Shown: piece by piece, positions 1 to 64,000 of the stretch | Layout: each line of letters starts with the position of its first letter | Numbering within the stretch: the first letter of the stretch is position 1 | Assembly: GCA_038496445.1 (NCBI GenBank) | Contig: JALMLS010000183.1 | Span: 73,982-137,981, forward strand | Direction: 5' to 3' | DNA: 64,000 nucleotides | Origin: Trichosphaerium sp. ATCC 40318 | Taxonomy: Eukaryota; Protista; Tubulinea | The notes under the pieces: model-generated | The model's input: only the letters and a program-made list of their open reading frames with translations | Databases searched by the model: none | What the model was told of the DNA's origin: nothing | Made by a program: the position numbers and the translations under genes

Positions 1-547
1 TAGCAAGTGTGCACATGTCAGCATGAACTTGGTTTCATTGTGTATGAAATGAATGCTATTGTCCTTTATCCTATATACTGCATGCAATGATATAGAATGT
101 GTAACAACCTACTGGTACTGTTAACAGAGTATGCTATAACGAGATTTGGACATGTACCTTCCTCTTTGATGAGTTGTATATAGTAAGTTGATGATCTGTC
201 ACAGATACAAATACTGTTGATCTTCTAGTCAACCACGACAATAGCTATTGTTCAGGTTAGCTAACTTAAAAGCGTTTGGTAAATTAACGAACGTGGCTTT
301 GTGTTTCTTGTTTTGGCCTTGTAATATGTAAAATAGACCCTCAACACGTGAGGTAACGTGATGACTGATTCTTTTCTACAACATTGTTTGTACAAACAAT
401 ATTTAACCTCTTTTTACGCACTCTCAGTGTAGGTACTTCGGAAATTACGCATTGCCACCTTTTACAGACCCGCATCAACACAACAAGCCGTACTGGAGGG
501 AAACCCTCGAGAATATAAACAAACACATCCAAAATTAATGTATCCAT
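1..547 (-). CDS. F-box protein (N-terminal F-box; spliced; 3' part uncertain, may run off the window start)
   Basis: Exon 1 encodes LILDVFVYILEGFPPVRLVVLMRVCKRWQCVI (F-box pattern ..L..V.K.W), followed by a GTGCGT...TAG intron. Confidence 0.6.
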
Positions 548-716
548 AATATCCTTGCTGCTGAGTTGTTATTAATGTGATTCAACTATTGATAAGCTCA
601 GTCAAACCTATTCAAATGCTCTTCACTATTTTCTTTGTAAATCGGTTCAACAAGCAATTTTCTTCGAGAGTGTTGCTACTACGTATGACAGAAACCAAAG
701 TATTATTCCCTTGTGC

Positions 717-1119
717 TAGAAAATTAACAAAAAGAGGTGGTAGCGTAGCGTGCCCCATAGTGTATTGGGCTCTACTGGAGCTGTAGCACCAGATAGAGCG
801 CCTATGTTACGAAGAAGCTTCTGCCTCTTCGTTGCTGGTTGCAACGAAGTATGATTTTTCCCAACGCATGAATGCGATTGTATGCTTTTGCAAGGTTTAC
901 GAAGTATTATTACAATTGCAATTGGCATCCCGAGGTAATTAGTTTCCTTCGAAGTATAAACTCAGGTATGCCACGTTGGGAAGTTGGGGCACATCTACTA
1001 TGCATCTCTACTGATAATTATAAGAAGTAGTGTATTTAAGTAACAACATTGAGCAAAGAAATTTCTTGTGGTATTGAAAAGCAACGAAATTTCAAAAAGA
1101 TGGAATAAGATAAGATTTA
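717..1119 (-). repeat. Dispersed ~400-bp repeat, copy 1 (inverted relative to copy 2 at 23233-23637)
   Basis: Reverse complement aligns nearly base-for-base with 23233-23637; only scattered substitutions and small indels. Confidence 0.95.
729..1000 (-). ncRNA. Candidate structured ncRNA (~270 nt), copy 1
   Basis: Terminal stem UGUGCCCCA/UGGGGCACG, nested stems UUCCCAACG/CGUUGGGAA and GGCAU-CCUGAG/CUCGGG-AUGCC, further hairpins, TTTTT at the 3' end. Confidence 0.55.
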
Positions 1120-1340
1120 GTGCTAGTCTATTTTAGCTGCACTACAGACGTTGTAGATGACAAGAGAAAGATTTCAGATCAGAATCACTCAATGCTAATC
1201 AAACGCGAGCATTTCGAAAACTACAATCCAAGAAAGTGGCTTCGACTGCAATGAAATTATTAAAATAAAGAGTTTTATGAAAAGGCGATTTTATTCTTCG
1301 CCTCTTATGTACAAGTTTTTTTAATAGACTAACAATACAT

Positions 1341-4300
1341 TTAACACGAAACATACTTTGTCTGAACACCTAAAGAACCATGCATATCATACATAGACAT
1401 TAATTCTGTACTAGTTGGATTATGGCAAGTGAACACAAGTTCAGTATACGTAAGAGAAGTGACAACAGAAATATCAGACAAGTTTTGACATGGAACTAAA
1501 TGTCGTGTAATACTTTCCTCTGGCGAAAGGTGTCCATATTCGTTAAGTATAGTATACAACGCATCTAAAGTGAGCATTAAAAATGGTTTGGTAATAGTTT
1601 GCTATGCGTACTATTATCAACGTAATAAATTCTATCTGACACTGCTCCGACAAGTGAAGGCAACGTTGAGGATGGAAACCATTGCTGCTAGAGATAAAAA
1701 GTAAGCCCATATCAGGGAATAACCGGTCTTACATTAACTCTGAAAAAATTAGCTCCAGTGACCTGTCAAGAAAGTGTTAGGTGACAGATGATAAGAAATT
1801 TTTTTTTTGGAGGAACTTGATCTGACGTACTGTTGAGCTTTCGCCGCTTGTTTGGAGCTGTACTTCCCACATACTAATTGATTCACCTTGGTTTTCAGAT
1901 ATGACAAACAATGTATCGAATTCCGCAGTATGTACAAATTGAAGCTTAGTAGCATTGAATGGCACAATCACATCGAATTCCTGGTTTGTTGTGAATAAAT
2001 TAATGCGTGGTTGCTCAGTCTCAGATCCTGATACAACGAATATGTTATCTGTTACGTGAGTTGTTAGTAAGAGCTTAATGAATTGATCTGAATAAAAAAC
2101 GTTTAAAGAGCTGACTCCTAACTAGAGTAGGACTGCCACATTTTTGAGCTAAAATTTTTGGTGAAAAATGTAAACGAAAATTGAGAGTTTGGGTTCTTGC
2201 TGTTGAAAGAGAAAACTAACCTTTTAAAGTTCCTATATCGTATGCCATTGGTACATCAATTAGAAATGACCATTCCTCGCCATCATATACATAAACCTAA
2301 ATAAGTTAAAAAGAAAATCCTTTCAAAAGAAAACAAAAAGCAAATTCGTCGAAATTACACCTACCTGCGTCATCCCAACTTCCGGTAAGAGAGTCACCAA
2401 TGCATTCAAGCTATTCACTCCTTCAAAGAACTTAACACTCGTGGCACCAAAATACCAATTTGTGGAAGCTTCTACTAAAGTACAACTTATATGCGAAGCA
2501 CAGTAAAGTGGTGGACTATTAAAGAACAAGTTAATCAAGACATTTGATGATGAGGCTTATGTGTACTTGGTATCATTAGCGTTTATAACAGCAATATATC
2601 TTCCGTTTGTTAAAATGTGAGTGCTGGGCGCATTGAAAGTGGCAACAAGCCTCAATGACGCTAGTTGGTCGTTACAAAAACAGAAAAAGTTGAAGGAAAA
2701 AAAAAAGGTACCAGATGAATGTAGAAACACCGTGGAAACAAGTAGGTTGGATGATAATATCAGAGTACCACCAGGATAACTGGCTGTATCTTTGATATTA
2801 CCTACAAAGAGATCCAAAGGCTTGGGTAAAGGACCAACAAGCGCTGATACTTGATTTTGCTGAAAAACCACTGCTTTTGTTGTTTGTTGGCAGGTTGTAT
2901 TACCGTTATCTGTTGATGGGCCGAAACTTGTAGGTGTTGGGCCGAAATTTGCAGGTGTTGGTCCGGCGTTGTTAGTTTCTGGTGGTACTACTACTTCACC
3001 ATCAGACTACTGTTTTGTCAGTAAATTCATGCACACATGTAAATTTTTTTTTTTACTATTTCGCTACTCTTATCACGTGCTTGTTTTTTTGCAGATAAAA
3101 ACGATACTGATAGAACTAGAGCAATAAGGCATAATACACTAAATATACCAAATCCCTGTAGTAAAGAAAAAGTAAGTATAAAAGTCGTTGTGCACGTGAA
3201 AATGTCAGTGAAAGTTCAACCTATTTTTTTTTGGTTTTTTTCTTTTTTTTTTTTTGGGGTACCATTGCGAGTTTATTGTCTTGAAGCCAAGGTAAACGTG
3301 TGTCAATGCTTCTCATAAAGTCTTCATCAAGTTCTATAGCCATTGCCTTTTCAGCATTCTTTCTTACTTTCAAATCATTCCAAACATTACTTAGCCTCTC
3401 AAGAATAGAACTACCAGCAAACCACGTCTCTTCAACATTACCAATATCAAATTCCTTGGCTACAAAAAATATGGTTAAACAACCCAAACAATAAAGCATA
3501 GAGTCATCGTACCATGATGAATGAGATTTGTTGCATTTTCTTCGATAAGAGAAACTTCTAAACTATAGTCTGGTACGCCACTTGGAGAGAACGTTGCAGC
3601 TTCAACAATACTACCAAGCTCATGTTCTTCGTCATTAACGGTGTTCTGGGTACTCTCAGGTGATTTTTCTTGTAATTGGTGCTGCTTTTTTCTTTTCGGT
3701 TCTATAGTATCAGCATCATCTGCGTTGATATCACTTGCTTTACTAGTCTCAATACTTCTTTTGCTCTACAAGCAAACGCATTATTCTTAATGAAATATAA
3801 ATAACTGAAGAGTAAGCTTACCGATGCGCTTGGTGCCTTTACGCCCTCTTTGAACTGAAAGCGAGTAAGAAATTTAATTTCAATGAAACTTGACTTGTTC
3901 ACGTTTTTTCTTTGGATGAAATAAAATGGCTGTCACTAAACAGTACCCGAGTTATAATGACTTCTTCTGTTAGTACGGTATCATTTAACACATCTCCATC
4001 ATTTATAACGATTGTAGCGCGAAGCTATGACGAATTTTAAAGGAAAAAAAAAAACCACATGAAAAATAAAACGCCAAAGCATCACGTGCTTTGTTATTCT
4101 CACCTTTGCCACAACACCATTCTTGTTGTTTTTTATCCAAATGTCTTGGTAAGTCACATGTCCAAAGTTTACCAAGCAAGATATCTTAAAACAACCTTCA
4201 TCGTATGATGTCTTCCACTTCCTTGTTAATTTTTTTAAAACAAGTCTTTTTGAGTTTACTGGTTTTTTGCATTTGTTCGCCAGTAAAAACCGATAATATT

Positions 4301-5100
4301 CAATTTTTCACGCACCTCACGCTCGTGTCCGTATGCTCCGATGCATTAAAAACGACCCAGTTTGATATTAAGTTTTTTGGAACTACAGACCCACAAGGTA
4401 TCAAATCGAACTGTCTGAGCTCTGTAGCTTCGCTACAACCAGAAATCTACAGCGTCTGTTACTTTTTACGTTACACGGTTTGTAGATACACGTACCGTTA
4501 TATGTACGACATTCCAGCGCGATGCCTTACGATTTAAACGTACTTGATTTAAAAAACATTTAGCGTCCTCCCATTTACGTAAACTCGGATATATTTTAAA
4601 CTCAAGCCTTTAGAACACTTAGTGCTATATAAATAAAGGTAAATTTATACCTTGGCTGTGTCATATACTGAGGATAAGGAATATAAACCAGCAGTTAAGT
4701 TGTACTTAAAAAGTCGACGTCAGTCGCACCATGCAATCGACCTTATAATTTGAAATTTCTATGCGCATTCGCCGTTTACACTGCTGGTGACATCGTAGCA
4801 TCCCAATAGCTTGTTAAAGAGATTTACGCTTGCTTCAATTGTCACGTGCCTAACTACATCACATAATTTGTTAGAGGTTAACCAAATATTGATGGGCAGC
4901 GTTTTCTTTGTTACTGCGATTTAGTGGTACTTACTTGAGGTGTTGATGGTGGCTAGAGTTGTGAGTGATACTGCATGGATGGTGAAGAACCATGAGCCTC
5001 TTTTTAGAGTGTACTCATACTTAGAACTTCAAAATAGAGCAAATAAATTTGTAAGGTATGAAGTGATCTGGAAGTTTAACAATCATCTCAACTTGGTGCA
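1341..5100 (-). CDS. Multi-exon hypothetical single-pass membrane protein (N-terminal region, TM segment, Pro/Thr linker, large C-terminal domain); start uncertain
   Basis: Exons joined in frame: ...LPWLQDNKLAM|GFGIFSVLCLIALVLSVSFLSAKKQ|SDGEVVVPPETNNAGPTPANFGPTPTSFGPST...; includes GC-AG introns 3007-3080 and 4025-4089. Confidence 0.5.
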
Positions 5101-5426
5101 TAAAGTATGTTGGTTTGAATCATTTGAGTTGCTAGTTTCATAGCTTCGCTTATTTGTAAAGTGCTTTCCATTGAAGTACAGACCGCTAATAATGAAACGA
5201 AATAATTTTATCAATACATTATAAAGTTGCATGATTCTCACTGTCAATGTGAGTGTTGAATGGTTTTGTTAGTGAGAATTGAGCATTTAGAAATTGGCAC
5301 TAAAACAGCTATTCGGTTTGAAGGCCAGAACGAACCATAAGCAACGTTGAACCTGAAAAAGAAAAAGCGCAGGGCAAGTACTACAAAAATAAGATGCAAA
5401 CGTGTGTTTATTGTGTTGGAATACAT

Positions 5427-5867
5427 TCAGAGTCTGATGATATCAAATGTTTCATCCTGGCCGTTTGGTGTTTCAAGGTGAATACGTTGAAAGTTTGACT
5501 GCCCAGGTCCAGCATCAATCACATAGGCGGTAGGATAACGACCAATAGATGTCGGACCTGAAGTCGAAGTGAGCGTCCATCGTTGTCTTCCTTCACCACT
5601 ATTACAATAGTTACAATACAGCGCAGATCCATGGTGTTCTGCTTCCATACAAAGATCAAGTTTAATGTTTCTAATCTGGTAAATATTAGGTAAGAGTTCA
5701 TTCATGTCCCACCATTGGCTCGATAGCTCTGGATTTGACCGTATCAAAGCAGGGCCATAGCCTCGTATTCCAATAGCAAAGGGGGTGCCTGTTTTTACAA
5801 TCTGTACTCTATAGGCAGTACATAAGGTAGCAACGCATAAGATGAAGAGAAGAGACGGTGTGTGCAT
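5427..5867 (-). CDS. Secreted ricin-B-type (beta-trefoil) lectin-like protein, single exon
   Basis: Signal peptide MHTPSLLFILCVATLCTA; QxW-like motifs (SQWW, RQRW) and IRN...LCME pattern typical of ricin B lectins. Confidence 0.65.
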   Translation of the reverse strand: MHTPSLLFILCVATLCTAYRVQIVKTGTPFAIGIRGYGPALIRSNPELSSQWWDMNELLPNIYQIRNIKLDLCMEAEHHGSALYCNYCNSGEGRQRWTLTSTSGPTSIGRYPTAYVIDAGPGQSNFQRIHLETPNGQDETFDIIRL

Positions 5868-8223
5868 TGTGTGTGTTTAGCGTTTATGTTGATATCACAC
5901 AGTTTGTTGTGCTACGTTTAACGCTGTCAATGTGAACGGTATTTCTGGTAGAATCGCTAGTACCAGCGCACTACATTAAAAATAGCTACCTAATGAGTAT
6001 GTGGTTACAAAGTTGTTGTTTCTATTGACGCTTTGCTAACATCAACATAAATATAGGCTTATGATAACCTTAAGATACACCAGCGCATGAAAATAACAAA
6101 GTAGAGAACAAGTGTGCTTGTAATTGGAATAAAGAGTCCAAAATAAAAATAGGTTTTTGTTACGTACACTTAAAGAGACTACATCAGCAAAACTCAAAAA
6201 ACAAAGATGATATAGATGGGATATTGTCTTGTAAGCTGGAATCCAAACTTGGCTTTGAAGGATACGCTTACATGTTGATCGTTTATCTCTTGTTGTTTAA
6301 AACTGCGATAATAAAAAATGTTTTGAATCAACGCGTTTGAAGCTCAGATATTTATAGAAAAATCACAGTGATGTAAACCAGTTCGTCGTTTTAAAACGGG
6401 CCGCCTGAAAACGGTTTTCGTGTTTGGTTTTGTTCTTACCACACTTTACATACACATTACAGATTCATAGTTTTGTGTTTTCGTATCAGCCAATAGTTTT
6501 GAATCACACGTGATTTTAATCGTTTTCACGGTTTTTAAACGTCGACAACCGAAAAGTGTTCACCAAATGGCTTTCTTGCTTTAATATTGGTCTCACAACG
6601 CTACAGAGCGCATAAAACGGATAAGTATTGTGTTGGTTGTATAGGTTCAGCTAAAGTCCGAAAATAAAATAGTTAGGCGAAATACTACGTTGCCATTGGT
6701 TTATTTTAGGCGAAAGAGTTGAGCTGCATAGTTGTGGTTATGGTTTTGATAAAGTTTGCTTGATAAGGGAATAGTGGAACACAATACAAGAGCAGATCAA
6801 ATCCGCGCTTATCTTGCCTCGTTTTTTTATTTGTTTTCGGGTCAGCAGTCCCAAAAAATAGGTGCTAAAGAACCTGTTATGATTATCACTTACCCACTCA
6901 TTAACAAAAAATACATGTCCTCAGCCCTTGTGTACAACTAAACAACGCTCAGAAGTAAGCCAATATCTTTATAATTTATTTAGGACAATTTACTGCTCTT
7001 CGAATACCAACCTTAGCCTTGCTACCACCTTCGCTTTATGGTTGGTTATTGTTATGTAATGCTTTGCTTTGGGATTGTTATTTCATGTATGGGAGTAGTT
7101 CCAAATAATTGCCTGGAAATTATTTGCTGTCAATACATTTGCGTACCTTTCAATTCAGACCATTGCAATGACATGTGATATCATTGGTGTATACACGGCA
7201 CAGAATAATGCAACTTGGCGTGTATTTTCTATATGATAAGTGTTAGATGAGTGGCTCGATACTGTGGCTAATAGGAAAAATCGAGGAATGTGTTGAAGAA
7301 AAAGTTCAAATGCCTATAGTTTTATTCATGACTCAAAAACAACATCTCACAGATAGGTTTGTTTAGATTTCAATTTAGTACGCTTACAAGTACAAATAAA
7401 TACACTGAGCACGCGCTGTAGCACCGTAGAGTAATACAATAGCTTCAGAGACCAATATGTAGTTGGAAAATTCTCTCATGCATAGTTAGAATTGCGTATC
7501 GCCTTACTTTCGCGTCTGCCGTGCGAGTATAGAGTGCCTGTGCCTGCTTTTTGTAGTATTTATTGTGGATTATACATTGTCTAGGTTACTGCAAAGGTTT
7601 TCGTGGCTCAAAGCAGTCGCAAACCTGTGGCATCACTTTGCCTTCAATGAATTGCACACCAGAGCTTGTACCCGTCAGTTCTGCCAGAATATGTATCACG
7701 ATTGCATTTGAGTAAGAAGATAATGGTATGAACGCCTGAAAACAACTTGAGAACTTCATCAGTTTAATAGCGATGTTGCTTGCAATATTGTTGTAAGTAA
7801 GAAATCTTAGCACTCTTGCATCTAGTAAAACAATGTGCAAATTTACTGACTGCAAACATGTAACGCTAACCAAAAAAAAAAGGCAAATTATGTAACAAAA
7901 AGACGGAGAGTGTAGTAATCTAGAGGCTTATTATTTATAGTACAATCTGTGCAAACAACAAAAAGTTGGTCATTCGTTTTGTAGTTGAACAGTAGTTTTT
8001 TTATGTGAGATTGATGTTGTAAATTTCAACTGAATCCTTATACGAAACAAACGCAGATTTGTTTGTATTAAAATAAGCAGAAGCTTGATACATGGAGTTT
8101 GCTGAATTAAAAATATGTGTAAGTAAATAAATCAAAAGATATTCGAGAAGAGGCAGTCATTAGCAAAACTTTTTGTTTCACTTTTAGCTTTAGAGCTGTA
8201 ATTCGCTGTTTTGGAGACATAAT

Positions 8224-8488
8224 ATTTTCCACCAGAAAAACACTAAAATCCACTCGAGTGGATTTTGGTACCTAGCACATATTAACCTGTGCTGCCACAC
8301 CCACCAATGGATGACATTTTGTGAGCGAAGTCGGGTTCTTGTCCCGAGCAAAGCGACGGGCCTGACCGAAAGCGAACAGTCCTCTATATTAGCTTGCATT
8401 CGCTGTCCCATACTCGAATAGTGTAAAACCAAAACTGGAATACAAATAATCCACTTGAGTGGATTTTAGCCCATATTTTGTGGAAAAT
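8224..8488. mobile_element. MITE-like element with palindromic terminal inverted repeats
   Basis: CTAAAATCCACTCGAGTGGATT (8243-8264) and AATCCACTTGAGTGGATTTTAG (8448-8469) are inverted with 1 mismatch; outer ATTTTCCAC/GTGGAAAAT also inverted; GC-richer interior; no TSD identified. Confidence 0.4.
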
Positions 8489-8804
8489 GTGTCGTCTGTT
8501 GCTGTTTTCGATACGCCAACTCATAAGAAATCTCATAATTTTATGCTCAGTTTCAAAACGTCTTCGCGTTTCCTTTAATTTGCTGTGGTGTAAGCGTTCA
8601 TACAAGTTCTATATGGGACCCAAAAAAATAGCCATTTAAATGATGGTGATATGTGTACATGCTTCCGCTATAAATCCGAGTATGACATACAATAAAATAA
8701 AAAAACATCTCGTTAACAGTCAAAGAGTGTCAATACGAGAACGCCAATAAAAGCTGCACTGACTGCAAAACACCCAACGCGGGAGAAGTATCTTTTGTGC
8801 TAGA

Positions 8805-11764
8805 ATGGCGTCGTTTAAACAATTTATTACTATAATAGCGCTTACATGCTATCATACAATTGCTGTTGAATGGAACAATCTTCCTGAAAATAGAGGGCAA
8901 GTTTTTTTTCTGGATGAACATTCCGGCTAACATTAATTAAGGTACAACCCAAAACCTTGTAGTTTCGATCTAAACGACAACGGTATTATTGGTACAATTA
9001 AAAAAACTGTCAATTAACAAAAAAGGTCACGTGATAATGTCCTACCGCTCATTTTTTTTTGTAAGGTGAACCAGCAGATTGTAAGGTTTGTAATGGTGTC
9101 GACACAGACCCAGACGGCGATGGAGTACGCTGACTAGCTTATAACCTTATAAAATTGCTTACTCTGGCTCAAAAAGATTGACGAAAACATGATTTATGTA
9201 GATTGTGCTAGTGGAAATGATTCTGCAACGTGTGGCAAACCAGGTATGTTTTTTTAATTTTAAGAGCTCGTTCTGGTTCTTTAGTTTCCCCTCATTCATC
9301 ACTTATACTCTTTTTTTAATAATAGATGATCCTTGCTTGACCATAGGTCATGCTTGGATGGTAGTAGCGCGTACAACACAAACAGCAGATGCGGAATCCA
9401 TTATTTGCTTTAAAGGCATTATTTTTTCGTCCGTCTTATCTTTTGTATCTTATCTATTTATAGGTATGTGTTCTACAGAAGAAAATATAGCCCCTGGTGT
9501 GAGTGGAATACCTGGATTTAGAACAAAGACCAAAAGTGGTAGCGAGGAATGGGATTTTCAATACCCAACAAATCCAACAAGTTAGAAATCTCCTTGCTTT
9601 CTTGTCTTTCTAATGCACCTATCATAGTGTTGGTAGGATGGGATACTGACGGTGATGGTAAATACCCACCTTTTGACACTGATGACATTGCCGTTGTTGA
9701 AGGAAGCACGTGACCTTATGACTGGTAGGCGATTTGCTAATTTGGTTAGAATCCAATGCGCTATCACGATTTATGCAGTTGGGCGCAAACTCTATGGGAA
9801 TGCCCAGCTATGTGGAGATGGCTCATTTTACAGTAACTGGATATGGTAGTTATACCACAGAAACACAAACGGGATTTATCATGATGGGTAAAGGAAGTGG
9901 CAGGATAAGCTCACACGTTTACATTCATGACTTGGTACGCACTTTTTTTTTTTAACTTTACTTCTTGTTAGTAATATCTTGTACAGCACATCTACGATGT
10001 CAACCGAGAAAAAGTAGAAAATGAATCAGCATCGCCTACGCTTATTTTCAATTGGTTCTCAGGGATGGCACATAAGTACTACGAGATATCAAACATGAAG
10101 ATTACCGAATTTTCATCTTGGATGTCACGTGGTGGGTTTGGTGAGGATGAAGTTCTGAATGTAACAACAGGACAAGACGAGCATATTAGATATCAGAACT
10201 TGTTTGTTCGACCACGTGGAAAGAACACAGAGCATGCTGGAATGGTTGCTGTAAAAGAATGGGGGTACTCTAACTTAACATGCTTAAGTTGCACTGATTT
10301 ATTTTGCTTTTGCTCCTGACGTTCTGTAGCCTTAAGAATTATGTTGAGTGGATTGATAATGTTTGGGACGCTAATATACCACCTCTTGGACCTTTCAAAC
10401 CGGAAGCTAATGGAAGATTGACAGGCGTTCTTATTAATATGTGTATGCAAAACGTTGTGATTAGAAATAATTTGTTTTACAATTGGGCAACGTCAATAAG
10501 GATTCAAGCCTCTGTTCCTGGTTTTTGTAATGTACAACATAAACGCCACAATACTGTCAAGTTACTTACACTTATCATAGGCTAGACAAGTGAATAACGT
10601 GTACGTCTTGCACATCTTTAGTTGGTTAACAAAATGATGTTGCTTTTTTTTTTCTCATTTTATTTTGCTTTTAATTAGGTTTATTGATCACAATATCATT
10701 CATCATGACTCTCCTTATTGGAAATTTGGTGCTAATGGTATCGTTTCGAAAGATGACGGTGGTGGAACAACACCATTTTGTATGTAGCATTAATTTACGT
10801 ATTTGTTTAACATTCCTTTTTATTTAAGTGGGATCAATTAAGGACGTATTCATTTCTGATAATATAATTAACTTTGAGAACATTAACACCACAGCTATGC
10901 AATCCGGAATATGGGTTCACTCAGGAAATAAGGAAAAGAAACAAACAGGTAAAGATCTATCTTCCGAAGCTTACCTCTTTTTGCGTTTTCTTAATTTTTT
11001 CCAATTCTGACTTGCTTGCTCGTTTAGGCACAGTAACAATTGAGAGAAATACAATACGAGCGTTCAAGACACGTAATCAATGGGGAGCTATAACCATAGG
11101 TGATCCTGATAAAATGGGCGAGGTTAAATTCCCTGTACAGAACTTTGTAATCCGAGATAATGACATACGGTACAATACATTTCAGCTAATTTGTTTCGTC
11201 TTATCTTGCTTTACACTAGGGGCGTCATTGGAGCGAAAGGATTTGATCAGTTAATGTATAGATTCGTAGATGATATACCAAGTAACGTTGTAGCTTCTGG
11301 TAATACTTATCCTTCATGTGCAGAGTACAGGGTTGTTGCAGATCGGGCACGTGGTTTTTTTGCCACAGTTTTTTTCCAAGTGATCTAACTTTGTCGTAGT
11401 ATGAAGATTTTGAAGGTTTTAGACCAGTGTGGGAACAAGACACAGATATAAAGTTTTGCAAGACAAACAATTGTGATAAGCCTGGCGACACGTGCTCATT
11501 GAAGGATTTACCATACTCATACACAATACCTGAGTGCGACTTTTATAAAAGAACAATTTTTTTGCGTTGCTTCTAACAGTCAATATTTAGCACGGTGGGG
11601 AAAGGTTTAGCTGTTCCTGATTTCGATAGAAATTCTGGTGGCGGTGGACCAAGCCCTCAAGCTCCACTAGGGTCTGGAGGATCCGGCACTTCAAGCTCAA
11701 AAAGAGTTTGCAACTTGAGTGCGATAGCAACGCTCGTGACCATTACTATAATGATGTTGGTTTA
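8805..11764 (+). CDS. Secreted, probably GPI-anchored, right-handed parallel beta-helix (pectin-lyase-like) protein with Asp-rich Ca-binding loops; many exons
   Basis: Signal peptide MASFKQFITIIALTCYHTIA; MIYVDCASGNDSATCGKPDDPCLTIGHA motif; PbH-like strands (NVVIRNNLF, VFISDNII, VTIERNTI, FVIRDNDI); DTDPDGDG and WDTDGDG loops; G/S linker and hydrophobic C-terminus. Confidence 0.7.
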
Positions 11765-11932
11765 ATAAAATACCGTTACTTTACCGTAATTTACACAAAA
11801 AGATTGTAAACAACATTCTGTCCAAAGACAGTTGTAGTATCGTTTTCAGATTTAGGCAGCCAAAATCTTTTGAATTGTGCAGGGAAATCCGTATGTTCCA
11901 GTACGACAATATCCGCCTATTGTAGACATAAG

Positions 11933-13115
11933 ATGCTGAGCCTTCCGCCAGAGATGATATGCCGTATTTCGAATCTTGTTCCGACCACTAGTTTTTTGGG
12001 GCTTCGGAAAACGTGTATACGCGTAAAACAAGTTCTAGGATGTACACCGCTTGGAAAGGTGCGGTTTTGAACGCGTTTATCACATTGACAAACCGTAACT
12101 ATATAAAACGTACTAAAACCATGTTTAGGATATGGAAAACGCTATAATTGCGCGATACGTAATGACAATAGTACCTTCTGGTGGTGTAAAAACTCAAGTG
12201 GGAACGAACAGCAAAAACAACACGAACATACGCGTTACACTTAATTCAGACGGAAAAGTGCGTATTTGGAGTGTTTAAGCATTTTTTCAGCGTTCCCAAA
12301 AGTGAATTTGTCCAACTTCGTTATCTCATCTTCTTTAGCTTATTTATTGTTACAACCATGCTATATATACTGCAGATATTACGTCAAAGGCTTCTAAGCT
12401 AATGGCGGGCAAACCTGATACATTTGGAAGTTCAAACGGAAGTTTCAATAATGCTTCATTTTACTTTCCACATTCTGTCGCTCTGGACAATTCAAAGATG
12501 ATTTTGAGCGATGCTTATAATGGTACAAGGAAAAAAGTGTTTTTTATTCTACTGACATTAAAATCAAGGCATGCTACGATTGATAGATACCAAGCGAAAA
12601 ACAATATCAAATCACCCGTATGGTTTTTTTTCTTGTTTTTTTACGTTTGACCTTATTTTGCATCTAGAGCTACTCCTAGACCTTATAGTAATAAAATTCT
12701 ACATCCTACGTGTTGTATAACAGATAGAAACGGAAATATAATGTTCTTGGATGCAAGTACAAGCGCGTTATGGAAGATTGAAAAGAAAAATGGAAGATAC
12801 TCGCCAACGCCTATGTCAATGTCTCTGAATGCAAACTATCGCAAATCATTTGGTGGCATGATTTTTCCTTATACAATGGCTTGTAATAAAAGAGGAGTAT
12901 TGTATATTCTAGGACAGAACTTGATTAGCATCAATAACAAGGGGATTATGCGAATGGAGCTCAAAGAGAACCAGATTGGTCAGATTTTTAGGAGCGAAGA
13001 TTCGAGTTTATTCTTTGACAAAAAAAACAATGTATACATTGCCAGTACGTCTGGCACTATAATTAAATACTATGTTAAGACAGGTCATGTTGTGAGGTAT
13101 GCGAAAATCTACTAA
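11933..13115 (+). CDS. F-box protein with NHL-repeat (beta-propeller) C-terminus
   Basis: MLSLPPEMICRISNLV...LRKTC (F-box); AGKPDTFGSSNGSFNNASFYFPHSVALD...ILSDAYN (NHL repeat); spliced. Confidence 0.65.
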
Positions 13116-14333
13116 GAAATTTAATCACGTGATTAACCGAAACCCTAGGATGCGCATCTCTTTGCCTTTTGAAAGCAAGGAAATCATTAATTTTCAAGCA
13201 ACAGCGAGTGTACGTTACTGTGGTTATCACGTGTCTCTTATATTTATTACAGAAAAGTGGTAGCGCAGCTTGGATAACAGCGACAAATATAAAAGGCGAC
13301 ACGTGCTTGTATAAATGTGCACTCTTCAAATAAAATTCAGCGCATGAGGTTAGACCTCTTGTGCTTCGTAACTTTGCCTTGCTACCTAACTGGTTGACTT
13401 TCTTTCTTGACAAGCTATAAGGCAAAAAGAGAAACAATTTTGCTAAGGCCTCATAGTCACTGTGACTTAGCGTGGTATACGATTGATTGTGGTTGACGTG
13501 ACAAAGTGTTGTTGGTAGTTATTCTCAGGTACAAATCATTTAGCGAATAGCGAATGGATGATACACGCACTTGCGAGAACATAAAACAGAAACCTGTACT
13601 AAATAAGTAGAGTACTACTTTTAAATTATTCTGGCACGTCATTACATCCTTGTTACCATGAATGTTTTAATGGATACGACCATGCTGATGGACTTGTAAA
13701 GAGCGATATAATGTCAAGGAAATGTTTACCTTGTAGATAAAGTACTCTTCTGTACTAACTGTACGAAAATTAAATAAATCGTATTGCGGGTATCATTTTG
13801 TTTCTTTGGAGGAAGTTTACAAAGAAATACCAATCTTATTTTTGTTTGGACTTGCAGAAAATGATTCAAAGGGTCTTCCTTTTATGGTGTATAATGCTAT
13901 AGGCATTGGTGCTTTCATATTATTGTTGCTGTCATTTTCGTATGCTGCTGTGAAAAAGATGATGACACTACTTCGCAATACAATAAAATAATTTAAGTTT
14001 TTAATCAAACATCATAGTACTTCCTTGGTTAAAATCAAATGAAAAGTGTTTCTGGTTGTCAGTGTTAATTACTTTAGGAATCACAGAAGCTCACAGAAGT
14101 ATGTAAAATGACAAAATCTGACTGGAATCAGTGGTTTTTATTATCATAGCCGCTTTGATACATGACCATAAAGCTGTAGTAGTGGTACACGAATGCGACA
14201 AAACTGAGTGCTTATAATATTGCCTGTTCAAGGGTAGACTTTTGCAACGTACTCATGTGTGCAAAAGAAAAACTTGCACACTTGTAATAGTTAATTTTTA
14301 TCTTTTTATAGAAGTACAATTACTGTTTGGTTA

Positions 14334-15336
14334 TTATAAGGATGCCGCCCATGTCACTGAGTCTAAGCAGACATAAAAATCGAATGAAGGAATCACCACG
14401 TTAAACTGTTGCCCACTATGAGTCCAAATCCATTCAACATTAATTGGTGTAGATAGCACATCTCGTACTTCATCCCTAACAGCCCACCATTTTTCTAACT
14501 CCGTGTATCTTATTTTATATCTCCACTGACGCCCTTTTTTTCGTGAATCAAGCATGTGTACCCATCTAAATAAATTGAATAAGAGCGAAAAAAAACAGAC
14601 AGTCACAACAATAAAAAGCGAACTTTTCTTCTTCCGTACCGGGAAAGTGACCTATACGTGCTATATTCACATGTCGGTTTTTTGAACTTCCTAGACGTGA
14701 ACAGAGACATTCCAAGCATGAATTGTTCGTGATTTCTACATAAATGAACAAATGTATTTACAAAAACAGTAAATTTTATGCCCGTTTCCAGGGTTGCCCT
14801 GTTCTACCAGGGCACAACCCTGAACAAAAAACGCTGAGGGCAGATAGATAGAAAAAGTGCCGTACGTTACTAGAAATACATTTGATTCTTGTGTCGGTTT
14901 TACGCCAATTCGAAGGTGTGTAGTCAGGCAAAGAGCGAAAAGAATTGGCCTTGTATTGGTACCAAAATACCTGTTTAAAGAAGGTTCATAGCGTAGTGTG
15001 AATAGCTCTATGGGATACTACAAATATTTAGTGAACACGTGCTTAAAGTAGTACGGAATATCTTTTGTTGTAAGCAGACTGCACCAAACAATTATGAGGC
15101 GTAAAATCCTATAAGCCGGGGAAAATGGATCAACAGTTTTTTCACCTCTTCTTAAAAGACAGAAAAGTGTGGATTATAAATGAACGTACAACACGCTTGG
15201 GTGTTTGCTCCGGTGTCTTTTTTCTTCTACTTATCGTAGATGTCGAATGCTTCATGTAACAGCTTAGGCTTGGTACATTTAACCTACTTGTAGATATAAT
15301 TGTAACCATTTTTTTTGTATGTCTGTTGATGTGCAT
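14334..15336 (-). pseudogene. Degenerate RNase H1-like gene or pseudogene
   Basis: Fragments GTNTRPILFALCL, YVEITNNS and INVEWIWTHSGQQFN resemble RNase H motifs (TNNRAEL.A, V.I.TDS, .WV.GH.G...N) but lack the catalytic acidic residues. Confidence 0.3.
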
Positions 15337-17161
15337 CGCAGCTGGTGTTTAGTTTTTTGAATGTAATTTTTAGTTCACTCTTCCATTATAATAGAAATGT
15401 TCAACGTGATTCAAGTTCCACGGATTCAAACCGTAAATGCAGTCACGTGTAGAAATATTAAACATGTGAGAATTTAGAGTGTCTAAAGTTTGGTTTGTAA
15501 GGCACAGAATTTATAAAACCCTTCAAGGCACACTATTAAATTTGAGATCTTCTTCTTCTTGAGTATACCTAAAATTAACGTTACGGTATTTTCTGTTATT
15601 ACAAGAAGTAATGGACAAAAAAAAATCCACACAAATGAGAAGTGACGGTTTTTTGTCGTTAGCTAACCCAACTTTCTCCAATTTATAAGTTTCATTCATA
15701 CTTAGACCTACAGAGGCAAATAAATACTTATACACGGAGTAACTAATTCTCCATATCACCATACAAGCCACGTGATATGTGATTGTAAAATCGGCCAAAA
15801 AAATATCCGCGGAGATATATAGATGATTGTCAGTTGCTATTGTTAGGTGTACTACGACAACGCCAAGCATACAAGATTTTTCCTCATACATATACTTTAT
15901 CTTTGGTTTTGCCTTACCGTAATCTGTTAAATCTAAACCCTACAATAAGTTTCTAAAGTTTAACACGTTTGTGAAGTTTGTGATTGTGTGTTTCGGAAAG
16001 TTTCTTTTTGGAGCGAGTCAAACCGTATTATAAAACACCATTTTTATATAATTTCAATAAAAAGGGGTTTCTACTACAGCTATTTTCGAAAAGAAATAAT
16101 TTTCAGCGTAGTTGGTATGTTTAAAACTCTAGAAAAAAAACAAAATATATTGAGAAGTAAAACTAACAACCACCATTGTTCCCTGTTGATGTATATCAAC
16201 ACATAGCGCTACAATAAAGTAACCCGGTTTCTTTCATCCACTCAATTATTTATCAATAGACAGTGACGATCAAACGCGTGAGTACACCTACAATAAACTT
16301 GTAAAAAAAGCAGAAGTCTAATCACAACTATTTTTACTAATAGGGAGGGGACGGGATTGAGATCCGACACGATTTTCCGTTATTCGTTTTTTCGTATATT
16401 CTGAATATTTAACGTACTATGACGTATTGCAGCAGCTGTAATGTTTTGATGGGAGTGGTTTGTTTGTCTATCAAAGTTGTAAGAAAGTTCACTGGCACGT
16501 GTTTGATTGTTTTTGAGCTTCATGAAAAAATCTCGTAGAGCAAACTAGGTATGTTGCGCTTTATGAGGGGTGCATTGTTAGCCTTTAACCCAAAATCGAT
16601 AGCCTACAATAAAAACCAAGACATTCATCTGAAACGGTTTTTAATGCGTCCACACTAAAAAGATCGAAAAAAAAAAAAGCTTGCTTTACAAATGAATTTA
16701 ATACTACCGTTCACCCTACCAAGTAAGGATCTCGTTATTTTGATCCTGAAAACGGTAAACCTAGTTTACCCGGGTTAGGGTAAACCAATTGATCCGAATA
16801 GTTTGAAAACCATTTTCGAACTTTAGAAGGTCGTTCAACTAAAAATAAAAAAGGCAAGAAGGTTAGAATGCCAATAGAATAAAGACACGTGTCACGCGTC
16901 ACAAAGATAGAATTAACTTTAAAAAAGCGTTAAAGTATATACTTAACACATTAGCTTAATGGCTTTAGTAGAACATTCATACCCTTACTGTAAAGCGTTA
17001 TTGTTAAAATCTACGTTGGCGTTGTAGAATAAAAAATGAATAAAGAGATGAATACAAATAACCATAAATACTAATCTTTTACACTTACCGATTGTGACTG
17101 TAGGAAATAGCAAACCGCGGTTTTTGCCATTTTTTCCAATCAGATTAGTTCGGTGCACTAA

Positions 17162-17557
17162 TCAATTGATCATCCACAGTGATCGATACCAGATCTGGCG
17201 TCGAAGCTGGTGGTGCTTACTGCGACGCCATACTTGGTACTGGGAAGGTTTCTTTGGTGGAGATAACTTGCCTTGCAAGCGTAGTCTCTTTCGAAGAGCC
17301 TTCCGTTTTGCGAAAATATTAGGATTCTTTTTGCGAATCTTGGGCGCTGAGCCCTCATCAAAGGATTCTAATATTCGCACTAACTGGTCTAGTAGCTCAT
17401 TTGTTACTCTATCTCTGAGTTTATCAAGCTCAGATAAGCTGTTGCCAAGTGCCTGAAGTAGGCGGTAGACAAGAGCAAATATCAACTGTAGGCTAAAGAT
17501 AAATAGCGTAACAAATAGCTGAAACGAAAATTCTGGAACAATGCCAAACAAATACAT
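17162..17557 (-). CDS. Hypothetical intronless protein (N-terminal hydrophobic helix, coiled segment, basic C-terminus)
   Basis: 131-aa ATG-initiated ORF with protein-like composition in an otherwise gene-poor stretch. Confidence 0.35.
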   Translation of the reverse strand: MYLFGIVPEFSFQLFVTLFIFSLQLIFALVYRLLQALGNSLSELDKLRDRVTNELLDQLVRILESFDEGSAPKIRKKNPNIFAKRKALRKRLRLQGKLSPPKKPSQYQVWRRSKHHQLRRQIWYRSLWMIN

Positions 17558-18939
17558 AATACGCTTTGCGTTTGATTATGTTTTTTAATATTAATTTTCG
17601 TCAATAAACAAGTTCAAAAGGCAGTTTCCATGGAAATAACTTGTGGATAATTATGGATAATGCACATTTCAAAACGCTCATACACCCCCTGTGCGTGTTC
17701 CCTAAGTGCATGAGAACCGTTTGGGCAATGTTTTGGTTCTCGAAATGAGCTACTAAACGAGTACTTCTATTTTTACCTTTCTTTTTATTTCAATTCATTT
17801 TTAGTTGCTCCACTGCATTACATGGTGTTAATGAAACGTTTGATACTTCCGTTCTACCATGTACAAAGGAAATTGAGTAGAAAATCAGTGAAAACAGTTG
17901 CAAAATAGAGCACGACGCTACAAACTCGTGAAACGAGAGGGTTTTTATCCCGTTTTTAGATTAAACAGATGTCGTTTCACATAGCGCCTCTTGAGAAAGT
18001 GCAACTACTTGCATCAACTTTCCATTACATATAATAAATTCCAGCTGTGAATAATTCCCGAGGCCGCACGTACTTGCCGTTGTGTCATCTCACAGACAAC
18101 GTGACTTTACAAATAATTGGTTCTGAAGCTAAAAATGTCAAATTCCACCACAGAATACTAAAACTCGACGAAAGGTCGGATATGAGTTTCTGCGCGTATT
18201 GGATGATAGGCTGGTGTTTTTATCGCAATCGTGTAGCATTTATTACATTTTGTCTAAAAACTTCCTAACTAACGTGAGACGCATTTAAATCCTATCAATA
18301 AGCGGATGTGATGCGTTTAAAGGCGTTGAGAGGGATTATTGCCACTCATTTCCCGTACTGCCTGAAAAGCGTCGGTGGCTATTATAAACAAGGTCAGGAA
18401 TAAAACTGGTCTACAGCAATCGATTTAGGAGACGTTGAGGAAAAGTCTTGACTCAATTCAACAACTTTCGTTAGGTTAATAGCAAGACTACTGAAATTGT
18501 ATATCTAGTATTTAAAGAGAATCTAAAGCGTATTCTGTCTATTAAATGAAAAACCATCAGAACAAGGCTAAAATAACAAGACAAGCTTATGAGGTAGCTC
18601 TATATGCGTAAAAAAAAAAGATTGTACGGTTTAAACCATTTAAAAAATGTCAGCAGATTTGTCAGAATCAAAACGCACTCGTTTCTGTTTCTCCCGCTAT
18701 AAACACCATAATTTAAGACTAGCGCTTTCATTCGAAACCGCTGATTTAAACAATACCGATAAAACCGCCTTCCGGACTCTTTCAACTATAACAACGCAAA
18801 AGAGGGTGTGATACGAGCGTTAAGAGAGCATTTGAAGCAGACTTTCCTTAAAAGACCATCCGGCTATCGCGTGGACCAAAAAACGTGGGAATTCTCCTCC
18901 TATAATTCTCCCCGCATTGTGTTTACCATTCCCAACAAC

Positions 18940-20823
18940 ATGAACACTACTCTGAACAATACTTTACTGATTGATGAAGATGGTGGGTTCCCCGACAAGT
19001 TATTCAGCCCAGAGTTGGCGTATACATCTATTCTAGTATTCATAGGCTCAAGTCTTTGCGCAGGAGCTGGTACGTAACACTGTTTTTGTAGTTGTTAACC
19101 TGTAACTTACTGTTAAAATAGGAGTTGGTGGCGGGTCGATTTATCTACCTCTATACCTTGTAGTACTTGGTTTAAATGCAAAATCGGCACCGGCGCTATC
19201 GCAGGTACGCAATAAACGTCGGTTCTTTTTCTCTTTTTTTACAAAAAAAAGTGTTCCTTTTGTTACGTCTTCTGAGTCTTGTTTAGGCTACTATCTTCGG
19301 TGTTGCGCTTGGAAGTTTCATGATAAATGTGTGGAGACGTCATCCAAACCAGAAACGTCCATTGATCAACTATAATCTTGTTCTACTGCTTGAACCAATG
19401 ATACTTGCAGGTAACTTTTTTTGTCCCTATTTTTCATACGTCACGTGACATTTTTTTTCAAAGGCACAGTTATTGGAGTTTTCCTTAATACATCATTTCC
19501 TAACATTGTGACTATTGTGACGCTACTTCTTGTACTTCTATTCGCTTGTTACAAGACCTTCCGAAAAGTACGGTGACATAAGTTCAAAAAAACTGGGTTT
19601 AACAGATCACAGGCCTTCAGAGTCCGAAAGGAAGAACATAAGATTGCCAAGGCTGCTAAAAAAGTTGCCGAAAAAGAAAAAGAGTTGGAGGAAAATTATA
19701 CAAAAGATTCTCCGGACGCTATCTCTAGTGCTGGGATTGGGTCTATCGTAACAATCGATATTGAACAACCTTCAACCAAAAATGAAGATCTGATTAAATG
19801 TCTTAAAAACGAGGCTAGACTCTTTCCTTGGGAAAAGTATATTGTCCTAGGCGTAATGGTATTAGGACTCTTTGTTTTACGTACACTTGCTGGAGGTAAA
19901 TCAGGCACGTGGTTTTATTTTAAGCTGTGGTTTCTGACTTTAGATTTTTTTAAATAGAATCTGCAATTGGTATAAAATGCAATTCTCCTTTGTTTTGGAC
20001 GCTTCTTCTTGGACTTTTCGTGTACCTTTCATGCGTTAGTGCAGGTGTTGGCGTATGGCTTAACAAGAACTACGCCGCTAAAAAAAAGATGAACTTTCCC
20101 TTCGTTGTACGCTGTTCGAAAAAGAATTCTTTTGCGCTTTTTGTTTGAAGAACTGTTTTCTGAGGTCGATCTCTTATCAGTTTACTAATAGAAAGGTGAT
20201 ATTAAATGGGCCTATAAAAAGGTGATAATTTTAGCACTTTTAGCGACAACAGGCGGTATAGTTGCTGGGTTTGTTGGTAAGTCAAATAATTTGGGTGTTT
20301 TCTTGTTTTTTTCTACTTTTTTTGGTAGCGCTTCTAATATGTTTAGGTATTGGTGGTGGTATGATCCAAGCACCGCTTATGCTTGAACTAGGTATATTAC
20401 CTCAAGTCGTATCAGCAACATCAGTGTTCATGGTGGTACGTCACAAGAAACAAAGATAAAGAAAAAAAAGTGTCTTACTATGATTTAGCTGTTTACGTCT
20501 TCAGCTACTATTCTTCAATTTGTCATACTTGGAAAGTTGCCATTAGACTTTGGAGCTTGGTACATGTGCGTAGGTATGTGTGGCGCGATTATTGGTCACC
20601 TGACATTGGGACATTTTGTGAAAAAATACAAAAAGCAATCTATTGTTGGTACGTTTAGTTTTGTTTTTTTTTGTTGAAATTTGCTATGCTTCTAACAGTT
20701 TTGGTTTTAGTTTTCTTATTGGGCGCTATTATTATACTTGGTGTATGTGGTTTGATTTATGTGACTACACAAAAGGCGATTGACAAGGAGATCAACTTTA
20801 AATTTTCAAGTGTATGCGACTGA
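18940..20823 (+). CDS. Sulfite exporter TauE/SafE (TSUP) family membrane transporter
   Basis: Spliced: SLCAGA|GVGGGSIYLP, RRHPNQKRPLINYNLVLLLEPMILA|GTVIGV, GIVAGFV|GIGGGMIQAPLMLELGILPQVVSATS: duplicated GxGGG motifs of the family. Confidence 0.9.
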
Positions 20824-21958
20824 CAAACAAAAGAAACTGCAAAAAAAAAAACCTTCCACTTTGTAAATAAAGATACAAACTGTACTTCTATCTACTCTCA
20901 ACTTCTTCGCGTACATACCTTCAAGAATACAAAGGGAGCTAGGTCTTATTAAAGGGGCTACAGTCAAAACGTTACAGGTCATCCAAAGGGTTACTAACAT
21001 ATCTACGGCAAACGCAATGTACAATTCTCAAACTGTAGAATAAAACGTTTCACTTTGGTATTTGTTTAAAAACACAAGGGAAAATGTAGTATTGATTAGC
21101 GAGCATGGTGTTTGCGCAAATGGATAGTAGATCTCTATTTCAAAATTTTGTACTTCAAGACCTTGGCTACAACTCACAACGCTTTCTTGCAGGTTTTGGC
21201 TTGCGATAAATTTTATCTACCTACAGCATAATGAAAAGTGTACTAACAAGAGCTGCGGATTCTACACATGAATTTACTATATAATGGGTCATCTGAACAG
21301 ATGCAAACAATTTTAATAAAGGCCATAGAGCAATAGAGCTTATTACTTGTCAGTTGAAAATACTTGCAAGCAGTTAGTGAAAAAAAATCACGTGATTTTG
21401 TGCGTTCCAATTGGCTTGGCTTGTCATTGATGCCCACTTCTTTTTTTCAACAGTCACCTGCCATTCAGAGCTATGACAACCCACAGGCGTAATTCACAAG
21501 TAACTTCAGCTAAAAGATATTCGCGAACTTGGTTTTTTTTTTTTGTTGCTAACAATGAGCATGTTCCAGGACTAAGATATACAAAGCAGCTGCTTCAAGT
21601 ATGATTGCTAATCACAGCATTTTTTGAACTTGGGGTTTTGATTGAAACAAAGTTGTTTCGCGAATTTAAAATCACATGTTGGGTAATCCGTTAGCTAAGT
21701 AAATCACGGGAAAATTTTATAGTCCTTTTTTGAACAAAAGACACGTGGGTAACGCCACCCAAAAAATACATCCTCAAATAGTTAGCTTTCTACCGACTTG
21801 AGCGTAGGTAGATTTATCCGTTCACCTGAAATTTCACGTGAAAAATTTTATTTGCACCAGTTCACCACCAGTTCACCGGGCAAACAATTCATCAAGCAAG
21901 TATTAATCTCAATCATTGCAAGCATCACAACACTAGAACAACAACAACTAAAAACCAA

Positions 21959-22857
21959 ATGTCTAAGGCATCGAAACCAACAAAGGAAGCAAATCTAGAC
22001 GATTGGAAAAAAGCTCAGGCAAAAATTTTGGAAGCTATGCCAGACGAACCTACGGAAGATAAGAGGCATCCTGCTGAATTCACCCTTCCGTTGGACGATG
22101 ACAATATTAGACAATTATTGGTGGCATGTTCACAAGACGTTTACCACTTCGAAGAGTTGGGCAAGTTTAAGGATCATTTGAAGAGACTAGAACAACAGAA
22201 GCAGGATAAAAAAAGTGGCAACCTTATTCAATACGGATTATACCAGGTCCTAAAGGGCAAGTACAAGAACAAGAAGATACTTGCTCTCAGAGGAACGAAG
22301 ACGCTACTTGGTGAGTTTTTTTCTGATTTTTTGGCTAAATAAGATATACTCAAGTACTTTGTAGATGTTTTACAAGATTTTTCTCTGGTGGTCTCGGGAA
22401 CTACAATCAGAAAGGCTAAACAAAACGCAATAGATGTAGCTACGGAATTGAAACCTGACTTTATTACAGGTACACAAAAACAAAAAAAAACAAAACAAAA
22501 AAAAAAACTTAACTCTTTGGTTTTCCTTAAGGTCACTCACTTGGCGGAGCACTTGCTGAAATGGCAGCTTCTGAAATACCACTCCCTGGCGCTTCATTTA
22601 ATTCACCAGGAGTATATTCTTGGAAACCCAAGTTTAATCTGTGCGGTGAAAGCAAAAAGTATGCTGACATACAATATGAAGTACATTTGACAAAAGGTGA
22701 CCTTTTTTCGATGATTGGTGCCTGCCGTTATCCTAAAAATGGGCACATTGCAGAGCCAAAATGGGCCAAAGCTGTTGCGATACCTAATGGAACTAAGGAA
22801 GAACAAAAGAAGCATGCTGTCAAGGCCTGTGTTGCTAGAATTGGAGCACTCAAGTAA
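21959..22857 (+). CDS. Class-3 lipase / alpha-beta hydrolase (3 exons)
   Basis: ILALRGT, nucleophile elbow ITG|HSLGG restored across an intron, SFNSPG, GDLFS, C-terminal His. Confidence 0.85.
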
Positions 22858-23232
22858 GCATTGCAATGCTCTTGGTATTAGAATAGATAAGAAAACGAGA
22901 AGAAATTATTTGTCAACAAAATAAACAAAATAATTTTTTTTCTTTATTGTCCTAAAAGCTTATATTACCGATTGTTCGATTCTTCTGTTCTTTGTCTTAT
23001 GCAACTTGAAGAACCATGAAAACACTCAGCACGTCATCGAATCGCATCTTTTGATATACAACAAGCTGTAGCTTTGACTACAAACAAAGCAAAATCTGCA
23101 GCGCAGAACAAGCTGTAAGAGACTTATTACCCTATTAGCTCGTTTGTTTATACTGGTAGACAACTATGCGATACGCTAAAACAATACTAGTTCCTCAAGA
23201 ACGTAGTATGAATCGATTCTCTCCAAGTAAAG

Positions 23233-23637
23233 TAAATCTTATCTTATTCCGTCTTTGTGAAATTTCGTTGCTTTTCAATACCACAAGTAAATTCTTTGCT
23301 CTATGTCGTCACTTAAATACACTACTTCTTACAATTATCAGTAGAGATGCATAGTAGATGTGCCCCAACTTCCCAGCGTGGCATACCTGAGTTTATACTT
23401 CGACAGGAAACTAATTACCTCGGGATGCCAATTGCAATTGTAATAATACTTCGTAAACCTTGCAAAAGCATACAATCGCATTCATGCGTTGGGAAAAATC
23501 ATACTTCGTTGCACACCTGCAATGAAGAGGCAGAGGCTTCTTCGTAACATAGGCGCTCTATCTGGTGCTACAGCTCCAGTAGAGCCCAATACACTATGGG
23601 GCACGCTACGCTACCACCTCTTTTTGTTAATTTTCTA
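23233..23637 (+). repeat. Dispersed ~400-bp repeat, copy 2
   Basis: Inverted near-identical copy of 717-1119. Confidence 0.95.
23352..23625 (+). ncRNA. Candidate structured ncRNA (~270 nt), copy 2
   Basis: Terminal stem 23352-23367/23597-23613; stem 23370-23378/23487-23495 closing three hairpins; ATACTTCG at 23395, 23446, 23501; TTTTT at 23621-23625. Confidence 0.55.
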
Positions 23638-23823
23638 CAAATCCGAAAAATGCTACACATTTTGAAGCGACATTCATCTTCGTTTTTATGTCCTCAGCAT
23701 CTTATGATGCACAGATGCCGCTTGTGGTAAGTTAGATACTTTCAACTCCTAAATTACTGCAAACTTTCAACAAAAGTCAAGAGTGGTTCTCTGAGAGATC
23801 AGAATCCTTACCATCTACACGAG

Positions 23824-24887
23824 ATGTCAATTAACGTGATACTGAAGCTTATTGGAAGTATTGAAGTCGATGGCGGGAGAAAAGAGTTCTTACCAACACT
23901 CAAACAACATCAAGTCGAAAAGTTGCTAAACAGCATCAATGCTTCTCTATACTTGTTCTGGCTTCCTGCCCAAGGTGCTGATCATTTTATACTATCAATC
24001 TCCCATAGAGGGTCTGTAATAGATCACAAGCAGATACCAATAACAGAGATTAACAAGAGAGACAATATGCGGTCAAGAATCGGCACTGCACGTGAGTATC
24101 GGTTCGAATTTCATAAACGAGTCTTTGATACCTCACAGCGGTTTTATGCTATAAGTGTAAACAACAAGCCTCCCTCAATGAAACGTAAACACAACGGAAG
24201 TGGATGGACTGTCGAAGAAAACGTAATGCACCTTAAATGGAACCAGGCAAGGCTTGTATTCTTGTCTCACCTGAAGGGTGGTATTTTCAGTTGGCTGCCA
24301 ATGGAGATTATCGTCATGATATTTGAATGTATTGTGATATGCCATGTAGCTGCGCTTGGTACCCATAACATTGATATGCTCATTGCCTCAATGCTAGCCC
24401 AACGCTTAGAGATGAATTCGATCACGTGTTTGTACCTGAAAAAAGTCCACTTTTATCGAGGCGTCTTTGAAACGCTTATGGAAGGTCTAGAGAAGAATAG
24501 CTCGCTTGAACAATTTAGTCCAACGATGTCTTCACGCAAGTCACCATGGTAAGCTTACTACCATTAAGGAACCATTCTAATAGTGTTTTTAGGCGTGTTC
24601 AGAAAAGTGTGCTTCCAGCTTTACAGCATATTGACAGCCTAACAGCGCTACAACTTGAATACTCAGAGGAACTAATTACTCTCCTTGCCAATCCAAAGAT
24701 CGTTTTCCCGAATTTGCGTATCCTCATCTTGAACTACAGTACTGTTCCTGATGAATATCTTGACCTTGTAAAGGATATTTGCAGGCTTAGAGAAGGCATA
24801 TTGGTTCGGTTTATGACGGGATACAGTACAGGAGCTGTGTACAAATTTTTGGTATCCAAAAATTTAATGTCGGATCGTTTTGCATAA
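23824..24887 (+). CDS. Hypothetical protein with internal F-box-like motif and LRR-like C-terminus (2 exons)
   Basis: FSWLPMEIIVMIFE (F-box-like); NSSLEQF, SLTALQL, PNLRILILN (LRR-like); a GTAAGC...TAG intron near 24548-24592 joins the two ORFs. Confidence 0.6.
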
Positions 24888-25450
24888 ACCACGTGTAAGC
24901 TTAATCTTTTGCATCGGTATTTTAGTTAATAAATGTAGTAAATTACAGCGCTTCTCTTCTTAATACGTAGTACAGGCTAATCATCCTGTTTAACGTGCGA
25001 AAAAAATGAGGAAGAGTTTGTTTTCATGACTTGCACGAATATTCGCTTAGTCCGCCAAGTACAGCCAACTCTTTTGCCGTAGCCTTTGTTCTTCACAACT
25101 TTGTTGTTTTGCAGGTTTTTTATTACGTTCGAATAATACAAGGATTCAAAGTATCTGAGAACCCATCACACATTCATGTTTTTAGGTTAGAAAAACTAAG
25201 TTGTTAATGAACCAAGGAACGTATCTCATGCTACTTTCACTATAGGACAATGCGTTTATAAAGCAACTGTTTGTACATACATTAGTAGTACACAAGATAG
25301 AAAGCTTTTTGAAGGAGAAAACAGTTTGTCATAAAAAAAGGTCACGTGATTTCTACTAATCGGGAGCCTGTGAAAAGTAGCTTAGCGGAAAATGAAAATA
25401 GCGCAATTTTGGCGCACAAAACAAGCAAGTCTTCGCAGAAAAAGTAAAAA

Positions 25451-27258
25451 ATGACCGATTATGACACAACACACCTTATATTCTCTCGAATAAAGTCTTT
25501 ACTAGTACTATGCAGAGCTGGTAACCTCAATAAAGCTTTATTTTTTGTAATTTAATTTAAAAATAGCTTGTGTGTGTAAAGAATGGAGTGTGGTAGCGTC
25601 AGATGACATTTTTTGGCAAACTATATTAAAAACCACAAGTTCGTCGTTTAATGAACGTTTTGGTATTACCGCTCGTGTCAGTACATCTATACAAGTACTA
25701 TTACCTCATTATAGCTTAGAATTTTTGCAAATTGGAGTATACGCCTATATACTTCGCAAACGACTTTAATTCTCGCTTTCGGAGCCATGACGTCACACGC
25801 CAAGTTGAAAAAACAGGATATCACAGAACACCGTTACATGTATTGGGTAGCAAGTCCCTACAGATATCATCAAGAGTGTTAGGTGCTATAAACACTATTT
25901 TTTACTGTTTTTAACCGTTTCTGTAAGCCAATCAACGCGTTTTAAACTGCTACTTCGCTGTCCATACTGCACTTATCAGTGACGCTTGTACAGTCCTTGG
26001 AGCGCTATTAACAGATAATGCAGCAAAGCCTAAAGGTACGGATCTACGCTTTTTGGGTCGTTTAATAATTAAAACACTAACAGAAGGCGCCTCGAAGCTG
26101 CCGTCAGTGTATAAGAAACGGATTCTTGAGTTAAAAGACGTTGGTTATGATTTCAAAAAACCAATGTTCCGTTGTGATCCTACATCTACGCCTTTAGCGT
26201 GGTGTTTGAAGAATGAGAAGTATATGTGGTTCAGATTCCTTATTAAAAAGTGTGACCTTGATCCTCTTCAAGCTCGATTGGATTTATTCTGTAGTTCACC
26301 TACGGCATCTAATGATGGTGTGAAGATAAGAAATTTCATTGTTAGGTGTCTTAACGAGCGAGGTTGCAAGAACGAACTTGAAAATATTTTTTTAAGCGCA
26401 TCCAAATTTGGGAATTTAGATCTGTTGAAGTACATCAAGGAACGTCTTGATATACATGTTGATATACTCACGAACGCGGCCTTGATGATGGTACAACAGG
26501 TTGTTACATTATTGGATGGAAGACCATTCTATTTAGAGGATTATTGCTACTTTAGTCAAAATTCTATTTCTACTTTAAAATACCTTTTCAAAAACGGGGC
26601 AAGTTTTAATAAACTTGATAAATATGGTTTATCTGCAAGATCATGGGTTAATATTATATCTTCCTCTATTAAGCCTATATCAGATAATATTAAAACAATT
26701 GTACGTATATATATTGAAACGAATAGTTCAACGTTAGATTATACTGATTTAATTGGATTTTAGAGTCAGTTTGTTCTTTCAAATAGTAAAGATATTCCAG
26801 GTTCAAGTGTCATGTGTCAAATGTGTCATGAAATTCATCCTCCTGGGAAACATGAGTGTGTTACTTATTATACACTTGAAGATACAGATAATGAAACAAG
26901 GGCTTTTAGAGCAAAGTATTATGAATTTCGTTTGTGGCCGGATAAAACTTTTGGATTTGAAGAAAATACTTATGTTGAGACATCCCGACATAGTTTTAGG
27001 AGTTTATCTCCTTATTCAGGTACTTACAAATTGGAACGTAATATTGGGGATGAGCCTTGTAGTATTGTGTTCGATTTTGATGATAAAAAAGGGTGTTGGG
27101 TTTCAGACACGTTCTTTAAAACTGGTAAACCGCACACCGTTTCTAGCACGAGTATTGTTTTATTGCCTGAAACGCACGTGTTTTCGCGTTTAGAAGATGT
27201 ATCAGAGGTTAAATCTGCGAGGCCAGGCTACTACACTCATCCAATCGGAAGATTTTGA
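25451..27258 (+). CDS. F-box plus ankyrin-like repeat protein with C-terminal Cys/His-containing domain
   Basis: IFSRIKSLLVLCRA|ACVCKEWSVVASDDIFW (F-box); ASKFGNLDLLKYI and LKYLFKNGASFNKLDKYGLSA (ankyrin); GTACGT intron at 26701-26763 joins the CQMCHEIH...HEC exon in frame. Confidence 0.65.
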
Positions 27259-27374
27259 GAATAGACAATAAACTGTCAGCACACCAGACTAAAGAGTAGA
27301 TATTTATTTGAGCTGCCATAAAAAATAAAATGTTTGACATTTTTTTTGCTCTTCATTTTCTTAACAATGTCAAT

Positions 27375-28532
27375 TTACGTCCAGCTATTAGGTTTAACAA
27401 ATACGTTCGGTAATGAATCAATACATTCTTTTGAGATATTGATACATCCAGTCATATTTAGGTATACAACTGACTTCAAATGCTTGATACCCTCATCAGT
27501 TATATTACAATAGCATAATGTAACTTTACGAACATGGCCCAGTGCTTTCAACCCATCATCTGTAATATTTGTGTTTGAAAGATTAACTTCTGTAGCAGAC
27601 TTAAGATGTTTAATCCCTTCGTCTGTTATGTTTGTAATACTCAAATCAACAACTTTTGCACCTGCCAAATACTTAATACCCTCATCTTTTATATTTCGAC
27701 ATTTCATCAAATAAACTTCATTTATACCAGAGAGATGTTTGAGAGCTTTATCTGTAATGTTTGTACAAGACAAATCAATTTTAGTTAAAATGTTTCCATT
27801 TCCTTTTATGAACGCCTCTACACCAACATCTGTCACTTTTGTACCAGTCAAATTAATCTCATGAACACCTTTAAGATATGATATACCCTTATCTGTTATT
27901 CTTAAACAATAACAAGCAATTATAGAGTGAGTACCACTTAACCCTTTTAAGCCATCATCATTGATATTTGAATGGCTTACATCTACATTATGTACACCGC
28001 TGAGGTGTGCGTAACCTTCACCAGTGATGAGGGGACAATCATAGATATCTACAGTATGTCCCAGCAATTGCTTTAAGTCCTTCGTTTGTTATATTGTTAC
28101 ACTCCCAAAGCGCTATAGTATGCGCTCTCGCTAAAGACTTTAGACCTTTATCTGATACACAACTGTTAAGTTCAATATGTATATTCTGTATGCCCTCTAG
28201 TGCTTTCAAGTGTTTATCTGTTAGAATAAAGTCATATGTACCAAAAATAACCTTTGTATTGTTTAGATGTAATAGTGGGCTGTCACAAATAAGTTCAAAG
28301 CCTTCTTGTGATGCTATACGAATACACCCATAGCCCACATGATAATGTATGATGTTTGAGAGTGTCCAACACGTTTGCGCTGCAGCGAACTTTGTATTGT
28401 TCAAAAACGATAAAATATGCCCTAAAATCTCTGCTGGCAAGTCTATTAACGCAATATCAGCTAGAACTCTTATAAAACAACATTAGTTCAAAAAAGGTAC
28501 GAAATAACATCAACAACATACGTGGCTTGCAT
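27375..28532 (-). pseudogene. F-box/LRR (AMN1-like) protein with an internal frameshift (pseudogene or assembly error)
   Basis: LIDLPAEILGHILSFL F-box; ~22-aa ITDEGIKHL...VDLS repeats; two overlapping ORFs (28039-28440, 27375-28067) with no intron at the junction. Confidence 0.7.
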
Positions 28533-28896
28533 GGTAGACAAAGAACGAAGCAACATTTTGTTTCGTTAAGTCAATAAGTTCGATTCCTTAACAGGATCAC
28601 ATTTTATGTGAAAGAAACGGTTACAGGAAGGTAAAGAAGTGAACTTGGACAAAAGTCAACCATCATTGCAACGCAGAATGTGACTGTTACACGTCACTGC
28701 GACATTGATTATTAGCTTTCACTTCATACACAAAATAACTCTAAACAATATTACCATGATGGACACGATTGAAGTTAAGCATTCTGATTTTTTTTTTACA
28801 GTGGTTTTTGGTATTTTTTTTTTGTTGGGCTACTAATAATACTATGGTACAGTTTAGTTCTTTTTCTATTCCCTTTAAGATAACCCTTTTGTTTTG

Positions 28897-31800
28897 TCAG
28901 CCTATCAATAACTTACTCAAGTGCATTTCAGCATACTTGACAAAGCAGTCACCATCAGAAAGAATTATCTTGTTAAACTCCTTGATAGAACGCGTCGAGT
29001 GTAGATGTTCAAAAACGAAATTCACAATATAAAACCTCAAGTGAGTCGCATTATATAAGTTAGCTAGCTCCCAGATATGAGTAGCATTGTTCTTATCAAT
29101 AAAATTTCGTAAAAAATACGAGCAATAGTGAGCAAGAGCATTCACATTGAACTTATCTAAAAAAAAAAACCAATCAGCAAAGAATTAAAAAAAAAGTGAT
29201 CAAGCAGGTGCGTTAGCGTATCAATTTATGCATACCTGCGAGCACCAACATATCCTCGGCATCTTGCATTGTACTGAGGTTTATTTTTTTGGTGTATAAA
29301 AACTCAAGGAGTCTTATAAACAGTTTTCGTGGTACGTCATTTATCGGTATCGTAGTCATTGAACTCTCCTTCATACCATTCATCAATAACGTCTTGAAGT
29401 ATGTACAACGAGATGTTAACATGAATTTAGAAGCGTGTACAGGCGCATCACATCCCTCCACTGTACATGGAAGACAGTAAGTAAGCGATCAAGAAAAAAA
29501 CTTGAAAAAAAAAACCAAACAGTAAGTTTGGGCGTACATATAAATTTGACATCTGAAACGGTTTCATCATTGACACCTTCTGAAAACTCAAGAGAGGGCT
29601 CAACTGGTTTATAATACAGATTCTGTGAATCGAGAGGAATGTTCCGCGTCAAAACACGGATACTCTCAATCGCTGCAGCATAGTCTGCCTCCTCACGTAG
29701 ACCAGCGAGTAAGTCTTTCAAGTAACCCTTAGAAACGAAGCTGTGTACCGCTATAGATAAAAAAAACATTAGCTTTTTAAAGCACGTGGGGTATACAGGC
29801 ACACAAATCAAAAACAAAAAAAAACGTACGGAATTCGGCATAACGATCTTTGAAAAGGCATGGAGCTAGTACACTTGTTTCACGGCGGAATACTGTTCTA
29901 TCTGTGTTTTGCTTAGCACCAAGAAGATCATGAACTATGAGGATGTTAGAATAAGGTGATATCAGTGTATTCCAAGTGGGATTGTCATAGTCATTGTCAT
30001 TGGTACCAAATTTTCGAAAATTCGTGAGTATAAGGTCTAGGCATCCCTCTGTAGCTTCTTCCCTTGGTGCTTTTAAAATTTTGGTTCCCATGGCATATAT
30101 TGAGTTTATCAGGGAATCTATAATTCAAAAATGAGATTAAACAAAAAGTAAATAGGAAGACGAACGTGTTGTGGCTCGTTTTATACGTGTTCCAAGCTGT
30201 TCAGTAAAGAGCTCTAAAATCGCCTTTACTGCAAATGAGCACACAAGTTGTTGGCTGCCATTTGCAAGGACAATATTTAGTAAAGGTCTTAAAGCCCGAG
30301 CCTTGATAAGAGCATCACGAGAGCTCGCTAGCTTAGAAGTAAGTATTTTGTAATTATTTTACAAACGCTGACATTACCTTTCTTTGTCATGTAAAAGAAA
30401 ACACTCGACAGATATCTAGTCTATGTAGACATGTAAGAATGATAAATATACACTATCAACTTACAATGCTAGAATCAACCTTGTGATACCTCTGTGCAAT
30501 TCTACACAATAGCTGCAGGTTTTTATCTGTAGCTATCCTATCCTTGTTTTTGTCTGAAAACAACCGGATAAGCACATTCAACTATGACACAATTGCAAGC
30601 GTACCATTCTTACTGAGGTTCCTTAAAGCGCCGGCGCAATGTTTAAGCACTTCGGTATTATCACTATGTTCGTCCATCAACCTCATAATATCTAAACAAA
30701 AACGGTTAAAATTTCAATTTCAAAAAAAAAAAAAAAAAAGGACAAATGCCAAGGACAACAAAAAGAAAAAAAAACCAAGAACTAACCAGGGATACATGTG
30801 CCAATAAGGAGCTGTTGTGTAGCTAAGAGATATCCAATTAGTATGTCAAAAAAGTGGAAAAATTAGAAGTCTTGTAGGTACGTACTTGAACGGGCTAGGT
30901 TTCTTATAGTCGCAACAGCACGCTTTTGAGCGTTTGCATATGATTTCTCTGCATTTAGAGCTTTTAAAACAATACTAAACCCATTGGCTGCAGCTATTGT
31001 CTGACCAATCTCATCTGTACAAAAAAAAAACATTTAGTTTTTACCCAAGTGAAAAAAACGCATTTAACGTACCATGAGCTGCAAGGTTCTGCAAAACACC
31101 ACATGTGCTCTCAACAACTTTAGCCTCTTCATAGTGCCTGTCAAGTACACCAAGTAATATATCGACGCCAGAGTTATTCGCTACGGTGAGTTTATTGTCA
31201 TCTAATACAAAAGAAATAAGAAACCAAATATTGTAAAAAAAAGCTTGTTGGGGTGTTACCAGAATGCAAAATAATATTTTGTAGTGCACCACAACAATGA
31301 AGTACAGCCTCAGCATTGACTGTATCGCCTTTAGAAAGTTCTTTTAAACATTTTAGAAGCGTTCCGATACACTCAGACCTTCCAAGAGCGACACGAAGCT
31401 CCGCTGTAATACAAAAGTAAGTCAAACAAAAAAAAAAAAGAAGGTGTCATCAATACGCACAATCATAAGCCATATGTTTCAAAATACCACTACAACCCGC
31501 TGTGTATTCAACATTATTTGGATACGTGCTAAGAAGACTCATGGCAATTCTACCACCGCCACATTTGTGAACAACTCTGACGTGGCCAATAATGCATATT
31601 TCGAATATTACTGTTATACCACCCTTCTTAACACGTGTGCAATCGCTTGTGGTAATGGATGATATTATTTCAGGCAGTATAACATCCACACAATCTTCAT
31701 TTATCTGTGCAGAACAAAGACGAACGAGAGTTCTGCAAACTTCAAAAATTTGAAGAAGATTGTCGACTCGAGGAGTACCAGCTGCAGTAAACTCCTTTAT

Positions 31801-32659
31801 TTTTTCTATTAATGCGTCCCATAACTATAAGGTATCATATTAATACAAAAAAACAGAGGTAAAAAGCGGGAAAACTACAAAAAAAAATTCAAATGAAAAA
31901 AAAAAAGCAAAAAAAACGTTTCCAAAAAGAAATTAAAAACGATCAAATCAAGGCAGTTATATTTACTTTTTTGCTCAAAGTGTGTTTGTTTTTTGATTGA
32001 AAGGGGAAAAAAAAAAACCCAAACGTTTTTTCTCGTTAGCGTGTGCGTACCTCTTTAGAAGGAGGTTCCATATCGCGAGAATCGATACTTGTGAAGTGTT
32101 GCAAGAAGTCCCATCGTTCTTCTTGTATATTCTTTAATAATTGAGGTTTTGTGCAACAGATTGCGTCTGCCTCGTTTTGAGAATCATTAGGACCTCTTAA
32201 CAGTCTTCCATAGAATGGTGGCACTACAAGGAGAATCAACAGAGGTTGTCAAAATAGAAAGACATGTTAAACAAGGCTATCAAAGGCAAGAAAAAGTTTT
32301 GGCGCCTATTTATGGCAAGATTATACAGTATGCGTTGCGTACTTGGTGAATCCCTTGGTGTTTGCGATTCTTGAGATAGAAAGGGCCCGTTTTGTACAGG
32401 CTTGTCCTTCACACCAGAACTTGCTGCTCGCGATTTTTTTCGCGGCGTCAAGCATTCCTACTCAATTTTTAGCTCAAATAGCCGTTTTTTTTTTTCCCGT
32501 TTCATGGTAAAAGATAGGATCAATATCAAAATTAACGTATATAACGCTAAAGCGCGGTATGATAAAAGCAATACGTGCCACAGTCGGTGGATCCTCGCGT
32601 TTACGCTTGCGCTGGCGAGTTGCGAGGAACGGACGTGGTATTGAAGGTGTTTTATCCAT
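28897..32659 (-). CDS. Armadillo-repeat plus BTB/POZ domain protein (multi-exon; start uncertain)
   Basis: ARM repeats (NVEYTAGCSGILKHMA, CCGALQNI, VESTCGVLQNLA); BTB SDVKFI|VEGCDAPVHASKFMLTSRCTYFKTLLMNGMKES...LLEFLYT; BACK-like tail. Confidence 0.85.
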
Positions 32660-32881
32660 GTTTCAGTAGCATCTGTTCACCAGTCATAATTTTGTAAATT
32701 CTGGGTACCTGACTTGACTGGCTAATCGCAGACTTCGTTGAAAGTAAACGACAGGCATACACACGTGCATACGTACCTATCGCAGTCACCAGTTCTGCAT
32801 GATTGGCCATTGACTTAACTTGTTTTATAACAGCTTTTTTCCCATCAGTTAATAGCGGCTCCTGAGCGTATATTACCCTCC

Positions 32882-33941
32882 ATGGGCAACAAGACTACTT
32901 TATCGAGACAAGAGCAGGCTGCCTTTAAAAAAACTTACAGCTGTACACAATTTGAATAAACGTTGTTGAATGCACCTTAGTGCATAATTTAACGCGAAAT
33001 CTACCCTTTTGTAGTTTTCTTGCTTTTTTTATGCTAATTTGCATCTTAGTACCGCGAGGGAAGTTTAAATCGATGGTAAAAGCGTTTAAACGAGAAGCAA
33101 AACAAAATAAGGGCAAGATTACCCGAGAACAATTTTTAAACACCTATGCACGTCATGGTATCATGGATATTGAACTGGGTAATCAAGTATTCGATTCATT
33201 TGATAGAGACAAAAACGGGTACAAATCTTTTTTATGTATTCATTCGTCGTGAAACCTCTCCTATTCGTAGATTGAGCGTCGTAGACTCAAACGCCGGTTT
33301 TTCAATAACTACCAACTTTAAACCGTTTTACTCACAACTCTATAGACTTTTAGATATTCGAGAGTACTTATCACTTATGGGAGTTGCATATGGCGGTACT
33401 TTAGAGCAAAAATTAAAAGGTGTGAAAATAATTGCCAAAAGCCATTTTAAATACTTGCCACATACTAATTTTCCAATCAACAGCTTCTTTCGAAGTGTTT
33501 GATAAAGATGGTGATGGAGAATTGAGCAAAGACGAAATCCGTGATATCATAGTGATTATAATCAAACAAATTGAGAGAACAAGGCTAAGAGAGGGTTCAT
33601 CCAACCCTTACATTACTGGAGAGACGCCAGTACGTACATCTAACAAATTTATGGACGCAACACGTTAGGATGTTAATGCATGTCCTATTATGGAATTATG
33701 ACTTAATTATATTGCACGTGTAGGTTACAATCGACAAAGACGGACAAGCTAAAATTGAAAAGATGTTGAACGAAGTTTTTGATGTTGTTGACACAGATGG
33801 TAGTGGTACAATAGATGAGGATGAGTTCATAACCGGGTTCAAAAAACATGGAGGTATGTCACTTACACTCGCAGTTTAAATTTAGAAATGAACGACTGAC
33901 ACACTTGGATAGACGTATGTGAATTTTTTAATCAGTTTTAA
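32882..33941 (+). CDS. N-myristoylated EF-hand protein, neuronal-calcium-sensor/calcineurin-B-like
   Basis: MGNKTT start; EF loops DRDKNG|LLDIREY, DKDGDGELSKDE, DTDGSGTIDEDE; GTLEQKLK|ASFEVFD. Confidence 0.85.
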
Positions 33942-34111
33942 CCAACAACGCCTACTCCCCCAAACCCACACACTGTTTTCATCAAGATGTGAACTATTGT
34001 ATTTGTAATATAGATTCAATAAATACATTGTTTCGAACCAAAAGGTCTCAACTGTTTACTAGTGTGTCACTCAGTTTTGTTTATTATTTATTGACATTGA
34101 CTTTGTTAGAG

Positions 34112-37100
34112 TTATGCTGTAACCAAGTTGAGTATTTCTTTTGAAACAAGGTTAACCTTGGTATTGGCGTTTGTTGAGTATGTTTTCAGTTGCGATTCAA
34201 AAGTCTGTGCTACACCACCACGAATGGCTTTTTGACCATGAAGCAGTGTTCCAACTGCCACAAGGCAATTGTATAATATATCAGCATTCTGAGTATCGCT
34301 AGCAACTTGTCTCATTACCTGAAAAAGTTGATGGTTAATATCCAATTTTCTCATCTTAAACAATCTTGACAACAGAAAATAGACGTACAGTAAAGCTCGA
34401 TGATATAAACCTAACTGAGATACTATTATTGTTCATCTTTGACAACATTATAGCCATACTACGCCAAAATATTAGTCTGTTATGAGGTTTGTAATCAAAA
34501 AAAAAAACAAACTTTGGTACAAGCCAAAATATGTGAACGTACTTTATCATACAAGTACTGAGCTGCGATAAAAGAGATCTTTTAGATTTTTCATTAGTGC
34601 AAAACATGCCAATTACAGCCTACATAACAACAACATTTTAGCAAAAAATAGTGAACAGTGCACGTGAGCAGTACTTTATCAATTGTCACTTCAATCAGTT
34701 TTCTAGATCCTTCAAAAGCAAGGGCGTTTGTCATAACTCTCAGTTTTAGAAGTTTTATAGGAAGTGAGTCATCTTTGAACTTGAGAAGAGCAGCAATCAA
34801 AGAATCTTTTTCATCGTTAAACTTTAGGCTACAAAGAATTTTGTTCGCTGTTTTGTTTACAAGAGCAGCACGAACCAAGTCCAGAGCTTTTTTTGAAATA
34901 AGTTTTAGAAACCACAGTATATTTAGGAAGGTACCAGGAAACATTTTGTTTTGTGGCCAACTAGATATAATTTTTTGTAGAGGTTGAAGCATTGACATAT
35001 TTACCGAATCATCAGACTCAATTGCTTTGACCAGTGCTTTCAATCCATTAAGTTCATCTTGAGATAACCTGAGTGCTGTATCTACCTAATACAATACATA
35101 AATTTAAAACCAAAAGATGGAAGGAATCAAGTACTTGTCCTTGGAATTGTACTAGCTTTGACATTATCGCTTGAAACTTTGTTGCTTTTTGTACAACATA
35201 CTCCTTCTATGACCGATTAGATTTTGTTCAAGACAAACAAAGTGAATGTTAAATTTGGCAGCGAAGGATCTACGCACAACAGGAAAGTGACGGGGATTTG
35301 AGGCACTAGGACCATCTGTACCACAAGTCATAATAGATCCACCAGCTGTAAAGGAATATTACTATACAAATTGGCACAAAACTGACGTACTAGAAAATTG
35401 CCATGAAGTAATATCATGCGCTACAATAACCCTTTAGTAATCCCATAATAACACAAAGGTGCGCTTACCTTGATTCAACCCGCCAGTACCAGCAGTGAAT
35501 CCAACAAAGGCTTCTTTAGCACCAACACAAGCAGAGACATCAACCTAAGAATTGTTTTTGAATAAAGAGTTAAACATTTTCGGATTGTGTTGTACCTTAG
35601 CATGAACCACCAGTTTTTCGTTAAGGAATACTTGTAATACACCTCCTCCTGAAGATATTATTCTAACATTATGTAGTGCACCTCCATTAAGCTTTGGAAT
35701 ATCGCCACTGCAACCCAAAGAAAATTTATGATGTGAAGAATTAGGCTTATCTCTTCGTGTATGTATACTAACAAATAAAGTCTGTTAAAATAATTTCTAG
35801 TTGAGCCTTGCATTACCTAATATGATTGCCACTAGGATCCTGGCAACGGTCCCATGTTTCGTATGTATCAAATTCAACAGCGACACTAGCACATATTATT
35901 AGCAGAACGTCACTTCTAGAATGTCCTTTACCTGTGTGGGATACCACCATATCCCATATCGCAACCACCACGACCTATTGCTCGAGCTGATTCATTTTGT
36001 ATGACCTAATAACAGCCATACATTAGCAACAAACACTTGAATAAAAAAGGGGAATTCAAAAAAGTACAAAAGCAAATCCATCAGCGCCACTACCAGATAT
36101 TTGTGCTGAAAAACAAACTACAAATGGATCTGCGATATTAACAGCACTGCTTGACCAAGCAGCACCAACTTTATCATTCGCAGCTGGTGTTAATCTCAGT
36201 CTATCACCTACATGCATCTATTAAACTTGAGCCTAACATCACTTCCCATACCAACAACGCGAGCATCACCAACACACGTAATTGAAGCGCTACTAAAAGA
36301 AGATACTTTGAAGACTTCTTTCGCTTGTTCCAGCTCTAAAGAAAATAAAATTAATCACGTGATGCTTGTCCCTTTCACTCTCTAGCCAGAAACGCACTTA
36401 GTTTTGCAATCTTTTCTATAGCTTCCCCCATCTCTCCGCGCTGTTTTCTCCATGCTTCTGAACCAGAAACTCTTCCACCATAAGCACCTTGGTTCAAATG
36501 TGCATTTGCATTCGCTAATTCTTCCAACTCAGCCAAACGCCTTGATGCCACAAACTGGCTTCGTGATTGTGGCATGTTTGCAAGATAAAATTGGTTGATT
36601 TGGGCAAGAGTATGTGTCAACCACTCCTCTGAAACCTCAAGGAAAAAATGAGCAATTTCAAGAAACTAAAGAAAAAGGTACAAGATTTCTTCTTGACATC
36701 ATTTCTGGAGCGCCATAGTTAGATACATATCTTCTTGTAACATCAACCACTTCTTCAGCTATACAATAATGCTATTTGAGGTGAATTATCATTGAAAATG
36801 ATGCGTACAGGAAAACGCCAATACATAATTAAGTTTTTTTTTCCATCCCTTGTCATACAACAAGGCACAATCGTAACTTGCTTCACAAGAGTCACAGTGA
36901 ATCCACCTCTTTTGATCAGTACTATAAACTTCTGTCCAGACATGATCAGACCAATCCCTAACATATCGAGCATCATAACCAAGTGCACGACAGCATAGCG
37001 TGAAGCTAAAAGAAAAAATGTTAACTCAGATTTTGCCAAAAAGCAGCCTACCAATTGGCATACTCGCCACATCGTCCTTTTCGCGTCTGAAGCAGTTTCC

Positions 37101-37787
37101 CAGCTGTTCAAGTATAAGCCAAAAGGGTAGACTTTGATTCCATGTTTTAAAATAAAATCACGTGCGGTTGTTATAACGAGGGAAGCGAGTGACAGTTGGA
37201 CACAATGTACATTTGTATATTTCAACTCTACCAGCACCATGTTTCATGTCATCAGGTGTTGGTTGACCCATACCTAGTTGGTTTGTCTTGCCCTTTAATA
37301 ACATACTCAGTAATCCACAATAAAGACATGAGGATATTAGTCATTAGGTACCTGACAAAAGTGGCAAGGAGGGGCGTTGACCTTTGTTTCAGAAAAAATC
37401 AGTTTAACTTTTTTTTGAGAACATTGTCTTATTTTTGTTGAATAGTCTTTTTTTAAACGGCTTACCCATGTAAAAAACTCGTTTTTCCACCATTTTAACA
37501 ACTGTACTATAAATTCGTCTTTTGCTGAAGGTAATTTATCATCATTCGCTTCAGCGCGTTTTCTTAGCTCATCTATGGGAATACAAGACAATGCTTGCGC
37601 CTAGAATCGATTTTGGTTAAAATAAATCTAAACCAACACAATTACGAACAAATTGCTTTCTACAACGCAACCACGCGTATTGCGTCGCATGAAGCTAATT
37701 TAAACAAAAAATCAAAATACTCACCTGTAACACCTCATCTTCGTAAGCTAAGACTTGCATTCTACAATTCTCAATGATGCTCTTCAT
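34112..37787 (-). CDS. PNG1: Cytosolic peptide:N-glycanase with C-terminal legume(L-type)-lectin and PUL domains
   Basis: YEDEVLQ|[20 protein letters not shown], CxxC pairs, RFPRYNN|[52 protein letters not shown]; then lectin ([24 protein letters not shown]) and PUL (SWPQNKMFP|[16 protein letters not shown]). Confidence 0.9.
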
Positions 37788-38577
37788 TTTCACTGCTAAT
37801 AAGTTCTATTTGATTGCGCCTTGGAAATGTTTTTTGTTATTATTAATACCCACAAATTTGAATTCAACTTATTTCAACGTTGTGTCACTCGTTTGTTGTC
37901 AGCCCACATTAGTCGAAAGTAGTGCCAACTATAGCAGAGATACGTGAAAATACAATCACGTGTTAAACGGATCAGTCCATTTGGGTTGATGGTAAGAGAT
38001 GGCATGCGAATGCTCAACTTGAAGAACAATGTATGTGGTTCACTGAGTAACAACATGGCGAAAGTAAGGGCTGGCATGAAGATGGTGCAAGAATGGACAT
38101 CGTGTTGGAGGATTTGTTAAAGCATTTGTACTTCTTTACTCTCGTCATGGAAGAATCATAGCACAGTAGTTTTGCTTACTTGTACAAAAACACAGCTGCA
38201 ATTGTTCACAGTTTTCTCACAGTTGTTGTTTGGCATACGCTAAGCATTTCATTCACATGATCGATAAAAGCGATTGTAACGCCCTCAGGACACAACGCTC
38301 AAAACTGCTTGAAATTTCGCTAAACTACGCAAGCCCATTTGCAGTGGCTTTGTGTCCTAGTGAATAAACCACCATAGAATTGTTGAAAGGAACTCACAAT
38401 TTTAAAGGTGAAGGCCTTCTGTTGCCATAATTAGGCTTACAATACTATTGAATAAGCCTTTGGGCGCATACAAGATCACTTTTATAGCTTGTTATGCTTG
38501 AACGCTATGAGAAAAAGGCGTCAACTTTTTATGTCAACTTTATTCAAAGTTTTCAAAACAGTTGTATATCTACGACC

Positions 38578-40271
38578 ATGAGCGTTGGTGCCGTAGGTAT
38601 TAAAAGAGATTACAGTGTAAGAGAAACAGGTAGTGCAGTAACTGTACCAGATGATCCAGTGGCCAAATTGCTGTACTATCTTGATTGCGCATTCTCCTGC
38701 GTCGCTGAGCAGATGCGAAACGATTTACCAAAATTACAGGATTATTACAAATTAACTCGATCTGAAGTACGCCTATATCCTCTATATGTCTTTATTGGAG
38801 GCAAAGAAAATTCTGTTTGTCGAAGTATTTTTTTTTGAAATCACGTGACACGCTGACTCCCGACTTAAAACAAAATCTTATATTTTGTTAGATCGACACT
38901 GTTATAGAAGTTGCGCGGTACATATCTCCAGATGTACTCTCAGGTATGCATTGAGTTGAGCGTTATTAGTTGTTTCTTACTCTCATTAAATCAGGAAAGA
39001 TATTCCACAAAGTCCCATCGCATAACGAGGTGCTGCGAGGACGTTCGAACAAATTCTATGCCATCACAGAAGACCTTTCGATTTACGGAGGTACAAAAAA
39101 GTGATTTACATTTTATCGGCATTAAACCACAACTAGTTCACGTCAGCAAAGTCGGTGCCATTGAAGTTGGCGGTAAACAAACATCAGTAGTTAGTATTAT
39201 GTTTCATACTACTGGTTGGTTAAACGAGAATTACTACACTCCTCTCAACCTACTAAACAGGTTAAAGAATGAGTTATAGAGCCTTTGTATTTATCTCCTT
39301 ATATAGGCCTCCAGTTGATGTCACAGTGAACATACACACTCCTTTAACACACAGAGCTAGTAGTAGAAGTAGCAATACCTTCCAAGTTGAAGACGACTGG
39401 CACAACCGAAGGCCAAAAGATGAAGGATGTGCTGCATGTTGTAGAGGCTTTTGCTATACCATGTGGGTTGTCATTGTTGTAGTAGCCTTGATTGGCACTA
39501 ATATGTTGCCAATGTACATTCATCAAGAAGGAAACTCGCAATTTCCTTGGTCCAAAGCCCCAGTGCAATCATCAACGCACGTGAAAACCTCAAACTAACA
39601 ATCTTGTGAACCTATGGTTTTTTTTTTCTTAAACTATTGGTAGAAACGCTACATGGGTCGGATACTTCAGTTTCCGATTCCTGCAAGAAGAACCACCCAC
39701 GTTTTTGGACTATTTCCTTTTTCATCCACAGATGGGTACAGTCTACTTTAAATACAAGCCAATAAAGAAAGATGAACAAATACACGTTCGACTGCTGATT
39801 GGTGGTACTGGTGTCATAGCAGGTTCTGGAATGCAGTTACTATGTCTGTTATTCGGTCTGTGTTGTTGCTGTTCTAACAGACGTACGGACGTTTTTATAT
39901 AGTCAAGAATTTGCGTTTAACTGTTTTCATAGGAGGAGGCCTCACACTAGCGTTGTTGGGCTGGATATTCTTTGTTCTTGGACTGTATGTTATTTTTAAG
40001 TGCTATAAAACAAACTGACTTACATTTCACTAGGGGAGTGTGGGCTGCCGCATTTCCTTATACCAGTGACTGGAGCGTGTTTCCGGGAAATGAGTTGATG
40101 AACCATTTGGGCATCGGTACGCCTTTGTTTTTGTTCTCACGTGGACTCAAAAACCTAATTCTAAAAAATGAAATAGGCATGTATTGCGCACTTGGTAATG
40201 TTGGCGTCACATTTCTTTTTATAGTATTCGGATGTTGCTGTTGTCGTCAAAAGAAACGAAGTGCATACTAA
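38578..40271 (+). CDS. Hypothetical membrane protein (soluble N-terminal domain plus Cys-rich multi-TM C-terminus)
   Basis: Spliced ORF from MSVGAVGIKRDYSVRE...DDPVAKLLYYLDC; TM segments flanked by CAACC and CCCC; GC-AG intron 39577-39643. Confidence 0.6.
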
Positions 40272-40939
40272 GTTAATAATAAAACCCACACAACATTTTT
40301 TTGTTTTCTTTCTACCAATTGGTTGATGATAAGGGTTTTTCGAACTACAGAACATGCCAATAGCAGACACTAAAACAAAGCGTTGTGACATCACTTTACC
40401 TGGAGAATCACACTAGTATTTCCCCTTTAGCTCCATTTTTGAGATGGGAAAAAATACAATTGGAAAAGAAGGCCCAGGCACTACATGAGGCACATTAAAA
40501 GATAAGTCGCAATTTTGGTTCTACTAAGAATGTGTCGTATTAGTACAGTTATTTAGCAATTGTTCACATGTGTAGTGTATTCGTTCGTTAAGTGATAAAC
40601 TAATAATGCACATGTCAGCGTATTCGTTCGCTAAGTTATTTCGCAATAACGCACATTGCGCATTCGCCAGCCCTGGAAGATAACTAATATGAATCCTCAT
40701 TAAAAATTTGTCGGTTCGTCGACTTGTTAACAGTTACCAATCTCTACGAGATATCATGTTAGCTACACAATAAGCTCACATAACGTTAGCCATTGGGTAG
40801 GTAACGCAAACTTATTATTGTGGAGATCAATGAAACAGTCTAGTGCAGTACCCAAATAAAAATAGATTTTCTGAACAGTGCACACGTGATATGTGAGTTA
40901 GCAAGCAAACAAATATCAAAACACATCAGATACAACAAC

Positions 40940-42950
40940 ATGAACACGCACTTGGTCATTCTTTTGAGTCTATTAGGGATTTCTCTTTGTCAAATCGTAT
41001 CGTTAAGCAAAGCTGACTCTGGTCTATGTCAGGTACTGTCACAACCACATTAACAAATTCGTCATAGTGTTTTAGCACTAATTTGTTATTAGGCGAACAC
41101 AGGTCTGCCACTTCGTTCTGTACAACAAAATAAGTGCACAACCATTCTTGATGGCTACTATAAGCTTTACTGTCATGGTAGAAAAGTAAACTCGTTTTTG
41201 GGGTTTTCAAAAATACCACGTGGTAGTCTAACTGGTTTTTCACTTTTAGGTAATCGCAAACCGTTACACCACTTCTGATTGTAGCGACACGCCCCGTATT
41301 ACCGTTCAGTATGGAACGTTCTGCATGTACGCCAACAATACTGTGTTTTTCGTTTAACGCCAACAGTAGTGATCACTTTGGAACCAATATTCGTGGTGTC
41401 TGTAAAGGACGTACGCACATCCATTTTTCTTTTGATAGTCGTTAACAGTGTACCTTGTAGACGTAGACGCTAGCCTTCTTCCATCCAATGTCGTAAAACA
41501 GCAACTAGTGAAACGCAGCTCAGAACAATCATGTGACTACGACTTTCTACCATCACTTATTCGTCAGGCCTTTGAGACAACCCCACAAGACGTACAACAA
41601 GATCTGAAGCTGACTATGGTTATTCTAATGCTTATATTTATTAGTGGCCCGCTAACTCTGCTTGTCCGAATACTGGCGGCCAGACCTGTTGTAAGGAATC
41701 TACATTGACGGCTATCAATGCAATATTCTCTACGAGCAGGTTCACCTTGAGTTTCGCTGGTAAGACATTAAAGCTAAACTACAAAGGCTAACAACTTTGC
41801 TACAGTTAATGTAATAGATGCAGCTTTGAGTAAATTGGATACAGCTCTCTCAGCTTTTTTGAAAGCAACATCAGACGGAACTACAATTCCTGGGGGGAGA
41901 GCAATACCATCTGACGTTGGCACATGCGCGAAAGGTACAAATACAACACAATTCTGAACGCATTTTAATAACCTCCTTTGTGACAGATTTCATTCTTGAG
42001 TTTGCTACAGGAAGCGCACAATTGACCTCTAATAGCCTTAAGTGCGTATCAGGATTAACTGCGTTCGCTGTAAGTACCCAAATTGATCATCATGTTGAGT
42101 CCTTACCTTTTCTCTAGGGTGGTGCTCTTTGCTATGCATGTGACTCTGACCCTAGCCGGTTTATATCTCAAGGGAACGTAATTTCTATGGCCACTGCAAC
42201 TTGTACAGATGTTGCTTCTTGTACGTCAACTAGACCACATATAGTCAACAATGCTAATCTACAAGTTAGTGTGTACACCATGGCTTGATGGCTTCCGTGA
42301 TTTGGCTATAAAAATAGGAAATTGTGGACCTGCTATTATTACATTTTTAGATGGCTTAACGTTACCTATCACCGTCAAGAACCTTCTCAAATTGGATGAC
42401 GTAAAAGATGCGCTGCAACCAATCAGTACGCATTCTAGAAAACATGACAAAAAAAAAAGTGAGTTAACAACCAAGTAGTCGATGTTGCAAAGGATATTTG
42501 CTCAAATGAACAGGAATGTTCCAAATTCATATGTGACACAATGATTAACAAACTAGTCCCTTCATTCCCCTTCTTCAAAGATAAGATCGATGCTGGCCTT
42601 CAAAAGCTCAACATCCAAAACCCAAGCGATGGTCTCACAGCAACAATCAGTTTTACAGCTACAGGCACGTGACCGAAATGAATCACCTTCAGAAATGTAC
42701 TAAAGTTTCATTTTTAGGATATGATGCATTTGCAGTGGGTCGTGCGTACTCGGGTGACTTTACTGGAACCGAGCCAGTTCCAGAACTTCCAGTAATAGAC
42801 CTCCCTACGCGTGGCATTGCGCCTGCAAACGCTCCACCAACAGACAATTCTACACCATCAGACGGTTCTACACCATCTCAAACTTCTAGTTGTTCTATTT
42901 TGACAACATCCCTGCTTGCTCTCCTTGTATTGCTCTTCTTTGTACACTAA
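40940..42950 (+). CDS. Secreted Cys-rich, probably GPI-anchored surface protein (folate-receptor/HHIP-N-like Cys spacing, tentative)
   Basis: Signal peptide MNTHLVILLSLLGISLC; GALCYACD, TCTDVAS, CTPW; Pro/Ser/Thr linker; hydrophobic tail SCSILTTSLLALLVLLFFVH. Confidence 0.6.
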
Positions 42951-43515
42951 AGAGGCGTAACAACACATCTTAAACCGTGTTAAAAATACAGGTGAACTTT
43001 CTTATAATGGCGTAATTATTGTGTTCTCTTTTTGTACCCAATTGTACTCTTTATTGCTACGCCAAATTGAAAGGGTTTCTTGTTTGTTTGTGTACACATT
43101 TTTGGAGGCTATAAAGCAAGTTTTTCGGAATATCAGACCTTTTGTCAAAGTTTGCAATTAAATATTTGTTTTGCGTTTACTACTCCAACTTTACGTAATG
43201 CGCACGCGCCACGCCGAATTTGAAATTTCTACACTTGTATCCCTATTATTGCGCGGAAAGAACTCTAAGTATGTCACCGCTCATCGTGCAACGAAACGTT
43301 GGTAGAAATGGAGTTCTTTGGTCGTTTTTTGGAGTAGGTTTTTGGTTGAAAGCAAAAACCACCAGAATAACTACACGCTACTATGTACACACTTTAAATG
43401 TTTTCGGCCTACCGAGCTAAGCCATTTTAGTTTTTTAGTTTAATACTAAATAAATTTGCCATTAACTACAAACTGAATAAGCACCTCTAGCAACTTCATT
43501 GTATTATCATCTTCA

Positions 43516-46500
43516 ATGCAAAGTAGCTCACCATACGCAATGGCGTACTCGTGTGCAGTTATCCTATTTATTACAGTGTTTGCAACTGTCGCAAATGCAA
43601 CACAAAGCTGCCCTGATCATCATACGCTAACAACAGTTACCTGGGACGAAAACAACTTCGCAGCTGGTCTTATTATCAGCGATCAATACGAACAGTCTCA
43701 TCACTTTACTGGCGAATCATTTGGTACGTTTCTTTTTTAGAAGCGTCTAGTTTTTCTTCTTGCAACTATAAACTCAACAAGTAATCCTTAAAAGAGAGAA
43801 AACAACACAACCTAAACGTGGTATTCAAATCCTTCTTGAAGGAGGAAAAAACAAAAAAAAAAAATTGTGTTCGTTTTGCAACAAATTGTTTTCAAACTTT
43901 CCATTTTCAATTTCAGACTTTGGTTTTTTTTAAAAAAGGTTGTTTATTAATTGTTTGTTTTGTATAGACCAAAGTGATCACCCTCTAATGTTGTTCGATT
44001 CTGAAAACCCAACTGGCGGTGACTGGGATCTTGGTACGCCGAATAACCGATATTCAGGCCCTGGTGTCGGAAGCGGTGGTAGGTCTAACAGGTACGCAGT
44101 TTTCCGATTCAAATTGAAATTCCAGCACAAAAGTATCGTCACTGATTAGTTTTTAGAGTCCCCTTGGGAAACTTGCTCATCATATCAGCTGATGGAAGCA
44201 CACAAGATCCAAACGACCACGGTGTACGTACAATCTAATTTTACCTTGAATGTTGCGCAGTTTTTTCACTTTTTTTTCTTATTTTTCTTGTGTTTTAATT
44301 TTTGACTTAGAGCGGTGGTCACTTTAACCTATACTTCGACAAAACCGTAAAGATTCTAACCATGGTTGTTGTTGATGCTGATAAGAACGAAGAGATTGAA
44401 GCCGAATTATACGATAAATCAGGCAACAGAATTACTACAGTTGATGCTGACGATTTGGGTGGTAACAGTGTACAAACATTGGAAATCTACACATCCAACG
44501 TTCGAAGAATGAAAGTCGGAGCCACGAATTCTTTCGGTATTGACACTATCAAATATTGTGTACCAGACTACTGTCAGCTTCGTACCCAAACACAAGGTGG
44601 ATGGGGTAATACCTGTAATGGAAATAACCCTGGATGCTACAGAGATGAGATGTTCGGAAGCTGCTTTGCATCAGGACTTGTTGTTGGTAGCAACTCTGGA
44701 TACACCTTGAAACTCACAAGCGCTGCTGCTGTTAGAAACTTTCTTCCTGCAGGTGGTCCATCAAAGGCACTGTACGTTCAAGTGTAATACATACTGACAA
44801 ACAACTAAATGTCTTCTTACTTAGAACGCAAAACCTTGTGAATCCAAACAACTACAAAAACAATTTGGCCGCACAAACTGTAGCTTTGACGCTCAGTGTA
44901 ACTTTTGATTTGTGTGATTCAGGTTTTGGTGACGATAGCTCCAACTTGGAAGACTCTGTCGTAATAAGCGGAGATTGCGCTGGTATGACAGTCAGGCAAG
45001 TCCTCGACGAAGCCAACGCTGTACTCGGTACGCTTACTTTATGTCAATTGGCTGTAACCTAACTCTTTCACCTCTAGGCGGTGCAGGAACAATGAGTGCA
45101 TCCACTATTAAGGGCTGTGCTGACTTGATAAATAACAATTATGTAGACGGTACAACCAACAACCACGACCTAGACTGTGATGCCCCTACCATCCCACCAA
45201 CGACAATGCCACCAACGACAGCTCCACCAACGACAATGCCTCCTACTACAATGCCTCCAACAACAGCTCCACCAACGACAATGCCACCAACTACATTGCC
45301 ACCTACTACAGCTCCTCCTACGACATTGCCTCCAACAACATTGCCACCAACTACAATGCCACCTACTACAGCTCCTCCTACGACAATGCCTCCTACTACA
45401 TTGCCACCAACTACATTGCCTCCAACAACAGCTCCACCAACGACAATGCCACCAACTACAGCTCCACCAACGACAATGCCTCCTACTACAATGCCTCCAA
45501 CAACAGCTCCACCAACGACAATGCCACCTACTACATTGCCACCTACTACAGCTCCTCCTACGACATTGCCTCCAACAACATTGCCTCCTACTACATTGCC
45601 TCCTACTACAGCTCCTCCAACGACAATGCCACCAACTACAATGCCTCCAACAACAGCTCCTCCTACGACAATACCGCCAACAACATTGCCGCCTACGACA
45701 TTGCCTCCAACTACAATGCCACCTACTACAGCTCCTCCTACGACATTGCCGCCAACAACATTGCCACCTACTACATTGCCTCCTACTACAGCTCCTCCTA
45801 CGACAATGCCTCCAACAACACTACCACCTACGACATTGCCTCCAACAACAACGGCACCAACTACTGTACCTACAGATGCACCTACTGTATCACCAACAGT
45901 ACCAAGCACATGTCCAAATGGATCGATAGCTGTGATGATCACATTTGATGATCTGAATCGCGTCGCTGGAGACATTGTTACAGATCAGTACTCTCCAAAC
46001 TTTCTGACATTTGTATCAACCGGCTCAGACCAACTGATAGTCGAGGATTCAAGCAATCCACAACTCAGCCCTAACTTTGCAACACCTGGCTTCGGACCAA
46101 ACAACGGGTACGTATTCGTAGTGTTTATTCTTTTTTGCCTATATTCTGACTGCCCTGTAGTGTTGGCCTCAACAATGTTCTCACTTTGACCAACGCTGGT
46201 TCAGCCAGTACAGGATCATACCAACTCAGATTTTCAGAACCAGTGCTATTCCAAGCCATCTCTGTTATTGATATTGATCTTGAACAAACGTGGACAATTT
46301 CCTTCTTTGACAGCGACGATACCATTATTGCGACCATCCCTGCTCTAGAATTTGGTGAAAACAGCTTCCAGCGTATTGAACTTTTCAACGCTGTTAATGT
46401 GTCCTATGCCATAATAGAGACTGACGGACTGCACGCCATTGACAACATTCGTTACTGCACTGGCGTTCCGAACATAATACCTAACCCACCTAGTCCTGGT

Positions 46501-46722
46501 GGCGGTATCCCACCAGCTGTTTTCATTGGAGCTGGTATTGCTGCAGCAGTCCTAGTTGTATTGACAGTTGTTGCTGTCTTCTTCCTTGTCCCTGCGTCAC
46601 CAGCGCCAATTGCTGGATTTAGTAATCCTGCTGGTGTACTAGCCGGTGCCAACACAAATGCAGTCTACGCCCCAGCAGGTAATTCCGGAAATCCTGCAAC
46701 ATATGTTCCTCCTGGAGTATAA
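43516..46722 (+). CDS. Type I membrane mucin-like surface protein: two related globular domains, a TQGGWG domain, PPTT repeat stalk, TM, short tail
   Basis: Signal peptide; exons join in frame; TM AVFIGAGIAAAVLVVLTVVAVFFLV; tail NTNAVY...GNPATY. Confidence 0.85.
45184..45860 (+). repeat. Coding minisatellite, 15-bp unit encoding PPTT[M/A/L]
   Basis: Dozens of tandem CC(A/T)CC(A/T)AC(N)ACA-NNN units; 240-bp higher-order duplication visible. Confidence 0.95.
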
Positions 46723-47711
46723 ATAACATGCTGCCCTTTCGAAAAAAAAAGAATGTACTATAAAGAATGTGACATGCTAATAAATAAACACAGTTTCTTT
46801 TGGTCATGTGCTACTTTAGATGTTAGATAACTTACCATTGAGCAGTATTTAATTGTCCGCAAACATCACAAGCTTGCGAAAGAAAATAGGACAAAGGAGT
46901 TTGTTCGTTGTTCACTCTGAGTATTATGTAATAACTGAATACCACAAAACCACTTGGTTTCAATTCTCGCAAACCTTGAGTAAGCTATGATTTGTGCAAT
47001 ACAAACAAACTGTAGCTCCAGAAAATAACTACCACGGACCTTTTTACAATGGAAAACTCCTGTACAATAATTGTACTCGAACCGGCTTTAGTTGAACTCC
47101 TTAAAATGTTGCATACTAACCGCCATCAATACAACTAATAAAATTTCAGTTGTGCACCTCTACAACACCACAAAAATATACAGAACTTCCATAGTGCGCG
47201 CTAACCTATATTGTACCCTTGGACGATGCTGAGTGAGGCTACAAAGCTATAATTTACTGAGTTCTCTCTTTGTTTACTTAAAAAACAAGGCTTTTGCCTC
47301 CGTTCGTATTAGCACTACACCGGCTGACATGCGATATGTAGTGTGGGTGCTCTTAATGTGGAAAATTAAGTTACTGTTTCGATAGCGCGACATACACAAA
47401 AGATCATTAAGCGACAGACAAACAGGCACTACAACAATCACGTGACGGCGCTGTAAAAGTTTGGTATGTTTAAAAACGATATCTATCGCGAATTGGCATC
47501 GACAGGAACCAAAAAGCCGAAACGACAACTAGAAAACCCGTACGTAGGTCACCCTGCCATCGAAAAAAATTTTAATCAAAAACTGCGTTTTTAATTGAGC
47601 ATAAACTGAAAAAAACAATGGCTAGTAGTTTTCAGCTAACGATACGGATTCTGTGCGCTGAACGCAATAAATAGCAAATAATAAAGGGATTCGTATCTTT
47701 TTTTAAATTGT

Positions 47712-48431
47712 TTGTTTTTTCTTCACTTTGTTTTTTGGTCTTCTTTCTTTCTAATTTCGTTCTACAGACTCGTATGTCTCCCTGCGGATATCCAACTTGC
47801 GATCATACATACCGATTTTGAAATAAATAAAAAATGGGCTCTTCTTTGTTATGGCACAGCGACGAGCACAAGGTTTAACGCTAAATTGGATAAATATGGC
47901 ACATGGGAGGCACGTGATAAACGTGGAAGACTAAGACGCCGTGTGCACTTTAATTCGGTTGGATTGAAAGAAGGAACATACAAAAGTTGGCACAGAAAGG
48001 GAACGCTTAAAGTGTGGGCTAGGTATCACCTAGGACAAAAACGGGGGAAATATGAAAGTTTTTACAGCAATACAAATCGAGAAATACTATCTCACTACAA
48101 GTACAACGTCAAACATGGTCCTTACAAGACATTCTTTCGGAATGGTGATCCCATGGTAGAGTGTAATTACTATAAGGGCAGGTTTCATGGCCAATATAGG
48201 CAATGGAATAAGGAAGGACACTTGATTGGCTATATTGAATTCAAAAGAGGTAAAAGACACGGTTTGTATAAAAGATGGGAAAATGGAATTTTAACAGCAC
48301 ATGCCTTATATGAACGTGGCGTCCTTGTTCGTGATAGAGCTATGAAGAAAAGTGCTGGTCAATCAATGGCTAATATTAGTCCGAGGGAATTTAGGAGGTA
48401 TGGTTACAGGACATCACTACGACACACGTAG
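47712..48431 (+). CDS. MORN-variant repeat protein with N-terminal F-box-like motif (first exon uncertain)
   Basis: LVCLPADIQLAII; repeats KEGTYKSWHRKG, KHGPYKTFFRNG, FHGQYRQWNKEG, RHGLYKRWENG. Confidence 0.7.
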   Translation: MFFLHFVFWSSFFLISFYRLVCLPADIQLAIIHTDFEINKKWALLCYGTATSTRFNAKLDKYGTWEARDKRGRLRRRVHFNSVGLKEGTYKSWHRKGTLKVWARYHLGQKRGKYESFYSNTNREILSHYKYNVKHGPYKTFFRNGDPMVECNYYKGRFHGQYRQWNKEGHLIGYIEFKRGKRHGLYKRWENGILTAHALYERGVLVRDRAMKKSAGQSMANISPREFRRYGYRTSLRHT

Positions 48432-48701
48432 TCATTAGGCGTTTTTTATGGCTGTACAAATGTAAATAAAAAAAGTGTGAATTTCGAGACTAGGAACTGG
48501 CACTCCGCTGAGCTACACCATCAAATGCACAGATCGAAAGGCCCTTATAATTTGGTCATTCTGATTAATTACTGCCTAGTTAATGAAGTATTTGTGCACC
48601 GTTATGGCGCCCTATTTGCAGTCTGTGCTTAAACATTGTTGAACAGTGTGGACTCTAAAACATCTTCTCATTCATTTTATTGGAGGCAAGGAGTTTCAGT
48701 A

Positions 48702-50644
48702 ATGGCGGCACTCAGTGACCTCGAGCCAATGCGGATACGCGACCTTGTCGACTACATAACAAGCGTTGAAGCTACACGTACGTTTTGGTTTTTTCAGTTC
48801 AGGTTCTTTCATCGCATCCACACCAAACGGTTTTATCAATCCCTGCGAGCTTTGGTTTTTAAACAAACTACATTTCTGCAAATGGTGTTTTTCTCCCTGA
48901 CGTCCCCCTTTTCATTACCCAGCTATCCACCGTGTAACTCTCTATGCGTAGCCGAGTGTAGGCAAGCTGTTGTTCTAACTATGGATTATTACACAACCAA
49001 ACATAGGCTCCTGTCCAAGGTGTTCGACGGGTATGCGCACGTGTTTATTTCATGGGCTTCCAAACTTATTTTTGTTTGCGAGACATTTTGTAATTGGTTA
49101 AATAGATTCCTTAATACCGGAGACGCAAAGAAACGTGATTTACTCCTAGAATTTTTATTCGCATGGTGGCATACACGCCGACGTGAACTTAAAAACGACA
49201 CCAAATTTACAGACCGTATTAAAGCTTTTGCAGCAGAACTGCTGGAACGTGAAGACGTGCAAGAATATGGCATGAGAGTAACCAGACAGGTACGATACAC
49301 CCGCAGCATCGTATTCGTTTTGAGCGATTGTTCCATTTGTGTGGAAAATCAATAAAACATCACGTGATTTTCACGTGATCATAAAAAATAATCTAACATA
49401 TTTTAGATGATCACTGCTCCTTTAAAAAGGTTTGGTAGTAAAAACACAAGGCTTCAGAGGCGAGTTGTCGCCGTCAAAGTGACCGATTCTTTGCGAAGTA
49501 TTCAACAAAAAAAAATTGGTTTGGATTATTGAAGTTTACAAATATTTTAGTTTCACGCTTCACGTGGCGAAATTTGAACGCAGAAAGACTTGCAATGTAC
49601 CTCACAATGGTTGATCAGGAACTCACAAATGATATAAGAAACGCAGACTTGCTACAAGGGTATAAAATTGTCTTACAATTGAATTGTACTTGCTTATAAC
49701 CTGGTTAGACGCTGGAACCTAAAAAAAGGCCACAATGTAAAAGCATCGGCAGTGCGTGTTCACAGGCTAATAGACTGGTCCAACATGGTACAACGTGCAA
49801 TATTCATTGATTAGCAGTAAATATTTATTGTGTTTTAGATAGGAGATTGGGTGGCTACAGTTATTTGTATGGCTCCAAAAACAAAACAAAGAGCTTTTGC
49901 AATCTCGTACTTTGTTCGGGTTTTAAAAGTACGTAGCATACGATATACAATATAAATAATCCCTTACGGTCGATTAGCACTTGCGACACTTCAATAGCTT
50001 TAATTGTTTGTTTGTGGTGTGGTCTGCATTATCTAGCTTAGCCGTACAATTCCTAAGAAGGTGTGTTCCTATTTTTCAATCGCTTTTACTGATATCTCTC
50101 AGAGAATGGAAAGAGCTCTCTTCAGAACTACGTGATGTCTGGGACGCCGTGAATGTGGTACTGAGCATGTCCGGTAACTTTCAAAACTACAGAGATACTA
50201 TTGATGCAGCGCAACCTCCTGCCATACCATACCTAGGTACACATTCACTTGGCATAAATCCATCATTTCTAACAATTTACTTTAGGATTGCTACTACAAG
50301 ATATCATACACGCGGAAACCGATGAAACATTTGTAACGCAGCCATCAGAATGTAGGCGATCAAAGTACCGCAAACGTATTAATTTGAGCAAAATGAGCAC
50401 TATTGCCACAACGTTGAGTACAAGGGAAAAGAGTCTGGATGACTACCGATGGCTTACAGACCTATCACCAATTACTGGATCGTACTTTCTTCACTTGAAC
50501 AATCACGAGGAGGTACTTGGTACTGAGGCTCTAAAACAAAGAGTAAAATCATTACCAAAGGAGTCAGTATCTAAAAGACAAGCACACAGAATAAGACGCA
50601 CGTGGAGTTTATCACGTGTCAAAAAGCATAAAGTGTACACGTGA
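48702..50644 (+). CDS. Ras guanine-nucleotide exchange factor (REM plus CDC25 domain)
   Basis: WVATVI, HFNSFNCLFVVWSALSS, GNFQNYRDTI...PPAIPYLG|LLLQDIIHAE, INLSKM. Confidence 0.85.
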
Positions 50645-51566
50645 ATTCACCAATGTAATAAATTAATATGTAAAATAACAATACGAGCAACGAAGCAACT
50701 TGATTATGAGAACATGCTCTATGAATCTGCAATTACGGTTTGGTAACCCACAACAATGTGTACACCAACAAGAAGGATGGAAAAGGATCGATACTGGTAA
50801 TCTGTAAGTTATCGGGTTTTAGTGCTACTTTTTGCAAGATTTTTTATCTGTGGCGTTAATAACGTCGTAGAGGATGTCCACCAAAGCTATAATGAAGTTT
50901 TGCGTACAACCAAACCAAGAATTCTACACGAGTGCCGAAAATCTAAATTATGTCGCTATTCCATCTATTACGCCTCCCAGCACTCTAGATAATCTCTCGA
51001 GAGTTTCTCAGCGAATTTCAAGCCCAAGGAGTATAAACCGCGATATGGAGCCCAAAACTAAGTACCTCATTGTCGTGACGTATGGCAGTCTTTCTTTATA
51101 TGTGTTGTCGTCACTTTCGGAATTATTTAAGCGCATGTATTCCCGTTTAGTTCGGTCTTTTCCTTTTTAACCGCCCCCGTTGCATCAAGCAGACAGCAAA
51201 TATAAAAAAGAAACAAAGAATTCGCGCGTTAGCTTATTGTATGACAACCGAATGATACCACTACATAAACTGCGTAAAGCTAAAACTGAATTCGATTTCG
51301 TTGCAGCCAAGTGTGTAAGCATGCGTTTTTAAAGAGTATTTTGCATTCTTCTCTCGTTTAATATACCCAATAAGTAACACAAATTAATTGAAAAATTTAT
51401 AGGTGATTTGTTGCGCACGGATACCCCTTTCAGAGGTCAACTCTCACATTTGTAGCGCGTCGGTAATTATTTATTTTTATTTTTTGAAAAACAAACGCAT
51501 TGGCTGCTCAAAAGCACATCAACGCCTTTCAATTATTCGCCGTAACTCAGGTAGATTGCGCGCAAG

Positions 51567-54312
51567 ATGAAGAGAAGAGCCAGATCTGTTGGGAGCGCCT
51601 TCAACTTTACAGGCGTCGATTTTAAGCACGCGACGGTAGTACACCGTCGTGTACGCTCAAAATCACTCAATGTAAAGGAGAATGATAAAAAGAAAGCTGT
51701 GAGAAGGACGCGAAGCTTTAATGAGTTGACACCTAAAGAACCTCAAAAACCAAGGAAACAGCGTAAAACAGGCATACGCTCGTGGAAGTTTGACAATAAA
51801 CTTTACGTTTCTACGCCACAAAAGAAGCGTAGTAAGAGTACGTTATTTTTTTCCATGACTTGGGCATTGCCAGTGTGAACGAGTCGCCGTCAATTTTTTG
51901 AAAACGAAAAAAATTAGCATGTTTTTTTTTTTCTTCTTTTTCTTATTCTTGTCTCACAAACAATCGCGAGCCAATATAACTATAAAATTTAATATTTACA
52001 CCATATCCACAATAGCTATGCTTGTTTTCGGTACATTCCAAACAGAAAATGCTATTTTGGCAAAAAACCTTTTGCGAACCGCTACCACTTGCCATTAAAA
52101 TACACTCAATTATTTTTTGATTGTTTTCAAAAGGAGCACAAAAAGTACTTCTTTTTTTACCATCAGGCCATAAATTTTTTTCATTTTTAGCGCTTTTGTT
52201 CGGAAAAAAAAAATTGCCAGAAATAACTCAAAAAAAATTGCAAGTCAATAGCCTTCCTTGTGCAATTTCCTGCGCGCTAGCACGTAATTAACCCATATCC
52301 TTGTAGAGAAGAAAGGACATCGCGGTCAATCTCGTCAGAGTCGTAAGAAGAACGGCCGTTCACCAAAACCAGCAAGACGCGCTACTAAAAAGCCGGAACG
52401 TGTTGTCATCGTCAAGGAGAAGAGAGAGGAGCGATTTCTTTTCTCACACAACTTCGTTGATTACTATTTGGTCACACATCGCCCAAATTGGCCAAAACAT
52501 CAACCACAACAACCTGCAGTAGCGTCCAAGCCCACCAAGGCGACAGCTGCACCAACAACGTCAGAGAAGACTAAAAAAGTTGGTGGACCACCAAAACCCT
52601 TAAAACTACAACAAACAGCGTCAACTACGCCGCCAACCAAAGTAAAACAACATCTTTCAAGCAGCGCTCCAATGGCACCCGAAAATTCGCCGCAACTCGA
52701 AGCAAAAGTAGAGACAAAACCATCTCTACCCTCCCCTCCAATGGCACGCCGTCGTAGGTCCCGCAGAACGAATGTGCCTAGCAAAGGTGGACGTGGTAAG
52801 GGTAAGAAATACATGAGCCGTGCGTTTAAGTATCCCTGTCCCTATTATGTATCACCCTCCCCCTATGTATATATTATAGAGACGCGGTTACAAAGCGCTA
52901 CTAATGATTTCAAAATAACGACGTCGGTGCAATCTCTCTCAGTTGGTTTGTCTATTTTTTTTAATTCTTGAAAGACATGACATGACACACCCAACCTGAT
53001 TGCACCGACGTTGTCAAAATTGAAATTTCGAAATTATCCTTTTTTGCCTTAATACCCTAATTTGCAGGTCGCAGGCGCCTGGTTTTTTGTTGTTTTTTTC
53101 TATTTTTTTCTGACCTTATTACAAAGTGCCTCTATCACGATCTCTGGGTTCGTCTTTACCACATACACCACCTGTGTTTAGAAAGACAGAAGATGAGGAA
53201 GGAAATCAAAAACAACCTAAGCGACGTGCTCCTAGACCTATTAAAACACTAGGCGCTCCAGTATTGCCTTATTGGTTGGTCAAAGGTAATAAAAACAAGC
53301 AACAACTTCATTTTAGGCTACAAAAGCCTTGTACTGTTTTTTTTGACTACGCGCATAGCCTCGCACTATTTTGCGATTAATACAGCCCCAAAACAAATTT
53401 AATGCTAACTTATTTCCCAGGCACACCGCCACCAAAACCTGGCGATACTATCCCTCAATTGGTGCTTGAGAGTTCAACTGCAGAGGAAAAGGAGAAGATG
53501 GGTAAAGGCACTCGTGTTCGACGACGAAGCAGAGGATTTCGAATGGCTAAAACGCCTTGGAGAAAACCAGAGATTAAATCGATTGATCCTGCAACCCTTA
53601 GCACTCCTGCTCCAGATTTTAACACAATTCTTGCCAAAGAACGTGAAGCCATCACTGTCAAGGTCACCGTACCGGATCAAATTGATGAGGATTATGTAGA
53701 AGGCATACATATATTGCTCGAGACATATCACCACAAGAATGCCTTGCACCTCCTGCGGTATGTCAAATCATTCAGTATTTTTTAAGTGCTTTTTTCAAAA
53801 ACTCAAGAGGTTGGACTTACTTTGGATTTAGGACGACTGAAGAGGGTCGTAAGACAATGGCTATATCCATATTGATACGCGATAAATTACGTCAAAAGGA
53901 AAAGCGCCGTGAGCACGTGACACAGCACGAGTTTCAGCTGCTATCATTTGTTGATGCGTTCTTGTTTCAACAACTATTTTATCAAAGCGCAAAGGGTAAA
54001 GATCAAGCTGAGGATGAAAAATTAGACAAGAAACCTACTGACAACAAAACCGCAAAAACATCTACACCACCAAAACCTGCGCCTGCTGCCAGTGAGACGA
54101 CAGAGGTTCAAGATACCGAGCCAACTGACCAACAAGCCAAACCAGTAGATCAATCTGCTGAACAGGAGAACACCGACACCACACCATCACCTTCACAACC
54201 AAAGGCGTTAGTGGACGAGCCATCCGCAGATGAGGAAGAGATCTCTGATCCAAAGAAAGAAATCAAAGAAGAGGAGGAAGAGGAACCACGTCAGGTTGAC
54301 GACGATGAGTGA
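51567..54312 (+). CDS. Hypothetical basic, Pro-rich, largely disordered protein with acidic C-terminus (multi-exon)
   Basis: Long same-strand exons with GT-AG junctions; one helical segment (YVEGIHILLETYHHKNALHLLR...FVDAFLFQQLFYQ). Confidence 0.55.
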
Positions 54313-54630
54313 ACGTCATGACTTGATAGCTTCATTCTCAATCATCTCGTGGCTTTGCACACCTGGCGAACGGGTTACATTTTTTGCTTCTCGCGAGTCC
54401 AATTTTTCGTTATTAGACTGTACTTTTAGCTTGTAAATAAGAATTAGATAAGTATTAAAAAAACACCATGCACATTTATGTATGTCTGCCTACTCTAAAA
54501 ATATTGCTTTTGTTTTGTAATGCAAACAGAATTAGTTTGGGGGTTTGTTTTATTTTTTGACTGTACAGTTTGTGTGAGTTGATGCAACAACCACACGCAA
54601 AATTTGAGGAAAAGTTCGGTGTGTGAGTAT

Positions 54631-56686
54631 CTATTCTTTGTATTGCCTGGAGCGAACAATCTTCGTATCACTAATACCGCCTTCGCCGGTGTATGCCTTT
54701 GTTTTGTCTCGCATCTTGGCTTGACCAGAACGATTCTTCTTTTTCTCGAACCGTTTCTTGGCCTTAACGCGAGGATTGGATCGAGTCCTCTTGACTGTAC
54801 CACGTGCACTTCTGATTTCTTCTGTGATGCCACGCTTGGCGCCTTTATCGACTGTATCATTGTAATAGTCAAAAGACGTTCTCTGCCTCTTGCTTGGTTG
54901 TTCTCTAAGGAATCCTAGATCGTCGTCATCTATAGGCATGGAGTCATCACCCAATCCCAGATCCTCATCGTTGCCCATAGCATCGACCGGTGTACTTGGC
55001 CTGAGCTTAGTGTTAGCGAGGGTGCGGGCGCAAGTGTGGAAAGTATTTTATGGTACACGCACGTTGGTTGTTTCCTCTTGACGCCTTTGGATGGGACCTT
55101 ATCTGGTTCTGCGTCGAAGAAAGCTTTAAGTGAAGCATCTTCTTGTTGGCCTCTGATTTGTGTGAATTCGGGTATGGTAGGGGCGGTGTCTTTGCCCTGT
55201 TCCCATTTCGCAATGTCGCCAAAGGACTCGATACCAGCCAAAGGATTGAACTGTCCAGGCTTCACCCTTGATTTCTTGATGCCCTTCGCACGCTTGTAGT
55301 TGTCCTCTTCCCATTCACGTTGTTTTCTAAGAAGTTTGGCATGCGCTTTCGATTTTGCAATGTCATCGAGGCCAGTTGTTGTCCCTTCTTCTGGTGCTTC
55401 ACCAAACTCTTGCATGAGAAAGTCAGCCATGCCTGTTCTCTGTGCTTGTCTTCGCTTCTTGTCTTGTGCCTTCTCTCCTAAATAACCAGCGTAGTCAGTT
55501 ATCAGTCAATTTTTTTGTGAAGGCCAGTGAGAGGGCAAGTCACAAAAATGTATGTCGACACGTACGCTTCTTTGTGATGTGCTCTGGTAAATTTTGTACT
55601 GCTTTGTACTTGGCGTCTTGGTCTTGTTCCTCGTCATCAGAATCGTCCATATCCAGACCTGGTCTGTGAGCCAAATCGTCATTGGCAATGGCGCCAGTGG
55701 CAGCCATACGGAGTAGTTTGTCAATTTGATATTTAAGTTTTGTGTCAAGGGATGACAACCGTTGAAGGAACGTCCTGTGAAGGACAAGCTGTTCAATAAC
55801 AGGATGATCTTTAATTGACCTTCCTGACGTTTTCAACAATAAATAAAATGCTACATCTATGCAGTAAGCGAGCAACAAATCTATATTTTTAGGTCAAGGA
55901 AATAAGTGATAAAAATCAACAAAAATGTCATCAAAGAATATGTCGGTGGTAGGATACGCAATTTAACCTCGAGGTAGCTGAGACCCTTGTTCGTTGGTAA
56001 AGCTGCTTTCCTCAATCTCTCCAAGAGTGGTAGTACGCGCTCTTTGACCTGCTTGAGCTGCAACTTGAAAGAGTCGCAGAGTTTGACGACCTCCTCGCTG
56101 TCATCTACCACAATTTTTGTAACCTTTGTGGATCGTTTTGTCGTGACGGCGCCCAGGTCGTGTTTTCTAAAGCCTGATGATCCTTGTTGAGCGCCTTGGA
56201 ACATGTCCATGGCGTCGTCGTCTGACAGCTCTTCTAATTGTGATTCTTTGGCATCTCTTGCTTGTACTTCTTCCAAGAGCTCGTTTCCTACGTGTTTGGT
56301 TAAACATGGTCCAATTTTGGCGCAAACAAACAGTAATTCGCTGCCGCTGTTCAATTAGGCTTCGTTTGCGCCTTGTTGGGCGTAGGGCGTGGCTTTTACA
56401 GATTAATTGTTGGTTAAAAATTTTACCTTTTTTCTCAGGATCTCTGGTGTTTACTAAATCCTTCTGTTGGATATATTCATTACCACGATAATCTTCTGCG
56501 TCTTCTCCGAAGCGACTTCTTTCGCCTTGCACTTGTTTGTATACATCACGCTGTAAATACAATAAATACGCCAAATAGAGCAGTAATAGACAGTACCGAG
56601 TCACGAACGCCCTTTTTCACGTATTTTGTTCTATTTCGCAAATCTTCTCTCAACGCCTCAACGTCAGCGTGTGTCCTGGTTGACAT
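54631..56686 (-). CDS. UTP3: Sas10/Utp3/C1D-family SSU processome protein with Sas10 C-terminal domain
   Basis: KGLSYLEVKL..LLLAYC...HPVIEQLV...LDTKLKYQIDKLL (C1D domain); KRGITEEI...NPRVKAKKRFEKK...YTGEGGI (Sas10 C-terminal). Confidence 0.8.
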
Positions 56687-56786
56687 TTTGCTGTACTGAG
56701 TAGAAATCAAAAATGTAAATGGAATTTGCTTGACTTGAGTTGTTGGCTATTCAGTTCCTATATTTTGACGCTGCAACGTTAACGCC

Positions 56787-59778
56787 ATGGACAATTTAAT
56801 ACCCGTAATAAACAAACTTCAAGACGTATTCAACGCTGTTGGGTCACACGGTCTTGATTTGCCTCAAATTGTAGTTGTTGGAAGGTACCTGGTTAGTTGA
56901 CGCATGTTTCAGGGCTAACAATTGGTTACAGTCAGTCTAGTGGCAAAAGTTCAGTATTGGAGAACCTAGTTGGCAGAGACTTCCTTCCTAGAGGTGGTGG
57001 CATCGTTACCCGACGCCCGTTAGTTCTTCAACTAATTAATCTGCCTAAAACAGACCAAGACTCCGGTACGCGTGTCTAAGCACCCAACGCCGGCGCCTCA
57101 GGCATCAAAACAATCTTAAAAAAAATGCAGTGCTTTTCTGTGACTAAGGGTTCTAATAACTCACTACAACACTGTAGGTGAATGGGGAGAATTCAGCCAT
57201 CTACCAAATGAAATGTTTCACGATTTCAACAAAATACGTGCCGAAATCCAACGCGAGACGGACAGGCTTGTAGGCACCAACAAAGGCATATCACCTCTGC
57301 CAATTGGCCTAAAGATTTACTCTCCTCACGTACTAAACTTGACACTCGTCGATTTGCCTGGTATGACGCGTGTCGCTGTTGGCGATCAACCGTAAGTACT
57401 CTGTCCTTGAAGAATTATTCTCAAACCTACTCAAATTTTACAGAATCACGACAAGGGCACCATTCGCGTGTGCACTGTTGTCTCGAACTTTTAAGAATAA
57501 TTCACCCGTTTTTTTACATTTGTAAAATGTCATTTTGCACATGCCATTATTTTTTTACCATGTGTTGACGTTGTTTGTCCCCTGTAGGCACGACATTGAA
57601 GAACAAATTCGTAAAATGATAATGTCTTACATTGAAAAGAAGAATGCCATTATCCTCGCTGTATCGCCGGCCAACCACGATCTCGCCAACTCTGACGCTT
57701 TGAAAGTGGCACGTATTGTAGATCCACAAGGAGAGCGGACTATTGGCGTCTTGACAAAGTGTGACATCATGGACAGAGGGTGCGTACCCGCCTTCAACGC
57801 ATAGAAATCCAATTATCCAAGTACTGTCAAGCCCCTTCTAACACTATTGCCTAGCACTAATGCCAACGATATTCTAACAGGGCGTGTGTATCCTCTAAAG
57901 CTTGGATTCATCGCTATTGTGAACAGGAGTCAAGCTGACATTATTGCTGAAAAGTCAATCAAGCGTGCTCTCACAGACGAGAAGGCTTACTTTAAAAAAG
58001 AGTACACTGATCTCGCACACCGCTGTGGTACTGCCTTCCTCGCAAAGACGCTCAACAAGGTACGTAAATGAACTCCTGATACGATGACTTACTAGCAGAG
58101 TGTAGCTGTTGCTTCGACACATTAGATACTGCCTTCCTTCCCTCAAAACAGAGATTCAAAAACATTATTTAGAGGCACAACAAGAGTTAAATTCGTATGG
58201 TGATGTCATGTACGACTCTGAAACGAGCAAGGTAATGCGAGAGCGATGGTCACGTATATTTGTTTCATTAGTTCATGTTTATTAGGGTGCAGCGCTCTTG
58301 CAAATATTAACAAAATTCTCAACTGCTTATCGCGATTCTATTGACGGAAAGCTTCAAGACAGCTCAGCCAACGAGTTGTACGGTGGTGCGCGTATCAATT
58401 ACATTTTCAATGAGGTGTTTGGTCAGTGCATCTCCAAGATGGCTGTTGACGGCCTCAATCCTAATGATATACGCACTGCTATCCGTAATGCCACTGTGCG
58501 TCCTATTATTTACACGTTTGAGCTTGTAGACAAAGTTGTACTTATAACTGACTTCAGGGACCACGTACTGCCTTGTTTATTCCCGAGATCGCGTTTGATC
58601 TCCTAGTTAAGAAGCAAATCACGCGACTCGAGGATCCATCCTTACAGTAAGGCGATTAAAAAAAAAATAGAGCAAGACGTCAGTTTCGCTCACAGTGTGG
58701 TGTTTAGGTGTGTGGATGCTGTATACGATGAGCTCCTTCGCATTGTGTCTCAAATTGAATCAAAAGAACTATTGCGATTTAGTACGCTCAGAGAAAAGGT
58801 TGTGGCTGTAGTACACGATCTATTGGGAAACTGTCGTGAACCAACCAAGAAAATGATTCGCAATTTAATACAGATTGAACTTGCTTTCATCAACACGGCA
58901 CATCCTGACTTTATAGGTAATCATGCCCTGTATGGAAACTCTAGTTTGCTAAATATCTATTAGGAAGTACTGGGGCCCTTGGTAGCATTTTGGAGAAGAT
59001 GGTTAAAGAGAGAGTGCGCTTCAGTCAATACTCCAAATTTTTCTAAATTGTGCCTTTGTAGGTAAAGGAAGAGGATAGACAACGACGTGCAATGCAAGCA
59101 CAACAACAAGCGCAACAACAAGGGTACCCTCAAGGGCAGCCACAAAGACCACCACAACCGTATCCAGATAGTCACCAAGAGGACGATTATTCGTCATCCT
59201 CCTTCTTTGGCTTCTTTTCGCGCTCTGGGAAGCCATCCAAGTCTAAAAAGTCCTCGCGCCAAAAGACAAACGCCGCAAGCGTACCAAACAAACTGGAACA
59301 GGTTCGTTCTCGTCAAATGTGACTCATGCGCGCCCGATTGCGACAAGTACTCACAAATCGTCACTAGGTGCCTCAACGTATTAACATCCCAGACACGCAC
59401 GCTCCTTCTGATAAAGAGCGTCTAGAGATTGATGTCATTCGTACGTCTATTGGCTGGCTCTTTTTTGCCTGTTAAAAGTGTTGAGGGCTATCACTTACTG
59501 GTTTTTTTCTAGAATCCCTCATTCTTTCGTACTTTGATATCGTCCGTAAGAACATCCAAGACTCCATTCCAAAGGCCATCATGCACTTTTTGGTGAATAG
59601 ATCAAAGAGCAATGTACAAAGCGATCTCGTGACCAACCTGTACAAAGAAGATTTGTTCGATGAGCTATTGGAAGAGGACAGCAGCATTGCAGGACGACGC
59701 AAGGCCAGTAAACAAATGGTAGATATGTTGAGGAAGGCCAGTCAGATTCTCAATGAGATTCGTGATACACAAATCTAA
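56787..59778 (+). CDS. dymA: Dynamin-related GTPase (DymA/Drp1/Vps1 class)
   Basis: [85 protein letters not shown]; Q-rich insert; no PH domain. Confidence 0.92.
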
Positions 59779-59890
59779 TCCCAGGCTCTCCTTCTACTTT
59801 GTACAAAAACAAGCTCTTTTTTTTTTTGATCGTTTCTTTGTAAGTTGTGGTTGAAAAAAAACAAGTTGCCCCACCCATTTTAATCGTGGT

Positions 59891-60675
59891 TTATTTTGCA
59901 TTGGCTGTCTCTTCCACCGGTTGTACTACATTGTTGCCACCGTTTCGTCGTTCGTTGATACGGTCTCTGTCTTCCTTGTATTGTAACATTATCTTCTCGA
60001 CTTGCTCCTGCTCTGCCTTTGCTTGTGCAATTCGTGATGGTGATTTAATCTCTCGTTTCTCCATAATATTCAATTGGTAGTTTAGCACATCTACAACAGT
60101 GTTTTTTTGTAAGCACGTGATACGAACCGCCACGTTTGCAAAAGAAAGGGTTATATATAGGTACACTTACCAATGCCAACAGTGAGGTTTTGCTCGTTGT
60201 ACACCTCAAGTACCATCCACTCTTCGAATTCAAATACAATCTTCTTGAACCCAATCGTGTTCATAAACTCTGTGCCGCCTTTTACGTTAGCAATGCGCGT
60301 CCTGAAGCTGTAGGGCTATACTTAGTATTTTTGTAACGTCAAACAACAAAAAGAGGTGTCAGTCGCCCTCCCACGGCGATATTAGTCGTAGTGGAGGGTC
60401 ATCAAAACAATTTGCGTACGTGTTGCTTCGCATTTTGATCTTGCGTATCTTTTCGTTGTTAGGCTCCTGCATTATCCTTGATATGATGCGAATAAGCGTC
60501 TCTATCATTGTTTTTATATTCTACAACTGATTTAGCCGGAATTTCAACAAGTTGGGCTGTTTAATGCCTTGGGAGGTTCTCTCCTCGTTGTTTGGAGGTC
60601 AAATATCCTGTACAAGGTCTTGCGCTTTTGTTTCATCGCCTCAGTGTACTTTATCGCCGTTGTCGGTTGGCTCAT
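59891..60675 (-). CDS. PUB-domain protein
   Basis: IETLIRIISRIMQEPNNEKIRKIKMRSNT|FRTRIANVKGGTEFMNTIGF, followed by a coiled tail. Confidence 0.8.
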
Positions 60676-60971
60676 GCTGTATTCGTTCGTTTTTGACGTG
60701 TTTGACTTGAGTTGAGGAGCGGCGCCTTTAACTATTTTCAGTGTTTGTTATGGGAACAAAGTCAATACTAAAATAACGGACAAAGTTGACAGGGGCAGAA
60801 ATAATTTATTAGGTTTTTAGATAAGGGAGGTGTTAAATAATAGTCCTGTCGTGTTTTACTACTGGCTTGAAACGTGGAATAGGCTACAAACAATTGATTA
60901 AGGAAAAACAAATCCCAGAGTAGAAATTCGTGTACCTCAGCCAACTGCCACTCCTTGAATAAAGATAATTC

Positions 60972-61700
60972 TTATGATGAAGAAGATTCCTGTGCATAAG
61001 TAAGTTGTTGGGTCAACAATTAAATTAAAAGGAAAGTGTCACTTTTTTTTATCACGTGCCTCAGAAGAAGAATCAGAGGCGCCAGCACTGCTATCTATGC
61101 TACTGCTCGACTCTTCATCATCTTCACTGGATTCATCGCCCTCGCTAGACTCTTCACTGCTGCTATCATCCTCACTGCTCTCGTCATCCTCGCTGCTCTC
61201 GTCGTCCTCGCTACTCTCTTCGGCAGAGTCATCTTTAGCGCTGGCGTCTGCTGAGTCGTCATCGGCACTATCGTCTGAAGATTCTTCGGAACTTGAGTCG
61301 TCTCCGCTGCTTGAGTCATCCTCGCTGGTGTCATCCTCGTCGGATTGTGGCTCGCTGCTTTCGTCGTCGTTGCCTGATGAGCTATCGTCATCGTCATCGT
61401 CTGATGAGTCGCCAGGGTCTTCAGGGCTGTCGCTGTCATCGTCATCGTCGTCATCATCGTCCTGTGGATTCTCAGCGTCGTGGTCCCTTTAATAACAGTT
61501 AACTATCAACCCAAAGTAGAGTAGCGTGGATAGCCATATCGTTAAAGTATGGAGAATCTAGAAAGCGGGGGGGCTACAGAGGAGGATGCGATAAAGCGTA
61601 CTTTGGCTGTTTGCTTCCGCCACAACAACAATAAGCCTCAATATCACAACAAGTAGTATTAGCGAGTATCTGACGGCATTCTCTTGTTTGCACGGTTAGT
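60972..61700 (-). CDS. Very acidic Asp/Ser/Glu-rich protein C-terminus preceded by a Cys-rich segment (5' exons uncertain, possibly up to ~62108)
   Basis: Frame reads ECRQILANTTCCDIEAYCCCGG...|DHDAENPQDDDDDDDDSDSPED...ESSEDDESSS; last intron is GC-AG (60990-61059); ends ESSSS-stop. Confidence 0.55.
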
Positions 61701-62456
61701 GCGAAGGGATCTAATAAAACTGGTGAGGTGCGCTCCGAGGCAAGTTGAGATAAAGTGCGCTAGTGCTCTAAGGGCAACACCGCTTTTGACGGGAGGTGGG
61801 TAAAAGATAGAGATCGGGTTTACTGTACCTTTATTTACTACGGCCGCAGTTTGTCCTGTTTCTTTAAGCTACAGAGCAGGGTTAGCACGATAAACGTGTT
61901 TTTTTTGCCCCAGGTTTTTTTGAAACACAAACCACGTGACAACCAGGTTAGGGGATCGTACCTGTAGTTTATACCAATCTAGCGTATCCAAGAGTTCCTG
62001 TAGGTTGGAAGGATCAGAGTTTTGCGCTTGTTCTATGCGGGCTGAAAGGAATAAGATCTCCTTCTGCAGTTGACTAGCGGTTTCGATATTGCGGTGTTGT
62101 ATTTCCATCTGGACGGGGAGGTGCAGTGTTGATGCTTAGCAAATGTTTGACTTTTTGTTAAAATGCGCTGCGCCTAGCAATAGCGTTGTGTGCTACAAGA
62201 GCACATTCCTTCGCTAAGTGCTCACTATTGGCATCATAGCAGCGTATTGTAGTTCGTGTTAATCGGATTTATGTTGTGGTCAAACACCACCGGCAGAAGC
62301 TATCGTGTGAACGTGATTGTAGCTTTTCAGCTGGCCACACTTCAACGGAATAACGTTTGGGTACGATTTTGTAGCAGCCGGCAAAATCTTAAACTGAAAT
62401 TTGGCAGAATTCAAAAAACAATCAACCACTAGTGCTGCAACAGCTAGAAACACGCG

Positions 62457-63405
62457 ATGAGAAGAGATAAAAAGGCACAAAGCGCATTAAACCTAACCGT
62501 CCTCAAGCGGAGAGACAAAGACGTCACCAGCATTGTATTCTCCGCGGGACACGTTCAAATGTACTCTTGGGACGTTCAAGACAATCAATGGGTAAAACAA
62601 TGATCAATTGCCCTTCAAATTCGCTAACAACGCCTCTGAAAGGCTCAAGATGAAATAACAGGTCCTTTGTTCATTGTTAGTCGGTACGCTCTTTTTAGCG
62701 TTTGCTCCAGTCCATAGGGTGTCTCTAAATACTTGTCAGTACTAGCGAACCCCAATATCAACTCAACGTACTAAATCGGAAGGGTTTAAACGATTTCGTT
62801 CAGCCAATAACTACAGACTTTGAAATAGACTCCAAGACTCTAGATACACCAAATTTTGTGTTTTACCAAGATTGGATCGGAGACGCCAAAAAGGTGAAAG
62901 GAATTTGGTTCTTTGACGACGAGGAGAAGGGCAAGTTCATGGAGCTCATAAACGAGTCTAAGCGCATGTACGTTTTGTACAGTACTCTGTAAACGGCTTT
63001 TTTGAAGTAGAATTCCAACGTTCATTTGCGCTCACGATTGGACCATAGAAAGCGCCAAACACTACAAGACATAACCACAAGCCAAGAACTGGATGATGGG
63101 CAACCACCTGTGGAGCAGTTGACGAATCCGTCAATATCATTGCACCAACAAGCCAAGGAGAACATATTGCAGGACTTGTTTGGACAACAACCAGAAAAGC
63201 AACAGACACAAGCCAATGGAAATAGTTTCTTCAATGCCAAACCTGTGTCACAAACCAGTTTGACACGAGAGTCTGTCAGTGCAACATTGCATGCTTTAGC
63301 TGAGGTATTTTGGCAACTATTATTAATCTTTAAATCACTCAAATTCATAAGGACCCAACCTTTTTGGACATGGTATGCAGTGCTGTTGCCAGAACCAGTC
63401 ATTAA
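62457..63405 (+). CDS. DCP1: mRNA-decapping enzyme subunit Dcp1
   Basis: LNLTVLKRRD...IVFSAGHVQMY..W|...GPLFIVSR|..LNVLNRKGLNDF..VKGIWFFD (EVH1-like); C-terminal LTRESVSATLHALAE|DPTFLDM trimerisation-like motif. Confidence 0.88.
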
Positions 63406-64000
63406 AGGCAAATTATGGATATATTGATGCGATTTGTTGTTTGGCCATGAAAAATCATTATTCACATACCACATGGTGTTTGCTTTAGAGCACAGCCAAA
63501 AAGAAGCATTTGTAGACTATAGATTTAACCTTCATTATAGTCATTGTAAATATATTTAGCAATTTGAAAACTCAAGATAAATAAGCATCTTGGGTCAAAA
63601 ATTGAATTTTGGTAAAATAAATATGTTTTGGATCTTTTTTGGTAGAAAAATGAGAAAGTGTCTGTTGTAAGTTGTTAACAATGTTGATCTGAAAGCATTT
63701 GGACATGTTAAAAAACAGGCCAGATACATATTTGCACATACATATCCAGTGGAATCGGACATGCAAACTGCACATTTTGTTTCCACATAAAAAGCAAGTT
63801 TTTCTTTCCACATGCTGGCCACACAATAGCATGTTTTAGGCATGCATATTTTGTCCAATTCCACCACTGTCCCATGTTTTGGAAATGCATAAAACACTAT
63901 GTCACAGAAAAAAACCTATTCATTGTTTTTACTACTTGTGTACACAATTATAACTGCTGACACATATTTTGACTTGTACTTAACTTGTATGGGTTCAATA

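What the first reader, a model, noticed from the sequence alone, without database searches (positions are those of the whole stretch)
34112..37787. PNGase with a transglutaminase core + legume lectin + PUL architecture: possible convergent ERAD design
Seen: after the complete PNGase core the same spliced frame continues into an L-type lectin domain ([58 protein letters not shown]; ~35390-36300) and then a PUL domain ([29 protein letters not shown]; ~34112-35290). Established: animal NGLY1 uses an N-terminal PUB domain to bind the p97/Cdc48 C-terminus and a PAW domain to bind high-mannose glycans; PUL domains (PLAA/Doa1) also bind the p97 C-terminus and L-type lectins bind glycans. Inference: the same two functions have been rebuilt from unrelated modules. 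I do not know this architecture from described PNGases.
Basis: partly seen in the sequence, partly recalled or inferred. Interest (0 to 1): 0.8.

Follow-up and report, generated by a model that had tools for sequence, protein, structure and literature searches.

The report
PNGase fused to lectin and PUL
An amoeba-type genome carries a real, expressed 22-exon gene joining the cytosolic de-glycosylating enzyme PNGase to a legume-type lectin and a Cdc48/p97-docking PUL domain, but the same three-part protein is already in public databases for more than a dozen protists, so it is a new member of a known, little-discussed kind.

Summary
On the minus strand, 37787 to 34112, 22 exons give one open frame of 811 codons. 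The order is PNGase core (intact Cys-His-Asp triad, two CxxC motifs), then an L-type lectin, then a PUL domain.

Spliced contigs from two public RNA-type runs confirm 11 of the 21 introns. The two domain junctions are not bridged by any contig. They rest on frame continuity and on collinear mapping of all exons onto a family profile.

The novelty claim fails. PNGase+lectin was published for Dictyostelium and Naegleria in 2012. The full core+lectin+PUL protein is in public databases for:
- Naegleria gruberi (UniProt D2V850), N. lovaniensis, Willaertia and Acrasis
- Balamuthia, Arcella and Rhizamoeba (the closest relative)
- Diphylleia and several environmental sequences

That makes 17 clusters, plus core+PUL forms without a lectin.

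The functional idea is reasonable but untested:
- The PLAA pocket residues that hold the p97 Leu-Tyr tail are conserved here.
- Among 180 PNGase homologues, 26 carry PUL, 49 carry PUB and none carries both.
- The lectin lacks the canonical Ca/sugar-binding Asn.
- "Convergent rebuild" is not shown. The direction of change is unresolved.

No paper I could search discusses the PUL fusion. The scan had already noted this same stretch once, in an overlapping window.

The parts
34112..37787 (-). Whole coding region: 22 exons, 2436 nt, 811 codons plus stop. Exons (high-low): 37787-37725, 37600-37466, 37381-37352, 37292-37166, 37103-37052, 37005-36809, 36758-36682, 36635-36398, 36335-36243, 36207-36068, 36005-35932, 35885-35817, 35767-35596, 35544-35469, 35420-35391, 35345-35281, 35206-35135, 35085-34935, 34886-34675, 34619-34543, 34458-34416 (alternative donor after 34389), 34354-34112 (alternative acceptor before 34318)
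   Evidence: Frame and phase bookkeeping. Spliced contigs. Collinear mapping on the family profile and on single homologues.
36398..37787 (-). Exons 1-8: short N-terminal helical region, PNGase transglutaminase-like core and its C-terminal helical extension
   Evidence: Pfam Transglut_core 7e-8 and Rad4. 53-58% identity per exon to database PNGases.
36891..37071 (-). Catalytic triad codons: Cys 37071-37069 (GRCGEY), His 36944-36942 (DHVWTE), Asp 36893-36891 (HCDSCE)
   Evidence: Read directly from the sequence. These columns are invariant in alignment A1 of nine homologues.
37200..37381 (-). Two CxxC zinc-site motifs: CHFC in exon 3, CTLC in exon 4
   Evidence: The cysteine columns are invariant in A1.
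37104..37165 (-). 62-nt intron that must use a GC donor (c|gcacgt ... acag) to keep [22 protein letters not shown]
   Evidence: Sequence reading. Exons 4 and 5 abut on the family profile at 103-143 and 145-160. There is no RNA coverage here.
36426..36476 (-). [17 protein letters not shown]: the conserved junction motif that Pfam counts as positions 1-19 of PAW. Here, as in other lectin-type PNGases, it is followed by a lectin rather than by the rest of PAW
   Evidence: Pfam PAW positions 1-19 only, E 1.3e-4. The same holds in L003, P0005 and P0009.
35391..36335 (-). Exons 9-15: L-type (legume-like) lectin domain. GADGFAF at 36088-36068; [22 protein letters not shown] is exon 12, 35885-35817
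   Evidence: Pfam Lectin_L-type_dom 4.5e-6 and Lectin_legB. Profile positions 348-564. One 530-nt spliced contig spans 36175 to about 35390.
36208..36242 (-). Putative 35-nt GT-AG intron between exons 9 and 10. It is the shortest in the gene. Unspliced, the frame hits a stop
   Evidence: Exons 9 and 10 map to adjacent residues 351-377 and 379-427 of Naegleria lovaniensis P0047. No read covers it.
34112..35345 (-). Exons 16-22: a 21-residue linker that ends in the PUL start (NPRHFP), then the PUL (armadillo-like) domain up to the stop codon
   Evidence: Pfam PUL 3e-9 and 1.4e-3. Profile positions 579-826. Spliced contigs at 100% identity cover 35206 to 34440 and 34271 to 34101.
34870..34941 (-). 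PUL pocket motif F-P-A-L-D-L-V-R (equivalent to PLAA F611, D615, R618), split by the 48-nt intron 34934-34887
   Evidence: Alignment. Residue roles from PMC2804184. The intron is confirmed by contigs of two runs.

Best explanation
This is a single expressed gene for a cytosolic peptide:N-glycanase of the lectin-type class that is widespread in protists and early-diverging fungi. It belongs to the subclass that also carries a C-terminal PUL domain.

Shown:
- The transglutaminase-like core has the full Cys-His-Asp triad and both zinc CxxC motifs.
- An L-type lectin domain follows the conserved GR.SGS..WR..RGE.G junction, at the point where animal NGLY1 carries PAW.
- A PUL domain follows a short linker.

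Inferred:
- The core removes N-glycans from retro-translocated or otherwise cytosol-exposed glycoproteins.
- The lectin domain helps hold the glycan or the substrate.
- The PUL domain docks the enzyme on the C-terminal Leu-Tyr tail of the Cdc48/p97 hexamer. Deglycosylation would then be coupled to substrate extraction, which is the job done by the N-terminal PUB domain in animal NGLY1.
For: Gene structure and expression: one frame through 22 exons. Spliced contigs from two studies confirm 11 introns.

Domains: Pfam hits exon by exon. Exons map collinearly on a profile of nine tri-domain proteins.

Active site: triad and zinc motifs are present and sit at invariant columns of the family alignment.

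Same architecture in single database proteins, some from Trinity transcripts:
- N. gruberi D2V850, PUL 4.8e-22
- Rhizamoeba saxonica P0180, PUL 2e-22
- Balamuthia P0004, PUL 3e-43
- Arcella, Acrasis, Willaertia, Diphylleia and others

Cdc48 docking:
- Eight residues of the PLAA pocket for the p97 tail (I551, K554, F611, D615, R618, L657, L658, R661; PMC2804184) are conserved in the window. They include the three mutated in yeast Doa1.
- PUL and PUB are mutually exclusive: 26 with PUL, 49 with PUB, 0 with both, of 180 PNGase homologues (Pfam columns).
- A sister-type protein has thioredoxin+PUB at the N-terminus with core+lectin and no PUL (P0003).
Against: - No read bridges the core-to-lectin or lectin-to-PUL junction.
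- One intron needs a GC donor and one is only 35 nt. Neither has RNA support.
- The lectin lacks the Asn that binds both Ca2+ and sugar in legume lectins (pea N125). It reads YETWDR, as in Balamuthia and Naegleria; Arcella and Rhizamoeba keep the Asn.
- One PLAA pocket-wall residue (N697) is not conserved.
- PLAA's PUL is thought to have ligands other than p97 (PMC2804184).
- Many lectin-type PNGases have neither PUL nor PUB, so Cdc48 docking is not obligatory.
- No biochemical test exists for any PUL-bearing PNGase in the papers searched.
Confidence: 0.75

Rival explanations
1. The gene is a real tri-domain PNGase, but the accessory domains do something else. The PUL would bind a different acidic or internal Leu-Tyr-Gly-type ligand rather than the Cdc48 tail. 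The lectin fold would be a degenerate, non-sugar-binding scaffold or protein-interaction module.
For: - The canonical Ca/sugar Asn is missing from the lectin.
- PMC2804184 argues that PUL has conserved surface outside the p97 pocket, can bind internal LYG motifs and probably has other ligands.
- Many lectin-type PNGases work without PUL or PUB.
Against: - Eight pocket residues for the Leu-Tyr tail are conserved, including the three validated by mutation.
- PUL and PUB are strictly mutually exclusive on PNGases.
- The lectin keeps the GADGF Asp and four of the metal ligands (E, D, D, H).
Confidence: 0.18
2. These are two or three neighbouring genes (PNGase, lectin, PUL), or alternative transcripts that end after the core, and the continuous frame is a reading artefact.
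For: - No contig bridges 36475-36175 or 35391-35206.
- The run at 100% identity covers only the PUL part. The other run covers only the lectin part and the end of the core.
Against: - There is no stop or plausible start at either junction.
- Exon 16 carries the linker and the PUL start together. Exon 9 carries the end of the core extension (split codon) and the lectin start.
- The introns at the junctions are 35-74 nt, which leaves no room for a promoter.
- The exon order matches single-ORF proteins and Trinity transcripts in eight or more genera.
Confidence: 0.04
3. This is a decaying copy (pseudogene). The GC 'donor' and the 35-nt 'intron' are really lesions that break the frame.
For: Both features are unusual for this gene, whose RNA-confirmed introns are 46-84 nt with GT-AG ends. 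Neither feature is covered by reads.
Against: - Downstream exons are transcribed and correctly spliced.
- There are no stops in 811 codons, and the catalytic and pocket residues are intact.
- Both junctions restore exactly the residues expected from homologues: RYNN-P-GKLL, and adjacent mapping on P0047.
Confidence: 0.03

Closest known systems
Tri-domain protist PNGases: Naegleria gruberi 'peptide N-glycanase' (UniProt D2V850 / XP_002679728.1), N. lovaniensis A0AA88KP77, Willaertia magna KAL9650934.1, Acrasis kona A0AAW2Z820, Balamuthia mandrillaris KAL6068640.1, Arcella intermedia A0A6B2KXB5, Rhizamoeba saxonica EP01130_P003355, Diphylleia rotans EP00002_P020144
   Same: - Same order: transglutaminase core, conserved GR.SGS junction, L-type lectin, PUL.
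- All window exons map collinearly on them.
- Same conserved PUL pocket motifs.
- Rhizamoeba is closest, with per-exon identity of 53% in the core, 46% in the lectin and 40% in the PUL.
   Different: - No close orthologue exists. The window's own protein is not in the 15-billion-protein collection.
- The N-terminus is short, as in Rhizamoeba. Balamuthia and some others carry a ubiquitin-like N-terminal extension.
- The Ca/sugar Asn is lost here, as in Balamuthia and Naegleria, but kept in Arcella and Rhizamoeba.
Dictyostelium discoideum PNGase (Q55FC8; Gosain et al. 2012, PMC3502110) and other core+lectin PNGases (Acanthamoeba L8GYR5, Mucoromycota, chytrids, Sphaeroforma)
   Same: PNGase core followed by a legume-type lectin domain. 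The Dictyostelium enzyme was shown to deglycosylate.
   Different: They end after the lectin, with no PUL. Dictyostelids and Physarum instead have an N-terminal ubiquitin-like domain.
Animal NGLY1 / PNG-1 (PUB + core + PAW)
   Same: - Homologous catalytic core, 45-50% identical.
- Same junction motif after the core.
- One glycan-directed module and one module for the p97 C-terminal tail.
   Different: - The glycan module is PAW, not an L-type lectin.
- The p97 module is an N-terminal PUB, not a C-terminal PUL.
- PUB was looked for in and upstream of the window gene and not found.
PLAA / Doa1 / Ufd3 (WD40 + PFU + PUL; PDB 3EBB)
   Same: Homologous PUL domain. The Balamuthia PUL hits 3EBB at 1.8e-16. 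The pocket for the p97 Leu804-Tyr805 is conserved.
   Different: There are no WD40 or PFU domains. The PUL is attached to an enzyme instead of ubiquitin-binding modules.

Membership tests
Cytosolic PNGase (Png1/NGLY1, transglutaminase-like) | Pfam Transglut_core / Rad4 match | tested here: met
   Exon 6 ORF: Transglut_core 33.2 bits (cut-off 23), E 7e-8; Rad4 6e-4.
Cytosolic PNGase (Png1/NGLY1, transglutaminase-like) | Cys-His-Asp catalytic triad and two CxxC zinc motifs | tested here: met
   Cys 37071-37069, His 36944-36942, Asp 36893-36891, plus CHFC and CTLC. These are invariant columns in A1.
Cytosolic PNGase (Png1/NGLY1, transglutaminase-like) | Deglycosylating activity | not testable with these tools
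   Needs an enzyme assay.
L-type (legume-like) lectin domain | Profile match over the whole beta-sandwich | tested here: met
   Single exons score below Pfam cut-offs (best 27 bits, E 4.5e-6). Exons 9-15 nevertheless cover positions 348-564 of the family profile in order. Their homologues score Lectin_L-type_dom at 1e-23 to 1e-34.
L-type (legume-like) lectin domain | Metal and sugar-binding residues (Asp of GADG; Glu, Asp, Asn, Asp, His of the VEFDT..N..DP..H loop) | tested here: inconclusive
   The Asp of GADGFAF and E, D, D, H are present. The Asn that binds Ca2+ and sugar (pea lectin N125) is replaced (YETWDR).
PUL domain (PLAA/Doa1/Ufd3) | Pfam PF08324 match above the curated cut-off | tested here: met
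   37 bits against a cut-off of 25.5, E 3e-9, on 34597-35085. The C-terminal part scores 1.4e-3.
PUL domain (PLAA/Doa1/Ufd3) | Pocket residues that hold the p97/Cdc48 C-terminal Leu-Tyr | tested here: met
   Equivalents of I551, K554, F611, D615, R618, L657, L658 and R661 are conserved. N697 and A654 are not (residue roles from PMC2804184).
PUL domain (PLAA/Doa1/Ufd3) | Binding to Cdc48/p97 | not testable with these tools
   Needs a pull-down or ITC. The organism's Cdc48 is not in the window.
Tri-domain protist PNGase (core + L-lectin + PUL) | All three domains in this order in one polypeptide | tested here: met
   One frame through 22 exons, with collinear profile mapping 24-826 of 863. The two junctions are supported by frame and homology but not by a bridging read.
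NGLY1-type PNGase (PUB + core + PAW) | N-terminal PUB domain | tested here: not met
   No PUB hit in any exon. tblastn of N-terminal regions of homologues, including PUB-bearing P0003, finds nothing upstream.
NGLY1-type PNGase (PUB + core + PAW) | C-terminal PAW domain | tested here: not met
   Only PAW profile positions 1-19 (the junction motif) match. A lectin follows.

The most novel reading that the evidence does not exclude
On PNGases, PUL and PUB would be interchangeable docking modules for the Cdc48/p97 tail. They never co-occur in 180 homologues, and they are attached at opposite ends of the same core. The core+lectin(+PUL) design is found in Amoebozoa, Heterolobosea and CRuMs. It would then be an ancient eukaryotic solution at least as old as the animal PUB+core+PAW design, rather than a late convergent rebuild. 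No paper in the searchable library describes or tests a PUL-bearing PNGase.
Probability: 0.35. Interest if true: 0.5.

Novelty: new member of a known kind. Interest (0 to 1): 0.3.

Why it matters
PNGase accessory modules are swapped freely around a constant core and a constant junction motif. The glycan-side modules seen are PAW, L-type lectin, Jacalin and F5/8 type C. The Cdc48- or ubiquitin-side modules seen are PUB, PUL, ubiquitin-like, thioredoxin and AZUL.

The PUL/PUB exclusivity is a neat natural experiment. It suggests that tethering to the Cdc48 tail is the selected function. It also gives a simple testable prediction for amoebal ERAD.

For this window the practical result is a sound gene model and a correction: the architecture is not new.

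Tried and rejected
- The whole-library profile-free search with the 163-aa PUL ORF found only one 164-aa metagenome fragment (P0001). So the window's protein and any close orthologue are absent from the collection. That search said nothing about the architecture elsewhere.
- The ESM-Atlas look-up with one exon was uninformative.
- PDB searches with the PUL ORF gave only chance-level hits, and with the lectin exon a weak one (legume lectin 7elv, E 0.58).
- The metagenome scan with the lectin exon ORF found nothing. The second scan, with the core exon, gave 80 loci.
- Only one of those loci (L003) showed lectin exons. Its ORF stops right after the lectin.
- The alternative splice choices at exons 21/22 (donor 34416 or 34389; acceptor 34354 or 34318) are all in frame. 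Homology could not settle them.
- The maximum-likelihood tree of the core region (174 proteins, quick mode) is unresolved at depth. It cannot say whether PUL was gained once or several times; starred branches force at least 3 changes.
- No upstream ubiquitin-like or PUB exon was found.
- The organism was not identified beyond 'amoebozoan-like'.
Full report
**What is there.** The window is eukaryotic (36-46% G+C, short introns). On the minus strand between 37787 and 34112 there are runs of stop-free coding sequence in changing frames. I built a 22-exon model by eye and checked it by phase arithmetic, exon by exon. It totals 2436 nt, or 811 codons plus TAA at 34114-34112. Nineteen of the 21 introns are 35-62 nt; the others are 74, 84 and 124 nt. 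Donors are often GTAC.

Two features are unusual:
- The intron after RFPRYNN (37165-37104) must use a GC donor to give [19 protein letters not shown].
- The intron between exons 9 and 10 (36242-36208) is only 35 nt.

**Domains.** I never assembled the joined protein or sent it to any tool. Pfam results:
- Transglut_core 7e-8 and Rad4 on exon 6.
- PAW model positions 1-19 only, on the [17 protein letters not shown] motif of exon 8.
- Lectin_L-type_dom 4.5e-6 on exon 10.
- Weak Lectin_legB hits on exons 12 and 14.
- PUL 3e-9 (37 bits, above the 25.5 cut-off) on exons 18-19, and 1.4e-3 on exon 22.

The catalytic Cys (37071-37069), His (36944-36942) and Asp (36893-36891) and both CxxC zinc motifs are present.

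**Expression and splicing.** Only contigs of two small-share runs were available. Laid on 33900-37950, they are spliced.
- One run at 100% identity covers the PUL part. Its joints are 35135|35085, 34935|34886, 34675|34619 and 34543|34458, and one contig's alignment ends exactly at the exon start 35206.
- A second run, at 95-99% identity and probably another strain or species, has one 530-nt contig running from 36175 through five joints to about 35390. That covers most of the lectin.
- The second run also has a contig over 36475-36635. Its loose end matches the upstream exon, which confirms joint 36682|36635.

Every one of these joints equals my model. No contig bridges 36475 to 36175 or 35391 to 35206, so a single transcript is not directly shown. 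Three arguments support it:
- There is no stop or start at either junction.
- The junction introns are 35-74 nt.
- Exons 9 and 16 each carry sequence from both sides of a domain boundary.

**Relatives.** A search of 1.8 billion representatives with the PUL ORF found only one 164-aa fragment. The window's own protein is therefore not in public protein sets.

A metagenome scan with the core exon returned 80 PNGase loci. Their ORFs show how variable the accessory modules are:
- core+L-type lectin (L003)
- core+Jacalin (L005, L007, L010)
- thioredoxin+F5/8C+core (L024)
- core+AZUL (L046)
- PUB+core+PAW (L055)

I used the 600-aa ORF of L003 as a query by reference. I then used a profile of nine hits. 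These showed that core+L-lectin+PUL proteins are already public. I confirmed them with my own Pfam scans, where PUL scored 3e-43 to 3e-12, and with accession look-ups:
- Naegleria gruberi D2V850, annotated 'peptide N-glycanase'
- N. lovaniensis, Willaertia magna and Acrasis kona
- Balamuthia mandrillaris, Arcella intermedia and Rhizamoeba saxonica
- Diphylleia rotans
- several unnamed environmental or Logan proteins

That is 17 clusters in the two listings. Core+PUL proteins without a lectin also exist, in Echinamoeba, Ancoracysta and environmental samples.

The window's exons map in order onto a profile of the nine proteins, at positions 24-826 of 863. Exons 9 and 10 fall on adjacent residues of the N. 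lovaniensis protein, which supports the 35-nt intron. Rhizamoeba is the nearest relative, at 53% (core), 46% (lectin) and 40% (PUL) per-exon identity. This fits earlier notes of this scan that call the genome amoeba-type.

**Literature.** Gosain et al. 2012 (PMC3502110) described the core plus beta-lectin-legume architecture for the Dictyostelium PNGase. They showed that enzyme to be active, and described the same architecture for the N. gruberi protein D2V850. They did not mention the PUL domain, which D2V850 has. Searches combining PNGase or N-glycanase with PUL, lectin and transglutaminase found no paper describing the fusion. Reviews list PUB and PUL as the only two domains known to bind the p97 C-terminus (PMC5389986).

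**Mechanism.** In the PLAA PUL-p97 structure, Leu804 and Tyr805 of p97 sit in a pocket formed by N547, Q550, I551, K554, F611, D615, A654, L657, L658, R661 and N697, with R618 bridging D615 through a water. Mutating I551, D615 and L658 equivalents in yeast Doa1 abolished Cdc48 binding (PMC2804184).
- Aligned on the family profile, the window keeps I, K, F, D, R, L, L and R at the equivalent places. The motifs are AIMSKL in exon 17, MFP|A|LDLVR across the exon 18/19 joint, and KLLKLR in exon 19. So do all nine homologues.
- In a local HMM census of 180 PNGase homologues, 26 have PUL, 49 have PUB and none has both. One lectin-type protein (P0003) has thioredoxin+PUB at the N-terminus and no PUL.

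I therefore think Cdc48-tail docking by the PUL is the most likely role. It is inferred, not shown.

The lectin is less clear. It keeps the GADGF Asp and the Glu, Asp, Asp and His metal ligands. It lacks the Asn that binds both Ca2+ and sugar in legume lectins.

**Evolution.** A quick maximum-likelihood tree of the core does not resolve deep branches. PUL-bearing proteins fall in several poorly supported places. Balamuthia (with PUL) groups with Acanthamoeba (without). Whether PUL was gained once and lost often, or gained repeatedly, stays open. The claim of 'convergent rebuild' is not established.

**Verdict.** The functional analogy is reasonable and now has some comparative support. The architecture itself is already catalogued in sequence databases, and half of it is published. 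This is a new member of a known kind, of modest interest.

Noticed in passing
window 37104-37165 (-): The intron after exon 4 needs a non-canonical GC donor (c|gcacgt). No GT in the right phase preserves the conserved RYNNPGKLL. There is no RNA coverage to confirm it.
   Followed up: partly
window 34112-37787 (-): Splice donors of this gene are strongly biased to GTAC (11 of 21). Nineteen of the 21 introns are 35-62 nt. This may be a signature of the genome's splicing machinery.
   Followed up: no
window 32980-33700 (+): The convergent neighbour looks like a multi-exon EF-hand calcium-binding protein (FDSFDRDKNGY, FEVFDKDGDGELSKDEIRDII). One contig, 100% identical to the window over 33911-33996, runs on into unlike sequence at 33911.
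   Followed up: no
L003:25-324 and L004:3-881: In a GC-rich environmental relative, a thioredoxin (CGPC) and a PUB-like ORF lie just upstream of the core+lectin ORF, separated by a stop. The database protein P0003 (901 aa) has thioredoxin+PUB+core+lectin in one chain, so the stop is probably a retained intron.
   Followed up: partly
L005:9065-10987, L007:2203-4026, L010:1676-3196, L024:28-2550, L046:80-2344: Environmental PNGases carry other accessory modules: Jacalin lectin after the core, thioredoxin plus an F5/8 type C (discoidin) domain before the core, and an AZUL zinc domain after the core.
   Followed up: partly
window 36426-36476 (-) and homologues: What Pfam models as the first ~20 positions of PAW (GR.SGS..WR..RGE.G) is conserved in PNGases that have no PAW at all. 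It behaves as the end of the core, the fixed point after which different modules are attached.
   Followed up: partly
P0007 (Acanthamoeba castellanii L8GYR5) against P0004 (Balamuthia): These two group together on the core tree, yet only Balamuthia has the PUL. The cause is either loss in Acanthamoeba or a truncated gene model. A 757-aa Logan member of the Acanthamoeba cluster hints at longer forms.
   Followed up: no
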